This document shows positions 1 through 64,000 of a stretch of DNA of 64,000 nucleotides, one piece after another (positions within the stretch are counted from its first letter, which is position 1; every line of letters begins with the position of its first letter). The translations under genes were made by a program, and so were the position numbers. The stretch covers positions 736,001-800,000 of the forward strand of contig OZ244160.1 of assembly GCA_965216325.1 (NCBI GenBank), read 5' to 3'. Source of the DNA: Coraliomargarita sp. (GTDB lineage Bacteria > Verrucomicrobiota > Verrucomicrobiia > Opitutales > Coraliomargaritaceae). The notes under the pieces are model-generated. The model worked only from the letters and a program-made list of their open reading frames with translations. It did not search any database and was not told the origin of the DNA.

Positions 1-5391
<5,391 letters not shown>

Positions 5392-5558
5392 GGTTAAAGG
5401 GGGAGTCGTGGACGAAGTGAAAGTTTGAATGCACACGAATTTGGACGAATGTCCAATCAGAGGGATTATTTAGGGTGATATTTTGTGCAGTATATGAAGC
5501 AAGGTTCAAATTATTGAAACATTTAGGCGAGCGTGCGCGATGGAGAGGGTGCAAACCT

Positions 5559-5684
5559 ATGAATCAGTTCATTCCCGCACTCAGTTTCGGCTCTTTTGAC
5601 CTTTTGGGCGAAGCACTTTTCTTTGTGATTATCGTTGCTTGGCTCGCGATTATGCTACGACACCGAAGACGAGATGGATCTTAG
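5559..5684 (+). CDS. Possible small single-pass membrane protein (41 aa)
   Basis: MNQFIPALSFGSFDLLGEALFFVIIVAWLAIMLRHRRRDGS has a hydrophobic helix and basic tail, with purine-rich GGAGAGGG upstream. Confidence 0.35.
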   Translation: MNQFIPALSFGSFDLLGEALFFVIIVAWLAIMLRHRRRDGS

Positions 5685-7987
5685 TTTTTTTGTTCGGCTG
5701 CGTTGCGCAGGCGTGCTTGCAGGTGAGTACGTCGGATTTCGGTTTTGTTGTTTTTGACTGCCATAGAGTAGGCATCAATCGAGCCGACGAGGTAAACCTT
5801 ACTGCGAGCACGTGTGATACCTGTGTAGACCAGATTGCGCTGCAGCATCATGAAGTGCTGTTTCAGCAATGGGATGACGACGACGGGATACTCGCTTCCT
5901 TGGGACTTGTGGATGCTGATTGCGTAGGCGAGTTGGATCTCGGAGAGCTCACCTTTAGTGAATTCGACTGCTTCACCTGAGAAATCAACAGTCAGTCCAG
6001 AGCTGTCGGCGGCGATACTCTGGATGATTCCCGTATCGCCGTTGAAGATGCCCTTGTCGTAATTGTTGCGCGTCTGGAGGACTTTATCGCCGATACGGTA
6101 GGTTGTAGTTCCGTAGGGGAGTTCAGCAGGTAGGGGCTTGCGTGTCTTTTCGCGAAAGTGAGATTGCCGGGCTGGAACGTAATCGGGATCGGAACGCAGC
6201 CGTGAGAGGGCTTTTTCCTTGCTGTTCAGGCTTTGCTGGAGAGCCGTGTTTAGGGCTGCAATGCCTCCGGTTCCACGGTGCATGGGGGAGAGGATCTGCA
6301 GATCCTTGATGGGATCGATCTGATGCGCCTTTGGAATGTATTCACGGGCCAAATACGTAATGGCCTTTGCGCATTGTTCGGCATCGTCAGCCTCGATAAA
6401 AGTGATGTCGTTACTCGAATCCAAGTCGCGCAGGCTGGTTACGGTTTTGCCGGGATGGGATTCGCCTTTGAGAATCGAATGCGCGGTGGTAATGATGCCA
6501 CTGGTCTCGCCTTGGCGAAAAATGGTATCGAGTCGTGTGACTTTGGCTGGGGGGGCGGCCATTAGATCACCTAGCACGTTGCCGGAACCGACCGATGGTA
6601 GTTGATCTGCGTCGCCGACGAGGAGTAGATGTGCCGAGCTCGGAATGGCATCAAAGAGATTCGCGGCAAGTCGCGTGTCGAGCATGCTGGCTTCGTCAAC
6701 GATTAGAAGGTCGCAGGGCAGGGGATTGTCCTCGTTGTAAACGAACTCGCGCGTTGCACCGTCGTATTTGAGCAGGCGATGGATGGTGCTGGCTGGTGCG
6801 CCGGCTGCCTCGGAGAGCCGTTGTGCGGCACGCCCTGTTGGCGAAGCTAGTAGGATGCGACTGCGCTTGGCGCGCACAATGTCGACGATTGCACGTAGGA
6901 TCGTGGTTTTACCGGTGCCCGGGCCGCCGGTAATGATCGCAATTTTGGCCTGCAGAGACTGCTTGAGTGCGGCGGCTTGTTGGTCCGCAAAAGTGAAGCC
7001 TGCCTTGTTCTGGGCCCATGCAACCGCGGCATCGACTTTGATTGGGGGAATCGTGGATGTCGTCTCGTGGATGCGGTGTAGTGCTGTCGCAATCCGTTTC
7101 TCGGCACCCGCCAGTGGGGGCCGTTGGCAGGCGGGCCCGATGACTTCCTGTTTTTCGTTGTATGCAGTTACTGAATACAGTTTTTCTCGTTCAATGAGGG
7201 CACGGATACGCTGCTGTATGAGGTGTGGTTCAACGCCTAGCAGTTTGATCGCGTATTCTTCGATCGCTTGCTGGGTGCCTAGCGTATGACCCTCATCTTC
7301 GAGGTTCTGCATCGTGTGCAGTATGCCGGCGTCGACGCGCTCCTTGCTGTTGGTTGGGAAGCCTAGATTGAGAGCGAGTTTATCGGCAGTTTTGAAGCCA
7401 ATACGTTCGATATCTTCGGCAAGACGGTAAGGCTCGTCCTGTAGGATGCGCTTAGCGCCGCTGCCGTATTTTTTGACCAAGCGCACACACTGAGATGGGG
7501 TGACGCCATAGGTTTGCAGAAACATCATGACGTCGCGCACGGCTGCTTGTTCGTCCCAAGCCGCCTTAATTGATTTAGCGCGGGTCTTGCCGATGCCCGG
7601 CACCTCATGCAGACGACCGGAGTCTTCGCTGATGACTTTCAGGGTGTCGGCTCCGAAATGGTCGACGATCTTCTTGGCGTATGATTTGCCGATGCCATGC
7701 ACCATCCCGCTGCCCAGATACTTACGAATGCCGTGAATGGAGGCGGGGAGTTGCGATTTGAAATTGGCGATTTTGAATTGGTCGCCGTGTGTTGCGTGCT
7801 TGGTCCATTGACCGCTCAATTTGAGGGTTTCGCCACATTGCACGCCCGGCAGATTGCCGAGCACGGTGATCGGTTGTTTGCCCTCAGCAACAGAGAGTTC
7901 AGCCACGCAGTAGGCATTCTCTTCGTTGAAGAAGATGATGCGTTCAAGAACGCCGGTGAGGCTTTGTTCGTGGGCTGAGTCAGACAT
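5681..7987 (-). CDS. recD2: ATP-dependent RecD2-family DNA helicase
   Basis: 768 aa; N-terminal OB/HhH region, GGPGTGKTT, VDEASM, VGDADQLPSVG, AYAISIHKSQGSEY. Confidence 0.93.
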   Translation of the reverse strand: MSDSAHEQSLTGVLERIIFFNEENAYCVAELSVAEGKQPITVLGNLPGVQCGETLKLSGQWTKHATHGDQFKIANFKSQLPASIHGIRKYLGSGMVHGIGKSYAKKIVDHFGADTLKVISEDSGRLHEVPGIGKTRAKSIKAAWDEQAAVRDVMMFLQTYGVTPSQCVRLVKKYGSGAKRILQDEPYRLAEDIERIGFKTADKLALNLGFPTNSKERVDAGILHTMQNLEDEGHTLGTQQAIEEYAIKLLGVEPHLIQQRIRALIEREKLYSVTAYNEKQEVIGPACQRPPLAGAEKRIATALHRIHETTSTIPPIKVDAAVAWAQNKAGFTFADQQAAALKQSLQAKIAIITGGPGTGKTTILRAIVDIVRAKRSRILLASPTGRAAQRLSEAAGAPASTIHRLLKYDGATREFVYNEDNPLPCDLLIVDEASMLDTRLAANLFDAIPSSAHLLLVGDADQLPSVGSGNVLGDLMAAPPAKVTRLDTIFRQGETSGIITTAHSILKGESHPGKTVTSLRDLDSSNDITFIEADDAEQCAKAITYLAREYIPKAHQIDPIKDLQILSPMHRGTGGIAALNTALQQSLNSKEKALSRLRSDPDYVPARQSHFREKTRKPLPAELPYGTTTYRIGDKVLQTRNNYDKGIFNGDTGIIQSIAADSSGLTVDFSGEAVEFTKGELSEIQLAYAISIHKSQGSEYPVVVIPLLKQHFMMLQRNLVYTGITRARSKVYLVGSIDAYSMAVKNNKTEIRRTHLQARLRNAAEQKN

Positions 7988-8049
7988 TTGGGAAACCAGA
8001 GCAATAGGTGCTCATACGGATAGGTCAACTCGCAGTGAGGTTCTGGCAC

Positions 8050-8077
8050 AAAAAAGCCCTCATTGCTGAGGGCTTTA
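8050..8077 (-). terminator. Rho-independent terminator after the 8086-9501 gene
   Basis: AAAAAGCCCTCA-TTGC-TGAGGGCTTT hairpin with a T-run on the minus strand. Confidence 0.75.
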
Positions 8078-8085
8078 GACAGGAA

Positions 8086-9501
8086 TTAGAGTGACGTTGG
8101 TGGAGGCAAGCGAGGTGGTGTGTTTGGCGGCACACTTCCGGTTGGCGCGATTGGTGCATCGTTCATGGTCAGAACGATATCGTCGAATTCGATATCGCCA
8201 ATGACCTGAAGGCCCCCGAAGGAGTTGGGTGATGCTTGAACCGTGTGAACTGAATTTCTGTCAGTGCCTGGGACATATTTAGCGCTCTGGATCGTGCTAC
8301 CTGTTTGTGCTTCTGGGATGAAGCGGTAGATGACGTAGCGGCGCTCGATGTCGTCGAACATTTGGAGCATATGCCCGTGTCCTGGTTGAATGCGTGCGCT
8401 GTAGGAGTCTTCAATCTCGAGGAAGTAGGATTCCGGGACATGAATGACTTCCTTGCCGGCATTTGCCAGATAAGGCTTGTAATCACCCGCTGAAGCTAAT
8501 TCGACGCGCTGCACCATTCCCTGCTCGTCGGTATAGCTTGCAATGCCTGTTTGCTCGGGTTCAGAGAAGTAGGTTGGTAGCGTATCAAGCATGTAGACTT
8601 GGAGGGTTCCCGGTACAGATGTCGCATATTCAGCCGTGATTGAGCGCATTTGGGTCGCTTTGCGCAGATCCATGACAATTACCGATTCTTCGTTGGTGGG
8701 GAATTGGTAGTTGGTGGTGGGATCCTCGTCGATGAGAGCAAAGACGCGGTCCATTGTGCCGCCGCTGACGTAGAGGATGCGCGATCCGGTGTGTGCGCCA
8801 CCAAAGTCATAATCGATGATCGGGGACTGTGCGCGTGTCACATCGTCGGATTCGTCTCCCTTGCCAAATTCGATGCTGGCTTGGTTGATGTTGAGTGGTC
8901 CGGTGATGCCGAAATTGCCAATCAGTCCAGTGCCCGAGATGTCGAAGCGAACGAGAACGAAGCGCGTTTCAATCTCGGGGAAGCGTGTAGACGGCATTAC
9001 TCCATCGTGAAATTCCACGGGATTACTCAGTTTTCGCCATTTGTTGCTGCTGGTCGGTTCAAGTGTGTCCGAGGAAAACAGCTGGAAGGAACCACTCGCG
9101 CTTTCGTTGGTGAGGTAGAAGCGCGATATTTGAGTAAATTGCCCCAAATCGACGATGTAATTGTGGGTGCCTTGTCGAATTTCGTAGGTGAGCGCGGAAT
9201 TGTCGCTCAAAAACACTGATTCATCAAAGAAGCCGACGTCTGGGACTTGGATTTGCTGGAATTGCTCATCTTGTTCCAAAACGAGTGATGCTCCCATGTG
9301 CCAACGAGCCAGGTTTTTGGGAATGCGCTCTAAATCGGCTTCGGTCGCATCAGGGACGCGATAGAGGTCAATGTAGGGCGTATTTTTCGCGGAGAGTGAG
9401 CTGGTTGTAGCCAGCATTGCGCATGTTGCCAAAGCTAGGAAACATGCGCCGAGTGAAGTGCCTGATGCTGCACGACTTGGTGACGTGATGGTAGTGCTCA
9501 T
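8086..9501 (-). CDS. Secreted hypothetical protein, possibly with two discoidin/galactose-binding-like domains and a Pro-rich tail
   Basis: 471 aa; signal-peptide-like N-terminus; repeated IVDLG/IVMDLR...TRFVLVRF/RRYVIYRF pattern; divergent from the polysaccharide export block. Confidence 0.6.
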   Translation of the reverse strand: MSTTITSPSRAASGTSLGACFLALATCAMLATTSSLSAKNTPYIDLYRVPDATEADLERIPKNLARWHMGASLVLEQDEQFQQIQVPDVGFFDESVFLSDNSALTYEIRQGTHNYIVDLGQFTQISRFYLTNESASGSFQLFSSDTLEPTSSNKWRKLSNPVEFHDGVMPSTRFPEIETRFVLVRFDISGTGLIGNFGITGPLNINQASIEFGKGDESDDVTRAQSPIIDYDFGGAHTGSRILYVSGGTMDRVFALIDEDPTTNYQFPTNEESVIVMDLRKATQMRSITAEYATSVPGTLQVYMLDTLPTYFSEPEQTGIASYTDEQGMVQRVELASAGDYKPYLANAGKEVIHVPESYFLEIEDSYSARIQPGHGHMLQMFDDIERRYVIYRFIPEAQTGSTIQSAKYVPGTDRNSVHTVQASPNSFGGLQVIGDIEFDDIVLTMNDAPIAPTGSVPPNTPPRLPPPTSL

Positions 9502-9722
9502 CGTATCGATCGGTTATATTTTATGAGTGGAAGGGCGTATTCTTTATCTGAATATTACGTAAGCTCTTGAAATAATGCAACATTTGAATTCCCTTTTAAG
9601 CTAAATTAATGCTTTACGGACGAAGCTGCTCAGCACTATTGTTTAATACTGCTGAAGCTTAATCTACGTTAGAATTCTAGCGGCGTTAAGTGCTAACCAA
9701 AAACTCTACGAATTATATCACG

Positions 9723-11054
9723 ATGAAGCCATTGCTGTCTTCTCTTTTTTCGCGCCGTTCGGTGGCGCGTCGTGGCCTGATTTGGCCCTCAATTTTGCTG
9801 CTTCCGTCAGCATGGCTTGCCGCTGATTTTCGCGACGAATTGTATGAGGTCCCGGATTATGCGCCGTTTATTCTGGATGAGCGTGTCGAGCGCGAGGATT
9901 ACAATTTTAAATACGGTCCACTCATGATTGATGTGATTGGAACCTTTGGGATTGAGTATGACGACAACATCAACACGTCTGAAAACAATGAGATTGATGA
10001 CTGGATTCTCCAACCGGGTGTGTCGTTTGGCCTGAAGTGGCAGATTAACGAGCAGCAGGAGCTGGATTTGAATATCGGCCTGGAGTATTGGTATTATCTG
10101 GATGAATCCGATCTGAATGATTTTGACCAGCAGTTGAATATCACGCCGGACACGGAGCTCTCATTCCGTGTGCTGGTCGGGGATATGGTGTTTCGGGTAT
10201 ATGATCAGATTAATTATACCTCAGACTCTACGGATGCGGTTGTTTTAGATGATATGGGAAATCCGGTAAGCACGGATGCGACAACCTTCTCCCGCTATAC
10301 CAATGTCGTTGGTGTGCAGAGTGAGTGGTATATCACGGAGTATGCCTTCAAGGCGCAAATCAGTCGCAAGGATGTGTGGAGCACGGAAGACGAATTTGAA
10401 TATATCGACCGTCATGAGCACAAGTTTGCGCTAAATATGGAGCGTGACTTTGCCGCCAATTTTATGGCCGGGGTCGGCGCATCGTATGCGGATTTTGAGT
10501 ATGATGAGGATGTCAATGACAGTGGTGATGTCTTTACCATCGGTCCGTATATGGACTGGAGAATTACCGATGTGATTGCTCTCTATGTGGGCGTGGCATG
10601 GAATCGTGCGGACTTCGATGAAGATGGCTTAGTCAGTGATGAAGGCTCTGGCTTCGGTGACGAAGATAAGTATGAGGAGTTTTCTGGGACCGCTCGTCTG
10701 TCGCACACGGTGAATGAAGTCTACAATCATCAATTGGAATTCTACCGTATCCCGCAGATGTCGGATTCGTCCAACTACGAAGAGCTGGACGGTATTCGCT
10801 ACTCCTTCGCGTATAATATCAATTCGCGCATTCGCTTGGATGGGGATGTTGCTTATGAGGAGAGTGATAGTTCTGGTGGTCTTATCGATGATGACGATTA
10901 TGACCGTTGGGTGGCAGGTATTGGCACTGAAGTTGTGCTTGGGCCGCGTCTTACCGGTCGCTTTGCCTATCGTTACATTGACAAAGATTCCGACGCAGAC
11001 TTCCGCAGTTACGAGCGTAATCGCTTTCGTATTCTGTTTGAATATGACTTCTAA
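9723..11054 (+). CDS. Outer-membrane beta-barrel protein, polysaccharide-export associated
   Basis: Signal peptide, acidic/aromatic alternating strands, C-terminal FEYDF; first gene before wza/wzc. Confidence 0.8.
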   Translation: MKPLLSSLFSRRSVARRGLIWPSILLLPSAWLAADFRDELYEVPDYAPFILDERVEREDYNFKYGPLMIDVIGTFGIEYDDNINTSENNEIDDWILQPGVSFGLKWQINEQQELDLNIGLEYWYYLDESDLNDFDQQLNITPDTELSFRVLVGDMVFRVYDQINYTSDSTDAVVLDDMGNPVSTDATTFSRYTNVVGVQSEWYITEYAFKAQISRKDVWSTEDEFEYIDRHEHKFALNMERDFAANFMAGVGASYADFEYDEDVNDSGDVFTIGPYMDWRITDVIALYVGVAWNRADFDEDGLVSDEGSGFGDEDKYEEFSGTARLSHTVNEVYNHQLEFYRIPQMSDSSNYEELDGIRYSFAYNINSRIRLDGDVAYEESDSSGGLIDDDDYDRWVAGIGTEVVLGPRLTGRFAYRYIDKDSDADFRSYERNRFRILFEYDF

Positions 11055-11069
11055 GCGCTATAAGTCTGC

Positions 11070-12011
11070 GTGATGTTTTCTTATATTCGACTCATCGCGG
11101 TAGTCTGCGGTCTGTTCTGCGCTAGCTGGATTTCAGTCTATGCTGAGGCTGATTCCTCCGCGGTGGAATCGACTTCAGATGTGGCCGCGAGCCCCAATCA
11201 AATGTCTTTGTTGGACGATGAATGGCAGTTGAAGGTCGGGGATCGTGTGATTTATGAGGTGCTTGAAGAGCAGGAAGATCCGGGGATTCTGATCGTTAAT
11301 GGTAATGGGCAGTTGTTGGTGCCATTGGTTGGGCTCATTCCGGCTGAGGGAAAGACCAGCCGGCAGCTGGCCTATGAGATCAAAAAGGAATTGGAAGTGG
11401 ATTTCTTTTATCGAGCGACTGTGTTGATCTCGCAGCGACAAGAAGATCGAAATCGCGGTCGAGTGGCTATTTTGGGGGAAGTGAATCGCCCAGGCGAGCA
11501 AGTCATTCCTCCTGATTCGCCGCTTAGTCTCACTCAAGCACTCCTTCTGGCGGGAGATTTTACTCTGGAGGCAGATCGTTCGAATGTTACGGTGGTCCGA
11601 GGGGGCACGGGTTCCGAGGAATCTCAGATTGTCGATGTGGATGCCATGCGGCGCAGTGGTGATTTTTCCAGTGATGTCTTAATGCAGGCAGGGGACATGG
11701 TGATTGTTTCACGCTCGGATGAGCTGGAGCGACACGTCTATGTGCTGGGCGCTGTTCAGACACCGGGGCTCTATCCTTTAGTGAGTGAGAAGGTAACACT
11801 CAGTCAGATGATCTTGGTAGCGGACGGTTTTACTCGATTTGCTAAGAAGAACCGTGTGCGTTTAATCAAGACCGACGAAAACGGAGACCAGCAGGAAACT
11901 GAGGTGAATGTTGGTAAGATTCTCGATGGTGGAGCTCGGGACAATGATCCGATTGTCGAGTCTGGAGACATGATCATTGTTGATGAAAAGATGATCAGTT
12001 TTACGGGCTAA
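11070..12011 (+). CDS. wza: Polysaccharide export protein (Poly_export + two SLBB domains)
   Basis: LKVGDRV...VPLVGLIPAEGKT; ILGEVNRPG; VLGAVQTPG. Confidence 0.85.
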   Translation: MMFSYIRLIAVVCGLFCASWISVYAEADSSAVESTSDVAASPNQMSLLDDEWQLKVGDRVIYEVLEEQEDPGILIVNGNGQLLVPLVGLIPAEGKTSRQLAYEIKKELEVDFFYRATVLISQRQEDRNRGRVAILGEVNRPGEQVIPPDSPLSLTQALLLAGDFTLEADRSNVTVVRGGTGSEESQIVDVDAMRRSGDFSSDVLMQAGDMVIVSRSDELERHVYVLGAVQTPGLYPLVSEKVTLSQMILVADGFTRFAKKNRVRLIKTDENGDQQETEVNVGKILDGGARDNDPIVESGDMIIVDEKMISFTG

Positions 12012-12046
12012 TTTGACGGCATCGCGATTACTTTTATACGACTCAT

Positions 12047-14230
12047 ATGGACGATCTCTTTCAGGATAAGCCAGATCAAGGCGCAGTGGATTACGCTGAA
12101 GTGATCTACAAATACATTTATCGAACAAAAATTGCACTTCGGGCTTATTGGTGGATTCTTCCAATTGCGCTATTGCTCGGGGTGGCAGCGATGGGCTTGA
12201 AGGCGTATTTTAGTGATGACGTGTTCAAGTCTGAATCGCGAATGATCGTGAACGGCCGGATTTCGTTACCTGATGGTGAAGTATATACAGAGGAGCGGGA
12301 TAACTTTTTCGGCACACAGATCGAGCTGATTCAGAGTGATCTAGTTAAGCACCGAGCGATTGAACGTGTTCGTCTCTCGCACCCTGAGCTGCATGCGGCC
12401 TTAGTGCAAACGCCAGCGTATGATAAGATTGGCTTCAAGTGTCTGGAGGTCGATGCTGACATTAAAGAAGACACGAATGTATTTGATATCTTTGCGTTTG
12501 GTCCGGATCTAGAGCACATCAGCGTGTATCTGGATGCCATCATGGAGGAATACGTAAATCGTCGGCGCGAGATGCGCTCGATGACCTCTGAGAAGTCTTA
12601 TGACTTCATTGTTGGGCAGATGAAGGAACTTGAAGCGGAAATCGCGGCGGGAGAAGATTCTCTGGTCGAGTTTCAGGAGAAGAATAACATTGTCTTTATT
12701 CAGGAGCAGGGTTCTGCGGCCGGCACTTATTTGATTGAGTTAAAGCGCCGACATGCGGAACTGACGACTGAACGTCGAACTCTGGATGCCATTCTGAATG
12801 ACGGAGATGTGGATAGTGTTTTGCTCGATCAGCTCTTAGAGGAATACGGTCAGGTTGGTGAAGGATTGGAGCGTCCCGGGCGCTCAACTGAGACACTCTC
12901 GACGATTTTCGGCACCAAAGAAGACAATCAGCGCTATATGAATAGCAAGGAGCAGGTTGCCCTATTGGAAGCACAGTTGGAGGAGTTTTCGATCTACTTA
13001 AAGCCCAAGCACCCTAAAATTATTGGCTTCAAGACCGCAATTGAGCGGAAAGAGAATCAGTTGGCCATCCAGCGCAAGCAAACCCTCCAGCGTGTCGAGG
13101 AGCGGCGTCGCGTCGTTGAAAGTAAAATTTCCAGCCTCGATAAAGAGATTGAAATTTGGGAGGATAGTGCCTTGGAGAATGGGCGTTTAATTGCTGAATT
13201 TGAGCGCTTAAAGTCGCGTCTGGATCGGTCCAAAGAGGCCTACGAGCGAAATCAAGAGTCGTTGCGGGCAATTGATAGCAACCAGGACAATCAGTATGAG
13301 AGTGTCAGTGTGTTTGAGCAGGCGAGTAGTGGAGTTCCTGCGAATAGTGGGATGCCGAAGCAGTTAGTTATTGGTGGCATCTTAGGCTTAGGTTTTGGAG
13401 TCTTTTTGATTGGTGGTCTTGCGTCTTTTGACAATCGTATCATCTCTGCGAATGATCTGGAGGAGCACTTTGATTATCCTTTGCTCGGCGCGATCCCATT
13501 TGAGGGAGAGTCTGAAGATAGTGAAAAGGTCCTGCTACAGAAAGATGATGTGCGCTATGTGTTCGCCGAGGCGTGTCGCAATCTGCGCACCTCGGTGCTC
13601 TTCGTCGGTGAAGGGGGATTTCAACCTCGAACCTTTGCGGTGACGAGTGCGATTCCGTCGGAAGGTAAGTCCACTGTGTCAGCAAATCTGGCAGTTGCGC
13701 TCTCATTTTCACATTCGAAGGTGCTGATTATCGATGCCGATTTACGTCGAGGTCGTTTACATCATTTGTTTAAATGCTCACGGGAAAAGGGCCTGATGCA
13801 CTTACTGCAAGGTGAGGCAAGCTTTGAGGAGGTAGTCCAGAAAACGAACTATGACTATCTGGATATCATCTCGATCGGGGGCTATCCCCAGCATCCAGCG
13901 GAGTTGCTGATGAGCAAGCATATGGATACCCTGATTGAGGAGGCTCAGGCTAAATACGATTTTATAATCTTTGATACAGCTCCGATCCTCGCGACCGATG
14001 ACACGACGAGTTTTGCGAGCAAGCTAGATACAGTTCTGTTTGCAATTCGCTCGCAGCATACACAAGTGCGTCAGATCAAGCCGGCAATTGGCCGTTTGAG
14101 TGAGCGTAATATCCGTGTGTCGGGCCTGATTCTAAATTTTGTAGACCTGACTCAACCGGGATACTATTACTATCGTTATTCAGAGTATTACTCAGATTCC
14201 GGTAAGCGGGATGAACTCGTGGCGAAGTAA
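12047..14230 (+). CDS. wzc: Polysaccharide co-polymerase / BY tyrosine kinase
   Basis: Two TM segments flanking a coiled coil; AIPSEGKST, IIDADLRR, IFDTAP; C-terminal tyrosine cluster GYYYYRYSEYY. Confidence 0.92.
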   Translation: MDDLFQDKPDQGAVDYAEVIYKYIYRTKIALRAYWWILPIALLLGVAAMGLKAYFSDDVFKSESRMIVNGRISLPDGEVYTEERDNFFGTQIELIQSDLVKHRAIERVRLSHPELHAALVQTPAYDKIGFKCLEVDADIKEDTNVFDIFAFGPDLEHISVYLDAIMEEYVNRRREMRSMTSEKSYDFIVGQMKELEAEIAAGEDSLVEFQEKNNIVFIQEQGSAAGTYLIELKRRHAELTTERRTLDAILNDGDVDSVLLDQLLEEYGQVGEGLERPGRSTETLSTIFGTKEDNQRYMNSKEQVALLEAQLEEFSIYLKPKHPKIIGFKTAIERKENQLAIQRKQTLQRVEERRRVVESKISSLDKEIEIWEDSALENGRLIAEFERLKSRLDRSKEAYERNQESLRAIDSNQDNQYESVSVFEQASSGVPANSGMPKQLVIGGILGLGFGVFLIGGLASFDNRIISANDLEEHFDYPLLGAIPFEGESEDSEKVLLQKDDVRYVFAEACRNLRTSVLFVGEGGFQPRTFAVTSAIPSEGKSTVSANLAVALSFSHSKVLIIDADLRRGRLHHLFKCSREKGLMHLLQGEASFEEVVQKTNYDYLDIISIGGYPQHPAELLMSKHMDTLIEEAQAKYDFIIFDTAPILATDDTTSFASKLDTVLFAIRSQHTQVRQIKPAIGRLSERNIRVSGLILNFVDLTQPGYYYYRYSEYYSDSGKRDELVAK

Positions 14231-14264
14231 GGTAGTGGTATAAAGCGAGGTATTAGAATCGGGT

Positions 14265-16811
14265 ATGCAGCATCGAAGAGGAGGGCGTGGACGCCGTGGC
14301 TCAAGTAGTCGTAGAGGGCCAGTCGGGCCACATAAAGCAAGGTCGCCACATCCGCCCCACCGAAAATCCTCTCGGCGCAGTGCTAGTGGGCGGTCGAGTC
14401 AGTCTACGAGTTCTAAACGAGTTTCGTCGTCGTTTGCAGCACCAACTGCCTCACGAGCCTCTATGGCGACACGTGAAATTGGAGTCATTCGTGAACGCCC
14501 TGTGTTCGGGATCTCGCTTATTGGTGTGCTCTGTGTCCTGTTGCTCGTGTTGAGCGGTGGTGGGCATAATCCGCTTGCTTTTGGTGTGGCTGCGCTGGCC
14601 CCCGGGCTCTTACTCCTGATGCGTCCCCCGCAGACTGGCTTCGGTCGTGGCATACGTGTGAGTGCTTTGGCTTTCCTTGCATGTATGTGTTTGGCTTTTA
14701 TTCCACAGTTCTATTGGCCAAATGCTGACTGGAAGGGCACTGCGGTTGATACTTACGGCATCGATTTGCCGTGGATGCTGAGCATTCAGCCGCGAATCAG
14801 TTTGGAGGGCTGCATTCTGCTAGTGGCTGGCTTTGCTTGGTTTACCACGCTCGCGAACTCGCGCTTGAATGGAGCAGGACTGAAATGGACATTGTTCGCG
14901 TTCTCTTCAGTTGCCCTCGTGCTTGCTGGTGTTTCTGTCTATGGAAACCTCAACGACATGCGCTACGTCATGGCGGAGGAAGCGCAGATTTTCAGTTTCT
15001 TTCCGAACCGTAATCAGAATGCGAATTTCTTGTCGATTGCGGGCGTCGTCAGTTTTGGCTTCGCCTTGGAGGGGCTACGGCAGAAACGTTCGTTGCACAT
15101 GATCGGCTTTGTTGCCTCGGGCTTGTGCTTATTTGCGCTGATTTTGGGGCTCTCACGTGCAGGTATGTTTTTCTACTTTGTGGGAATTGCGATGATACTG
15201 ATCATTCAGTATACCAAGCTGAAGTCCGGCTTCTACCTAAAGTTTGGTATTCCCTTTGTATTACTGGCGTTTCTCGGTGCGTTGATTTCCCGCGAGCGTT
15301 CGTTTGATCGCCTAGTGAGTTTCCTGTCGACGCCCGCAGAAATGTTTAGTGATTATCGGATGCAGGTGTTTCGAGATGCTTGGGCGATGTTTCTGGAAGC
15401 GCCTGTGACCGGTGTTGGGATGGGCAATTTCGCTGCCATTTTTCCACAATACCGAGATGCATCCATTTCTTCGCAGGCGGTGATCCATCCTGAGAGCGAC
15501 CTGTTGTGGTTGCTGGCCGAAGGCGGGCTATTGGCGGTGGTTTCCTTGGTCGTAGTCTTGTTTCTTGTTGGGCGTTTATGTTTGTCCAAGCGAAGTGGTC
15601 GCGGAGTGAGTTATCGACCAGTGTTATTTGTGGCGCTACTCATGTTTGGCTTACATTCACTGGTAGATGTCTCTGCACACCGTCCAGGCACTGTTTACTT
15701 GGCCTTGTTACTCGCAGCTTTGGCCGTCCCGCGCAGTCGTTTACAGGTGAGTGCTTTGCGGCCGCTGTGGTGGCGATCTCTCGGAGCTGTGTTATCGATT
15801 GTCGGTGTTTTATGGATCGGTTCGTATGCTTTTGGGTGGAGAATCCATTCGTCAGCACTAGCCGATGTGCATGGTGAGCAGGTCGATGGTTACATTAAGG
15901 GGCAGGATTATATGCGGGCGAATGCGCTGTTGAGCAAGCAACTCAAGCAGCGTCCTTTGGATTGGAGGCTCTACTATCAACGTGCTCAGTTAGAGCTGGC
16001 TGACCTCGGGGATCGCAAGGCAGCGGCGGAAAGTTTTCGCGCGGCTCGTTTTGTGCAGCCGAACTTTGCGCTGGTATGCGTTGAAGAGGGCTTTGCTTGG
16101 TTGCCGTATGACCTGTCCCGTGCGGTGGCTGCCTGGCGAGAAAGCCTCTTTCGTGTATCGAATGATCATATGAAGGACTTCGACCGTATGGTGCGAGCGG
16201 GCCGTAAGAATCCTCTGTTGCTGGACCGCTTAGCACTGCTTTCAGAGCTGGAGCCTGAGTATCGAGTCCATTTTCTTGGGCAACTGAAAGCCTCTCAATT
16301 TGATAAAGAACTCACTAGGGAGTTGGGCAGCGATCCAGATCTTAGCAGCTACACGAAGCAACAGCGCAGCGAATTACTGAAATTGTGGATTAATCACTCC
16401 GACCTTGAGGCAGCTGAAGCATTTATAGTGAAGCATGAAACCGATTTGAGCCGGCCTTGGCAGTTGTGGGCGGAACTTCGTAAGTCTCAGGCTCGATTCA
16501 AGGAGGCCGTGGAGATTGTTCGCGAGTCGGTTACAGCACCAGTCATTCCTGAGGTTGAGTTTGAAGAGGCTGAGTTAGCGGTAATCGAGCGTGGCTTCGC
16601 AGTGGTTCCGAGTGATTTGTCGAAGGGAACCGGCCTACTGAAGTATTATTTGCGTGTTGGCGACCTCGAGAAGGCGCTACTTGTTGCCGATAAAATGGCA
16701 GAGCTGAATGATGCGCCTACTTTTGCTCTCTATTGGAAAGCAGAAGTGCTCTATCAGATGGAAGACTATATTGAGAGCTGGTATGTTTTTGATACGTATA
16801 TGGAACGTTGA
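14265..16811 (+). CDS. O-antigen ligase/Wzy_C-family membrane protein with TPR-like C-terminus (start may be ATG 14463)
   Basis: Many TM helices; FPNRNQNANF, LSRAG, PVTGVGMGNF, HPESD motifs; helical C-terminal domain. Confidence 0.85.
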   Translation: MQHRRGGRGRRGSSSRRGPVGPHKARSPHPPHRKSSRRSASGRSSQSTSSKRVSSSFAAPTASRASMATREIGVIRERPVFGISLIGVLCVLLLVLSGGGHNPLAFGVAALAPGLLLLMRPPQTGFGRGIRVSALAFLACMCLAFIPQFYWPNADWKGTAVDTYGIDLPWMLSIQPRISLEGCILLVAGFAWFTTLANSRLNGAGLKWTLFAFSSVALVLAGVSVYGNLNDMRYVMAEEAQIFSFFPNRNQNANFLSIAGVVSFGFALEGLRQKRSLHMIGFVASGLCLFALILGLSRAGMFFYFVGIAMILIIQYTKLKSGFYLKFGIPFVLLAFLGALISRERSFDRLVSFLSTPAEMFSDYRMQVFRDAWAMFLEAPVTGVGMGNFAAIFPQYRDASISSQAVIHPESDLLWLLAEGGLLAVVSLVVVLFLVGRLCLSKRSGRGVSYRPVLFVALLMFGLHSLVDVSAHRPGTVYLALLLAALAVPRSRLQVSALRPLWWRSLGAVLSIVGVLWIGSYAFGWRIHSSALADVHGEQVDGYIKGQDYMRANALLSKQLKQRPLDWRLYYQRAQLELADLGDRKAAAESFRAARFVQPNFALVCVEEGFAWLPYDLSRAVAAWRESLFRVSNDHMKDFDRMVRAGRKNPLLLDRLALLSELEPEYRVHFLGQLKASQFDKELTRELGSDPDLSSYTKQQRSELLKLWINHSDLEAAEAFIVKHETDLSRPWQLWAELRKSQARFKEAVEIVRESVTAPVIPEVEFEEAELAVIERGFAVVPSDLSKGTGLLKYYLRVGDLEKALLVADKMAELNDAPTFALYWKAEVLYQMEDYIESWYVFDTYMER

Positions 16812-16864
16812 TTTTTTGCAGATTTAAGAGATAACTCTTCTGACACGTTCACTCCCGACACCCC

Positions 16865-17434
16865 ATGAAAATCCTGATTGCTGAAGATGATATGATCTCG
16901 CGTAAGCTGCTGCGGACAACGCTTAAGCAGTTTGGCTACGATGTGATCGTCCATGATAATGGAGCGGATGCCTGGGAAGCCTTCGATGCGGACCCGGTCC
17001 GAGTGGTGGTGAGTGATTGGCTGATGCCAGGGCTGGATGGTTTGGAGTTCTGCAGGCGTGTGCGTCAGCGTCCGAATACTGAATATACCTATTTCATCTT
17101 GCTAACCGCAAATGCGCAGGGGAAGGATCAATATATGGAAGCGATGCAGGCGGGCATTGATGATTTCCTCGCGAAACCGATGGACCGTGACCAGATCTGG
17201 ATGCGTTTACGTGTCGCTGAGCGAATACTTCGCTATACTAAAGAGATCAGTGATCTCGAGAGTATGCTGCCAATTTGCTCTTACTGTAAGAAGGTGCGCG
17301 ATGATAATAATTACTGGCAGCAGGTAGAGACTTACATCACTCGTCACACGGGAACCAGCTTTAGCCACAGTGTTTGCCCGTCGTGTTATGACAGCGTCGT
17401 GAAGCCGCAGTTGGAGCAGTTGAAGCAGTCGTAA
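16865..17434 (+). CDS. Response regulator: receiver domain plus C-terminal four-Cys motif
   Basis: ILIAEDD, SDWLMPGLDG, FLAKP; tail LPICSYCKKVRDD...FSHSVCPSC. Confidence 0.9.
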   Translation: MKILIAEDDMISRKLLRTTLKQFGYDVIVHDNGADAWEAFDADPVRVVVSDWLMPGLDGLEFCRRVRQRPNTEYTYFILLTANAQGKDQYMEAMQAGIDDFLAKPMDRDQIWMRLRVAERILRYTKEISDLESMLPICSYCKKVRDDNNYWQQVETYITRHTGTSFSHSVCPSCYDSVVKPQLEQLKQS

Positions 17435-17507
17435 TTTTGTTGCGCTAGCTGTGAATCTCTCGCGGTTTAAGTTGAATCCGTGAGCAAAAGGATTCTATCT
17501 AGACCGT

Positions 17508-18296
17508 ATGTCGATTCATCCTACTGCGATTATCTCTGAAGGCGCCGTTTTAGGCGAAGGTTGTGAAGTTGGTCCATACTCTATTATTGAGGATGGCGTT
17601 GTGTTGGGGCGTAGCTGCCGCCTTGCTGCGAATGTGATTATCCGTGAAGGCACGAAGATCGGTGATGCGGTAACGGTAGATTCCTTTGCGGTTATTGGAG
17701 GAGATCCCCAATCGATCGGCTTTGATACCACGATTGAAAGTGGTGTTGTGATCGGTAACGACGTTGTTATCCGCGAGGGCGTTACCATTAATCGCCCAAT
17801 CAACGAGGGCGCGAACACCATTATTGGTGATAGTTGTTTCCTCATGGCGCAATCGCATGTCGCGCACGATTGTCAGCTCGGAGAGTCAGTGGTGCTGGCA
17901 AACAATGTCATGCTGGCGGGGCACATTACAATTGGTGAGAAGACCTTTGTGGGCGGTGGTGCTGGTATTCACCAGTTCTGCCGTATTGGCCCATACTGTA
18001 TGATTGCGGGTAATGCATCGATCACTGCGGACGTGCCTCCCTATGTCATGGCTGCAGAGCGCAGTGAGGCGCATGGTTTGAACCTTGTGGGGCTCCGTCG
18101 CAATGGCTTTGAGCGTAATGAAATTGCGGATCTGAAGCGCTGCTATCGTGCCGTGCTGTTTGGCGGCGGTAATACGAAGAAGAAGGCGTCTGAAGCCGCG
18201 CGTGAGCATGAGTTTGGCACCACGGCTCCGGGGGCCCGCTTCTTGAGCTTTTTCGAGCACGGCAACCGTGGCTTCATTCAATCGACGAATGAGTAA
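17508..18296 (+). CDS. lpxA: UDP-N-acetylglucosamine O-acyltransferase
   Basis: IHPTAII, hexapeptide repeats, SHVAHDC, LAGH, IHQFCRIG, GLNLVGLRR. Confidence 0.95.
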   Translation: MSIHPTAIISEGAVLGEGCEVGPYSIIEDGVVLGRSCRLAANVIIREGTKIGDAVTVDSFAVIGGDPQSIGFDTTIESGVVIGNDVVIREGVTINRPINEGANTIIGDSCFLMAQSHVAHDCQLGESVVLANNVMLAGHITIGEKTFVGGGAGIHQFCRIGPYCMIAGNASITADVPPYVMAAERSEAHGLNLVGLRRNGFERNEIADLKRCYRAVLFGGGNTKKKASEAAREHEFGTTAPGARFLSFFEHGNRGFIQSTNE

Positions 18297-19227
18297 AGAA
18301 CCGGAGCGGCTTCCTTTGGCGATTACATCGGGTGATCCGGCTGGGGTCGGTCCAGAAGTCATTCAAGCGACGCTGAAGGCTGATAGGCAGTCCGGCCGGG
18401 ACTGCTGTATCATTGGTCCCAAGTCTTGGGCTGAGCCACTGGCTGTGGAACTTGGAATCGAGTATCATGCGGTCGGGGCCGAAGATCTTATTCCTCAAGC
18501 GGGTGTTCCGAGTAAGGATGGTGCAGCAGCTGCCCTCGAAGCTTTACAGTTTGCAGCTCGGGGCTGTGCCGCGGGGCGTTTTCGTGGGGTTGTCTCCGGG
18601 CCGGTCAGTAAGCATTGGCTGCAGCAGGTTGGGTTTACGCATCCGGGACAAACCGAGTTTTTTGCCGAGGCCTGGGGAGGCGAGCCGACTATGGGCTTTG
18701 TGGGCAACGAGTTACGGGTTGTCTTGGCGACTTGGCACATTCCTCTCTCGGAGGTGTCGAGTGCCCTGACCGCGGAGGCTTTGGAGCTCGCGGTGCGACG
18801 TGCGAACGACTTAGGGCAGCAACTCGGCGTCGAGCAGCCACGCATTGGTGTCTGCGGTTTGAATCCACACGCAGGGGAGGGCGGTATTCTTGGTACCGAG
18901 GAACGCGATGTCTTGGACCCTGCTTTGGAACGCTTGCGAAGTGAAATGCCCAACCTCTCGGCCTGCTTGCCGGGCGATACGGTTTTCAACCGCCAGCGAA
19001 AGGGCGATTTCGATGTAGTGGTGGCGGCCTATCACGATCAGGGGCTGGCTGCAGTTAAAACACTGGAGTTTGATGCGGCAGTCAATGTGACCCTAGGGCT
19101 GCCCTATGTTCGGACTAGTCCGGACCATGGAACCGCCTTCGATATTGCGGGTCAGGGGATTGCGAGCCCCGGTAGTTTTGCTGCTGCGCTAAGGGTTGCC
19201 CGTGAGTTGACGCTTGACCGCGATTGA
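18289..19227 (+). CDS. pdxA: 4-hydroxythreonine-4-phosphate dehydrogenase
   Basis: TSGDPAGVGPE, GLNPHAGE, YHDQG, VRTSPDHGTAFDIAG. Confidence 0.93.
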   Translation: MSKEPERLPLAITSGDPAGVGPEVIQATLKADRQSGRDCCIIGPKSWAEPLAVELGIEYHAVGAEDLIPQAGVPSKDGAAAALEALQFAARGCAAGRFRGVVSGPVSKHWLQQVGFTHPGQTEFFAEAWGGEPTMGFVGNELRVVLATWHIPLSEVSSALTAEALELAVRRANDLGQQLGVEQPRIGVCGLNPHAGEGGILGTEERDVLDPALERLRSEMPNLSACLPGDTVFNRQRKGDFDVVVAAYHDQGLAAVKTLEFDAAVNVTLGLPYVRTSPDHGTAFDIAGQGIASPGSFAAALRVARELTLDRD

Positions 19228-19256
19228 TTTCTAGCACCTGTAAGGGCTGATTAACT

Positions 19257-19634
19257 ATGGCTGTGGATACTTCCAATACATTGCCCGAGGGGGTGCGCGA
19301 AGGGAACGAGAAACTCATTCTGCTGACTGAGCCTGCGGGTGTGAAGCTGAATGCCTTGATCGCGCGCGAACAGAAAGGTGACTACTTGCGTGTGAAGATC
19401 ACCGGTGGTGGTTGTAACGGGCTCAGTTATAAGATGAAGTTCGTTAAAGAGCCGAAGCGTGGTGATATTTTGGTTCGCTCAGCAGGTGCGATGGCACTGA
19501 TTGATTCCAAGAGTGCGCTCTATATTAAGGGCACTACGCTCGACTACTCCGACAAGATGGTCGGTGGTGGCTTCAAGTTTTCCAATCCAAATGCCAAAGC
19601 GAGTTGTAGCTGCGGCGAAAGTTTCAGCATTTAG
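19257..19634 (+). CDS. A-type Fe-S carrier (HesB/IscA/ErpA family)
   Basis: GGGCNGLSY...NPNAKASCSCGESF. Confidence 0.93.
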   Translation: MAVDTSNTLPEGVREGNEKLILLTEPAGVKLNALIAREQKGDYLRVKITGGGCNGLSYKMKFVKEPKRGDILVRSAGAMALIDSKSALYIKGTTLDYSDKMVGGGFKFSNPNAKASCSCGESFSI

Positions 19635-19639
19635 TGGGT

Positions 19640-21121
19640 ATGATCCTGCGGCTGCGATTTCTGTTCATGATTGTGGCCGTTTTTTTCGGCAATTTACTCA
19701 CTGCCTCTGAGTTTACGGTGGTCGCATACAATGTGGAGAATCTCTTCGATGTCGATGGAGTTGCGCTCTACGAGGACTATGAGCAGGTGGAGCCTGCAAC
19801 TCTGGAGAGCTATACTCGGCGCAAATTTCTAACTAAGCTCCAGCATGTCGTGCTCACGTTACAGGCCTTTAATGTGCCCGGCGGACCCGAGGTGATTCTG
19901 TTTCAGGAGCTGGAGGCCGACTTTACTCCGAAGAGTGGTCTGAAAGACTTACGTGGTTTCTTGCGCGAGTATTCCACAAGCTCGGTCGAATCGATGCTGA
20001 CGCATGGATGGCGTGCTCCGTATGCCGGCATTCCCTCGCATGCTTGGTTGTTGAAAGCCATGGCCGATCAAGGACTGACAGGCTATAATGTTGTGGTGGC
20101 TCCGGCGAAGGATTCCGAAATGCGGATCGCGCATACTTGTGCGGTCTTTTCGAAATTCCCTATAAATGAGGTGAACGTGCACCCACTTCAGCAAGCCCGC
20201 GACATCCTTGAGGTCGAGCTGGAAATTGCAGGGGCTTCCTTGTGGGTCTATTCGAATCATTGGAAGTCGGGTGCTTCGAATCCTGATCGAGAGCCGATTC
20301 GTGTCCAAAATGCGTGCGTCCTACGTGAGCTTCTAGATGCCCGACTCGCTGAGGATCCATATGCAGACATTATCATTGGGGGCGATTTGAATTCTCATTA
20401 CAACCATAGTCGATTGTTTCCCGCTGTGCAAACTGGGGTCAATGACGTGCTGGGTTCACAAGGAGATGAGCGCGCCATTCGTGCTAATGACGGGCCCGAT
20501 CTTTATAATCTTTGGTTCGAGTTACTGCCTGACGAGCGCTACTCCGAGGTCTGGAAGGGGCGTCGAGGAACGCTGATGCATTTGCTGATTACGCGTGGGC
20601 TCTATGATGGGGCTGGTATCAGCTATCTGGATGGCAGTTTCAATAAACTCGGTGTGGCTGGGGTGAACGCCGATGCTTTGGGCCGACCACTGAAGTGGAA
20701 CTTTTTCGGTGAAACTGGCGGCGGCTTCTCTGACCATTTTCCGCTTTATGCACGTTTCAGCACACTGCCGTTCAAGCCTCGTGATGCACCCAGTGTGGGA
20801 ACGGATGCACTGAGCGAAGAGCTGCCGCTGGACTATCGGAGTGGTGTGCAGGCATCGCTAGAGAACGGGGACTTCCTTAATGTGTTAGCAGATGCCGAGC
20901 TTGGAGCTCATGTTGGCAAAGTTTTCCAAGTTGAGGCCGAGATTGCGCAACGAAAGCCTCTGAGTGTCACGGTCGATGGAGTCGAGTGGTCGGTCTTCAT
21001 TCCAGATCGAGATTTGTTTAACCGTGTCATTCGCACCCGAGAGGGACAAATACTCGATTTGGTCGTAACTCTTCAGGTTTACAGGGGGAAGCGTCAATTC
21101 GTGGTCGAGGGAATACGCTAA
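19640..21121 (+). CDS. Secreted endonuclease/exonuclease/phosphatase-family protein
   Basis: Signal peptide; YNVENLFD, FQE, NHWKS, GGDLN, SDHFP. Confidence 0.88.
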   Translation: MILRLRFLFMIVAVFFGNLLTASEFTVVAYNVENLFDVDGVALYEDYEQVEPATLESYTRRKFLTKLQHVVLTLQAFNVPGGPEVILFQELEADFTPKSGLKDLRGFLREYSTSSVESMLTHGWRAPYAGIPSHAWLLKAMADQGLTGYNVVVAPAKDSEMRIAHTCAVFSKFPINEVNVHPLQQARDILEVELEIAGASLWVYSNHWKSGASNPDREPIRVQNACVLRELLDARLAEDPYADIIIGGDLNSHYNHSRLFPAVQTGVNDVLGSQGDERAIRANDGPDLYNLWFELLPDERYSEVWKGRRGTLMHLLITRGLYDGAGISYLDGSFNKLGVAGVNADALGRPLKWNFFGETGGGFSDHFPLYARFSTLPFKPRDAPSVGTDALSEELPLDYRSGVQASLENGDFLNVLADAELGAHVGKVFQVEAEIAQRKPLSVTVDGVEWSVFIPDRDLFNRVIRTREGQILDLVVTLQVYRGKRQFVVEGIR

Positions 21122-21190
21122 GGTCGAAGCAAGTTCAGCAACAGCGCACTTGCACCGTCGGTCGATTTTCCCCAACTTGCTCCGTTTCCT

Positions 21191-22726
<1,536 letters not shown>

Positions 22727-22834
22727 GGTGCCTGCTTCGTATTGGCTGAGTTTAGTTACCTATTGCAGGTAAAAAGTGTTCGAAAGCGGAACCCGCTATC
22801 GACTATTTAGCCTTTTTGATCATTCGTATCCTCT

Positions 22835-23512
22835 ATGGACGACGGGCAGGTTCGCTATGTGATTCAGCTGGATGAGCGAGAGATCATCTTTGACGTAGAT
22901 CCTGTGCCGCAGGACCTTTCGGATGGTGCTGACTACCCGGACTGGGCGCTGTTAAGGCATAAGCAGTGTGCGTGCTGTCCCTTGAAAGAGACAGACTGTA
23001 AATTCTGTCCAGTCGCGACTCGTATCCATCCATTGATTGAGAAGTTTTCGGCACACAAGTCGACTGAGCGTGCACATGTTCGGGTGGAAACGGCATCACG
23101 AAGCTATGTTGCCGAGGTTGATCTACAGAGTGCCATCAGTTCGCTAATGGGGCTGCTGATGGCGACCAGCGGATGTCCGGTGTTGAACAAACTGGGTGCC
23201 ATGGCCAGTTTACATGTGCCCTTTTGTTCGACGAAGGAGACGCTGCATCGATCTGTGGGGTCGTATCTAACTCAGCAATATTTTATCCAGCAAAAAGGTG
23301 GAGTCCCTGATTGGGAGTTGAAGGGCCTGAAGGCGCTTTACGAAGAGCTCGGAGGCCTGAATCAGGACTTCTCAAGACGAATCCAAGACTCGATCCAAAG
23401 TGATGCGATGTCGAATGCCGTCATTATTTTCTTTGCGACCTCGGTCCTGGTCTCGACCTCTCTCGAAGAGCAACTCGCTCAATACGAGGGGTATCTTACA
23501 AATACGAAATAG
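22835..23512 (+). CDS. Conserved Cys-rich hypothetical protein (DUF6901-like)
   Basis: PDWALL..QCACCPL....CP.A and SLMGLLMATSGCP patterns. Confidence 0.65.
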   Translation: MDDGQVRYVIQLDEREIIFDVDPVPQDLSDGADYPDWALLRHKQCACCPLKETDCKFCPVATRIHPLIEKFSAHKSTERAHVRVETASRSYVAEVDLQSAISSLMGLLMATSGCPVLNKLGAMASLHVPFCSTKETLHRSVGSYLTQQYFIQQKGGVPDWELKGLKALYEELGGLNQDFSRRIQDSIQSDAMSNAVIIFFATSVLVSTSLEEQLAQYEGYLTNTK

Positions 23513-24772
23513 CTAGGCTTGTAGAGCGAGTCCCGCCTTTTCAAGGTCGGCACCACTTGGAGCCTGGTAGGCGCTTAGTCCCATTTCCGGTAGGATTGCA
23601 ATCAGGTGGTCAAAAATGTCGCCCTGAATGTCTTCGTAGTTTGCCCAGGCAATGTCGTTGGTAAAGCAATAGAGCTCAATCGGTAGGCCTTTATCAGTTG
23701 GGGGTAGTTGGCGAACGAGCAACGTCATTCCGCTTTGATGAATCTTCGGATGGTTGCGCAGGTAGGCGACACAGTAGGCGCGGAAGGTGCCGATGTTAGT
23801 CAGACGGCGTCCGTTGATGAGCTCAGCGAGATCGTTGCTCACGTCTGTATTGTGCTGCTGGATCTCGGCGAGCTTTGCTTCGAGGTAGGGGCGTAGGATC
23901 TTAATTTGCTTGAAGCGTTCGAGTAAGGCTTCGTCGGCAAACTGTACACTGCGCAGGTCGATATTCAGGGCACGCTTAATTCGCCGACCACCAGACTCGC
24001 TCATGCCGCGCCAATTCTTAAAGGAGTCAGAGATTAGGGTGTAGGTCGGAATCGTGGTGATTGTCTTGTCCCAGTTTTGAACCTTCACTGTGGTTAGCGA
24101 TACATCAATCACATCACCATCGGCACCGCGGCCTGGCATTTCGATCCAGTCGCCCACCATCACCATATTGTTTAAGGACAACTGGAAGCCAGCCACCAGA
24201 CCGAGAATCGCGTCTTTAAAGATCAGAAGTAGAATCGCGGTGACCGCACCCAAGCCAGAAAAGAAGACCAAGGGTGATTTATCCAAAATCACTGAGAGAA
24301 TGAAGATGAGGCCGATCAGGTTGATGACTAGCTTTGCAGCCTGTGTTGCGCTCTTTGCCGGGTATTTCTTACCAATTGGGCCGCGTTGCCAGACATCGCG
24401 GAGGAAATTCAGTGCTGCGTCCAAGACGAACAACACAATGATGATGATGTAGGTGTTGAGGACGACATTGATCAATTTGAGCAGATTCGGGTGCTCTGCA
24501 AATAGGCCGGGGGCGACGAAGTGGATGACTGCGGCTGGAACGATATGTGAGAAACGAATAAAGACGTTGTCACGGATCAATAGGTCGTCCCATTCAAACT
24601 TTGTTTTGCGGATCAGCGGATGAATTGCTGCTTCGATGAACTTTTTCGCCATATAGTTGGCGATCAGTGCGATTGCAACTAGACCGAAAAATACGATGCC
24701 GAGCGAGACGAGTGATGAAGCGCGTTCACTTAGGGCATAGTTTTGGAGCCAAAGGGATAGATTCTGAACCAT
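23513..24772 (-). CDS. Small/mini-conductance mechanosensitive channel (MscS/YbdG type)
   Basis: FKDAILGLVAG, GDWIEMP, VQNWDKTITTIP, GGRRIKR. Confidence 0.93.
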   Translation of the reverse strand: MVQNLSLWLQNYALSERASSLVSLGIVFFGLVAIALIANYMAKKFIEAAIHPLIRKTKFEWDDLLIRDNVFIRFSHIVPAAVIHFVAPGLFAEHPNLLKLINVVLNTYIIIIVLFVLDAALNFLRDVWQRGPIGKKYPAKSATQAAKLVINLIGLIFILSVILDKSPLVFFSGLGAVTAILLLIFKDAILGLVAGFQLSLNNMVMVGDWIEMPGRGADGDVIDVSLTTVKVQNWDKTITTIPTYTLISDSFKNWRGMSESGGRRIKRALNIDLRSVQFADEALLERFKQIKILRPYLEAKLAEIQQHNTDVSNDLAELINGRRLTNIGTFRAYCVAYLRNHPKIHQSGMTLLVRQLPPTDKGLPIELYCFTNDIAWANYEDIQGDIFDHLIAILPEMGLSAYQAPSGADLEKAGLALQA

Positions 24773-24881
24773 TACAGCTTCTGGTTATGTTTGGCTTTGG
24801 TGGGATGACAACTCCTATGAGTGATAAATCTAGGCGAGAATATCTTGCTGCGCGCCCAATCGAAGTGCAGCTTTATCCCTA

Positions 24882-25613
24882 ATGCGCATATTAGCTACAA
24901 CTGTCATCTGCATACTCGCACTCGGACTGGGAACTCTCTGTGCGGAAGAGAATGCTGGCAAGCTCCACCGAGTGTTGGATGGTTATCGGAAGGCGTATGG
25001 AGGCTTCCGTGCGTCGGAAATTTTAAAGTCGGTCACACTGCGCGGTGAGCAGTTGCAGGGCGATCAGAATTATGAATTCCTCTTGCGTAAAAAACGGCCG
25101 AACTCGATCCGTTACAGCCTAAGCAACCGCTCGAATTCCGTTGTTTGTGGCTATGATGGTGAAGTTGGCTGGCAGCGAGTGGATACCGGGGGAGTGGTTA
25201 CCATTTCTGACTTGGAGGGAATTGCCTTGGAATCCTTGATTCGAGAGGCAGAGTTCGACGCGCCATTATTGCGCTATTTCTCGAGATCTGGAATTCGTAT
25301 CCGCTTGTTGGATACTGCGGTCTTGGAGGGGCGTCCCACGTATCAGCTGGAAGTTGTCGAGCGTGGGGCTCCAACTGCGCACTACTATCTGAGCATGGAT
25401 GCCTATCAGATTGTGAAGAAGGATCTACTGAATGAGGAGGGCGAGGTTGTGCTTGAAACGAACTACCGCAATTATCGTGAAGTCGATGGCATTCCATTTC
25501 CTTTTGAAATCGAGACAAAACGTAATGGTAAACGCATCTCGTTGACGAAAGTTGAACAAGTTGAGGTGAATCCTGGCCAATTCAGCTTCTATTTTCGCAA
25601 GCCGACTTATTAG
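24882..25613 (+). CDS. Secreted LolA-like/outer-membrane-sorting fold protein
   Basis: Signal peptide; GYDGEVGW, YRNYREVDGIPFPF, VEVNP...FRKP. Confidence 0.65.
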   Translation: MRILATTVICILALGLGTLCAEENAGKLHRVLDGYRKAYGGFRASEILKSVTLRGEQLQGDQNYEFLLRKKRPNSIRYSLSNRSNSVVCGYDGEVGWQRVDTGGVVTISDLEGIALESLIREAEFDAPLLRYFSRSGIRIRLLDTAVLEGRPTYQLEVVERGAPTAHYYLSMDAYQIVKKDLLNEEGEVVLETNYRNYREVDGIPFPFEIETKRNGKRISLTKVEQVEVNPGQFSFYFRKPTY

Positions 25614-25616
25614 AGC

Positions 25617-26297
25617 TTAATTGTTGCCGATCGAATCATCTCCGAGTTCGCCCTTGAGCTCTCGGTCGATTCTCAGTTGTTCGATTTCATTTTGCAGGAA
25701 ATGTTTAAAGTGCTCGAAGCGTGCGTATATGCCGCGTGTTTCTAGTAGCTGCTGTTTCACTTCTCCTGATGCGCATAGTGTCGCAATCGAGATGTCGAGT
25801 GCGCCTTCCGGGTCTTTAATCGTCTGTAAAAAGCTAAGCACTTCCTTCGGAATCGGTGCGCCAAGTTCAATTTGAGTTTCTACGAGTCCGATGATTTCAG
25901 TCTGTATCGTATTCAGATCGCCAGGACTCGCGTCATGCTCGCTCAGTATTGGATGGATGCGTGCTTTACGGTAGGGCAGTTCGGTCGTGATTCCGTCTAA
26001 CTGGACGCGGGCGAGGCCTTGTAGCACCAGATTCGAGGTGCCGTCTTCATTCGTGTGGCAGGCTCGCACGACGCCGATTCCTGCAATCGAATGGGGTGGT
26101 TCATCGGCTCGATTGTCTTGGTCGCTGTCGTCAAGCGCAGCAATCGCGAAGATCCGGTCACCAGCCAGCACTTCGTTGAGCATGGTGCGGTAGCGCGGTT
26201 CGAAAATGTGCAGCGGCAGAATCGCTTGCGGAAACAGCACCGCGTTGCTCAGCGTCATGACAGGAACTTCGCGTGGGATCTCGATGTGCTGTGTCAT
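25617..26297 (-). CDS. Stand-alone Lon substrate-binding (LON_N) domain protein
   Basis: VLFPQAILPLHIFEPRYRTM, DGTSNLVLQGLARV. Confidence 0.88.
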   Translation of the reverse strand: MTQHIEIPREVPVMTLSNAVLFPQAILPLHIFEPRYRTMLNEVLAGDRIFAIAALDDSDQDNRADEPPHSIAGIGVVRACHTNEDGTSNLVLQGLARVQLDGITTELPYRKARIHPILSEHDASPGDLNTIQTEIIGLVETQIELGAPIPKEVLSFLQTIKDPEGALDISIATLCASGEVKQQLLETRGIYARFEHFKHFLQNEIEQLRIDRELKGELGDDSIGNN

Positions 26298-26332
26298 GCT
26301 GCGTGAGTGGTTTCGTGGAGGATGATTACGGC

Positions 26333-26617
26333 CTAGTTCCATTCGTCCGGGTGGAGTTTCATCGGTTCTGGATCCGAACACTCTGCATAATACACGGCCA
26401 TGCGGAAATAGCGAATCCGGTCCTCCGGTAAGTTGTCGGCTTTGGCTCTAGCTTCTTCGAAGAGCACCTCAGGGGCACGCCCCTGAAGCTGGTAAATTTC
26501 CCGAATGCCTATGTCGATCAAGTTCCGGACGGCTGCCACATCCATACGCGGAATGCGCATGAGCGCAGAGTTGAGCGCCTCATAATCGACTTTCTTTTTC
26601 TTCTTAGTTGGGACCAT
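26333..26617 (-). CDS. Small helix-hairpin-helix protein (Cdd1-like)
   Basis: LMRIP...LIDIGIREIYQLQGRAPEVLF...FRMAVYYAE...W. Confidence 0.7.
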   Translation of the reverse strand: MVPTKKKKKVDYEALNSALMRIPRMDVAAVRNLIDIGIREIYQLQGRAPEVLFEEARAKADNLPEDRIRYFRMAVYYAECSDPEPMKLHPDEWN

Positions 26618-26687
26618 CGTGGGCAGTTGAGCGCAGTGAACTTCATTTTGCAACTACGACATCATCGCATTTGTCGAGCCACTGCGC

Positions 26688-26737
26688 TGTGTCACGCCGG
26701 TGAGACATGGCGCGCAACTGTGACACGATCTGTCACA
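26688..26737. promoter_or_regulatory. Two adjacent inverted repeats; candidate enhancer (UAS) sites
   Basis: TGTGTCAC-GCCG-GTGAGACA and the perfect TGTGACA-CGATC-TGTCACA, about 100-145 bp upstream of the sigma-54 motif. Confidence 0.5.
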
Positions 26738-26832
26738 CCTTGACTCAGTTTTGAGTGGGGTCTCCAGCGCTTGGATACTGGACTTGTTTTTAATCTTGTT
26801 GCAAATCAAGTAGATAGGATTTGTGAGGGGCC

Positions 26833-26849
26833 TTGGCACTGGCATTGCT
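26833..26849 (+). promoter_or_regulatory. Sigma-54 (-24/-12) promoter for dnaK
   Basis: TTGGCAC-TGGCA-TTGCT matches TGGCAC-N5-TTGCW exactly. Confidence 0.75.
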
Positions 26850-26860
26850 ATTGGGCTGGC

Positions 26861-28813
<1,953 letters not shown>

Positions 28814-28904
28814 ATTCTTAAACCACTAGCGTGCTGGTCGTATTGGCCAGCGCGCTTCTTCTTAATTCAAACCAAAACGTATTCAAAATACACATACACA
28901 AACT

Positions 28905-29180
28905 ATGAAAATCAAACCACTCGGTTCCCGCGTTCTCGTAAAGCGCATCGAAGAAGACGAACAAGTCCGTGGCGGCATCATCATTCCTGATTCCGCTAAG
29001 GAGAAGTCCCAGGAAGCACAAGTTGTTGCTTTGGGCACAGGTAAGGCTGATGACAAACCATTCTACGTAAAGAAGGGTGACAAGGTTCTCCTTCCTAATT
29101 ACGGCGGTTCCCAAATCAAGGTCGACGGTGTTGAATACACACTCATCGAGGAAGACGACATCCTCGGTATCGTAGGCTAA
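28905..29180 (+). CDS. groES: Co-chaperonin GroES
   Basis: [29 protein letters not shown]. Confidence 0.98.
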
Positions 29181-29209
29181 TACGCCGAACTACAGATTTA
29201 ATCAAATAA

Positions 29210-30868
<1,659 letters not shown>

Positions 30869-30912
30869 TCCATTCGGATTCATCCGCTCAAGCAAACCAA
30901 TCCATTCATAAC

Positions 30913-30946
30913 AAAGCCCTCCGGTTCAAACCGGAGGGCTTTTTTT
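30913..30946 (+). terminator. Rho-independent terminator of the chaperone operon
   Basis: AAAGCCCTCCGGTT-CA-AACCGGAGGGCTTT followed by a T-run. Confidence 0.92.
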
Positions 30947-31021
30947 GCTTAAAGACTCAAGATAGCGCTAATTTTGAGTAAGTTCACCGTTCAATGAAAT
31001 ATCATGTGAAATAAGCCGCTG

Positions 31022-31261
31022 GTGATCCATAAGCCCTTAATTCAGAGTGATTTGGGTGGGGGCTATGTTCTTGTGGCTGACGCTTGGGATTATGTTGATT
31101 TATGGTTGAGGCGAACAGGGAAGCATCAGGATGCGCGATTTTATTGGCAGCAAACTAGATTGTTTTTTGACGCATCTAGAATGCTTCCCAATGTGGCGTC
31201 GCCGCTTCCTGCCTATTACTGTTTCTTGAATGCAGTTAAACCGTTTACGAGCGGTTTATGA
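31022..31261 (+). pseudogene. Truncated remnant resembling the N-terminal part of YaaC-like proteins
   Basis: ARFYWQQTRLFFDASRMLPNVASPLPAYYCFLNAVK followed by an early stop; locally AT-richer DNA. Confidence 0.5.
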
Positions 31262-31322
31262 CAATTTATTAGCTTCGCGTATAGATTCCTTTGGCTAGAG
31301 CATTTTTATCTAGCCAAAGTGT

Positions 31323-32246
31323 GTGTGTGGCTTCGATATGGGCATAATGTTACGGACTATTCGCTTCCTTGCTTTAGTGGCCTGTCAGTATGCTGTGCTG
31401 GGTGCGGCTTCCTTTGTAAATCCATCATGGGATCTCGAGAGGATTTACCATGCCAGTCCGTATGCATTTTCGGGACAGCTGACATCCATCGAAATCGTTG
31501 CAGAAGTCAAAACAGGCGTGATGGGGGTTGAGCTGAGCGAGCTGTCGACAGATGACCCAGACTTGCGAGAGATTGTCTGGCGCAATGTGCGTCTTTATAC
31601 CTTTGCCGTGCAAGATGCTTTTAAAGGAGATGTGTTCGGTGAGATCGAAGTGTATGCACCAACGGCAGAAACTTTGTGGTCCTATTTCAAAACCGAACTC
31701 GGATATACGATTCTGAGCAAGGCGGCTGATCCGGATCCCTATGCGGGCAAATTATCCGTCGGGGAGCAGGGGCTCTTTTTTGTGAATGCCTTTAATGGTT
31801 CGACACTTCCCGTTCTGGTTGCCTTGCGCTCTGAGGAGCAAGCGGAACGTGGGATTCGTATTTTGCAGACTTTCAAGCAGACACAGGGCGTCGACCTTGC
31901 GGCAGTTATTGAGCTGGATGATACCATGCAGGCAGCTGCAGCGGAACAGGAGCGCGTGTATCTGGAAAGTTTAGAGAAGCGTTACTTCAAGATTACCATG
32001 CTTTCGAACCTTCAGGAGCGACGCTCTGAGCTGGAAAAAATCATAGCTGAATTAGGCTACGATTCCCTATGGTCACAGGATGCTTTTGAAGCCAAGCACG
32101 CTGGAAGTTTCGCGATGTTTGTAGAGGAGGGGCGAGTCCGTGATGCACCCTCAAGACCTGAATCCGGTAAGGAGCGCCTCTGGTATGAGTGCACTATGGA
32201 AATTGAGAAAATCGATATGATCCTGAAGGCCCGAACACAGAAATAG
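31323..32246 (+). CDS. Secreted hypothetical protein (start uncertain)
   Basis: 307-aa ORF; signal-peptide-like segment; beta-rich N-half and helical C-half. Confidence 0.7.
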   Translation: MCGFDMGIMLRTIRFLALVACQYAVLGAASFVNPSWDLERIYHASPYAFSGQLTSIEIVAEVKTGVMGVELSELSTDDPDLREIVWRNVRLYTFAVQDAFKGDVFGEIEVYAPTAETLWSYFKTELGYTILSKAADPDPYAGKLSVGEQGLFFVNAFNGSTLPVLVALRSEEQAERGIRILQTFKQTQGVDLAAVIELDDTMQAAAAEQERVYLESLEKRYFKITMLSNLQERRSELEKIIAELGYDSLWSQDAFEAKHAGSFAMFVEEGRVRDAPSRPESGKERLWYECTMEIEKIDMILKARTQK

Positions 32247-32249
32247 ACA

Positions 32250-32630
32250 ATGATTCAGGCTGAGATTTTAAAGGCGGATCAAGCGGATGAGTTTGAAACT
32301 GTAGAGCGCTGCGCAATTCTTGAACTGGCAAATGACGCAAGAGATCCTGCGCTATCGATTGCGCGTGCACGGGTTGCGCCCGGTGTCACAACTGCTTGGC
32401 ACAAGCTGGAGGGGGTCGCGGAGCGCTATGTGATTGTTTCCGGCCGCGGGCGTGTTGAAGTGGGCAGTTTGCCGGCGACTGAAGTGGAGTCGGGCGATGT
32501 CGTGCGGATTCCTGCTGGCGTTCGTCAGCGTATTACTAATGTCGGCGACGATGATTTGATTTTCTTCGCACTGTGCACGCCACGCTTTACTCCTGAGTGT
32601 TATATTGATTTGGAGAATAGGAACACATGA
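32250..32630 (+). CDS. Cupin-domain protein
   Basis: TAWHKL...ERYVIVSGRG...GDVVRIPAGVRQRITN. Confidence 0.88.
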   Translation: MIQAEILKADQADEFETVERCAILELANDARDPALSIARARVAPGVTTAWHKLEGVAERYVIVSGRGRVEVGSLPATEVESGDVVRIPAGVRQRITNVGDDDLIFFALCTPRFTPECYIDLENRNT

Positions 32631-33073
32631 TGAAACCATTTATAGCCTGCATCTTATTGACTGCTTGTTTGGTGAGTGGTTGTGGGAAGTCGCCCAAGCA
32701 GAAAGCTGAAGCGGTGTTTTCAGTGCAGGAGATCGAACAAGGCCTCCAATTGTTGCCGACCTATTGTAATACCTGTCACGGAGTTGGAGAGCGTGAGATC
32801 GATGAAATGCTCTCACCGCCCCTATGGGCGATTCGGGACTTTTATTTGGACCAGTATCCCGAGCCTGAGCCGTTTGTGGATGCGATGGTTGAATTTATGC
32901 AGTTCCCGAGAGAGGAGAATGCATTGATGCCGTCTGAAGTGAAGAACTATGGTTTGATGACGACCGTTTCCTTAAGTGAGGCTGATCTGCGTGCGACTGC
33001 GATTGTAATTTATGCGGGTCTGATTGAGCGCCCGTCATGGTATCGTGATTACGAAAAGCTGCATAGGAAATAG
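32627..33073 (+). CDS. Monoheme cytochrome c lipoprotein
   Basis: Lipobox LVSGC, CNTCH, distal Met candidates (ALMP, GLM). Confidence 0.85.
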   Translation: MMKPFIACILLTACLVSGCGKSPKQKAEAVFSVQEIEQGLQLLPTYCNTCHGVGEREIDEMLSPPLWAIRDFYLDQYPEPEPFVDAMVEFMQFPREENALMPSEVKNYGLMTTVSLSEADLRATAIVIYAGLIERPSWYRDYEKLHRK

Positions 33074-33137
33074 CCTGTTACGCTGGGTTTTTCCTTGCTG
33101 GCTTTTGTGCGCTTAGAATAGTCGGCTAACGTAACCG

Positions 33138-33572
33138 ATGGAACTGACTTCATTTACAGACTACTCGCTTCGGATCCTTATTTATCTTGCAGATGATACG
33201 GAGCGCTTGTCGTCGATCGATGAGTTGGCAGAGTTCTATCAGTTGTCACGTCACCATGTCGCTAAGATCGTAAAACGTCTCGCGGACTTGGAGTATCTGG
33301 AAACGATTCGTGGTAAGAATGGTGGCCTGCGTTTGGCGAAAGATCCGTCCGAGATCAATGTCGCGGCTGTGATTAAGCAGACGGAACCGCACTTCAATCT
33401 GGTTGAATGTATGTGTGAGGGGAAGACCTCCGCCTGTATGATCCATGGGCATTGTGGCTTAAAGGGAGCACTGGCTACGGCGCGTGGACATTTTTTTGCG
33501 CACCTTGCGAAGTTCTCACTCGCAGACGTTGCAATGAGCAAAAAAGAGTCGTCCAAGCTCGGGATTCGCTAA
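33138..33572 (+). CDS. nsrR: NO-sensing Rrf2-family regulator, NsrR-like
   Basis: MELTSFTDYSLR and RGKNGG closely match enterobacterial NsrR; Cys cluster VECMC...C...C. Confidence 0.85.
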   Translation: MELTSFTDYSLRILIYLADDTERLSSIDELAEFYQLSRHHVAKIVKRLADLEYLETIRGKNGGLRLAKDPSEINVAAVIKQTEPHFNLVECMCEGKTSACMIHGHCGLKGALATARGHFFAHLAKFSLADVAMSKKESSKLGIR

Positions 33573-33673
33573 GTTTTGGATAAAATCGCACCATGAATGC
33601 GATTTATGGGTTCATTTAAGGCGCTCATCTGAACTTTTTGAGTTTTTTGGGCAGTTTTGGCCTCATTTTTAGA

Positions 33674-33696
33674 AAGTGGTATTCTGTATGCTATTT
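33674..33696. promoter_or_regulatory. Candidate NsrR operator
   Basis: Imperfect 11-1-11 palindrome AAGTGGTATTC-T-GTATGCTATTT with a GTAT-N5-ATGC core, about 55 bp before the next ATG. Confidence 0.55.
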
Positions 33697-33752
33697 ATGG
33701 TCTCAGTTTCATCCGAAGCTAACTGAAGATACTAACCTGAGAACACACTATC

Positions 33753-34349
33753 ATGAAGAAAGCGATACTAGTGCTACCCGCGGCCTGGGCTGCGATTGCA
33801 TCCATGCTGTCCTTTACGGGCTGCAATGACTCCGAAGCCTCCGCCTCTACAGGCGTTTCCTATGAAAAACTCACCGATGCCTTGCATATGGTGCTCGAGA
33901 ATGACCGGACTGTTTACACTAAGAAGGTGGTTAACCGACTGGTGAAGGAAGATAAGGTCATCAAGGCGACTGAAGAGTGGGCTGAAGATAAGACTTTGCC
34001 ACTGCCTGCGCAGATGTTCCGCATGGGTGCTGAGTTGACTGCAAGTAAAGATGCGTGGTTCAGTTACTCGCTGCAGTCTCTGTGGCCGATTAACAAGTCC
34101 AATGCGGAAGGCCAAACCGAGGTTGAGAAGGAAGGTCTCCAGTTCGTTGCAGACAACGGTGGCACCGCTCCGTTCTACGGCGAAGAAGAACTCGGTGGTA
34201 AGAAATATTTCACAGCAGTCTATGCGGACGTCGGCGTCGCTCCCGTATGCATCAGTTGCCACAATGAGCACAAGGACAGTCCAAAGACTGACTTCAAGCT
34301 CGGCGACGTGATGGGTGGAGTCGTGATTCGTATTCCAATGGATAGCTAG
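33753..34349 (+). CDS. Tll0287/DUF3365-like c-type heme lipoprotein
   Basis: Lipobox FTGC, PLPAQMFR, SLWPINK, CISCH, FKLGDVMGG. Confidence 0.82.
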   Translation: MKKAILVLPAAWAAIASMLSFTGCNDSEASASTGVSYEKLTDALHMVLENDRTVYTKKVVNRLVKEDKVIKATEEWAEDKTLPLPAQMFRMGAELTASKDAWFSYSLQSLWPINKSNAEGQTEVEKEGLQFVADNGGTAPFYGEEELGGKKYFTAVYADVGVAPVCISCHNEHKDSPKTDFKLGDVMGGVVIRIPMDS

Positions 34350-34364
34350 CTCCTACGCTAAGCC

Positions 34365-34766
34365 GTGCGATCTTTTGTATACATAGTGATGTCCATGCTT
34401 CTCCTTGCTGCAGCCTTCAGTGGCTGTGGCAAGGAGGAGCCTAAGGGCTCTGCTGCGGAAGCGGCAAAGCCTTTTGACCCGATGGCCCTTGATTTGACCG
34501 ATCCGAATTTGATTGCGGGGCGGGCAACTTGGGTTGCGACCTGTGGCCAATGTCACGTTCGTGGTCTCGGTGGAGCGCCCATTATTGCTGACAAGGCGGC
34601 GTGGGCGCCACGAATCGCGAAGGGGAAGGGGGCACTCTATGATCATGCGATCAACGGCTTTTCCGGCCCACAAATGAATGAGATGCCACCGAAGGGTGGC
34701 TTTACTGAACTAACTGATGAAGAGGTGAAGCGAGCGGTCGATTTTGTGATCTTCGCCAGCCAATAA
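34365..34766 (+). CDS. Cytochrome c5-family lipoprotein
   Basis: FSGC lipobox, CGQCH, GAP...WAPR, MPPKGG, LTDEEV. Confidence 0.9.
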   Translation: MRSFVYIVMSMLLLAAAFSGCGKEEPKGSAAEAAKPFDPMALDLTDPNLIAGRATWVATCGQCHVRGLGGAPIIADKAAWAPRIAKGKGALYDHAINGFSGPQMNEMPPKGGFTELTDEEVKRAVDFVIFASQ

Positions 34767-34798
34767 CCCAACCTTACTAACACACATATTTATATTCT

Positions 34799-35173
34799 AT
34801 GAGCTCAATTTACGAACGTATTGGAGGTGAGCCTGCAATTGATGCGGCTGTTGATTTGTTCTATGTCAAAGTGCTAGCGGATGACCGCATTAAGCACTTT
34901 TTTGATGGCATTCCAATGGAACGCATGCATGGCCACCAGAAGAAGTTTCTGACTATGGCACTTGGCGGCCCAAACAACTACGATGGTCGTGGTATGGCTG
35001 CCGCGCACGCTCGTTTGGTCAATGAAATGGGACTGAATGACACGCATTTTGATGCAGTGATCGAGAATCTTGGAGCGACCCTCACGGAACTGGGTGTCCC
35101 AGGTGATTTGATCGGTGAAGCTGCTGCTGTGGCAGAAAGCACTCGCGAGCAAGTGCTCGGCCGCGCCTCTTAG
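34799..35173 (+). CDS. Group I truncated hemoglobin (trHbN-like)
   Basis: SIYERIGG, FYVKVLAD, HQKKFL, GGPNNYDGR, AAH, HFDAV. Confidence 0.93.
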   Translation: MSSIYERIGGEPAIDAAVDLFYVKVLADDRIKHFFDGIPMERMHGHQKKFLTMALGGPNNYDGRGMAAAHARLVNEMGLNDTHFDAVIENLGATLTELGVPGDLIGEAAAVAESTREQVLGRAS

Positions 35174-35201
35174 TCGGACTCGAATCACTGAGTTTGTGCA
35201 T

Positions 35202-35227
35202 TGCTGGTGGCCTTCGGGCCACCGGCG
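35202..35227 (+). other. GC-rich hairpin with UUCG loop between the globin and oxidoreductase genes
   Basis: TGCTGGTGGCC-TTCG-GGCCACCGGCG; no strong T-run follows. Confidence 0.55.
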
Positions 35228-35315
35228 GGGCTTTGCCATGTTTGTTGGTGGCCCGTGATTTGACCAGTGGTTGATTGTGCCACTTGGCCTAAGACCTGCT
35301 TAGTTGTTTTATTGC

Positions 35316-37298
35316 ATGGCTTCTCCTAAGAACGCATCCAAACCCAGCGCTGAGCCATTGCTGATTGTTGGCAATGGTATGGTCAGTTGGCGCTTGTGTC
35401 AGCAGTTGGTGGAGCGTGGTGTCCATGAGTCTCGACGGATTCTTGTCTTTGGTGAGGAGCCATATGCGGCATATGATCGCGTCAACCTGACTAAGTTCTT
35501 TGAACTTGATGACAGTGATGACTTGTTATTGGCATCGAAAGACTGGTATGCGCAGCATGATATAACGCTGCATACGAATCGACGTATCCTGAAGTTGGAT
35601 ACAGCTCAGAAGCTCGTGGTCGATGACTCAGGCGAAGAGCATTCCTATGGTGACTGTGTGCTGTCTACGGGAAGTAGTGCATTTGTTCCGCCCATTGAGG
35701 GCGTCGATGCCGATAATGTTTTCGTCTACAGAACGATCGAAGATATCGAGCGCATAAAGCACGCAGCGGAAACCGCTAAGTCCGGTGTTGTTATCGGGGG
35801 CGGGCTACTGGGGCTTGAGGCTGCTCAGGTTCTAAAGGATTTTGATCTGCAGACCTGCATTGTTCAGGCTGCGAATACACTAATGAGCCGTCAGTTGAAC
35901 GAGGACGGTGGTAGTTACTTGCTACGTGAAGTCGCCGAGTTGGGCATGTCGGTTCGACTGACTACCAATACGCAACGAATCGTTCCGACTGCACATGGCT
36001 TGGATTTAGAGCTGAATAAGGGTGAGCCTTTGAGTGCGGATCTCGTGGTGATTGCTGCTGGTATTAAGCCACGTGACGAGCTTGCTGTGGATGCTGGACT
36101 TTCAACGGCGACCCGAGGGGGCATTATCGTCAATAACCGCCTGCAGACAGATGATCCGAATGTCTATGCGATTGGCGAATGTGCATCGCACAAGGGTAAG
36201 GTTTATGGACTGGTTGCGCCCGGCTACGAGATGGCTGATGCACTGGCGCGCTCGCTGGCTGGCAAGAAGCGTGTGCGGTATCGTGGCAGTGACGAGTCGT
36301 GCCGACTCAAGCTACTGGGCGTTGAGGTGAGTGTCTTTGGCGATTATATGCAAGAGGGCGATTACCATGTGCATCGTGGTGAGAAGACTTATCGTTCCCT
36401 GGTGCTCAAGCGTGGCAAATTGATCGGTGCGACTGTCATTGGACCATGGGAGCAAGCTGCCGAAATCGAGCGTGCGGTTCGTGAAGAGCGTCGCATCAGT
36501 AAACGTCTGATCGCGGCTTTCGAGCGCACTGGAGATCTCTTTGCCGAACTGGCCATCGACAATGTCTTGGAGTGGTCGGACCTGACCATTGTCTGTAATT
36601 GCACTCGCACGAATTGTATTCAGTTGAAACAAGCGGTGGTTGGTGGCTGTTCATCGGTCGACGCATTGACTGAGTCTACCGGAGCCGGATCGGTCTGCGG
36701 TTCCTGTCGTCCTCAGCTGGCTCAATTTGTGGGTGACTCCTCGGCACGCTTTGTCGATACAGCTTCGCAAAAGGGGGGGCGTCTGTTGATCGTCTCTGCT
36801 ATTGTGGCTCTACTCGCTTTGGCGGCGATCTTCTTTGTGCCGGGATTACCTGCTGCGGAAAGCGTGCAGACTGGCTACTATGAATTTACCTGCCTCTGGC
36901 AGGACTCCCTGACTAAGCAAATCACTGGATTCACCATAGCCGGGCTTTCGCTGATTGCCTTGCTACTGTCTGCGCGCAAGCGCTTACGGTTTCTGAATTT
37001 TGGCAATTATGGTTTCTGGCGTGCGCTGCATTCTTGGTTAGGCGTCACGACTTTGGTTGGGGTGTTCTTGCACACGGGATTACACTTTGGAGACAATCTG
37101 AACCTCTGGCTCTTGCTGTGTTTCCTAGGGCTCAATTTGGCGGGTGGTTTGGCGGCCATTGCGGTTGCCGCGGAGCGACGCTTCGCGGGGCCAGTCGGAG
37201 GACGCATCCGCGCCTTGGCGACCAAGGCGCACATCATTTTCTTTTTGCCGTATCCTGTCCTGCTCGGCTTTCACATCGCTAAGGTCTATATTTACTGA
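35316..37298 (+). CDS. NirB-like FAD/NAD(P)H oxidoreductase + BFD-like [2Fe-2S] + membrane domain with putative di-heme b
   Basis: GNGMVS, YDRVNL, GGGLLGLE, AIGECA; CNC...CGSC; about 5 TM helices with two H-x13-H pairs; no siroheme domain. Confidence 0.88.
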   Translation: MASPKNASKPSAEPLLIVGNGMVSWRLCQQLVERGVHESRRILVFGEEPYAAYDRVNLTKFFELDDSDDLLLASKDWYAQHDITLHTNRRILKLDTAQKLVVDDSGEEHSYGDCVLSTGSSAFVPPIEGVDADNVFVYRTIEDIERIKHAAETAKSGVVIGGGLLGLEAAQVLKDFDLQTCIVQAANTLMSRQLNEDGGSYLLREVAELGMSVRLTTNTQRIVPTAHGLDLELNKGEPLSADLVVIAAGIKPRDELAVDAGLSTATRGGIIVNNRLQTDDPNVYAIGECASHKGKVYGLVAPGYEMADALARSLAGKKRVRYRGSDESCRLKLLGVEVSVFGDYMQEGDYHVHRGEKTYRSLVLKRGKLIGATVIGPWEQAAEIERAVREERRISKRLIAAFERTGDLFAELAIDNVLEWSDLTIVCNCTRTNCIQLKQAVVGGCSSVDALTESTGAGSVCGSCRPQLAQFVGDSSARFVDTASQKGGRLLIVSAIVALLALAAIFFVPGLPAAESVQTGYYEFTCLWQDSLTKQITGFTIAGLSLIALLLSARKRLRFLNFGNYGFWRALHSWLGVTTLVGVFLHTGLHFGDNLNLWLLLCFLGLNLAGGLAAIAVAAERRFAGPVGGRIRALATKAHIIFFLPYPVLLGFHIAKVYIY

Positions 37299-38647
37299 TG
37301 TTTAATTTTCTCAAACGTAATGGTCTATGGATGTTCCTGTTGGCGGTGCTGACGGGGTATCTTGGTTTTGCGATATCCGGAGGGCAGGAACAAGTCTTCA
37401 TGCCTGGAGAGAGCACACATGGGCACCATCAGATCGAGATGTCTTGCACGGAGTGTCACACCAAGAACATGGGAGTGCGACAAGACGCGTGCACACGCTG
37501 TCATGCTGAGGAATTGGATCGTGTCTCCGATTCGCACCCGGTGATTAAGTTTAAAGATCCGCGTAATGCTTCACGTCTCGAGAAGATCGAAGCAACGAAG
37601 TGTATTACCTGTCACCGCGAACACCAGCCTGAGCTTACCGGCGATATGGGGGTCACGTTGCCCATCGATTATTGTGCGCACTGTCACCAAAAGATCGCCG
37701 AGCAACGTCCGTCACACGTGGGGATGGGCTTTGATACTTGCGCAACTGCGGGTTGTCATAATTTCCACGATAATACTGCACTCTATGAGCGTTTTCTCAC
37801 GGATCATTTGGATGATCCGGACTTTCGCTCGATTGCTCTGATGCGCGTTCGCGATCTGTATGATAGCCCAGAGGCTGCGGCCGGACCGGCACTGGCGAAG
37901 GACCAAGCAGACGTGCCGGAATCGGTCGAATATACGCACCGCATTTTGCATGACTGGTCGACCACTGCGCACGCGGCTGCAGGTGTCAATTGCACCGATT
38001 GTCATAATGCCAAGAATGAGGCGACGGGTGTTGTGGAATGGCATGACCAGCCGAGTTATGAATCCTGCCAGAAATGTCATACGGATGAGACCAAGGGCTT
38101 CCTCGCAGGGAAGCACGGTATGCGCCTTGCTGCTGGACTGAGCCCGATGACGCCGGGGATGGCAAAAATCCCGATGCGTCCCGAAGCGGCGCATCATGAG
38201 CTGAATTGTATTTCCTGCCACAGTAGTCACCGTTTCAATACACAGACTGCCGCGGTCGACTCGTGCTTAAAGTGCCATAACGATGAGCACTCACTCGCGT
38301 ACAAGGGTTCACTGCACTTCCAAACCTATCGTGATGCCTTGTCCGGCGCTAAGCCGGCCGATTCCGCGGTGAGTTGTGCAACCTGCCACATGCCACGTGT
38401 CGAGCGCACGAAATTTGGTGAGACCGTAACCATCGTTGATCACAACCAGAATAACAGTCTACGCCCCAACGAGAAGATGGTGCGGACATCCTGCATGCAA
38501 TGCCATGGTCTGCAGTTCACCCTCAACGCGCTCGCAGATGAGGAACTGATTCGAAACAACTTCCAAGGGCGTCCGAAGGTCCACGTCGAAAGTTTAGACA
38601 TGGCCCGGGAAGAGCTGCGCAAGAGTGAAGCACGCAAGCAGGACTAA
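37298..38647 (+). CDS. Multiheme cytochrome c (10 CxxCH + 1 CxxxxCH)
   Basis: N-terminal hydrophobic anchor/signal; CTECH, CTRCH, CITCH, CAHCH, CATAGCH, CTDCH, CQKCH, CISCH, CLKCH, CATCH, CMQCH; TGATG overlap with the upstream gene. Confidence 0.93.
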   Translation: MFNFLKRNGLWMFLLAVLTGYLGFAISGGQEQVFMPGESTHGHHQIEMSCTECHTKNMGVRQDACTRCHAEELDRVSDSHPVIKFKDPRNASRLEKIEATKCITCHREHQPELTGDMGVTLPIDYCAHCHQKIAEQRPSHVGMGFDTCATAGCHNFHDNTALYERFLTDHLDDPDFRSIALMRVRDLYDSPEAAAGPALAKDQADVPESVEYTHRILHDWSTTAHAAAGVNCTDCHNAKNEATGVVEWHDQPSYESCQKCHTDETKGFLAGKHGMRLAAGLSPMTPGMAKIPMRPEAAHHELNCISCHSSHRFNTQTAAVDSCLKCHNDEHSLAYKGSLHFQTYRDALSGAKPADSAVSCATCHMPRVERTKFGETVTIVDHNQNNSLRPNEKMVRTSCMQCHGLQFTLNALADEELIRNNFQGRPKVHVESLDMAREELRKSEARKQD

Positions 38648-38725
38648 GTCACCAGAAGTCTACAAGCAGTCTTGTCAGATTCGACTGAGAGTGTAGTGTA
38701 GAGCTTACTCTTACGTTCGCTTTTT

Positions 38726-39748
38726 ATGAAATCCTTACCGACGCGTCTGCTCACTCTTGTTTCACTCGGCTCATTACTGGCACTGACTGGTTGTAGTCAC
38801 TTTTCTAACAAATCTCAGCCAGATCGTTATAGTGCGGTGGCAGCTGCCTTAGCCAGTCAGAAGGGGGTCAATTCCATGCCGCTCATGCCACCACGGGAGG
38901 ATGTGCGTGTGGGGGATGTGTTCATCGTTGATGGGGAATCAGGCCAGATTCAGTTTCTAAATGCGGCTTCATGGGCAAGTTTGCCTCTGTTGGAGACAGT
39001 CCAGGAGCACTATGCTCAACGCCCATTGTACCGTAAGACTGATCCAGAGCTCTTTATGGATGACTATGAGGGCGAGGAGATGACGCCAGAGCCCTCAGTT
39101 AGTAATATTGAGCTCCGACCCATGCTAATTGGTCCGCTTGCACATGTGCAGGGGCGCAACGGTTTCTGGAAGTTAGTGCCCCCCGAAGTGCTAGCGTTAA
39201 CGCTGCCCCCGCAGCGTCGCCCAAATGTAGAAGTCTCGGTGCGTGCGAGTGCTGCCCAGTCCTATTCGTTACCGAAGTCAGTAGTGATCGATCGCGCTCT
39301 GAAGGATGGTACTGTAATACCTCTGATTGCGGATAACCTCAATTTAGTCACTAGCACGTCGACAGTCCGACTGTATGTGGTGAGCGAGGTAATCTATTCG
39401 CGTGTTATCAGTATGGGGGTGCGTCCATTGGCAGCCAAGGATCAGCGGAATTATTGGGACTTTCATGATTTTGCGACGGGTCCGACCAAGGGCCTGGACC
39501 GTGCGGCAAATTTGAATCGTCAGCTCCGTGATGAGAATCTGGATGATTTGCCTGGTGGTGAAGTGCGCTTTGTCTCGGTCACGGATGATTTGGTGCTCTT
39601 CCGCGCAACGATGGAAGAGCCGATTGCGATCGGTGTGCGTGGAGTCGTGTTGGACGTCGATCCTGAAACTGGTGAGGTGCTACAAGTCTCACTGACTCAC
39701 AATGCACCACTGCCATTCATTGAAGCAGAATTAGATGACGAGGTTTAG
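38726..39748 (+). CDS. Hypothetical lipoprotein
   Basis: Lipobox LTGC; 340-aa ORF. Confidence 0.75.
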   Translation: MKSLPTRLLTLVSLGSLLALTGCSHFSNKSQPDRYSAVAAALASQKGVNSMPLMPPREDVRVGDVFIVDGESGQIQFLNAASWASLPLLETVQEHYAQRPLYRKTDPELFMDDYEGEEMTPEPSVSNIELRPMLIGPLAHVQGRNGFWKLVPPEVLALTLPPQRRPNVEVSVRASAAQSYSLPKSVVIDRALKDGTVIPLIADNLNLVTSTSTVRLYVVSEVIYSRVISMGVRPLAAKDQRNYWDFHDFATGPTKGLDRAANLNRQLRDENLDDLPGGEVRFVSVTDDLVLFRATMEEPIAIGVRGVVLDVDPETGEVLQVSLTHNAPLPFIEAELDDEV

Positions 39749-39857
39749 TGTCTGACATTGTGCGCGGGCGGGCGACGTTTCCGTGGCGCTAAAATGTAGT
39801 TCACTGGATTCTGCAATTGTCATAGATCAAAGGAGCGCTCAAAAACGCTCCTTTTTT

Positions 39858-40682
39858 ATGCAAGCAGAAGACCTCGAACTCGATTTGATTGATATTTACG
39901 GTGGCACACAGGCACGTATGGCGACCATTGATGAAGCCATTACCAGTTATGCCGATGCAATGCTGGATGGTGCGGTCTTTCCACCAATCGTGGTCTTTTA
40001 CGATGGCTCCAAATATTGGTTGGCTGATGGCTTTCATCGTTTTCTGGCGGCACAACGAATCGAGAAGGCTGAAATTTCTGCAGAAGTGCATGCGGGTTCC
40101 CGCACGGATGCCTTGCGCTTTGCACTGGGTGCAAATGCGACCAATGGCATCTACCGTTCGAATGCTGATAAGCGCAATGCGGTTGAGATCGCTCTGGAAG
40201 AATGGCCGAACATGGCCAATTCGGTCATTGCCGAGCTGTGCAAGGTGTCGGCCGACCTGGTGCGCCGTTGCCGCGTAGAGATGGAACGGGATGAGCGGAT
40301 CGAGCCGCAAACCCGTGTCACGGGGCGCGACGGTAAAGAGTATCCAGCGGGCATTGAGCGTCAGCCACGCGGTGAAGGAAGTGCTCCCAAAGACGATGGC
40401 GGCAGCAATGCCGGGGGTGGTGCTGGTGGCGGCAAGGCCAAGAAGGACGACTTTGGTGCGCCGGGGGGCAGCAATGCCGAGATTGAGGCGGAAGCGCGCA
40501 AAATGATCCGCGAGGGCGAGATTAAGCACTCAGAATTGGACAAGCTCGTCAGCGCGACGGCCTTGGATTATGCTGACACCGCGATCAATGTTTTGGACCG
40601 CATGAAGGATGAAGATCCGCGTCGCCCTGAAGCGATCACTCGCATTGAGCGTTGGTTGGCGAAGCAGAAGGTGGGCGTCTAG
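39858..40682 (+). CDS. ParB/Srx N-terminal domain + HTH protein
   Basis: FPPIVVF...WLADGFHRFLA; NSVIAELCKVSADLVRR HTH; Gly-rich linker. Confidence 0.8.
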   Translation: MQAEDLELDLIDIYGGTQARMATIDEAITSYADAMLDGAVFPPIVVFYDGSKYWLADGFHRFLAAQRIEKAEISAEVHAGSRTDALRFALGANATNGIYRSNADKRNAVEIALEEWPNMANSVIAELCKVSADLVRRCRVEMERDERIEPQTRVTGRDGKEYPAGIERQPRGEGSAPKDDGGSNAGGGAGGGKAKKDDFGAPGGSNAEIEAEARKMIREGEIKHSELDKLVSATALDYADTAINVLDRMKDEDPRRPEAITRIERWLAKQKVGV

Positions 40683-40718
40683 CACAGGCAGTGTGACTCA
40701 GGCGGGACGCCTAAGCGA

Positions 40719-41870
40719 TTAGATCTCCCTCGAGCCAACATACACACGAGCGACTCGCTTGGTAATCGAGCAGAGTGCTTCCCAAGGAATCGTATTGGCC
40801 GTTTGGCTAAATTCGACTGCAGTGAGCTCCGCGGTATCGTTGACGCCGATCAAGGTTGCGCGGTCGCCGGACTCAACGCTCTCGAGCTCAGTGACATCGA
40901 CGATGGTTTGATCCATGGTCACGCGTCCGAGAATTGGGCAACGTTGTCCGTGGATCAGTACATGCCCGCGGTTGCTGAGATCCAGTGGCACACCGTCGCC
41001 GTAGCCTGCAGCAAGCACGGCAATACGAGAGTCGCGTGCCAGCTGGGTGGTTCGATTGTAACTAATGTCAGTGCCAGCCGGTAACGACTTCACGATGCCA
41101 ACTCGAGTGTGGAAGCTGAAGACCGGTTCGACGGTAATGTGCCCAAGGGCCGAGTCCGGGTAGGGTTGGACGCCGAATTGCAGTAGGCCCACACGCACTG
41201 CGTTGAATGGACTGTCTTCGCTCAGTGTTTGCAGGCCTGCCGAATTATCTGCGTGGATGATTAGGTCGGTGGTGTCGAGCTGCTCTAAAATTGCTCGGAG
41301 GCGCTCGCGCTGCAATCGGGTAAACTCACGGTCGGTGTCGGCGCTGGAGAAATGGGTATAGATGCCTTCGAGTTGTAGATGTGGGAGAGCGCGAATCGCC
41401 TTGAGCAAGTCCAAGGCCTCGCTGTGCCAAACACCCAGTCGCCCCATGCCGGTGTCGACTTTGAGATGCACCTTGAGTTGTCTGCTGCGCTGTTCGCCCA
41501 GTTGATTCAAAGCCTTTGCTTCGGCGTGGGTGCTAATAGTGGCGGTCAAGTCGTGGTCCACCAATCGATTCAGCTCTTGTGGGAGCACCGGGCTCAAAAT
41601 CAGGATGGGCCAGCCGGCACCCATGTGACGTATTTCCGCGGCTTCCGCGACGTTCGCCACTGCGAAATAATCGACGCCGCTCTGCATCAGACGGCGGACC
41701 ATGTGTGGCATGCCGTGCCCATAGGCATCCGCTTTAACGACTGAGATGTAGCGTACGCGTTGAGGCAGTGCGGCTTGAATGCACTTTAGGTTGCGTTCAA
41801 AAGCCGCGAGATCGATCTCAGCCCAGCAGCGATGTGGAAGGTCTTTTATGGCGGGAGTCGGGTTAGGCGT
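40719..41870 (-). CDS. alr: Alanine racemase (start codon non-canonical or mutated)
   Basis: The frame extends upstream of the track start: HRCWAEIDL...[10 protein letters not shown] (PLP lysine), [24 protein letters not shown]. Confidence 0.92.
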
Positions 41871-42546
41871 TGGCGCGGTGGCGCTCTGCAGTCCACTTCT
41901 GGAAAGTGTTCACGCCAGAGCTATAGAGTTCGACACCTTCGGTCGGGCGAAGCAATGCATTCCCTGCCAGCACTTCAGGCAGACGCTCCGGGCTATAGTT
42001 GACCGTGGTTGCTCCACTGGGTGGGCTTTGCCAGCCTTTGCGCTGTGGTTGGTGAAAAAGAGCGTTACTCCAGGTCTTGAGGGCCTCGTCGTCCACGACT
42101 TCAGTGCTGCCAATCGTGCCGCTTTCAATTTTTACCGCGTTCCATGCGCCTTTCTTCCAGTCGGTGACGAGCAGGGCCTCGGTGGCCTCGGGATAGTCGA
42201 TCCGGATCAGTTGAGCGCTGAGTTGCAGGCTATTGTAGGCAAATCGCTTGGCGGATTGAGGATAGAGGCGGCTCCAAGTTTCAATTGCCATCGAGCAGAG
42301 GCGCAATCCGAGCACGGAGCCAGGGCCTTCGCTGTAGATATACGCGGCAACTTGATCGAGCGACGACCTTGCGTCAGTCAGCACTTGGTCCACCGCGGTA
42401 AACAGTCCTTCGAGTGCGGGTGCTTCGATACGTTGGTTCGCGAGCCACTGCTGGTTTTGCAGTAGTCCTACAAAGACGGCGTTCCCGCTGGCATCGATCA
42501 CGAGGGCGGGCTTGTCATTGGCAAGGTTGTGCGCAGAATTACTCAT
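41863..42546 (-). CDS. tsaB: tRNA threonylcarbamoyladenosine biosynthesis protein TsaB-like
   Basis: [19 protein letters not shown] (cf. GPGSFTGLR); adjacent to alr. Confidence 0.75.
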
Positions 42547-42806
42547 TGTTGGCGCCATCCTGAAGGCAAAGCTTCTGCGCTGGCAAGCGAGAGCTGCTCA
42601 CAATTTACGCAGTTAGATCTAAGGACTTTGCTTTAGAGCCTGTCAAAAAGATGCTCTTAGATCGTGAATAGCTTGTAACAATGGCTTGCAAAGCCTCATT
42701 TACTCGACAATCGACTGGAATATTGACCTGTCCTTTGGCATCTTGAATAAGGTAGCGCAACTAGCACCTCAGGATGATCGGCGGCTGGTTGAAGAATCTT
42801 ATCCAA

Positions 42807-43757
42807 ATGAGTAAAACATCAGAGATTTATAATAGCGACGCATGGGACAGCCTGCGCAAACGATTTGCAGGCTCGGAAATGAGCGATATGGAGCTGCACA
42901 TTCTTGGGCAGAATGCGGGTAAGTCGTGGCCCTTTAAAGGCTCCGATGAGACGCCTGCGAAGTATCTGGAATTCGATTTTGAAGAACTCGGAAGCGTCCC
43001 AGGGCTCATTGGTAAGAAGCGCCGTATTCAGATCCTGATGGATATTCTAACTGAGACTTTAGCGTTTGATGATCCCTTTGCCGATATGGCTGACAAGGTG
43101 GAGGCTGATGGTGAGCATGATGTCACTTATGAGCGGGTAATGGTTCGTTTTGAAATCCCTGAGGCCTATCCCGCCAAGTTCATTGCGTTCGATACAGAAG
43201 GTCGTGAGTTGATTAAGTCTCAGGGCTGCGAGACACTGGGGGAGGTCGTTCGTTTTATAGCCGACTTGCCCTTTGATTCGGTTGGTGCTGCAGATTTGAA
43301 GACCTTCTTGAATTTGCTGGGGCATAAGGACGAGATCGGAATTGGTCGCTACATCCCGTATCGCCGAGGCAAGCCCGGGCTGCATTTGGCCGAGGCGGTT
43401 GGTCTTATTGCAGCCAATCTTCCGGAGAACTTACAGTTGGAACTTCTCAGCCAGACGGGCCTTGAGCTTAAACCTGATGAAAGCGCTCAGTTGGAAGCGG
43501 CTAGCACGCTGACACTTGAAGGGCAGTTGAAGACTGCACTGGAGCAACTTGACGCAATTGCGGAGCATTTCGCTGAGGAAGCCGCAGCATTGCAGCAATT
43601 GATTGAGGAGGGGGGCTCTTACCAACGCTACTTTATTACTATTAACGATTCCCGCACCGAGCGTATTTCACTGGCGCTGGCTCGTATTAAGTTTGGCGAT
43701 CCAACCAAGGAACGCACGGGCTTGATGGCCAAGCTTAGTGGTATTTTTAACAAATAA
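42807..43757 (+). CDS. Hypothetical cytoplasmic protein
   Basis: Long acidic, helical ORF with protein-like composition. Confidence 0.75.
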   Translation: MSKTSEIYNSDAWDSLRKRFAGSEMSDMELHILGQNAGKSWPFKGSDETPAKYLEFDFEELGSVPGLIGKKRRIQILMDILTETLAFDDPFADMADKVEADGEHDVTYERVMVRFEIPEAYPAKFIAFDTEGRELIKSQGCETLGEVVRFIADLPFDSVGAADLKTFLNLLGHKDEIGIGRYIPYRRGKPGLHLAEAVGLIAANLPENLQLELLSQTGLELKPDESAQLEAASTLTLEGQLKTALEQLDAIAEHFAEEAAALQQLIEEGGSYQRYFITINDSRTERISLALARIKFGDPTKERTGLMAKLSGIFNK

Positions 43758-43763
43758 ATTTTT

Positions 43764-44252
43764 ATGTCTACTGCTCCACAATCTGATGAAGGATCCTTCT
43801 GGGATCGCGAAGCATTACTGGCTAAACGCGAAAACGAACTCTTTGAAAAGGAAGAGGAGTTAAAACAGCGTGAGCAGGCGCTCCTGACTGAAGAGGCTGA
43901 ACGCATCGAGAAGAATCGCGATTTGGAGCAGCGCGAGGCGATCGTTGTTGATCGTGAACTTACCTTGCGTGAGACGGAAGCCTTATTGGATGCGCGCGAA
44001 AAAGTGATCAATGCATCCAGCCAAACGGCCGCGCCAATGGATGTTGAAAGTCTCCAAGCTGAGGCGCTTCTCAAAATTCAGGCGCAATTCGATGTGCGTG
44101 AAGCCAAAATGAAAGAAGCGGAGCGTGCCTTGCGTGAGCGTGAGATCTATGTTGAAGAGTGCGAGAACGCCCTGTCTGAGCGCGGGCTACAGATGCAGGA
44201 ACGTGAAGCGCGTATCGAACAAGCCGAAGAAAATCTCTCGCTCGGCTCCTAG
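43764..44252 (+). CDS. Coiled-coil hypothetical protein
   Basis: E/R/L-rich heptads (LxxRExxL repeats). Confidence 0.75.
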   Translation: MSTAPQSDEGSFWDREALLAKRENELFEKEEELKQREQALLTEEAERIEKNRDLEQREAIVVDRELTLRETEALLDAREKVINASSQTAAPMDVESLQAEALLKIQAQFDVREAKMKEAERALREREIYVEECENALSERGLQMQEREARIEQAEENLSLGS

Positions 44253-44340
44253 AGGTAGCACAGGCTCGGCCGTGTTATCCTTAACGCGCCGTAAAAGCTT
44301 TTTCGGCAGTTCGATAGGGATATCGAACCCTACCTTTACC

Positions 44341-45459
44341 TTATCCCAGATCGATCTGTTCGACGATCTCGAGGTCGTAACCGTCTAAGCCCACGACTTT
44401 ACGCTGGGTGCTGGAAAGCAGGCGGATTTGTTTTAAGCCGAGTTCAGATAGAATCTGTGCACCAATCCCGTAGTCACGGAAGTCCATTTTGGCGGGGCCG
44501 ACGTCCTTCATCTGCGTCTCGCCGCCGCGTTCGATAATACGTATGCCGCCTTGTGGCTGTTCGATATAAAGCAAGACGCCGTGCTTTGCTTTAGCGATCT
44601 GTTTCATCGCAGCACTGAGCGCATTGAAACCACCGAGCTCCTTGGATCTGAAAATGTCGCCGAGTAGATTTTCACTCTGCACACGAACCAGGGTTGGTTC
44701 GGCGTTGAGTTCTCCCATCGACAATGCGAAGTGCTGACGGTCATCGAGAATGCTGCGGAACACATGCAGGTCAAAGGTGCCGAACTCAGACTCGAATGGA
44801 CGGGTCAATACGTGCTCGATCAACTTGTCACGGGTGTGGCGATACTCGATCAGGTCGGCGATCGAGATCAGTTTTAGGCCGTGCTCCTCTTTGAATTTAA
44901 TCAAGTCCGGCACGCGGGCGAGGGTGCCGTCTTCGTTCAGAATCTCGCAAATGACACCGCTTGGGTTGAGGCCCGCGAGTTGGGCGAGATCGACCGCCGC
45001 TTCAGTGTGGCCCGCACGTTGCAGAACGCCGCCTGGCTTAGCACGCAGTGGGAACACGTGGCCCGGTTGCACCAGCATGTCCGGATGGGCAGTTGGATCG
45101 CTGAGGATACGAATGGTCTCTGCGCGATCGTAGGCGCTGATGCCAGTGGTGATACCTTCTGCAGCATCGACGGAAATCGCAAAATCAGTCTGATGTGACT
45201 CGCGGTTTTCAGATGCCATTGGGTTGATTCCGAGGCGGCGCAATTGATGACCAAGCATTGGCACGCAGATGAGGCCGCGGGCGTGGAGAATCATCTGATT
45301 CACTGCTTGTGGAGTGACTTTTTCGGCTGCCATCACCAAGTCGCCTTCGTTCTCACGATTTTCGTCGTCGGTCACGATCACGAGCTTACCATCTGCGATG
45401 TCGCGGATGGCATCTTCTACCTTGTCGAAGGCATCGGATTTGTCTTTTGCTTGAGTCAT
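44341..45459 (-). CDS. ribB: DHBP synthase fused to a degenerate GTP cyclohydrolase II domain (RibBX-like)
   Basis: DDENRENEGD, TTGISAYDR, RAGHTEA intact; the C-domain VRVQSENLLGD lacks the Zn-binding Cys residues. Confidence 0.9.
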   Translation of the reverse strand: MTQAKDKSDAFDKVEDAIRDIADGKLVIVTDDENRENEGDLVMAAEKVTPQAVNQMILHARGLICVPMLGHQLRRLGINPMASENRESHQTDFAISVDAAEGITTGISAYDRAETIRILSDPTAHPDMLVQPGHVFPLRAKPGGVLQRAGHTEAAVDLAQLAGLNPSGVICEILNEDGTLARVPDLIKFKEEHGLKLISIADLIEYRHTRDKLIEHVLTRPFESEFGTFDLHVFRSILDDRQHFALSMGELNAEPTLVRVQSENLLGDIFRSKELGGFNALSAAMKQIAKAKHGVLLYIEQPQGGIRIIERGGETQMKDVGPAKMDFRDYGIGAQILSELGLKQIRLLSSTQRKVVGLDGYDLEIVEQIDLG

Positions 45460-45516
45460 TATTGCGTTGAATGAATCGGATTCTACGCAACGCGCAACGG
45501 TTATTCCATCCTTTCT

Positions 45517-46497
45517 ATGAGCCTGCCCGAACACGTTCCCGACGAGCACACTGATGCCATGTGGGCCTTATCCGAGCGCCTTGGGCGCTTGGAGTTTGAG
45601 CGGCGACTGGCCAAAGAAGCGCAAATACGCAAGGCACGAGGGAATGGGCATAGTCGTGGAATCTTTCGCCGGGAGCGTCTGCTGAACGTCTACGGTATTC
45701 TTCGTGTTTCCTTGGTCTGCTGTGGTGTATGGCAGCGCGCAGTGCGTAATTACCTGGATGTGCAGCTGACCAATCAAGACTGGCGTTTTGAGCATTTGCC
45801 GAAGGCCTTTGACGGTTATCGCATCTTGCAACTCACCGATTTGCACGCAGACCTACATCCGGACTTTCCGGCGGCGGTGATTTATGCGCTGAATCAGGTC
45901 GAGTATGACCTTCTGGTGGTGACTGGAGATTTTCGAACCTGCACCTATGGTGACCATAGTGGTGCGAATACCGCAGCGATTGAGATCTTACAGCACGCCA
46001 AGGCCCCAGTGTATGCGACTCTGGGGAATCACGACTTCCTGTGCAAGGTGCCGGAGCTTGAAGCTGCAGGCATTCGCTTTTTACTCAACGAGTCTGCTCG
46101 GATCGAACGCGAAGGAGAGTCACTCTACTTGGTCGGTATCGACGACCCCAACTATTATAAGACACACAACTTCAAGCGAGCGGTTGAGGGCATCCCGACG
46201 GAATCCTTCCGTGTGCTACTCTCACACTCGCCGGAAACCTACCGAGAGGCGATGGACTATGGGATGGATTTGCTCTTGGCGGGCCATACGCACGGCGGGC
46301 AGCTATGTCTACCCGGTGGTCACGTGCTGGTTCATGATTCCAGTTCGCCACGCAGGCTCTTGTCGGGGGCGTGGTCGGAAGGATCCTTAAAAGGCTATAC
46401 CAGTCGAGGCACCGGTGCCACTGGTTTGCCCGTGCGCTTGAATTGTCCCGCAGAAATCACGCTGCATACCTTGCGGCGTGATGAACGAATTAAGTAG
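45517..46497 (+). CDS. Calcineurin-like metallophosphoesterase (YkuE-like)
   Basis: TDLH, TGDF, GNHD, LSHSP, GHTHGGQ. Confidence 0.92.
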   Translation: MSLPEHVPDEHTDAMWALSERLGRLEFERRLAKEAQIRKARGNGHSRGIFRRERLLNVYGILRVSLVCCGVWQRAVRNYLDVQLTNQDWRFEHLPKAFDGYRILQLTDLHADLHPDFPAAVIYALNQVEYDLLVVTGDFRTCTYGDHSGANTAAIEILQHAKAPVYATLGNHDFLCKVPELEAAGIRFLLNESARIEREGESLYLVGIDDPNYYKTHNFKRAVEGIPTESFRVLLSHSPETYREAMDYGMDLLLAGHTHGGQLCLPGGHVLVHDSSSPRRLLSGAWSEGSLKGYTSRGTGATGLPVRLNCPAEITLHTLRRDERIK

Positions 46498-46724
46498 GGC
46501 CTTTGCTTGCAAAGTGCCATCACCGACGGGAGCTCATTGTGAGCGGCATTGTGCGCTTCGACAAACTCAGGACCTTGGCCCTGTCAAATGGCGAGGCGTG
46601 CCTGCGCTATCCGCGTGTTTCTGTAGGATGAGACTTGCCTAATCAATAGATTGACTACTAAGTAGTGACACATCGCTTCCTTTCTGCGGCGTATCCTTTC
46701 ACCCAATACATTATTTTTTCTTGA

Positions 46725-48083
46725 ATGCGCATCGACCGGTATATTGCCCGCACACGTGTGATTGATATCCAAAGCACGGATTTCAAAAGTGCATTGGCTG
46801 AACTGTTAGATGTTTGTGATGTTACCAAGGAGAAGGGGTTGACCAAGAATCGCTTGCTTAAGGATCTGCTTGAACGTGAAAAGCAGATGACGACCTATCT
46901 CGGCAATGGCGTCTGCTTACCACACGCACGTGTGCCGATGAAGCGCAACTACATGATTGCGGTCGGTCGCTGTCCGGATGGCCTGCGCTATGATGGTCAG
47001 AAAGAATACCGTGATATTCGCTATGTCTTTCTGCTGCTCGCATCGGAGAACGCGCGCAGCTATCTCTACAGCTTGGCGTCGCTTGCACGGGTTTTTCAGG
47101 ATAAGTCGCACATGGCGCGCTTAGAAGCTGCGCGATCTCTTCCTGAATTTCGTAGGGAATTAAAGGCTGTATTCGGAGGTGAGGCGACGGCGCCTAAGCG
47201 CCAGCATGACCGCTTCAATAACTTGATCCTGAAGGAGGCTGGTAAGATCGCGCAGGGCTCAAATTGCAGTGCGGTTCTTGTCTTTGGCGATACCTTTGGT
47301 GGTGGCATTGAGCTGGGGGATACCTTTAAGGGCTTTAAGACGGTGTTGATTGCGCATGGCACGTCTGAGGTGGTTAGTGAGCGCGAGGATATTGATGCAG
47401 TCTTGCCGATTCGCTCCTTTAGTAATCAGCGCTTCTCGCAATTGCGCAGCGCGGTGCTGATCGGTCTGACGCGTGGCATCTTCTCGAGTTCCGACCGTTT
47501 GCTTTGTGTCGGTGGGATGCCGCAGAGTAACCAGTTCGACAGTATTACCGTGGTCGATGTCGAGCGCGAGTTCAGCACTATGCTCTTCCATAAGAGCGAG
47601 ATGCTGCCATCGTCCGTGAAGCCGGAAGTCATCGAGCGCGTCTTGGCGATTGCCACCGAGCTAGCAGTCGAGGGACGGGAAGGGCACCCGGTCGGCTGCC
47701 TATTTGCGCTGGGTAACTCCGAGAAAATTTCGGAATATACCAAGCCACTGATTTTGAATCCATTTTTTGGATACAAGGACGAAGACCGCAATATCCTGAA
47801 TCCGTTCATGGATGAGACGGTCAAGGAGCTGTCCTCGATTGATGGTGCCTTCATTATTCGTGGAGACGGAGTGTTGATTTCGGCGGGCTCGCTCATTCAT
47901 GCACCGGATTACAATCACAATTTGCCGAGTGGGCTTGGCAGTCGTCACGCCGCAGCCGCATCGATCACCCAGGCGGTGGATTGTCTCTGTGTCGTGGTTT
48001 CCGGTAGCACCGGACAGGTGACGCTATTCCGCCGCGGCGAGATGCTGCCGCTGATTGAGAAGACCCTGGTTCCTACGAGGTAG
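46725..48083 (+). CDS. Diadenylate cyclase (CdaZ/DacZ-like) with N-terminal PTS EIIA domain
   Basis: TYLGNGVCLPHAR (EIIA phospho-His); EGREGHPVG, SIDGAFII, GLGSRHAAA, VVSGSTG. Confidence 0.88.
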   Translation: MRIDRYIARTRVIDIQSTDFKSALAELLDVCDVTKEKGLTKNRLLKDLLEREKQMTTYLGNGVCLPHARVPMKRNYMIAVGRCPDGLRYDGQKEYRDIRYVFLLLASENARSYLYSLASLARVFQDKSHMARLEAARSLPEFRRELKAVFGGEATAPKRQHDRFNNLILKEAGKIAQGSNCSAVLVFGDTFGGGIELGDTFKGFKTVLIAHGTSEVVSEREDIDAVLPIRSFSNQRFSQLRSAVLIGLTRGIFSSSDRLLCVGGMPQSNQFDSITVVDVEREFSTMLFHKSEMLPSSVKPEVIERVLAIATELAVEGREGHPVGCLFALGNSEKISEYTKPLILNPFFGYKDEDRNILNPFMDETVKELSSIDGAFIIRGDGVLISAGSLIHAPDYNHNLPSGLGSRHAAAASITQAVDCLCVVVSGSTGQVTLFRRGEMLPLIEKTLVPTR

Positions 48084-48092
48084 AGTGGAGGC

Positions 48093-48185
48093 GTAGCGTG
48101 AAGCTTCAGCAAGCGCTTCACCGAGTATGTGCCTCGCTGCAGTAAGCTTACAACACAGAGGGCGTTTGTTGAAACTGCACGCTAG
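48093..48185. repeat. GTAG-type REP doublet, homologous to 61495-61587
   Basis: GTAGCGTGAAGCTTCAGCAAGCGC...GCGTTTGTTGAAACTGCACGCTAG. Confidence 0.75.
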
Positions 48186-48290
48186 GAGAGCAAACACTCA
48201 GGCGTCTCGGAGTCAGGCTGCTTCTGCAAAGTGTGAAAGTCTGATATCCGACCTTTACACTTTCCCTCCTTCATACCTTCATACACCACG

Positions 48291-49103
48291 ATGAGCACCT
48301 CGCGAATAGTTAACGCCTTTGCCAAAGCCCGGGAAGAGAACCGTGCCGCCTTCGTCGGCTATCTTTGCGCCGGAGATCCCGATTTGGAGACCTCGGTCCG
48401 TGCCTGTCGTGCGGTGATTGAGTCTGGAGTGGATGTTTTGGAGTTGGGTGTGCCGTTTTCTGACCCTTTGGCCGATGGTATGACTAATCAGTTGGCGGCC
48501 CAGCGTGCGCTTGAGAGCGGCAGCACTAGTGAGCGAGTGTTCGAGCTTGTGCGTGCGATTCGCGAGTTCAGCGAGGTGCCGATTGTGTTCTACACCTACT
48601 ACAATCTGGTGTTTGCCAAGGGCAGTGCCGCCTACGCGGAAGAGGCCAAGGCTGCTGGTGTCGATGGCATGCTGACCCTTGACCTGCCACCGGAAGAGGC
48701 GGGCGATCACCTCGAAGCCTGCGATAAGCACGGCATCGAAACAGTCTTCATCGTTGCACCGACCACACCAGACGAGCGTCTCGAAATCATCTGCAAGGCG
48801 ACCACCGGTTTTGTTTACTACGTCTCCCGAGAAGGGGTTACCGGTGAGCGCAGTTCTATGGCCGAAGGCATCGCTGATCGTGTGGCTGTAATCAAACAAC
48901 ACACCGATAAGCCAGTCGTCGTTGGTTTCGGGATTTCCTCCGCCGAGCATGTCAACACAGTCGCGCAGGCAGCCGACGGAGTGGTCGTTGGTAGTGCGAT
49001 CGTGAACTGTATCGCCAACAACTTGGGTGATGCGGACGCAATTGTCGGCGCACTGACTGATAAAATGGGCGAGCTCACTGCAGGCGGGGCTCTCGGAAAG
49101 TAG
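48291..49103 (+). CDS. trpA: Tryptophan synthase alpha chain
   Basis: AGDPD, ELGVPFSDPLADG, YYVSREGVTG, VGFGIS, VVVGSAIV. Confidence 0.97.
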   Translation: MSTSRIVNAFAKAREENRAAFVGYLCAGDPDLETSVRACRAVIESGVDVLELGVPFSDPLADGMTNQLAAQRALESGSTSERVFELVRAIREFSEVPIVFYTYYNLVFAKGSAAYAEEAKAAGVDGMLTLDLPPEEAGDHLEACDKHGIETVFIVAPTTPDERLEIICKATTGFVYYVSREGVTGERSSMAEGIADRVAVIKQHTDKPVVVGFGISSAEHVNTVAQAADGVVVGSAIVNCIANNLGDADAIVGALTDKMGELTAGGALGK

Positions 49104-49269
49104 CCAGAAATTGGCACAAGATCGGCTAATCGCTGTCACGAAAACGCAAGCTATGCAACGGTTTAGCGTTATTCGTCGTTTCGCGCTTTCCTAACCGATT
49201 TTTTTAGTTAATTTGCCATCATTTCCCGCTGAAAAGCGGATCATATAGACCTATATATCGAACAGTCTC

Positions 49270-51810
49270 ATGCCAACATCAGCAGCCAAGAAAACCAAGA
49301 AAGCCGCCACTAAAAAGGCAGCTGCCAAGTCCACCGAGAAGAACGGAAACTGCTTCCGTTTCGAAGTCGGCGGCACGAAAGAGTCGATCAAAACCTCGAT
49401 TTTAAACCACCTGCGCTACACACTCGCGCGTCACGCGGAAAGCGCGACCAAGGACGAGTGGTGGACTGCGACCTGCTATGCGGTGCGCGACCGCTTGCTC
49501 GATCGCTTCATGAAGACGCAGGAAGTGCACCACGAAAAGAAGGTGCGCCGCGCATACTACCTCAGCCTGGAGTATTTGATGGGCCGTCTGATGGTGAACA
49601 ATCTCCATAACGCCGGCCTCTACACTCAGACTCGTGAGGCACTCGAAGAGCTTGGCCAAGATTTCGAAGACATTGCCAGCGAAGAAGCGGACATGGGCCT
49701 CGGTAACGGTGGTCTCGGCCGTCTTGCATCCTGCTTCCTCGACTCGCTTGCGACACTCGATTTGCCAGCGGTTGGTTATGGTATTCACTACGAGTTCGGT
49801 CTGTTCCGCCAAGAGTTCAAGGACGGTCACCAAATCGAGCACCCGGACGTCTGGCAGGAAAAGGGCTGCCCATGGGAAGTCATGCGCCCGAATTTCGCGC
49901 AGGAGATTCAACTCTACGGCCGCGTTGAACACCAGATGGACGATAAGGGCACCTTCCACCCGGTCTGGGTCGACTACAAGACCATCGAGGGCGTGCCCTT
50001 TGATATCGGTATCGTGGGCCACGGCGGTGAGACTGTAAACTTCCTCCGCCTCTGGGATTCCAAGGCATCGCACGAGTTCGACCTCAACATCTTCAACGAA
50101 GGTGGTTACGTCGAAGCTGTCCGAGAGAAGGCCATGGGTGAAACCATCTCCAAGGTGCTTTACCCGAACGACGCGACTGAAACCGGTAAGGAGCTGCGCC
50201 TCGTGCAGCAATACTTCTTCGTCAGCTGCTCGCTGAAGGACATCATCCGCCGCTTCCACAACAACCACAGCGACTGGGCCGACTTCCCTAAGTTCAACGC
50301 GATCCAGCTCAATGACACGCACCCAGCCATCGCGGTGCCGGAGCTCATGCGCCTGCTCGTCGACGAGCACGGTCTGGATTGGGACACCGCTTGGGAGATC
50401 ACCCGTAGCACTTGCAACTACACCAACCACACACTCCTTCCGGAAGCGCTGGAGAAGTGGTCCGTGCCGCTGTTCGAAAAGGTCCTTCCACGCCACCTTG
50501 AGATCGTTTACGAAATCAACCGCCGCTTCCTCGAAGACGAAGTCGAAGCCAAGTGGCCGGGCGACGGCAGTAAGAAGGCCGAGCTTTCCATCATCGAAGA
50601 GGGCTACCCAAAGATGATCCGTATGGCCTACCTTTCCGTGGTCGGTTCGACCAAGGTCAACGGTGTGGCAGCGTTGCACACCGAGCTGCTCAAGAAGCAC
50701 CTCTTCGCGACCTTCCACGAGCTCTATCCAAACAAGCTCATCAACATGACCAACGGCATCACACCACGCCGCTGGTTGCTTGCTTGTAACCAGGGCCTCA
50801 GCGATTTGATCACTGACAAGATCGGCAGTGACTGGCCGAAAGACCTCGATAAGTTGCAGGGCATCGCGAAGTTTGCCAACGATGCCAAGTTTCAGAAGCG
50901 CTTCATGGACATCAAGCGTGCCAACAAGCAGGCCTTTGCCGACTTCGTGCTCGCTGACTCCGGCCTTGAAATCAGCACCGATGCTATTTTTGACATTCAG
51001 ATCAAGCGCCTACACGAATACAAGCGCCAGCACCTCAACTTGCTGCACATTCTGACGCTGTATCGCCGCCTGCTCAACGACCCGAACTACGAGATGAACC
51101 CACGCGTGTTCGTCTTCGGCGCCAAAGCAGCACCGGGCTATGCCCTCGCCAAGAACATCATCCGCGCGATCAACAAGGTCGCCGATAAGGTGAACAACGA
51201 CGAGCGCATCGGTGGTAAGATCAAGATTGTCTTCCCGCACAACTACCGTGTCACCATGGCCGAGAAGATGATTCCGGCAGCCGACGTGTCCGAGCAAATC
51301 TCGACTGCGGGTAAGGAAGCATCCGGCACTGGTAACATGAAGCTCGCACTCAACGGTGCGCTCACCATCGGCACCCTCGATGGCGCCAACGTCGAGATCG
51401 GCGAAGAAGTGGGCGAGGACAACATCTTCATCTTCGGTAAGACTGTTGAAGAAGTGGAAGCGATCCGCGCTGCGGGTTACAACCCATACGATTACTATAA
51501 CAGCAACTGGGAGCTGAAGGCTGTAATCGATTGGTTGCGCTCCGACTACTTCACACCGGGCGAGCACGATGCCTTTGCACCGCTGTGCAGCAGCTGGCTC
51601 GAAGGTGGCGACCCGTATCTCTGCCTTGCGGACTACGCCGACTACGTGCGTGCACAGGAAGACCTCGACAAAGCCTTCAGCGACAAGAAGCGCTGGGCCA
51701 AGATGGCGATCCTCAACACCGCCAAGATGGGCAAGTTCTCCAGCGACCGCACCATCAGCGAATACGCCGAGCACATCTGGAAGCTCAAGTCCGTCAAAAT
51801 CGGCAAGTAG
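49270..51810 (+). CDS. glgP: Glycogen/starch phosphorylase
   Basis: [36 protein letters not shown]. Confidence 0.98.
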
Positions 51811-51828
51811 CCAACAAGCAATTCAAGC

Positions 51829-51861
51829 AAAAGGGCGCACTATTTGGTGCGCCCTTTTTTT
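51829..51861 (+). terminator. Rho-independent terminator (possibly bidirectional)
   Basis: AAAAGGGCGCAC-TATTTG-GTGCGCCCTTTTTTT. Confidence 0.9.
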
Positions 51862-52109
51862 GTTTTGGGAACCACGAACTGCACGCAGCCGAACCGCTGA
51901 AAGGATTTAACCCGCAATTGCACCAGTTGCTGAGTGTCGGGATGTCAGTAATTCATGTTGAGCAGTCAGCGAATTGTCGCTCAAAATTCGCGGTGTTACA
52001 AAAATGACACTCTTTAACTTTGAGTCCACAGGCGGCTTGTTAACCACTGATCCAGAAGACGATGGAACGTTTGCTTTGCATGCGTATCTTGCGTCCCTTA
52101 GCGGCAGAT

Positions 52110-53417
52110 TTAAATGGCTTTAATGGCCTTAGCCAAGACCTCAGCGGCTTGATCGATGTCCTTTCCTTGGTGGGCGGTGCAAAGGAAGCCGGTTTCATAC
52201 GCGGACGGTGCGAGGTAGACGCCGTTGTCCAAGGCGTAGTGGAAGACTTTGTTATACAGCTCGGTTTCGCTGCCGGTGGCGTCTTCGAAGTTGCGCACGG
52301 GTTTGTCGCTGAAGAACAGCGCAAACATCGAGCCGACCTGTGGCACTTGCAGTGCGAGGCCCTTTTGCTGTGCAGCGTCTACGAGTGCATCGCGGAGTTG
52401 TGCGCCCATGGCCTCAAATAGTGGGTAGGGGTTCTCGTCGCGTAGTTTCTTGAGTGCCGCGATTCCGGCGGCCATCGCGAGTGGGTTACCACTCAGCGTG
52501 CCCGCTTGATAGACGGGGCCGAGTGGAGCGAGGTGATCCATAATTTCAGTCTTGCCGCCGAAGGCTCCGACCGGGAGGCCGCCGCCGATGATCTTACCCA
52601 TTGCCGTGAGGTCAGGTGTGATGCCGACACGTTCCTGCACACCGCCGAGTGCGAGACGGAAGCCGGTCATGACTTCGTCGAAGATCAGCACGCTGCCGTG
52701 CTCGGTGCAGATGTCGCGCAGGAATTGCAGGTAGCCTTCGTCGGGAAGGATGAGACCGCAGTTGGCCGGAAAAGGCTCGACGATGATGGCGGCGATATCG
52801 GCGCTGTGTTCGGCGAAGGTGGTCTTGAGCTGCTCGGTGTCGTTGTAATCGAGCACGAGAGTCTCCGCCGCGAAGGCGGCAGGGATACCCGCGCTGTCGG
52901 GGTTGCCGAGGGTGAGCGCACCCGAGCCGGCTTTGACCAGTAGGGCATCGACGTGGCCGTGATAGCAGCCCGTGAATTTGATGATCTTGTTGCGGCCGGT
53001 GTAGCCGCGAGCCAAGCGAATAGCGGACATGGTGGCTTCGGTACCGCTGTTGCACATGCGCACCTTCTCGACCGAGGGCACGATTTCGACCAACAGTTCG
53101 GCCATCTCGACCTCGTAAGGATTCGGGGTGCCGAAGCTGGTGCCGTTTTCAAGCGCCTTAGCGATTGCCGCGCGGATGTCCGGATCGTTGTGACCGTGAA
53201 TCGCAGGGCCCCAAGTGCAGACGAAGTCGATCAGCTCTTTGCCGTCGGCCGTGGTGAGGTGTGCACCATTGGCACTTTGCGTGAAGAAGGGGGTGCCGCC
53301 GACTGAGCGGAAAGCTCGAACCGGTGAGTTGACCCCGCCCGGGATCAGTTGCTTGGCGCGTTCGAAGAGGTCGTTCGATTGTTGTTGGTTGCTGGTTGTT
53401 GGTTGAGAGCTGCTCAT
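52110..53417 (-). CDS. hemL: Glutamate-1-semialdehyde 2,1-aminomutase
   Basis: [44 protein letters not shown]. Confidence 0.97.
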
Positions 53418-53468
53418 GGGGCAGAGACTCAACGCTCAACGCGCAACTTTCAACTAACAACGTTCAAC
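53381..53468. repeat. Inverted heptamer arrays straddling the hemL start
   Basis: Minus strand: six GTTGnnn units, then the ATG, then about four CAACnnn units. Confidence 0.7.
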
Positions 53469-55107
53469 TTACATACTTTTGCACGATGGGGATGCGGCGG
53501 CCGACGCCGAAGGCGAGCGGTGTGGTCTTGAGGCCGGGGGCGGCTTGCTTGCGCTTGTATTCGTTGAGGTCGACTTTGCGCACGATGTCATCCACCACGG
53601 CTTGGTCGTAACCTTTCTCAACGATCTCGACGCGGGACAGACCTTCCTCGACATAGAGACGGAGGATGCCATCCAGCGTTGGATACGGTGGCAGGGAATC
53701 TTCGTCTTTTTGGTCGGGACGCAGTTCGGCGGACGGTGGCTTTTCGATGGTGTTGACTGGCACGACTTCGCGTTCGCGGTTCATGTAGCGGGCGAGGGCG
53801 TAAACCTTCATTTTCGGAAGGTCGGAGATCACTGCGAGACCGCCACACATGTCGCCATAGAGCGTGCAGTAGCCAACTGATATCTCACTTTTGTTGCCGG
53901 TGGTGAGCAGCAGCGCACCAAACTTGTTGGACATTGCCATGAGCAATAGGCCGCGGGCGCGGGCCTGAATGTTTTCTTCAGTCACGTCGGCGGTGCGGCC
54001 TTCGAAGAGGGGGCCGAGGGCGGCTTCGGCAGCGCTGACGGTGTCGGCAATGGCGACTTCGTGATACTCGATGCCAAGGTTCTTGGCCAAGGCGGCGGCG
54101 TCGTCGCGGCTGTGTTGACTGGAAATGGACGACGGCAGCGCGATTCCAATGACGTTTTCCGGACCGAAGGCTTCGGCAGCGAGAGCGGCGACGACTGCCG
54201 AGTCGATACCACCAGAGAGACCAATCAGTGCTTTGCGGAAGCCGCTCTTGTGCGCGTAGTCACGCAGGCCGAGGACGAGTGCATCGTGGGTGGCTGCGTT
54301 GCCGGTTGGATTGAAGTGCTCGGAGATGTTGCCGTTGAGGTCGTAGAGGTCGACGATGCGCTCTTCGGCGCGGAAGGCTGCTAGTCCCGCAATGAGGCCG
54401 CGCTCCGGGTGAGCGACGAGGCTGCCGCCGTCGAAGATGAGCTCATCGTTGCCGCCGACAGCGTTGCAGTAAACGACCGGGCACTTGCAGCGGTCGGCCG
54501 CGTGTTGCACGAGGGGTTCGCGTGCTTCGTTTTTGCCGGCGTGCCAGGGGCTGGCGGAAAGGTTGAGCAGTAGGTCGAGGGACACGCTGGAGAATTTTTC
54601 GATCGGCTCTTCGCTGTAGTGGCGGCTGGTCGGCACATCGGGGTGCACCCAGATGTCTTCGCAAATAGTCAGACCAATGCGCTTGCCGTTCCATTCGACG
54701 ATCGTTGGCTCATCGGCGGGTTCGAAGTAGCGCTCCTCGTCGAAGACGTCGTAGTTGGGCAGGAGGGACTTGCGGCCGATGGCTTTGACCTTGCCGGATT
54801 CACACCATGCGGCCGAGTTGTAGAAGGGACGGCCGACGACGTTGTCAGCGCGCTTTTCAACGTATCCAATCACAGCTGGAACCTCGCCGATTTCGGAAGC
54901 GATTTCGCGCAGGGTGGCTTCGATATCGGTGACGAAGCGACTTTTGAAGAGTAAATCACGCGGCGGATAGCCACAGACGGCCAGCTCGGGAAAGACGACC
55001 AATTCCGCGCCCGAAGCGCAGAGGTTTTGGTAGGCTTTGAGAATCAGGGTTTTGTTGCCTGCGAGGTCGCCGACGGTGGTGTTGATTTGTGCGATTCCTA
55101 TCTTCAT
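53464..55107 (-). CDS. nadE: Glutamine-dependent NAD+ synthetase
   Basis: Nitrilase E-K-C (FPEL, RKSLLP, ICEDIW) plus [26 protein letters not shown]. Confidence 0.97.
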
Positions 55108-55207
55108 TCAGCGCGTATGCAAATGCATCGTCTCGCGGGTTGCAACCGCGCAGTGCAGTCCGCTGCGCGGAGTGTTGAGTGATGAGTGAGTGAGGAGAGT
55201 TGTTGTA

Positions 55208-55290
55208 ACTCTTACTCTTAATCGTAATCCTACTCTTAATCTTTCCATTCCTCGGGTGATTATGATTCAGAGTAGGATTAAGATTATGAT
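55208..55290. repeat. Inverted hexamer arrays (TCTTAA/TCTTAC ... GATTAA/GATTAT)
   Basis: CTCTTACTCTTAATCGTAATCCTACTCTTAATC...GATTATGATTCAGAGTAGGATTAAGATTATGAT; second copy at 60425-60478. Confidence 0.75.
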
Positions 55291-55346
55291 GGGGGCTTGG
55301 ATTTAAGGTTGTGGTCGTTTGGGAGATGACATTTGCATTGAGGGAC

Positions 55347-55946
55347 ATGATTAACCTTCGCCTGCACCCGAAAAAACTCGTTCTCGCATCGCAATCGCCG
55401 CGTCGTAAAGAATTGCTGGAGCGCTTGGGACTACGTTTCGAGGTCGCGCCGGCGCATGCGGATGAGATCGATACCCACCTGGATGGTCCGGCGCAGATGG
55501 TGTTGTGCAATGCGGCGATGAAGGCCGAGGTACTGGCGGCAGCGCATAACGATGCCTTGGTCTTGGGATCGGATACCACGGTTGTGCTCGGCGAGCGCAT
55601 TTTGGGTAAGCCAAAGGATATGCAGGAGGCGAGGGAGACTTTGATGATGTTGTCCGGTCAGGTGCACACGGTGTATACCGCGGTGGCATTGCGTTGGGAT
55701 ACGCAGAACTTCGTCGATGACTTCGTTGAGGCCAGTCACGTGCGCTTTCGTGTGTTGGATGACGCGACGATTGATGCCTATTTCAAGTTGGTCGACCCGT
55801 TGGATAAGGCCGGTGCGTATGGGATCCAGCAGGGCCGTGAGATGATTATCGAAGCGGTGGAAGGTTCGGTGGAGAATGTGATGGGGTTGCCGATCCAGCG
55901 GCTAGAGTTGCACCTCAAGGAACACGGCTTTAGTTTTCGGGACTAA
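55347..55946 (+). CDS. maf: Maf-family nucleoside triphosphate pyrophosphatase
   Basis: [37 protein letters not shown]. Confidence 0.95.
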
Positions 55947-56029
55947 AAAATGAATTTTCACGAATAGAGGAGTTCATTAAACCGTCTCTTATCTCTATGC
56001 CCACTATCTGGAATACGATTCTGATGCTG

Positions 56030-56093
56030 CGGGCTTCGCCCCTCGGCAAGTTCGGGGCCTTGAGCTTGTCGAAACGGCAAGCAAAGCCCCTAC
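56030..56093. repeat. GTAG-type REP containing a nested TTCGACAAGCTC-type palindrome
   Basis: Minus strand: GTAGGGGCTTTGCTTG-[CCGTTTCGACAAGCTCAAGGCCCCGAACTTGCCGAGGGG]-CGAAGCCC. Confidence 0.55.
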
Positions 56094-56109
56094 AAGTTAA
56101 GTCTTCATT

Positions 56110-57243
56110 TTGACAGAGCTCAGGACATCAGTAGGCGCTGCCTATTTATTTGATGACAACCGCGCTGAACAGCGTTGGACGGTGTTTTTGGCGCTGGCGA
56201 TTGCGTTGTTTTTGCACGTCGGCTTTGTGCTGGTGATGCCCTCAGAGTTGTTGATGCCCAAAACGCTGCAAAGCAGCTCGGTTGAAGAGGAACTGGAGGT
56301 GGAGTTTTTACCACCGGAGGTGATTCCGCCTGAAGAACTTAAATTTGTGGAGGCCAATCCCGAGGCGCCCGAGAATAAACCGGATCGACAGGACCAGTAT
56401 TCCTTCCGTGATCAGCAGGCGGCCGACATGAGTGAGAGTGAGGAACTGCTGGATGTCCCGAATGTTGATGGCGAGGAAGACTCGCAGAAAATTGTGCAGG
56501 GCTCACTGGCGGAGGCACAGCCGTTGCCACCGGGCACTTACAGCCCGCAGGTGCAGCCGGGCGAAGGCGAGGGCACCGAAGGTGGCAAGGCCGGCCAGCC
56601 CGTAGAGGCGGTAGTGGCTCCACCACAGCCGTTGCCGACACCGGATTTCCTCAAGCAAGAGGCGACCGCAGAGGAGGGCACCGCGAGCAGCATTAATCTG
56701 GAGGGTGAGTCTCCTGAAATCGTCGAGAATCCAACGCAGGAGGCGCCGATCAATGTCTACAAGCCTGAGCCGATGACTCAGCCGACTGAACAGACTCAGG
56801 TCGGTGATGGCGCAGGGGGGCAGCCGGATGCGAAGCCTATGCCCCGTGCACGCCCACGCTTGGACCCAAACTTGATTACCGGCCCCTTGATGCGCTCGGT
56901 GGGCTCGGCCAGCCGTCGCGGCACGCTGGCGATTGACGCGACCTTCAGTGAATTTGGCGAGTATCAGCAGCAGTTTTTTGCAGCCTTGCAGCTCGGTTGG
57001 TATCAGGAAATCGAGTTTTTTCAGCCGATCGACACGGCAGCCCGTGTGGTGGTGCGCTTTACCATGAAGGCAGACGGCAGCATTCATGATATCGAGACTT
57101 TGCACACTTCGGCCGGAGAAGTTGCGACTTTTATCTGTGAAAGTGCGATTAGTAAGCGGTCGCCTTTTCGACCGTGGACGAAGGAAATGGTTGAAGTCTT
57201 TGGCCAAGAGCGGACACTTACTGTTTCTTTTAATTACCGATGA
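56110..57243 (+). CDS. TonB/TolA-like membrane-anchored Pro/Glu-rich protein
   Basis: TM helix with ALFLHV, long P/E-rich linker, C-terminal VVVRFTMKADGSI...PFRPW. Confidence 0.75.
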   Translation: MTELRTSVGAAYLFDDNRAEQRWTVFLALAIALFLHVGFVLVMPSELLMPKTLQSSSVEEELEVEFLPPEVIPPEELKFVEANPEAPENKPDRQDQYSFRDQQAADMSESEELLDVPNVDGEEDSQKIVQGSLAEAQPLPPGTYSPQVQPGEGEGTEGGKAGQPVEAVVAPPQPLPTPDFLKQEATAEEGTASSINLEGESPEIVENPTQEAPINVYKPEPMTQPTEQTQVGDGAGGQPDAKPMPRARPRLDPNLITGPLMRSVGSASRRGTLAIDATFSEFGEYQQQFFAALQLGWYQEIEFFQPIDTAARVVVRFTMKADGSIHDIETLHTSAGEVATFICESAISKRSPFRPWTKEMVEVFGQERTLTVSFNYR

Positions 57244-58115
57244 GTATTCATGATACAGAGCTGACTCCCGAAGCCTTGCCGCTTGGTCCAGGTGTGCGTA
57301 TACTGAAGTCCAATCAGGATGGCTTGGTTGCGCTGGAGAAGCCTACCGGAGTGATGTCGCACCCGAACAAGTTGAGCGATCAGCGCCGCTCCTTGCTTAC
57401 GGTGGCCTATAATTATACGGAAGAACGCTACTCTTGGAATGATGAACGGGGTGTGCGCCAGCATGCATGGTTGATCAATCGCTTGGACTCTCCGACCTCG
57501 GGCGTGATCCTCGTCGCCCTCAATGAGGAATTGTGCCATATTATTAAGCAGCAATTTGCCACACACCGCGTGAGCAAAATCTATACAGCGCTGGTGAAGC
57601 ACATCCCGTCTAATGCCGGTGGCATTTGGAATGACCAGCTGAAGAAAGATCTGCAACGTGGCGGGCGAGTCATCAAAGGAGGCCAACGTGTGCAGGCCAA
57701 ATCACGCTATCAGATGATTAAGAGCCCAACCGGAGGTTTTCCAGTTTCGCTTCTGAAGCTGATGCCGGTCACGGGGCGCACCCATCAACTGCGGGTGCAG
57801 TGCATGAAGCACGGCCATCCGATTGTTGGTGATGCAACTTATGGCAGTTTTAGTTTCAACCGTGAGGTGGCTTCTGAAACGGGTGTGAAGCGCTTATTAT
57901 TGCACAGCACTGAGACAGCGTTGAGCTATGCATATAAGGGAGAAGTTCGTGAGTTTTCAGTGAAGTCTGCTTTGCCGGAGGAGTTCAACGAAGTGCTTCG
58001 TTTCCGCCCTGGACTCTATTATGGGACCCAGGCACACCAAGTGAGGAAAGATAAGGAAGCCGAGGAAGGAACGAAGTCGAATTCGGTGCTCTCTGAGCGC
58101 CGCTTTAAGCAATAA
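57240..58115 (+). CDS. RluA-family RNA pseudouridine synthase
   Basis: EKPTGVMSHP, NRLDSPTSG, TGRTHQLRV, HPIVGD, LLHS. Confidence 0.92.
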   Translation: MSIHDTELTPEALPLGPGVRILKSNQDGLVALEKPTGVMSHPNKLSDQRRSLLTVAYNYTEERYSWNDERGVRQHAWLINRLDSPTSGVILVALNEELCHIIKQQFATHRVSKIYTALVKHIPSNAGGIWNDQLKKDLQRGGRVIKGGQRVQAKSRYQMIKSPTGGFPVSLLKLMPVTGRTHQLRVQCMKHGHPIVGDATYGSFSFNREVASETGVKRLLLHSTETALSYAYKGEVREFSVKSALPEEFNEVLRFRPGLYYGTQAHQVRKDKEAEEGTKSNSVLSERRFKQ

Positions 58116-58134
58116 ATTCCGGCGGACACATTAG

Positions 58135-59325
58135 ATGCGCGCAGTATTGATATTGGTTGGGGCATTGATGAGCGGTGTGCTGTTTGCGCAGGGGGTGCTG
58201 CAGTCATTTCCGAATACTGTCCCTTCGGCACCGGTTGAGGTGGATGCAGACGGAGAGACTTTGGAGCAGCGAGTGATACGCTTACGTCGTGAGCTTGCCG
58301 AGGCGGAGCATGCCTTGGCTGCGCAACGTATACAGCAGCAACAGACGATTGTGGACACAACCAGTTCGGACGAGAGTGAGCGGGCCGATGCGAGTCTGTA
58401 TGGAGCGCTGGTTGTTGTCTCAGGCGATCAGTCCGCGGGCTCTGGCTTTATTGCAGAACTGAAAGGGCGCAGTTTTTTGGTGACGAATATTCATGTGCTC
58501 GGCTCGGCTCGTGGCGCGGACTTTGAAACAGTTGAAGGAGTGCATGTCGAACTTGGCTCAGTGGCGTTTTTAAGCCAGACGCGTGACATTGCGATCGTTC
58601 CGATCGACTGGACGGGGGCACGCTTTCAAGTGAGTCGTTCGTTGAGTTACGATGCTGTTGCGGTCGGGCAGGATGTCGTGGTGTTCGGCAATTCGGATGG
58701 CACGGGGGTAACGACCGAGCTTGAGGGCGAGATCCGAGGCCTCGGGCCGGAAACGATCGAGGTTTCGGCGAAGTTTGTGCCGGGTAACAGTGGTAGCCCG
58801 ATCTTTCATGAAGCACTCGGCGTGGTCGTGGGGATTGCATCCTATTTGCGAGATTTCAGCCAGAAGACCAAATGGACTGAGGATTCTGAACTCGCGGATA
58901 TTCGACGCTTTGGCTATCGTTTGGATGGTGAGATCCAGTGGCAGCGGATCACGCTTGAAGAGCTCTTTCATCAGGCCGAAGCCTATCATCGTTTTGAAGA
59001 TCGCACACAGGCTATGTGGGAAATCAGCTACCGCCTTGAGTATGAATCGAAGTTGGTGACGGGCTATCGTGATCACGAGTCATTGGGATACCTGTACGAC
59101 GATATTAATTCTGATTTCAATTGGGGGCGGGGCACGGCATCATCGCGTAACGTGCAGATTTTGAAGCGCTTCGTAAAGCGTATGCAGATCGAGTTGGCCA
59201 ATGATGTTCAGAATACTGAGGAGGTGCTCACTGTAAATTTCTACCGTGAATTGTTCGATGGCTTGAAGCCGATGCGCAAACGTATCGCTAAGAGCTTTGA
59301 GCACTTCGAAACAGTGCGTCTCTAG
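58135..59325 (+). CDS. Secreted trypsin-like (S1) serine protease without PDZ
   Basis: Signal peptide, coiled coil, GSGF, VTNIHV, RDIA, PGNSGSP. Confidence 0.88.
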   Translation: MRAVLILVGALMSGVLFAQGVLQSFPNTVPSAPVEVDADGETLEQRVIRLRRELAEAEHALAAQRIQQQQTIVDTTSSDESERADASLYGALVVVSGDQSAGSGFIAELKGRSFLVTNIHVLGSARGADFETVEGVHVELGSVAFLSQTRDIAIVPIDWTGARFQVSRSLSYDAVAVGQDVVVFGNSDGTGVTTELEGEIRGLGPETIEVSAKFVPGNSGSPIFHEALGVVVGIASYLRDFSQKTKWTEDSELADIRRFGYRLDGEIQWQRITLEELFHQAEAYHRFEDRTQAMWEISYRLEYESKLVTGYRDHESLGYLYDDINSDFNWGRGTASSRNVQILKRFVKRMQIELANDVQNTEEVLTVNFYRELFDGLKPMRKRIAKSFEHFETVRL

Positions 59326-59518
59326 TTATACCGCGTTACAAAAATTTTCAGCCTCGTCATTCAGATGTGCGCTCTTGAAGCGGTTGCGGCGTTCCCCGAT
59401 CCGAATTTTTGTAAAGCGGTATTATTTGGGCTGCGGGCCGGATATGTTAGAGGCGCAAGTTTTTGTTGCGCTTGGCCCTCGATAAGCAAACATTGCCTGG
59501 TCGATTACCCTTACTGAT

Positions 59519-59869
59519 ATGAATGACGAACAATTCTTTAGCTCCGAAGGCCGCATAGGCGGTGCCACCCTGTTAATCCGCACCATCATTGCCTTGGTCG
59601 CACAAGCGCTGACTGTTGGCCTGTGTGTGTTCCTACTCGAGCTCGCTCATCTGTCGCCGTTTCACGAAGAGCACGCATTTCTGATGCCGCTGTTCTATTT
59701 CTTTGTGATCGTTACTTCGGTGTTTGTGCTGTTTACGGTGATGATGCAGTTGATCAAGCGTCTACATGATATGGGCAAAGGACCGATGCTTGCGGCGCTG
59801 ACCTTTGTGCCGGGTGTTAATGTCTTGTTCCTGCTCTACGCAATCCTCGCTCCTGCGAAGAAGGGGTAA
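59519..59869 (+). CDS. DUF805-family membrane protein
   Basis: FSSEGRIG, KRLHDMGK, three TM helices. Confidence 0.85.
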   Translation: MNDEQFFSSEGRIGGATLLIRTIIALVAQALTVGLCVFLLELAHLSPFHEEHAFLMPLFYFFVIVTSVFVLFTVMMQLIKRLHDMGKGPMLAALTFVPGVNVLFLLYAILAPAKKG

Positions 59870-59873
59870 ACTC

Positions 59874-59944
59874 GGAGAGCGGACACTCTTGTCCGCTTGA
59901 TTGCGCTCGGCATTTCGTTTGGCGGACAAGAGTGTCCGCCCTCC
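59874..59944. repeat. GGAG-type REP doublet between convergent genes
   Basis: GGAGAGCGGACACTCTTGTCCGC-N25-GCGGACAAGAGTGTCCGCCCTCC. Confidence 0.88.
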
Positions 59945-60415
59945 TTACTTTCTAACCCAGCGCTCGACGGTAAATTCGTCGTGCTTGAGCATGATTTCAG
60001 CGAGCTCAAACTGGTCTTCGAATTCCGGTAAGAACGCGTCGCCCTCGCACTTGCGGTGGACACGGCTTAGGTAGAGTTCGGAGCACTTGGGCAGCATCTG
60101 GGCGTAGATCTCACCGCCACCGGCGATCCAGATCGTCTTGTCGGTTTCCAAATGGTCGAGCACTTCCAAATTGGTGAAGCTATGCACGCCCGTGATTTCT
60201 CTTGGCTGACGACTGAGCACGTAGGTGTCGCGACCGGGAAGTGGGCGACCGATGGAGTCGTATGTCTTGCGGCCCATCACCAAAATGCCGCCCATCGTGG
60301 TCTGCTTAAACCATTTGAAATCCGCCGGGATGTGCCAGGGGATGTCGCCGCTGTTGCCGATGACTCGGTTCTCCGCCATGGCGGCGATGGCTTTGAAGTT
60401 GTTGGGCTGTGTCAT
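59945..60415 (-). CDS. folA: Dihydrofolate reductase
   Basis: AMAENRVIG, IPWHIPADF, MGRKTYDSIGRPLPGR, GGGEIY, GDAFLP. Confidence 0.96.
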   Translation of the reverse strand: MTQPNNFKAIAAMAENRVIGNSGDIPWHIPADFKWFKQTTMGGILVMGRKTYDSIGRPLPGRDTYVLSRQPREITGVHSFTNLEVLDHLETDKTIWIAGGGEIYAQMLPKCSELYLSRVHRKCEGDAFLPEFEDQFELAEIMLKHDEFTVERWVRK

Positions 60416-60424
60416 GTTAAAAAG

Positions 60425-60478
60425 TCTTAATCTGACTCCTAATCGTTAAAGTAGGCAGATTAAGATTATGATTCAGAG
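60425..60478. repeat. Second hexamer-array palindrome
   Basis: TCTTAATCTGACTCCTAATC...GATTAAGATTATGATTCAGAG shares sequence with 55208-55290. Confidence 0.7.
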
Positions 60479-60514
60479 GCTTTAGGCCATATTGTGACTT
60501 TATCTGTCATAATT

Positions 60515-60583
60515 CTGGAGGGACGACGTCCTCGTCGTCCTCAGTTAGGTCTGATTCGGACACTGGGGACAGTGTCCCTCCAG
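60515..60583. repeat. GGAG-type REP doublet between thyA and folA
   Basis: CTGGAGGGACGACGTCCTCGTCGTCC...GGACACTGGGGACAGTGTCCCTCCAG. Confidence 0.85.
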
Positions 60584-60609
60584 TTGCCAGAAAAAGTTAA
60601 AGAGTGGTA

Positions 60610-61404
60610 TTAGACGGCAATGGGTGCTTTAATCGTTGGATGCGGATCGTAGTTGACCAACTCAAAGTCGTCGAAGGTGAAGCCGTCGATTTCTTTGACG
60701 TCGGGGTTGATCTTCATTTGCGGCGCTGGGCGTGGCTCACGAGAGAGCTGTTCTTTAGCCTGTTCGACGTGATTTGCGTAGAGGTGTAAATCGCCAAAGG
60801 TGTGGACGAATTCCTTGGGCTTCAAATCGCAGACCTGTGCCACCATCATCGTGAGCAGGGCGTAAGAGGCGATGTTGAACGGCACGCCTAAGAAGATGTC
60901 GGCGCTGCGTTGGTAGAGCTGGCAGCTGAGTTCGCCATTGGCGACGTAGAATTGGAACAGCGCGTGGCAGGGAGGGAGTGCCATGTGTTTGATCTCGCCT
61001 GGGTTCCACGCGCAGACGATGTGGCGGCGGCTGTCGGGGTTGGTCTTCAGGTCGTGGATGACTTCGGCGAGTTGATCGACACGTGAGCCGTCGGGAGAAG
61101 TCCAGTCGCGCCACTGTGCGCCATAGACGCGACCGAGGTTGCCGTCTTCGTCGGCCCATTCATCCCAGATCGTGACCTTGTTGTCGTTGAGATACTTGAT
61201 GTTGGTCTCGCCCTGAATAAACCACAGGAGCTCGTGAATGATCGAACGCAGGTGGAGCTTTTTGGTGGTCAGGAGCGGGAAATCCGGGTCGAGCGAGAAC
61301 CGTGCTTGTGCGCCAAAAATCGAGTAGGTGCCTGTGCCGGTGCGGTCGTCGCGATAGGTGCCGGTCTCGAGAACCGTGCGAAGTAGGTCAAGGTAGCTTT
61401 TCAT
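60610..61404 (-). CDS. thyA: Thymidylate synthase
   Basis: [36 protein letters not shown]. Confidence 0.98.
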
Positions 61405-61494
61405 TCAGTTTAAGTGCAGTGGTGAATCTTGCAGTTCGCCCGTGCATGTCAACCAATGCCTGCTGCCGAGGGCGGCGCTTTGTTGTGATTGGCC

Positions 61495-61587
61495 GTAGCG
61501 TGCAGCTTCAGCAAACGCTCCACCGGGGAGTGGCAGTATTACTGCAAGCCTACAACGCGAAAAACGCTTGCTGAAGCGGCGCGCACC
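61495..61587. repeat. GTAG-type REP doublet, homologous to 48093-48185
   Basis: GTAGCGTGCAGCTTCAGCAAACGC...CGCTTGCTGAAGCGGCGCGCAC. Confidence 0.72.
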
Positions 61588-61695
61588 GTAGGCTTGTGAA
61601 TCTGCGTAAATCAAATGCTAGAATGTGTGGATTGAAGGTTTTTGGTAGACTTTCGAGCTGTAAGCTTTTATGTGAAAACTATCACTTTTTCAGCG

Positions 61696-62550
61696 ATGCA
61701 CCCCAAACTACAACGCATGGCTGTGTGGCTCCCGCTTTTCTGCACAGTCCACAGTATTTCTTTGGCTGCGATCAACATCATTGGCTACGACCCTCTGGTG
61801 AATGATCGCTTTGCCAATGACGCTTCGTTCATTGCGTCCGGCTTTGATCTGTCCGGTGTCGCGATTGCCGATGATGGGCGCTGGGTGACTATGTTGAGTG
61901 ATAATGTTTTTGTGACTGCCGACCATTTTTATTCGTCGAATGGCACATCGGTCACTTTTTATGGGAGTAATGATCCTTTAGGATCCAGTTTTACCACTAG
62001 TATTGAGTCGAGCGTCCAACTCGGAACTACCGATATTCGGCTGGGGGTCTTGAGTGATGCCCTGCCAACAGGATACTCGAGTTACGATATCTTTAATTAT
62101 CCAATTCCGCCGAATACAAACGCAATTGCGGTAGGCATGTTTGGGCGTTCTCCGAGTGACTATCCGACCTCATTAGATATGTCTATTGGGCAGAATGTGA
62201 TGAACGGTTTTCTTAGCGACTTCACAGCAGACGGGAACACGGGGGATGCGGGTTATACGACCTTCGATATGACTGGAGGCTTGGCGTACGAAGCTCAGTT
62301 GACACCCGGGGATTCCGGCGCGCCGGTAGTTGCCGTGTCAGGAGGTGAGCTGACCATTGTGGGTGTGAATTGGTATATTGCGACCGATACCAGCAACAAT
62401 GAAGTCTCCGGCTTTTCGTATCTGCCAAACTATATTGCTGAGATCGATAGCTTCATCGCGGCGAATGCGTTGACGCCGGTTCCTGAACCAGCAGCTGCTG
62501 CGCTGGTGTTGGGAATGCTAGCTTGCCTTGCGGCAGTGCGTCGACGCTAA
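61696..62550 (+). CDS. PEP-CTERM surface protein with trypsin-like protease motifs
   Basis: Signal peptide; VTADHF, TDIRL, PGDSGAP; C-terminal VPEP + TM + RRR. Confidence 0.88.
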   Translation: MHPKLQRMAVWLPLFCTVHSISLAAINIIGYDPLVNDRFANDASFIASGFDLSGVAIADDGRWVTMLSDNVFVTADHFYSSNGTSVTFYGSNDPLGSSFTTSIESSVQLGTTDIRLGVLSDALPTGYSSYDIFNYPIPPNTNAIAVGMFGRSPSDYPTSLDMSIGQNVMNGFLSDFTADGNTGDAGYTTFDMTGGLAYEAQLTPGDSGAPVVAVSGGELTIVGVNWYIATDTSNNEVSGFSYLPNYIAEIDSFIAANALTPVPEPAAAALVLGMLACLAAVRRR

Positions 62551-63350
62551 GAGCGCTGGCGCTTCGCTTCGTAGAGACAAACGGCAGCTGCGGCTGCGAC
62601 ATTGAGCGAATCAGCGCGGCCTGCCATTGGGATGCGAATGCGTTGGTTGGCTGCGTTCAGCCAGAAGTCGGTGAGGCCGTGGCTTTCGCTGCCGAAGAAG
62701 AGGGCGGTCGGCTTGGCGTAATCGACATCCCAGTGCAGACTTTCCGTGTCGGGCGTGGTCGCGATGTTCTGGATTTGGTTTTCCTGTAGCCACTTGGCCA
62801 GTTTGTCCTGTTCGACGCAGACGATGGGCAGGGCGAAACTGAGTCCTTGCGAGGAGCGTATGGCGTTCGGGTTGTAGAGATCGAGCACGCAGTCCACCAA
62901 GAGCACTGCATCCGCACCGGCGCCGTCGGCACTGCGTAGAATCGCGCCGAGGTTGCCGGGCTTTTCAATGCCCTCGAGCACGAGCAGCATGGGATTTTCG
63001 GGCAAGTTGAGCTCGCTGAGCGAGTGGCCCTGTTGTTTGCCGATGCCGATGATGCCGTCCGGGCCTTCGCGGTAGGCGGCCTTTGAGAAGGCCTCTTCGC
63101 TCATGCGAGTGAGCTCCAGCTGACCTTCGCGGCGGCATTGGTCGATAAATTCGCTGTGCGCTTCGGATGGGAACAGTTCGGGGCAAAAATACAGGGTCTC
63201 GATCTCGTAACCGGAGCCAAGTGCGTGACCCAGCTCGCGCAGACCTTCCACGAGGAAGCGCTCCTGGCGGTCGCGGTGCTTGCGTTCACGCAGTTTGACG
63301 AGGTTTTTGACCTGATCGTTCTGTTTGCTCTGTATATACTGTTCGTCCAT
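62547..63350 (-). CDS. TrmH/SpoU-family RNA 2'-O-methyltransferase
   Basis: FLVEGLRE, EKPGNLGAILRSA, FGSESHGL, IPMAGRADSLNV. Confidence 0.94.
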   Translation of the reverse strand: MDEQYIQSKQNDQVKNLVKLRERKHRDRQERFLVEGLRELGHALGSGYEIETLYFCPELFPSEAHSEFIDQCRREGQLELTRMSEEAFSKAAYREGPDGIIGIGKQQGHSLSELNLPENPMLLVLEGIEKPGNLGAILRSADGAGADAVLLVDCVLDLYNPNAIRSSQGLSFALPIVCVEQDKLAKWLQENQIQNIATTPDTESLHWDVDYAKPTALFFGSESHGLTDFWLNAANQRIRIPMAGRADSLNVAAAAAVCLYEAKRQRS

Positions 63351-63530
63351 CGAATGAAATTCTGTAGGCTGCGCGGCACTGTCTCGGTGCGCACTGCGTG
63401 GTGTAAGTTCAACTGCCTGATTCGTCATGCGGAGCGAGGGCGCTCCTGCGCTACCAATAAAAATAATCTTGTTGAAGAGGCTGAACTTTCCACTTCCCAC
63501 TGCAAGCATTTCACTACAGAAGAGGAACCA

Positions 63531-64000
63531 ATGGACAAGCAAGTGCCAAAAAATTTCGTTCCCGAGCCCTATGACTATCATCAGGAGCTAGAGTTGACCG
63601 TCGAGAGCCTGACGAATCTCGGCATGGGTGTCTGCCGTGATGCGACCAAGGAGAATTGGGTCATCATGGTGCCCTTCGTTGTGCCTGGCGAGAAGGTGCG
63701 CGTGCGCGTATTCCGCAACTATGCGAACTACTCGGATGCTGATTTGCTCGAGGTGCTTGAAGCTTCCGAAGACCGTGTGGAGCCAAAGTGCGGCCTCTTC
63801 CAAACCTGTGGTGGATGCCAGTATCAGCACATCGACTACCAGCGTCAGCTCAAAGAAAAGACCGCACACGTCAAGGAGCTCATGGAGAAAATCGGCGAGA
63901 TCGATTTTCCAGTCGATCTGGCGATTGGTTCGCCCGAGGTTTACAACTATCGCTCGAAGATCACGCCGCACTACAACCGTCCGAACAAGGACGGCAGCCA
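63531..64000 (+). CDS. RlmD/TrmA-family RNA m5U methyltransferase (TRAM + Fe-S), truncated by the window edge
   Basis: Manual translation: MDKQVPKNF...VPGEKVRV...PKCGLFQTCGGCQYQH...YNYRSK. Confidence 0.9.
   Translation, partial: MDKQVPKNFVPEPYDYHQELELTVESLTNLGMGVCRDATKENWVIMVPFVVPGEKVRVRVFRNYANYSDADLLEVLEASEDRVEPKCGLFQTCGGCQYQHIDYQRQLKEKTAHVKELMEKIGEIDFPVDLAIGSPEVYNYRSKITPHYNRPNKDGS

Follow-up and report, generated by a model that had tools for sequence, protein, structure and literature searches.

A widespread, probable electron-export module built on a NirB-like fusion flavoprotein and an 11-haem cytochrome c, and its form in Opitutales

A 64,000-nucleotide stretch of DNA from Coraliomargarita sp. 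(hereafter, the window) contains a module, probably for electron export, that is widespread but uncharacterised and is present here in its Opitutales form. Its core is a triad of genes, encoding a fusion of a NirB-like flavoprotein with a membrane domain, an 11-haem cytochrome c, and a Tll0287-like haem lipoprotein. An electron path from NAD(P)H to the periplasmic haems is well supported by domain composition, conserved residues, and structural models. We think it somewhat probable that the module exports NAD(P)H electrons and thereby disposes of NO or a related oxide from nitrate assimilation; a role in NO removal and a periplasmic substrate, which may be NO, nitrite, or hydroxylamine, are what we infer. 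The first-pass annotation of this DNA knew of no characterised system with such a composition, and our literature search agrees with it: we found no characterised counterpart and no paper on the module.

Gene content and phyletic distribution

The seven co-oriented genes reported previously were confirmed on the forward strand, with matching coordinates (32627..38647). The locus contains the following features:

32627..33073, + strand: monohaem cytochrome c lipoprotein, 148 aa (lipobox and one CXXCH in the translation)
33138..33572, + strand: Rrf2-family Fe-S regulator, NsrR/RirA-like, 144 aa (PF02082, 8.6e-32)
33583..33605, no strand assigned: perfect inverted repeat, candidate operator or upstream activator site (8-base arms, 7-base spacer)
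33677..33692, + strand: sigma-54-type -24/-12 promoter element (GG-N10-GC), 76 nt upstream of the Tll0287-like gene
33753..34349, + strand: Tll0287-like (DUF3365, sCache_haem) haem c lipoprotein, 198 aa (PF11845, 2.2e-17; one CXXCH)
34365..34766, + strand: class I cytochrome c (c5/c555-like) lipoprotein, 133 aa (PF13442, 3.7e-12)
34799..35173, + strand: group I truncated haemoglobin (trHbN type), cytoplasmic, 124 aa (PF01152, 2.6e-16)
35202..35227, + strand: stable RNA hairpin, in the 131-base gap between the globin and flavoprotein genes
35304..37298, + strand: fusion protein gene (NirB-N-terminal flavoprotein plus membrane domain)
35304..36740, + strand: cytoplasmic part of the fusion protein, with FAD/NAD(P)H, rubredoxin-reductase-like C-terminal, and BFD-type [2Fe-2S] domains
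36741..37298, + strand: membrane domain of the fusion protein, with five helices and four invariant histidines
37298..38647, + strand: membrane-anchored 11-haem cytochrome c, 449 aa (ten CXXCH and one CX4CH)

The operon totals at least 16 haem sites and one [2Fe-2S] centre. As reported previously, no hallmark of Hmp, NorVW, Hcp, NorB, or NrfA was seen in the cluster: no Pfam or NCBIfam model for them scored above its cut-off there. The region around the hairpin (35170-35310) folds at -57.5 kcal/mol (z -3.55), with 1 of 200 shuffles folding equally well; no U-run was found 3' of the hairpin.

The genes co-occur well beyond the source genome: among 80 non-duplicate loci, distributed over many phyla, 75 have all three genes of the triad. 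The seven genes do not, however, make up a single conserved system. The conserved unit consists of five genes plus the regulator, and the first cytochrome c is a local add-on with homologues in only two of the 80 loci (L009 and L010). Its matches to known cytochromes c are weak (Pfam 4e-3; PDB 4.9e-3), and its gene has a 4-base overlap with the cupin gene that precedes it. Judged from these comparisons, it is a lineage-specific accessory in three close genomes, outside the conserved module.

The proposed tie between the globin and the system is reflected in 43 of the 80 loci, where a globin gene lies beside the module. Nitrate-assimilation genes do so in 33, and one or the other in 57; in 23 loci neither was found within the flanking DNA examined. 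In a sample of 401 genomes from the phylum, a NasA-like gene was present in all eight module-bearing genomes and in 42 of the 393 others. In the genome that contains the window, nasA, nirA, and nirBD are encoded elsewhere.

The fusion flavoprotein

The N-terminal 480 residues of the fusion protein correspond to positions 1-466 of the 794-position NirB model TIGR02374 (score 434.6, cut-off 578.35), with matches to PF07992 (7e-48) and PF04324 (1.9e-7). The FAD/NAD(P)H and BFD-type [2Fe-2S] domains are shared with NirB, whereas the sirohaem/[4Fe-4S] domain of NirB is absent and a five-helix, four-histidine membrane domain takes its place. In a set of 24 fusions, drawn from several phyla, the four [2Fe-2S] cysteines (C431, C433, C465, and C468) do not vary. 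Relatives are 659-660 aa long and their alignment begins at residue 5; the true start of the gene is probably the ATG at 35316.

Four histidines of the membrane domain, H576, H590, H643, and H657, are also invariant in the 24 fusions and form two pairs, 14 residues apart within each; two H-x13-H motifs were present in all 150 best representatives. An AF2 model of the domain (pLDDT 88, pTM 0.83), together with the alignment and the positive-inside rule, places one pair near each membrane face. Pfam matches, to DUF4405 and to the cytochrome b561 type, were weak and all below cut-off: of 51 members, 16 matched DUF4405 and 6 matched Ni_hydr_CYTB. The model aligned with CybB (5oc0; Z 10.7, rmsd 3.2 A over 128 residues) and HyaC (4gd3; Z 8.7), at values that lie in the chance range for helical bundles, and a Foldseek comparison with DUOX1 was insignificant (E 0.27). 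The domain is probably a di-haem b domain. The previous description of a membrane-anchored NirB-like flavoprotein is corrected accordingly: the membrane portion is a fused domain and more than an anchor.

A similar four-helix di-haem bundle is seen in DUF4405 and in the prokaryotic cytochrome b561 family, which includes the E. coli superoxide oxidase CybB and HyaC; however, the partners of those proteins in electron exchange are quinones, and they lack a fused flavoprotein. The logic of the fusion equals that of the NOX/DUOX flavocytochromes b, in which electrons from cytoplasmic NAD(P)H pass through a flavin to two stacked bis-His b haems across the membrane, and the histidine spacing within each pair is approximately that of NOX. 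On the other hand, its flavin domain is unrelated to theirs (N-terminal and of the pyridine-nucleotide disulphide oxidoreductase type), its membrane domain comes from another family, it has an additional [2Fe-2S] centre, and its acceptor would be a multihaem cytochrome rather than O2.

The 11-haem cytochrome c and the direction of electron flow

The fusion and 11-haem cytochrome genes are adjacent in 78 of the 80 loci; in the window the stop codon of the former and the start codon of the latter overlap by one base, and the two genes are predicted to be translationally coupled. Structure prediction, suggested by the first-pass annotation as a check, supports a complex between the cytochrome and the membrane domain, with a score of 0.74 against 0.00 for the best of three controls. 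In calibration, the 0.74 mark was reached by 116 of 157 solved complexes, and among 215 mismatched pairs by 2; the score is the model's own confidence and, unlike the calibration set, was obtained with custom alignments and with haems riding along. The runs share at least 95% of contacts, and the partner pLDDT is at least 75. Every contact is on the periplasmic side, and the model puts the cytochrome anchor against that face of the membrane domain. The domains, the histidine pairs, and the complex model thus fit the earlier idea that NAD(P)H electrons reach periplasmic haems.

Flow in the opposite direction, from a periplasmic cytochrome pool into the 11-haem protein and on by way of the b haems to the [2Fe-2S] centre, would aid cytoplasmic nitrate reduction. 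The association with nasA agrees with this, and the potentials of the nitrate and nitrite couples are high enough for them to take electrons from c-type cytochromes. Nevertheless, the nitrate clusters beside the module have their own CysJ-like reductase, and inward electron movement opposes the membrane potential, so we regard reverse flow as very improbable.

All eleven haem-binding motifs of the cytochrome are invariant in 28 sequences, and there are 11 invariant histidines outside the motifs. Because these suffice for eleven bis-His haems, no open catalytic haem is evident, and the protein appears closer to a wire than to a terminal enzyme; between these two roles, both considered previously, the former is now favoured. 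Two short stretches in its C-terminal half are similar to the haem 4/5 modules found in NrfA and in octahaem nitrite reductases, with profile E values of 2e-8 to 5e-8, and some database records label relatives of the protein NrfA.

That resemblance would suit a periplasmic salvage reductase, in which the 11-haem protein, with or without the Tll0287-like protein, turns nitrite or hydroxylamine into ammonium with NAD(P)H electrons, for assimilation and not detoxification. So would the occurrence of the module in nitrate-assimilation clusters, a degree of conservation very high for a mere wire, at about 50% identity between phyla, and the sigma-54-type promoter, which is typical of nitrogen-regulated genes. 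However, the protein contains no CXXCK motif, the catalytic part of NrfA fails to align with it, and its Cytochrom_C552 score is 21.4, under the cut-off of 24.1. It also differs from NrfA in its eleven haems, its membrane anchor, and its scores below both the Pfam and NCBIfam cut-offs. Furthermore, the genomes already encode cytoplasmic NirA and/or NirBD, and salvage would leave the cytoplasmic globin and the NsrR-like gene unexplained. We consider this explanation quite unlikely and favour electron export through a wire.

The small haem proteins

The Tll0287-like protein scores 64.3 bits against PF11845 (cut-off 24.1). In 28 triad-linked homologues the CXXCH, Met88 (in the motif LPAQMFR), and His173 are invariant, and no conserved Cys was found outside the CXXCH. 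It shares PF11845 and a C-terminal CXXCH with the Tll0287/sCache_haem family and belongs to the stand-alone class, the function of which is left open in a preprint on that family (bioRxiv 10.64898/2026.02.01.703092). The preprint reports only weak NO binding for a stand-alone protein of P. putida, which speaks against a role in NO removal, and a potential of +123 mV with carrier-like behaviour for a stand-alone family member. The triad-linked subfamily differs from the family in having the invariant Met instead of a conserved Cys as possible axial ligand, and in being a lipoprotein whose gene neighbours that of the 11-haem cytochrome.

The c5/c555-like protein matches c-555 (9.9e-20), ScyA (3e-10), and c5 (1e-8 to 1e-9) in PDB, and such a cytochrome lies beside the module in 27 of the 80 loci. 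The best PDB match of the globin is GlbN (1.9e-38), followed by THB1 (1.8e-28) and M. tuberculosis HbN (1.6e-20). No signal peptide was seen in its translation, and the genome contains no PF00042 globin.

A chain that ends in two carrier-type cytochromes, one c5/c555-like and one with an invariant Met and no Cys ligand, could belong to a general NAD(P)H:cytochrome c reductase. Bypassing quinones and bc1, it would feed cbb3-type oxidases or peroxidases through reduced periplasmic cytochromes, for redox balance or oxygen scavenging, with nitrogen oxides not being a direct substrate. The +123 mV potential and carrier-like behaviour of the stand-alone family member, the lack of an evident open catalytic haem, and the cbb3-type oxidases encoded in the genome are in line with this. 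However, the nearest oxidase genes are 41 kb from the module, and none recur as neighbours in the module loci compared. Neither would a general reductase explain the tie to nitrate assimilation (8/8 genomes), the globins, or the NsrR-like regulator; on balance we find it unlikely.

The regulator and upstream elements

The regulator was previously described as NsrR-like. Its membership in the Rrf2 family is clear, but its identity as NsrR is less so: it scores 119.2 bits against the NsrR model (cut-off 182) and a nearly equal 112.9 bits against RirA (cut-off 193). These scores and the large iron demand of the operon could point to a RirA-/IscR-like regulator that responds to iron or Fe-S status and controls haem-rich genes, the nitrosative link in the window being coincidental. 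This appears scarcely likely to us. NsrR is the top-scoring model for all three orthologues tested, and C91, C100, C106, and D8 are invariant in nine of nine orthologues; Asp8 is the fourth cluster ligand in Streptomyces NsrR. In addition, a truncated globin lies within the operon, and locus L018 has, at the place equivalent to the window's inverted repeat, a palindrome that we take to resemble the enterobacterial NsrR site. The location of the operon directly behind an NsrR-like Fe-S regulator suggests an NO-responsive input. On the other hand, the linkage of the module to NsrR, emphasised previously, is not general: such a gene is found in 9 of the 80 loci, in one of which it matches weakly and lies on the opposite strand, and elsewhere the module is found within nitrate-assimilation clusters.

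The box noted upstream of the first downstream gene is indeed a perfect 8+8 inverted repeat; with as many as 3 mismatches allowed, chance would yield 0.41 matches per window. It is the sole exact copy in the 3.06-Mb genome; its arms are kept in L009 and have one mismatch in L010, and other Opitutales loci contain different palindromes at the equivalent place. It lies about 90 bases upstream of the sigma-54-type promoter, a position that would also be expected for an activator site.

This conserved promoter was overlooked in the first-pass annotation. Of the 11 regions examined, 10 contain the GG-N10-GC element, namely the window and all but one of ten related Opitutales loci; none of 11 control windows does. 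In 9 of the 10 regions that have it, it lies 43-76 nt upstream of the ORF start; in L017 it falls on the mechanically called ORF start. Among 73 other loci, 13 likewise have a sigma-54-type element ahead of the fusion gene, compared with none of 73 control windows. Genome-wide, the motif occurs at chance level (27 found, 26.7 expected). The genome encodes rpoN and three REC-type activators. The sigma-54-type promoter of the five-gene operon suggests nitrogen control by an NtrC-type activator.

Proposed role

Two systems offer precedents for parts of the proposed role. In Bjgb-Flp (PMC4724949), the genes for a globin and an NAD(P)H flavoprotein likewise accompany nitrate-assimilation genes, and the two proteins guard against by-product NO; however, Flp is soluble, a membrane domain, multihaem cytochrome, and Tll0287-like protein are lacking, and the globin is of the single-domain PF00042 type, whereas that of the window is a group I truncated globin. 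Chlamydomonas THB1 (PMC4620153) is also a group I truncated globin that receives electrons from the FAD of a nitrate-assimilation flavoenzyme for NO dioxygenation, but it is eukaryotic, its partner is nitrate reductase itself, and it has no periplasmic branch.

In the module, electrons would flow from NAD(P)H to FAD, the [2Fe-2S] centre, the inner haem b, and the outer haem b, and then through the eleven c haems to the Tll0287-like and c5-like lipoproteins and a periplasmic acceptor. Outward electron movement costs membrane potential, which counts against this proposal.

By gene content and upstream sequence, the Opitutales form is marked by the Rrf2/NsrR-like regulator, the group I globin, and the conserved sigma-54-type promoter. 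The purpose of the module would be to remove NO or a related nitrogen oxide that arises in nitrate assimilation: the cytoplasmic globin would use O2 to oxidise NO, with the flavoprotein part returning the globin to its reduced state, and the periplasmic branch would deal with NO or a related oxide on the outer side of the membrane, or under low oxygen.

Gene content and genomic setting of the cluster

The cluster consists of seven co-oriented open reading frames on the + strand, at exactly the coordinates proposed in the first-pass annotation, together with two non-coding elements:

32627-33073, + strand: first cytochrome c, a lipoprotein
33138-33572, + strand: Rrf2 regulator
33583-33605: palindrome (8+8 inverted repeat)
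33677-33692, + strand: sigma-54-type element
33753-34349, + strand: Tll0287-like protein
34365-34766, + strand: c5-like cytochrome
34799-35173, + strand: truncated globin
35304-37298, + strand: fusion of a flavoprotein of the NirB N-terminal type with a C-terminal membrane domain
37298-38647, + strand: 11-haem cytochrome

We refer to the fusion, the 11-haem cytochrome and the Tll0287-like protein as the triad, or module. The annotation knew of no characterised system of such composition, and our full-text literature search likewise found no description of the module. Its observation that the cluster lacks Hmp, NorVW, Hcp, NorB and NrfA also stands, as family scans placed no such model above its cut-off. 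The protein-atlas search returned only the queried protein's own family, under automatic names.

The first cytochrome c lipoprotein (148 aa) has a single CXXCH motif and matches cytochromes c weakly in family scans and in the PDB search. The nearest solved relatives of the c5-like protein, a class I cytochrome c, are c-555, ScyA and c5. Immediately upstream (window 31323-32630) lie a gene for a 307-aa protein without a family match and, after a gap of 3 bases, one for a small cupin, which overlaps the first cytochrome c gene by 4 bases. The closest public loci to the window locus come from Coraliomargarita and other Opitutales; these three genes, along with one for a 340-aa protein behind the operon, are common only to the two closest Coraliomargarita loci.

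The host genome is a single contig of 3.06 Mb and is 99.98% complete. Its assimilatory nitrate cluster lies 2 Mb from the module and encodes an MFS transporter, NirA, a Fer4-DmsC fusion, a NasA-like subunit without a twin-arginine signal and a CysJ-like reductase; NirBD is found at 0.56 Mb. A search with the PF00042 family model detected no globin of that type in the genome. Three haem-copper oxidase genes are present, including a cbb3 CcoNO fusion and a divergent cbb3-like gene, and none of the three matches was called as NorB.

Several features of this genome are recorded in their own right. The divergent cbb3-like oxidase (G000:C1:728421-731171), 7.6 kb before the window, scores 237 bits with the ccoN model (cut-off 583). 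CcoO- and CcoP-like partners accompany it, and it is a candidate oxygen reductase or NO reductase. In the nitrate cluster (G000:C1:2764000-2783000), the Fer4_11-DmsC membrane fusion and the CysJ-like reductase are encoded beside the cytoplasmic NasA-like subunit, and an IS110 transposase is inserted behind the transporter gene. The Fer4-DmsC and CysJ-like genes recur next to the module in other phyla, at 7 and 10 loci, respectively. A group II intron reverse transcriptase/maturase gene (L106, 2381-3778) lies 4 kb before nirBD.

A flavoprotein fused to a membrane domain with two histidine pairs

The fusion protein (664 aa) carries an FAD/NAD(P)H domain (PF07992, 7e-48) and a BFD-type [2Fe-2S] domain (PF04324, 1.9e-7). 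Invariant among 24 compared fusions, which come from several phyla, are both glycine motifs for dinucleotide binding, the BFD cysteines C431, C433, C465 and C468, and four membrane histidines; the histidines form two pairs, H576/H590 and H643/H657, 14 residues apart within each. We rejected an assignment to NirB, because the NirB model (TIGR02374) gives 434.6 against a cut-off of 578.35 and its alignment covers positions 1-466 of 794 only. NirB has a C-terminal sirohaem/[4Fe-4S] nitrite reductase domain, whereas the fusion lacks it: family scans found neither PF01077 nor PF03460.

Scanning 1.84 billion representatives in full with a membrane-domain profile recovered 420 proteins at E <= 1e-30; a word-limited homologue search had returned only 36. 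Among the best 150 of the 420 representatives, 88 are 600-720 aa long, 59 are shorter (many of them probably fragments) and 3 are longer, and all 150 have two H-x13-H motifs within the last 140 residues. The membrane-domain model (pLDDT 88, pTM 0.83) has five transmembrane helices and a short helix in the periplasmic segment. A basic loop behind the second helix sets the topology: the two histidines of each pair lie close to opposite faces of the membrane, with the C terminus on the outside.

The family placement of this domain, in the cytochrome b561/DUF4405 clan, is only approximate. DUF4405 reaches 23 bits against a cut-off of 26.7 and is sub-threshold in 16 of 51 members; Ni_hydr_CYTB gives sub-threshold matches in 6 of the 51. 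Foldseek with the model against the PDB returned nothing at E <= 0.001. In a wide structural search E. coli CybB aligned over 128 residues (Z 10.7, rmsd 3.2 A), ranking among talin bundles (Z 11-12), and HyaC scored Z 8.7; this range of Z is not decisive for helical bundles. We also rejected the NOX/ferric reductase family: there, an FNR-type FAD/NADPH domain at the C terminus follows a ferric-reductase domain of six helices, whereas the flavin domain of the fusion is PF07992 and N-terminal, and PF01794 appears weakly in only 1 of 51 members.

The 11-haem cytochrome and its predicted docking on the membrane domain

The 449-aa cytochrome has ten CXXCH motifs and one CX4CH motif, and all eleven are invariant in 28 sequences, as are 11 histidines outside the haem motifs, one per haem. 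The simplest reading of these ligands is a protein with eleven six-coordinate haems, which would act as a wire. A rival reading makes it a periplasmic salvage reductase of nitrite or hydroxylamine. Its similarity to solved enzymes consists of two short haem-pair modules (E ~1e-8) common to NrfA and the octahaem nitrite reductases, and it leaves the catalytic region of those enzymes uncovered. Assignment to NrfA/cytochrome c552 itself was rejected, as there is no CXXCK and all eleven motifs end in histidine; the corresponding scores are 21.4 against a cut-off of 24.1 (PF02335) and 18.2 against 595 (NF008339).

The stop codon of the fusion and the start codon of the cytochrome have one base in common. 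An AF2 model of the whole cytochrome, built from a 28-row alignment, was poor (mean pLDDT 50.2, pTM 0.29). A complex structure prediction that combined cytochrome residues 1-175 with the membrane domain and two haems gave a score of 0.74, against 0.00 for the best of three controls. In the calibration set, 116 of 157 solved complexes and 2 of 215 mismatched pairs attain the pass mark; this set differs from the present prediction in that the latter used its own alignments and accompanying haems. The runs agree in >=95% of contacts, with a partner pLDDT of >=75. In the model, the N-terminal helix of the cytochrome (11-26) lies against the fusion's final helix (645-664), on its outer half, and the conserved periplasmic loop 594-600 of the fusion contacts the first haem motif of the cytochrome and residues 32-38, in agreement with the independently derived membrane topology. 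The prediction thus supports docking of the 11-haem cytochrome on the membrane domain of the fusion.

Distribution and neighbours of the module

The 11-haem proteins form a large and highly conserved family, with ~50% identity across phyla; when a single genome of each species was scanned for the pattern, at least 579 relatives were confirmed. To describe their neighbourhoods, we called ORFs in fetched loci, searched them with the proteins of the window and clustered all neighbouring genes. The resulting counts refer to mechanical ORF calls in up to 8 kb of flanking DNA per side, in 80 non-duplicate loci (79 from the pattern scan, plus L003). Excluded were L001 and L002, which lie on the same contigs as the closest Coraliomargarita relatives (L009 and L010); L004-L008, which match the flavoprotein part only and have no cytochrome; and L045, whose hits are identical to those of L046. 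The last two come from bins labelled Roseibium and Pontiella, and gene coordinates and scores coincide in every hit; the contig was probably placed in the wrong bin in one of them.

Genes found at the 80 loci of the 11-haem cytochrome
Fusion gene adjoining the cytochrome: 78/80
Complete triad (fusion, cytochrome, Tll0287-like protein): 75/80
Globin or nitrate genes beside the cytochrome: 57/80
Any globin beside the cytochrome: 43/80 (PF00042 type 32, truncated 11)
Nitrate-assimilation genes (NrtA/B, NasA-like, NirA, ANTAR regulator) beside the cytochrome: 33/80
c5-like cytochrome beside the 11-haem cytochrome: 27/80
Rrf2 regulator beside the cytochrome: 9/80 (one a weak match on the other strand)
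First cytochrome c of the window: 2/80

Of the seven genes whose co-occurrence the first-pass annotation had put forward for checking across phyla, the triad is the conserved core; the regulator and the first cytochrome c accompany it at few of the loci. By their record labels, the carriers belong to Verrucomicrobiota, Planctomycetota, Gamma-, Beta- and Alphaproteobacteria, Myxococcota, Lentisphaera, Poribacteria, Acidobacteriota and Binatia. Within its own phylum the module is patchy, being present in 8 of 401 sampled genomes, the host genome included. A NasA-like match (E <= 1e-100) occurs in all 8 module-bearing genomes versus 42 of the 393 others; we take this as a strong hint and attach no statistic to it, because related genomes are not independent. 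A less likely rival reading makes the module a general NAD(P)H:cytochrome c reductase; the small cytochromes speak for it, and the globins and the tie to nitrate assimilation against it.

ResB/CcsA-type cytochrome c biogenesis genes were seen within or next to the module at 6 of 80 loci (L003 4463-7990, L011, L012, L014, L084 and L086); their products may be needed for the large number of haems or for the unusual CX4CH site.

The Tll0287-like protein and the globin

The Tll0287-like protein matches PF11845 with 64.3 bits (cut-off 24.1), and its haem-motif residues C166, C169 and H170 are invariant. Tll0287 itself uses a cysteine as the distal haem ligand, whereas the triad-linked subfamily has no such conserved residue: among 28 triad-linked sequences, no cysteine outside CXXCH is invariant or nearly so. 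The methionine of an LPAQMFR motif is invariant instead, and the triad-linked proteins thus differ from Tll0287. Stand-alone members of the family are described in the available text of a 2026 preprint as redox proteins (+123 mV) with weak NO binding and rapid autoxidation; that text leaves their function open and notes no gene association (10.64898/2026.02.01.703092).

The truncated globin (PF01152, 60.3 bits) has a 2-on-2 domain nearest to group I. Its solved relatives include GlbN (1.9e-38), THB1 (1.8e-28) and M. tuberculosis HbN (1.6e-20), and its 19 top PDB matches (E 1.6e-18 or better) comprise cyanoglobins, proteins named group 1 truncated haemoglobin, THB1/THB4, HbN and protist or algal truncated haemoglobins.

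Regulation of the Opitutales form

The regulator is an Rrf2 protein with the winged-helix fold of that family (PF02082, 8.6e-32, 110.5 bits). It falls below the curated equivalog cut-off of the NsrR model (NF008240; 119.2 bits against 182); the RirA model gives 112.9 against 193. An iron-type regulator, in place of an NO sensor, is an unlikely rival reading. The three cluster-binding cysteines C91, C100 and C106 are invariant in 9 of 9 orthologues, as is D8, a candidate for the fourth cluster ligand that Asp8 provides in Streptomyces NsrR.

Behind the regulator gene lies the perfect palindrome, the sole exact copy in the genome; one near copy with one mismatch was set aside as a regulon site because it falls within the coding sequence for acetyl-CoA synthetase. 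At the corresponding place, the palindromes of related loci differ from it, that of L018 resembling the enterobacterial NsrR site. The palindrome, a candidate operator, lies ~90 bases before the sigma-54-type element, a position that suits either a repressor blocking activation or an activator site.

The element itself is a GG-N10-GC motif of the sigma-54 type, 76 bases before the Tll0287-like gene. Of 11 regions examined, the one in the window included, 10 have it ahead of the orthologous gene, against 0 of 11 control windows; its distance to the ORF start is 43-76 nt in nine of the ten, and in L017 it coincides with a mechanically called ORF start. In other lineages such an element precedes the fusion gene at 13 of 73 loci (0 of 73 control windows). 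The motif is not enriched genome-wide (27 found versus 26.7 expected), so its weight comes from conservation at one position and not from its frequency. The genome has rpoN and three full sigma-54 activators, all of the REC-AAA-HTH type and none of the NorR type (GAF). A sigma-54-dependent promoter is thus predicted from the element, its conservation, rpoN and the activators. Four runs presumed to be RNA under the same species label yielded no contig on window positions 31000-40000.

Two further elements were observed in the window. A perfect sigma-54-type element with full consensus flanks stands just before dnaK (26834-26849), and the genome has no more than two other copies with the full consensus; such an element ahead of a heat-shock gene is unusual. 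The globin-fusion gap (35170-35310) folds at -57.5 kcal/mol (z -3.55) into a stable structure that includes an 11-bp GC-rich hairpin and has no U-run; it may be an internal processing or attenuation site through which the operon's two halves reach unequal levels.

Proposed function

Beyond the module's established domain set, invariant cofactor ligands, gene linkage and topology, we propose that electrons would pass from NAD(P)H to FAD, the [2Fe-2S] cluster, two b haems and eleven c haems, and from there to the small lipoprotein cytochromes; flow in the reverse direction is an unlikely rival reading. The flavoprotein part of the fusion may also re-reduce the cytoplasmic globin, as Flp does for the Bjgb globin (PMC4724949) and nitrate reductase for THB1 (PMC4620153). 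The purpose of this electron flow would be to clear NO, or a related oxide, produced in nitrate assimilation.

In its furthest form, the proposal makes the triad a transmembrane redox complex of a new class, quinone-independent and assembled from unrelated parts, which would be the bacterial counterpart of the NADPH oxidases. Such a complex would spend cytoplasmic NAD(P)H to destroy NO, or another oxide of nitrogen related to it, in the periplasm, and nitrate assimilation would obligatorily be accompanied by it across many phyla. In Opitutales, an Rrf2 repressor dedicated to it and sensing NO would act on its sigma-54 promoter. We hold this full reading only tentatively and would not be surprised to see it fail. 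A bolder variant of the quinone-independent complex would have an autoxidisable terminal haem deliberately make periplasmic superoxide, quenching NO.

Significance

What the window brings that is new comprises the regulator resembling NsrR, the variant with a truncated globin, the sigma-54-type promoter and its conservation, the tie to NasA in all eight module-bearing genomes, the passing complex prediction and a Tll0287-like subfamily without the cysteine ligand. If the proposal is true, many aerobic nitrate-assimilating bacteria, among them marine Verrucomicrobiota, Planctomycetota and Gammaproteobacteria, would have an unrecognised quinone-free route for NAD(P)H electrons across the inner membrane. 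It would also give a function to the stand-alone half of the large DUF3365/Tll0287 family, to a highly conserved 11-haem cytochrome that databases label as nitrite reductase or cytochrome c3, and to a new flavocytochrome b fusion. The NsrR-like regulator and the sigma-54-type promoter of the Opitutales form offer a testable regulatory handle, and the link between nitrate assimilation and NO detoxification seen in Bradyrhizobium and Chlamydomonas would then reach the periplasm.
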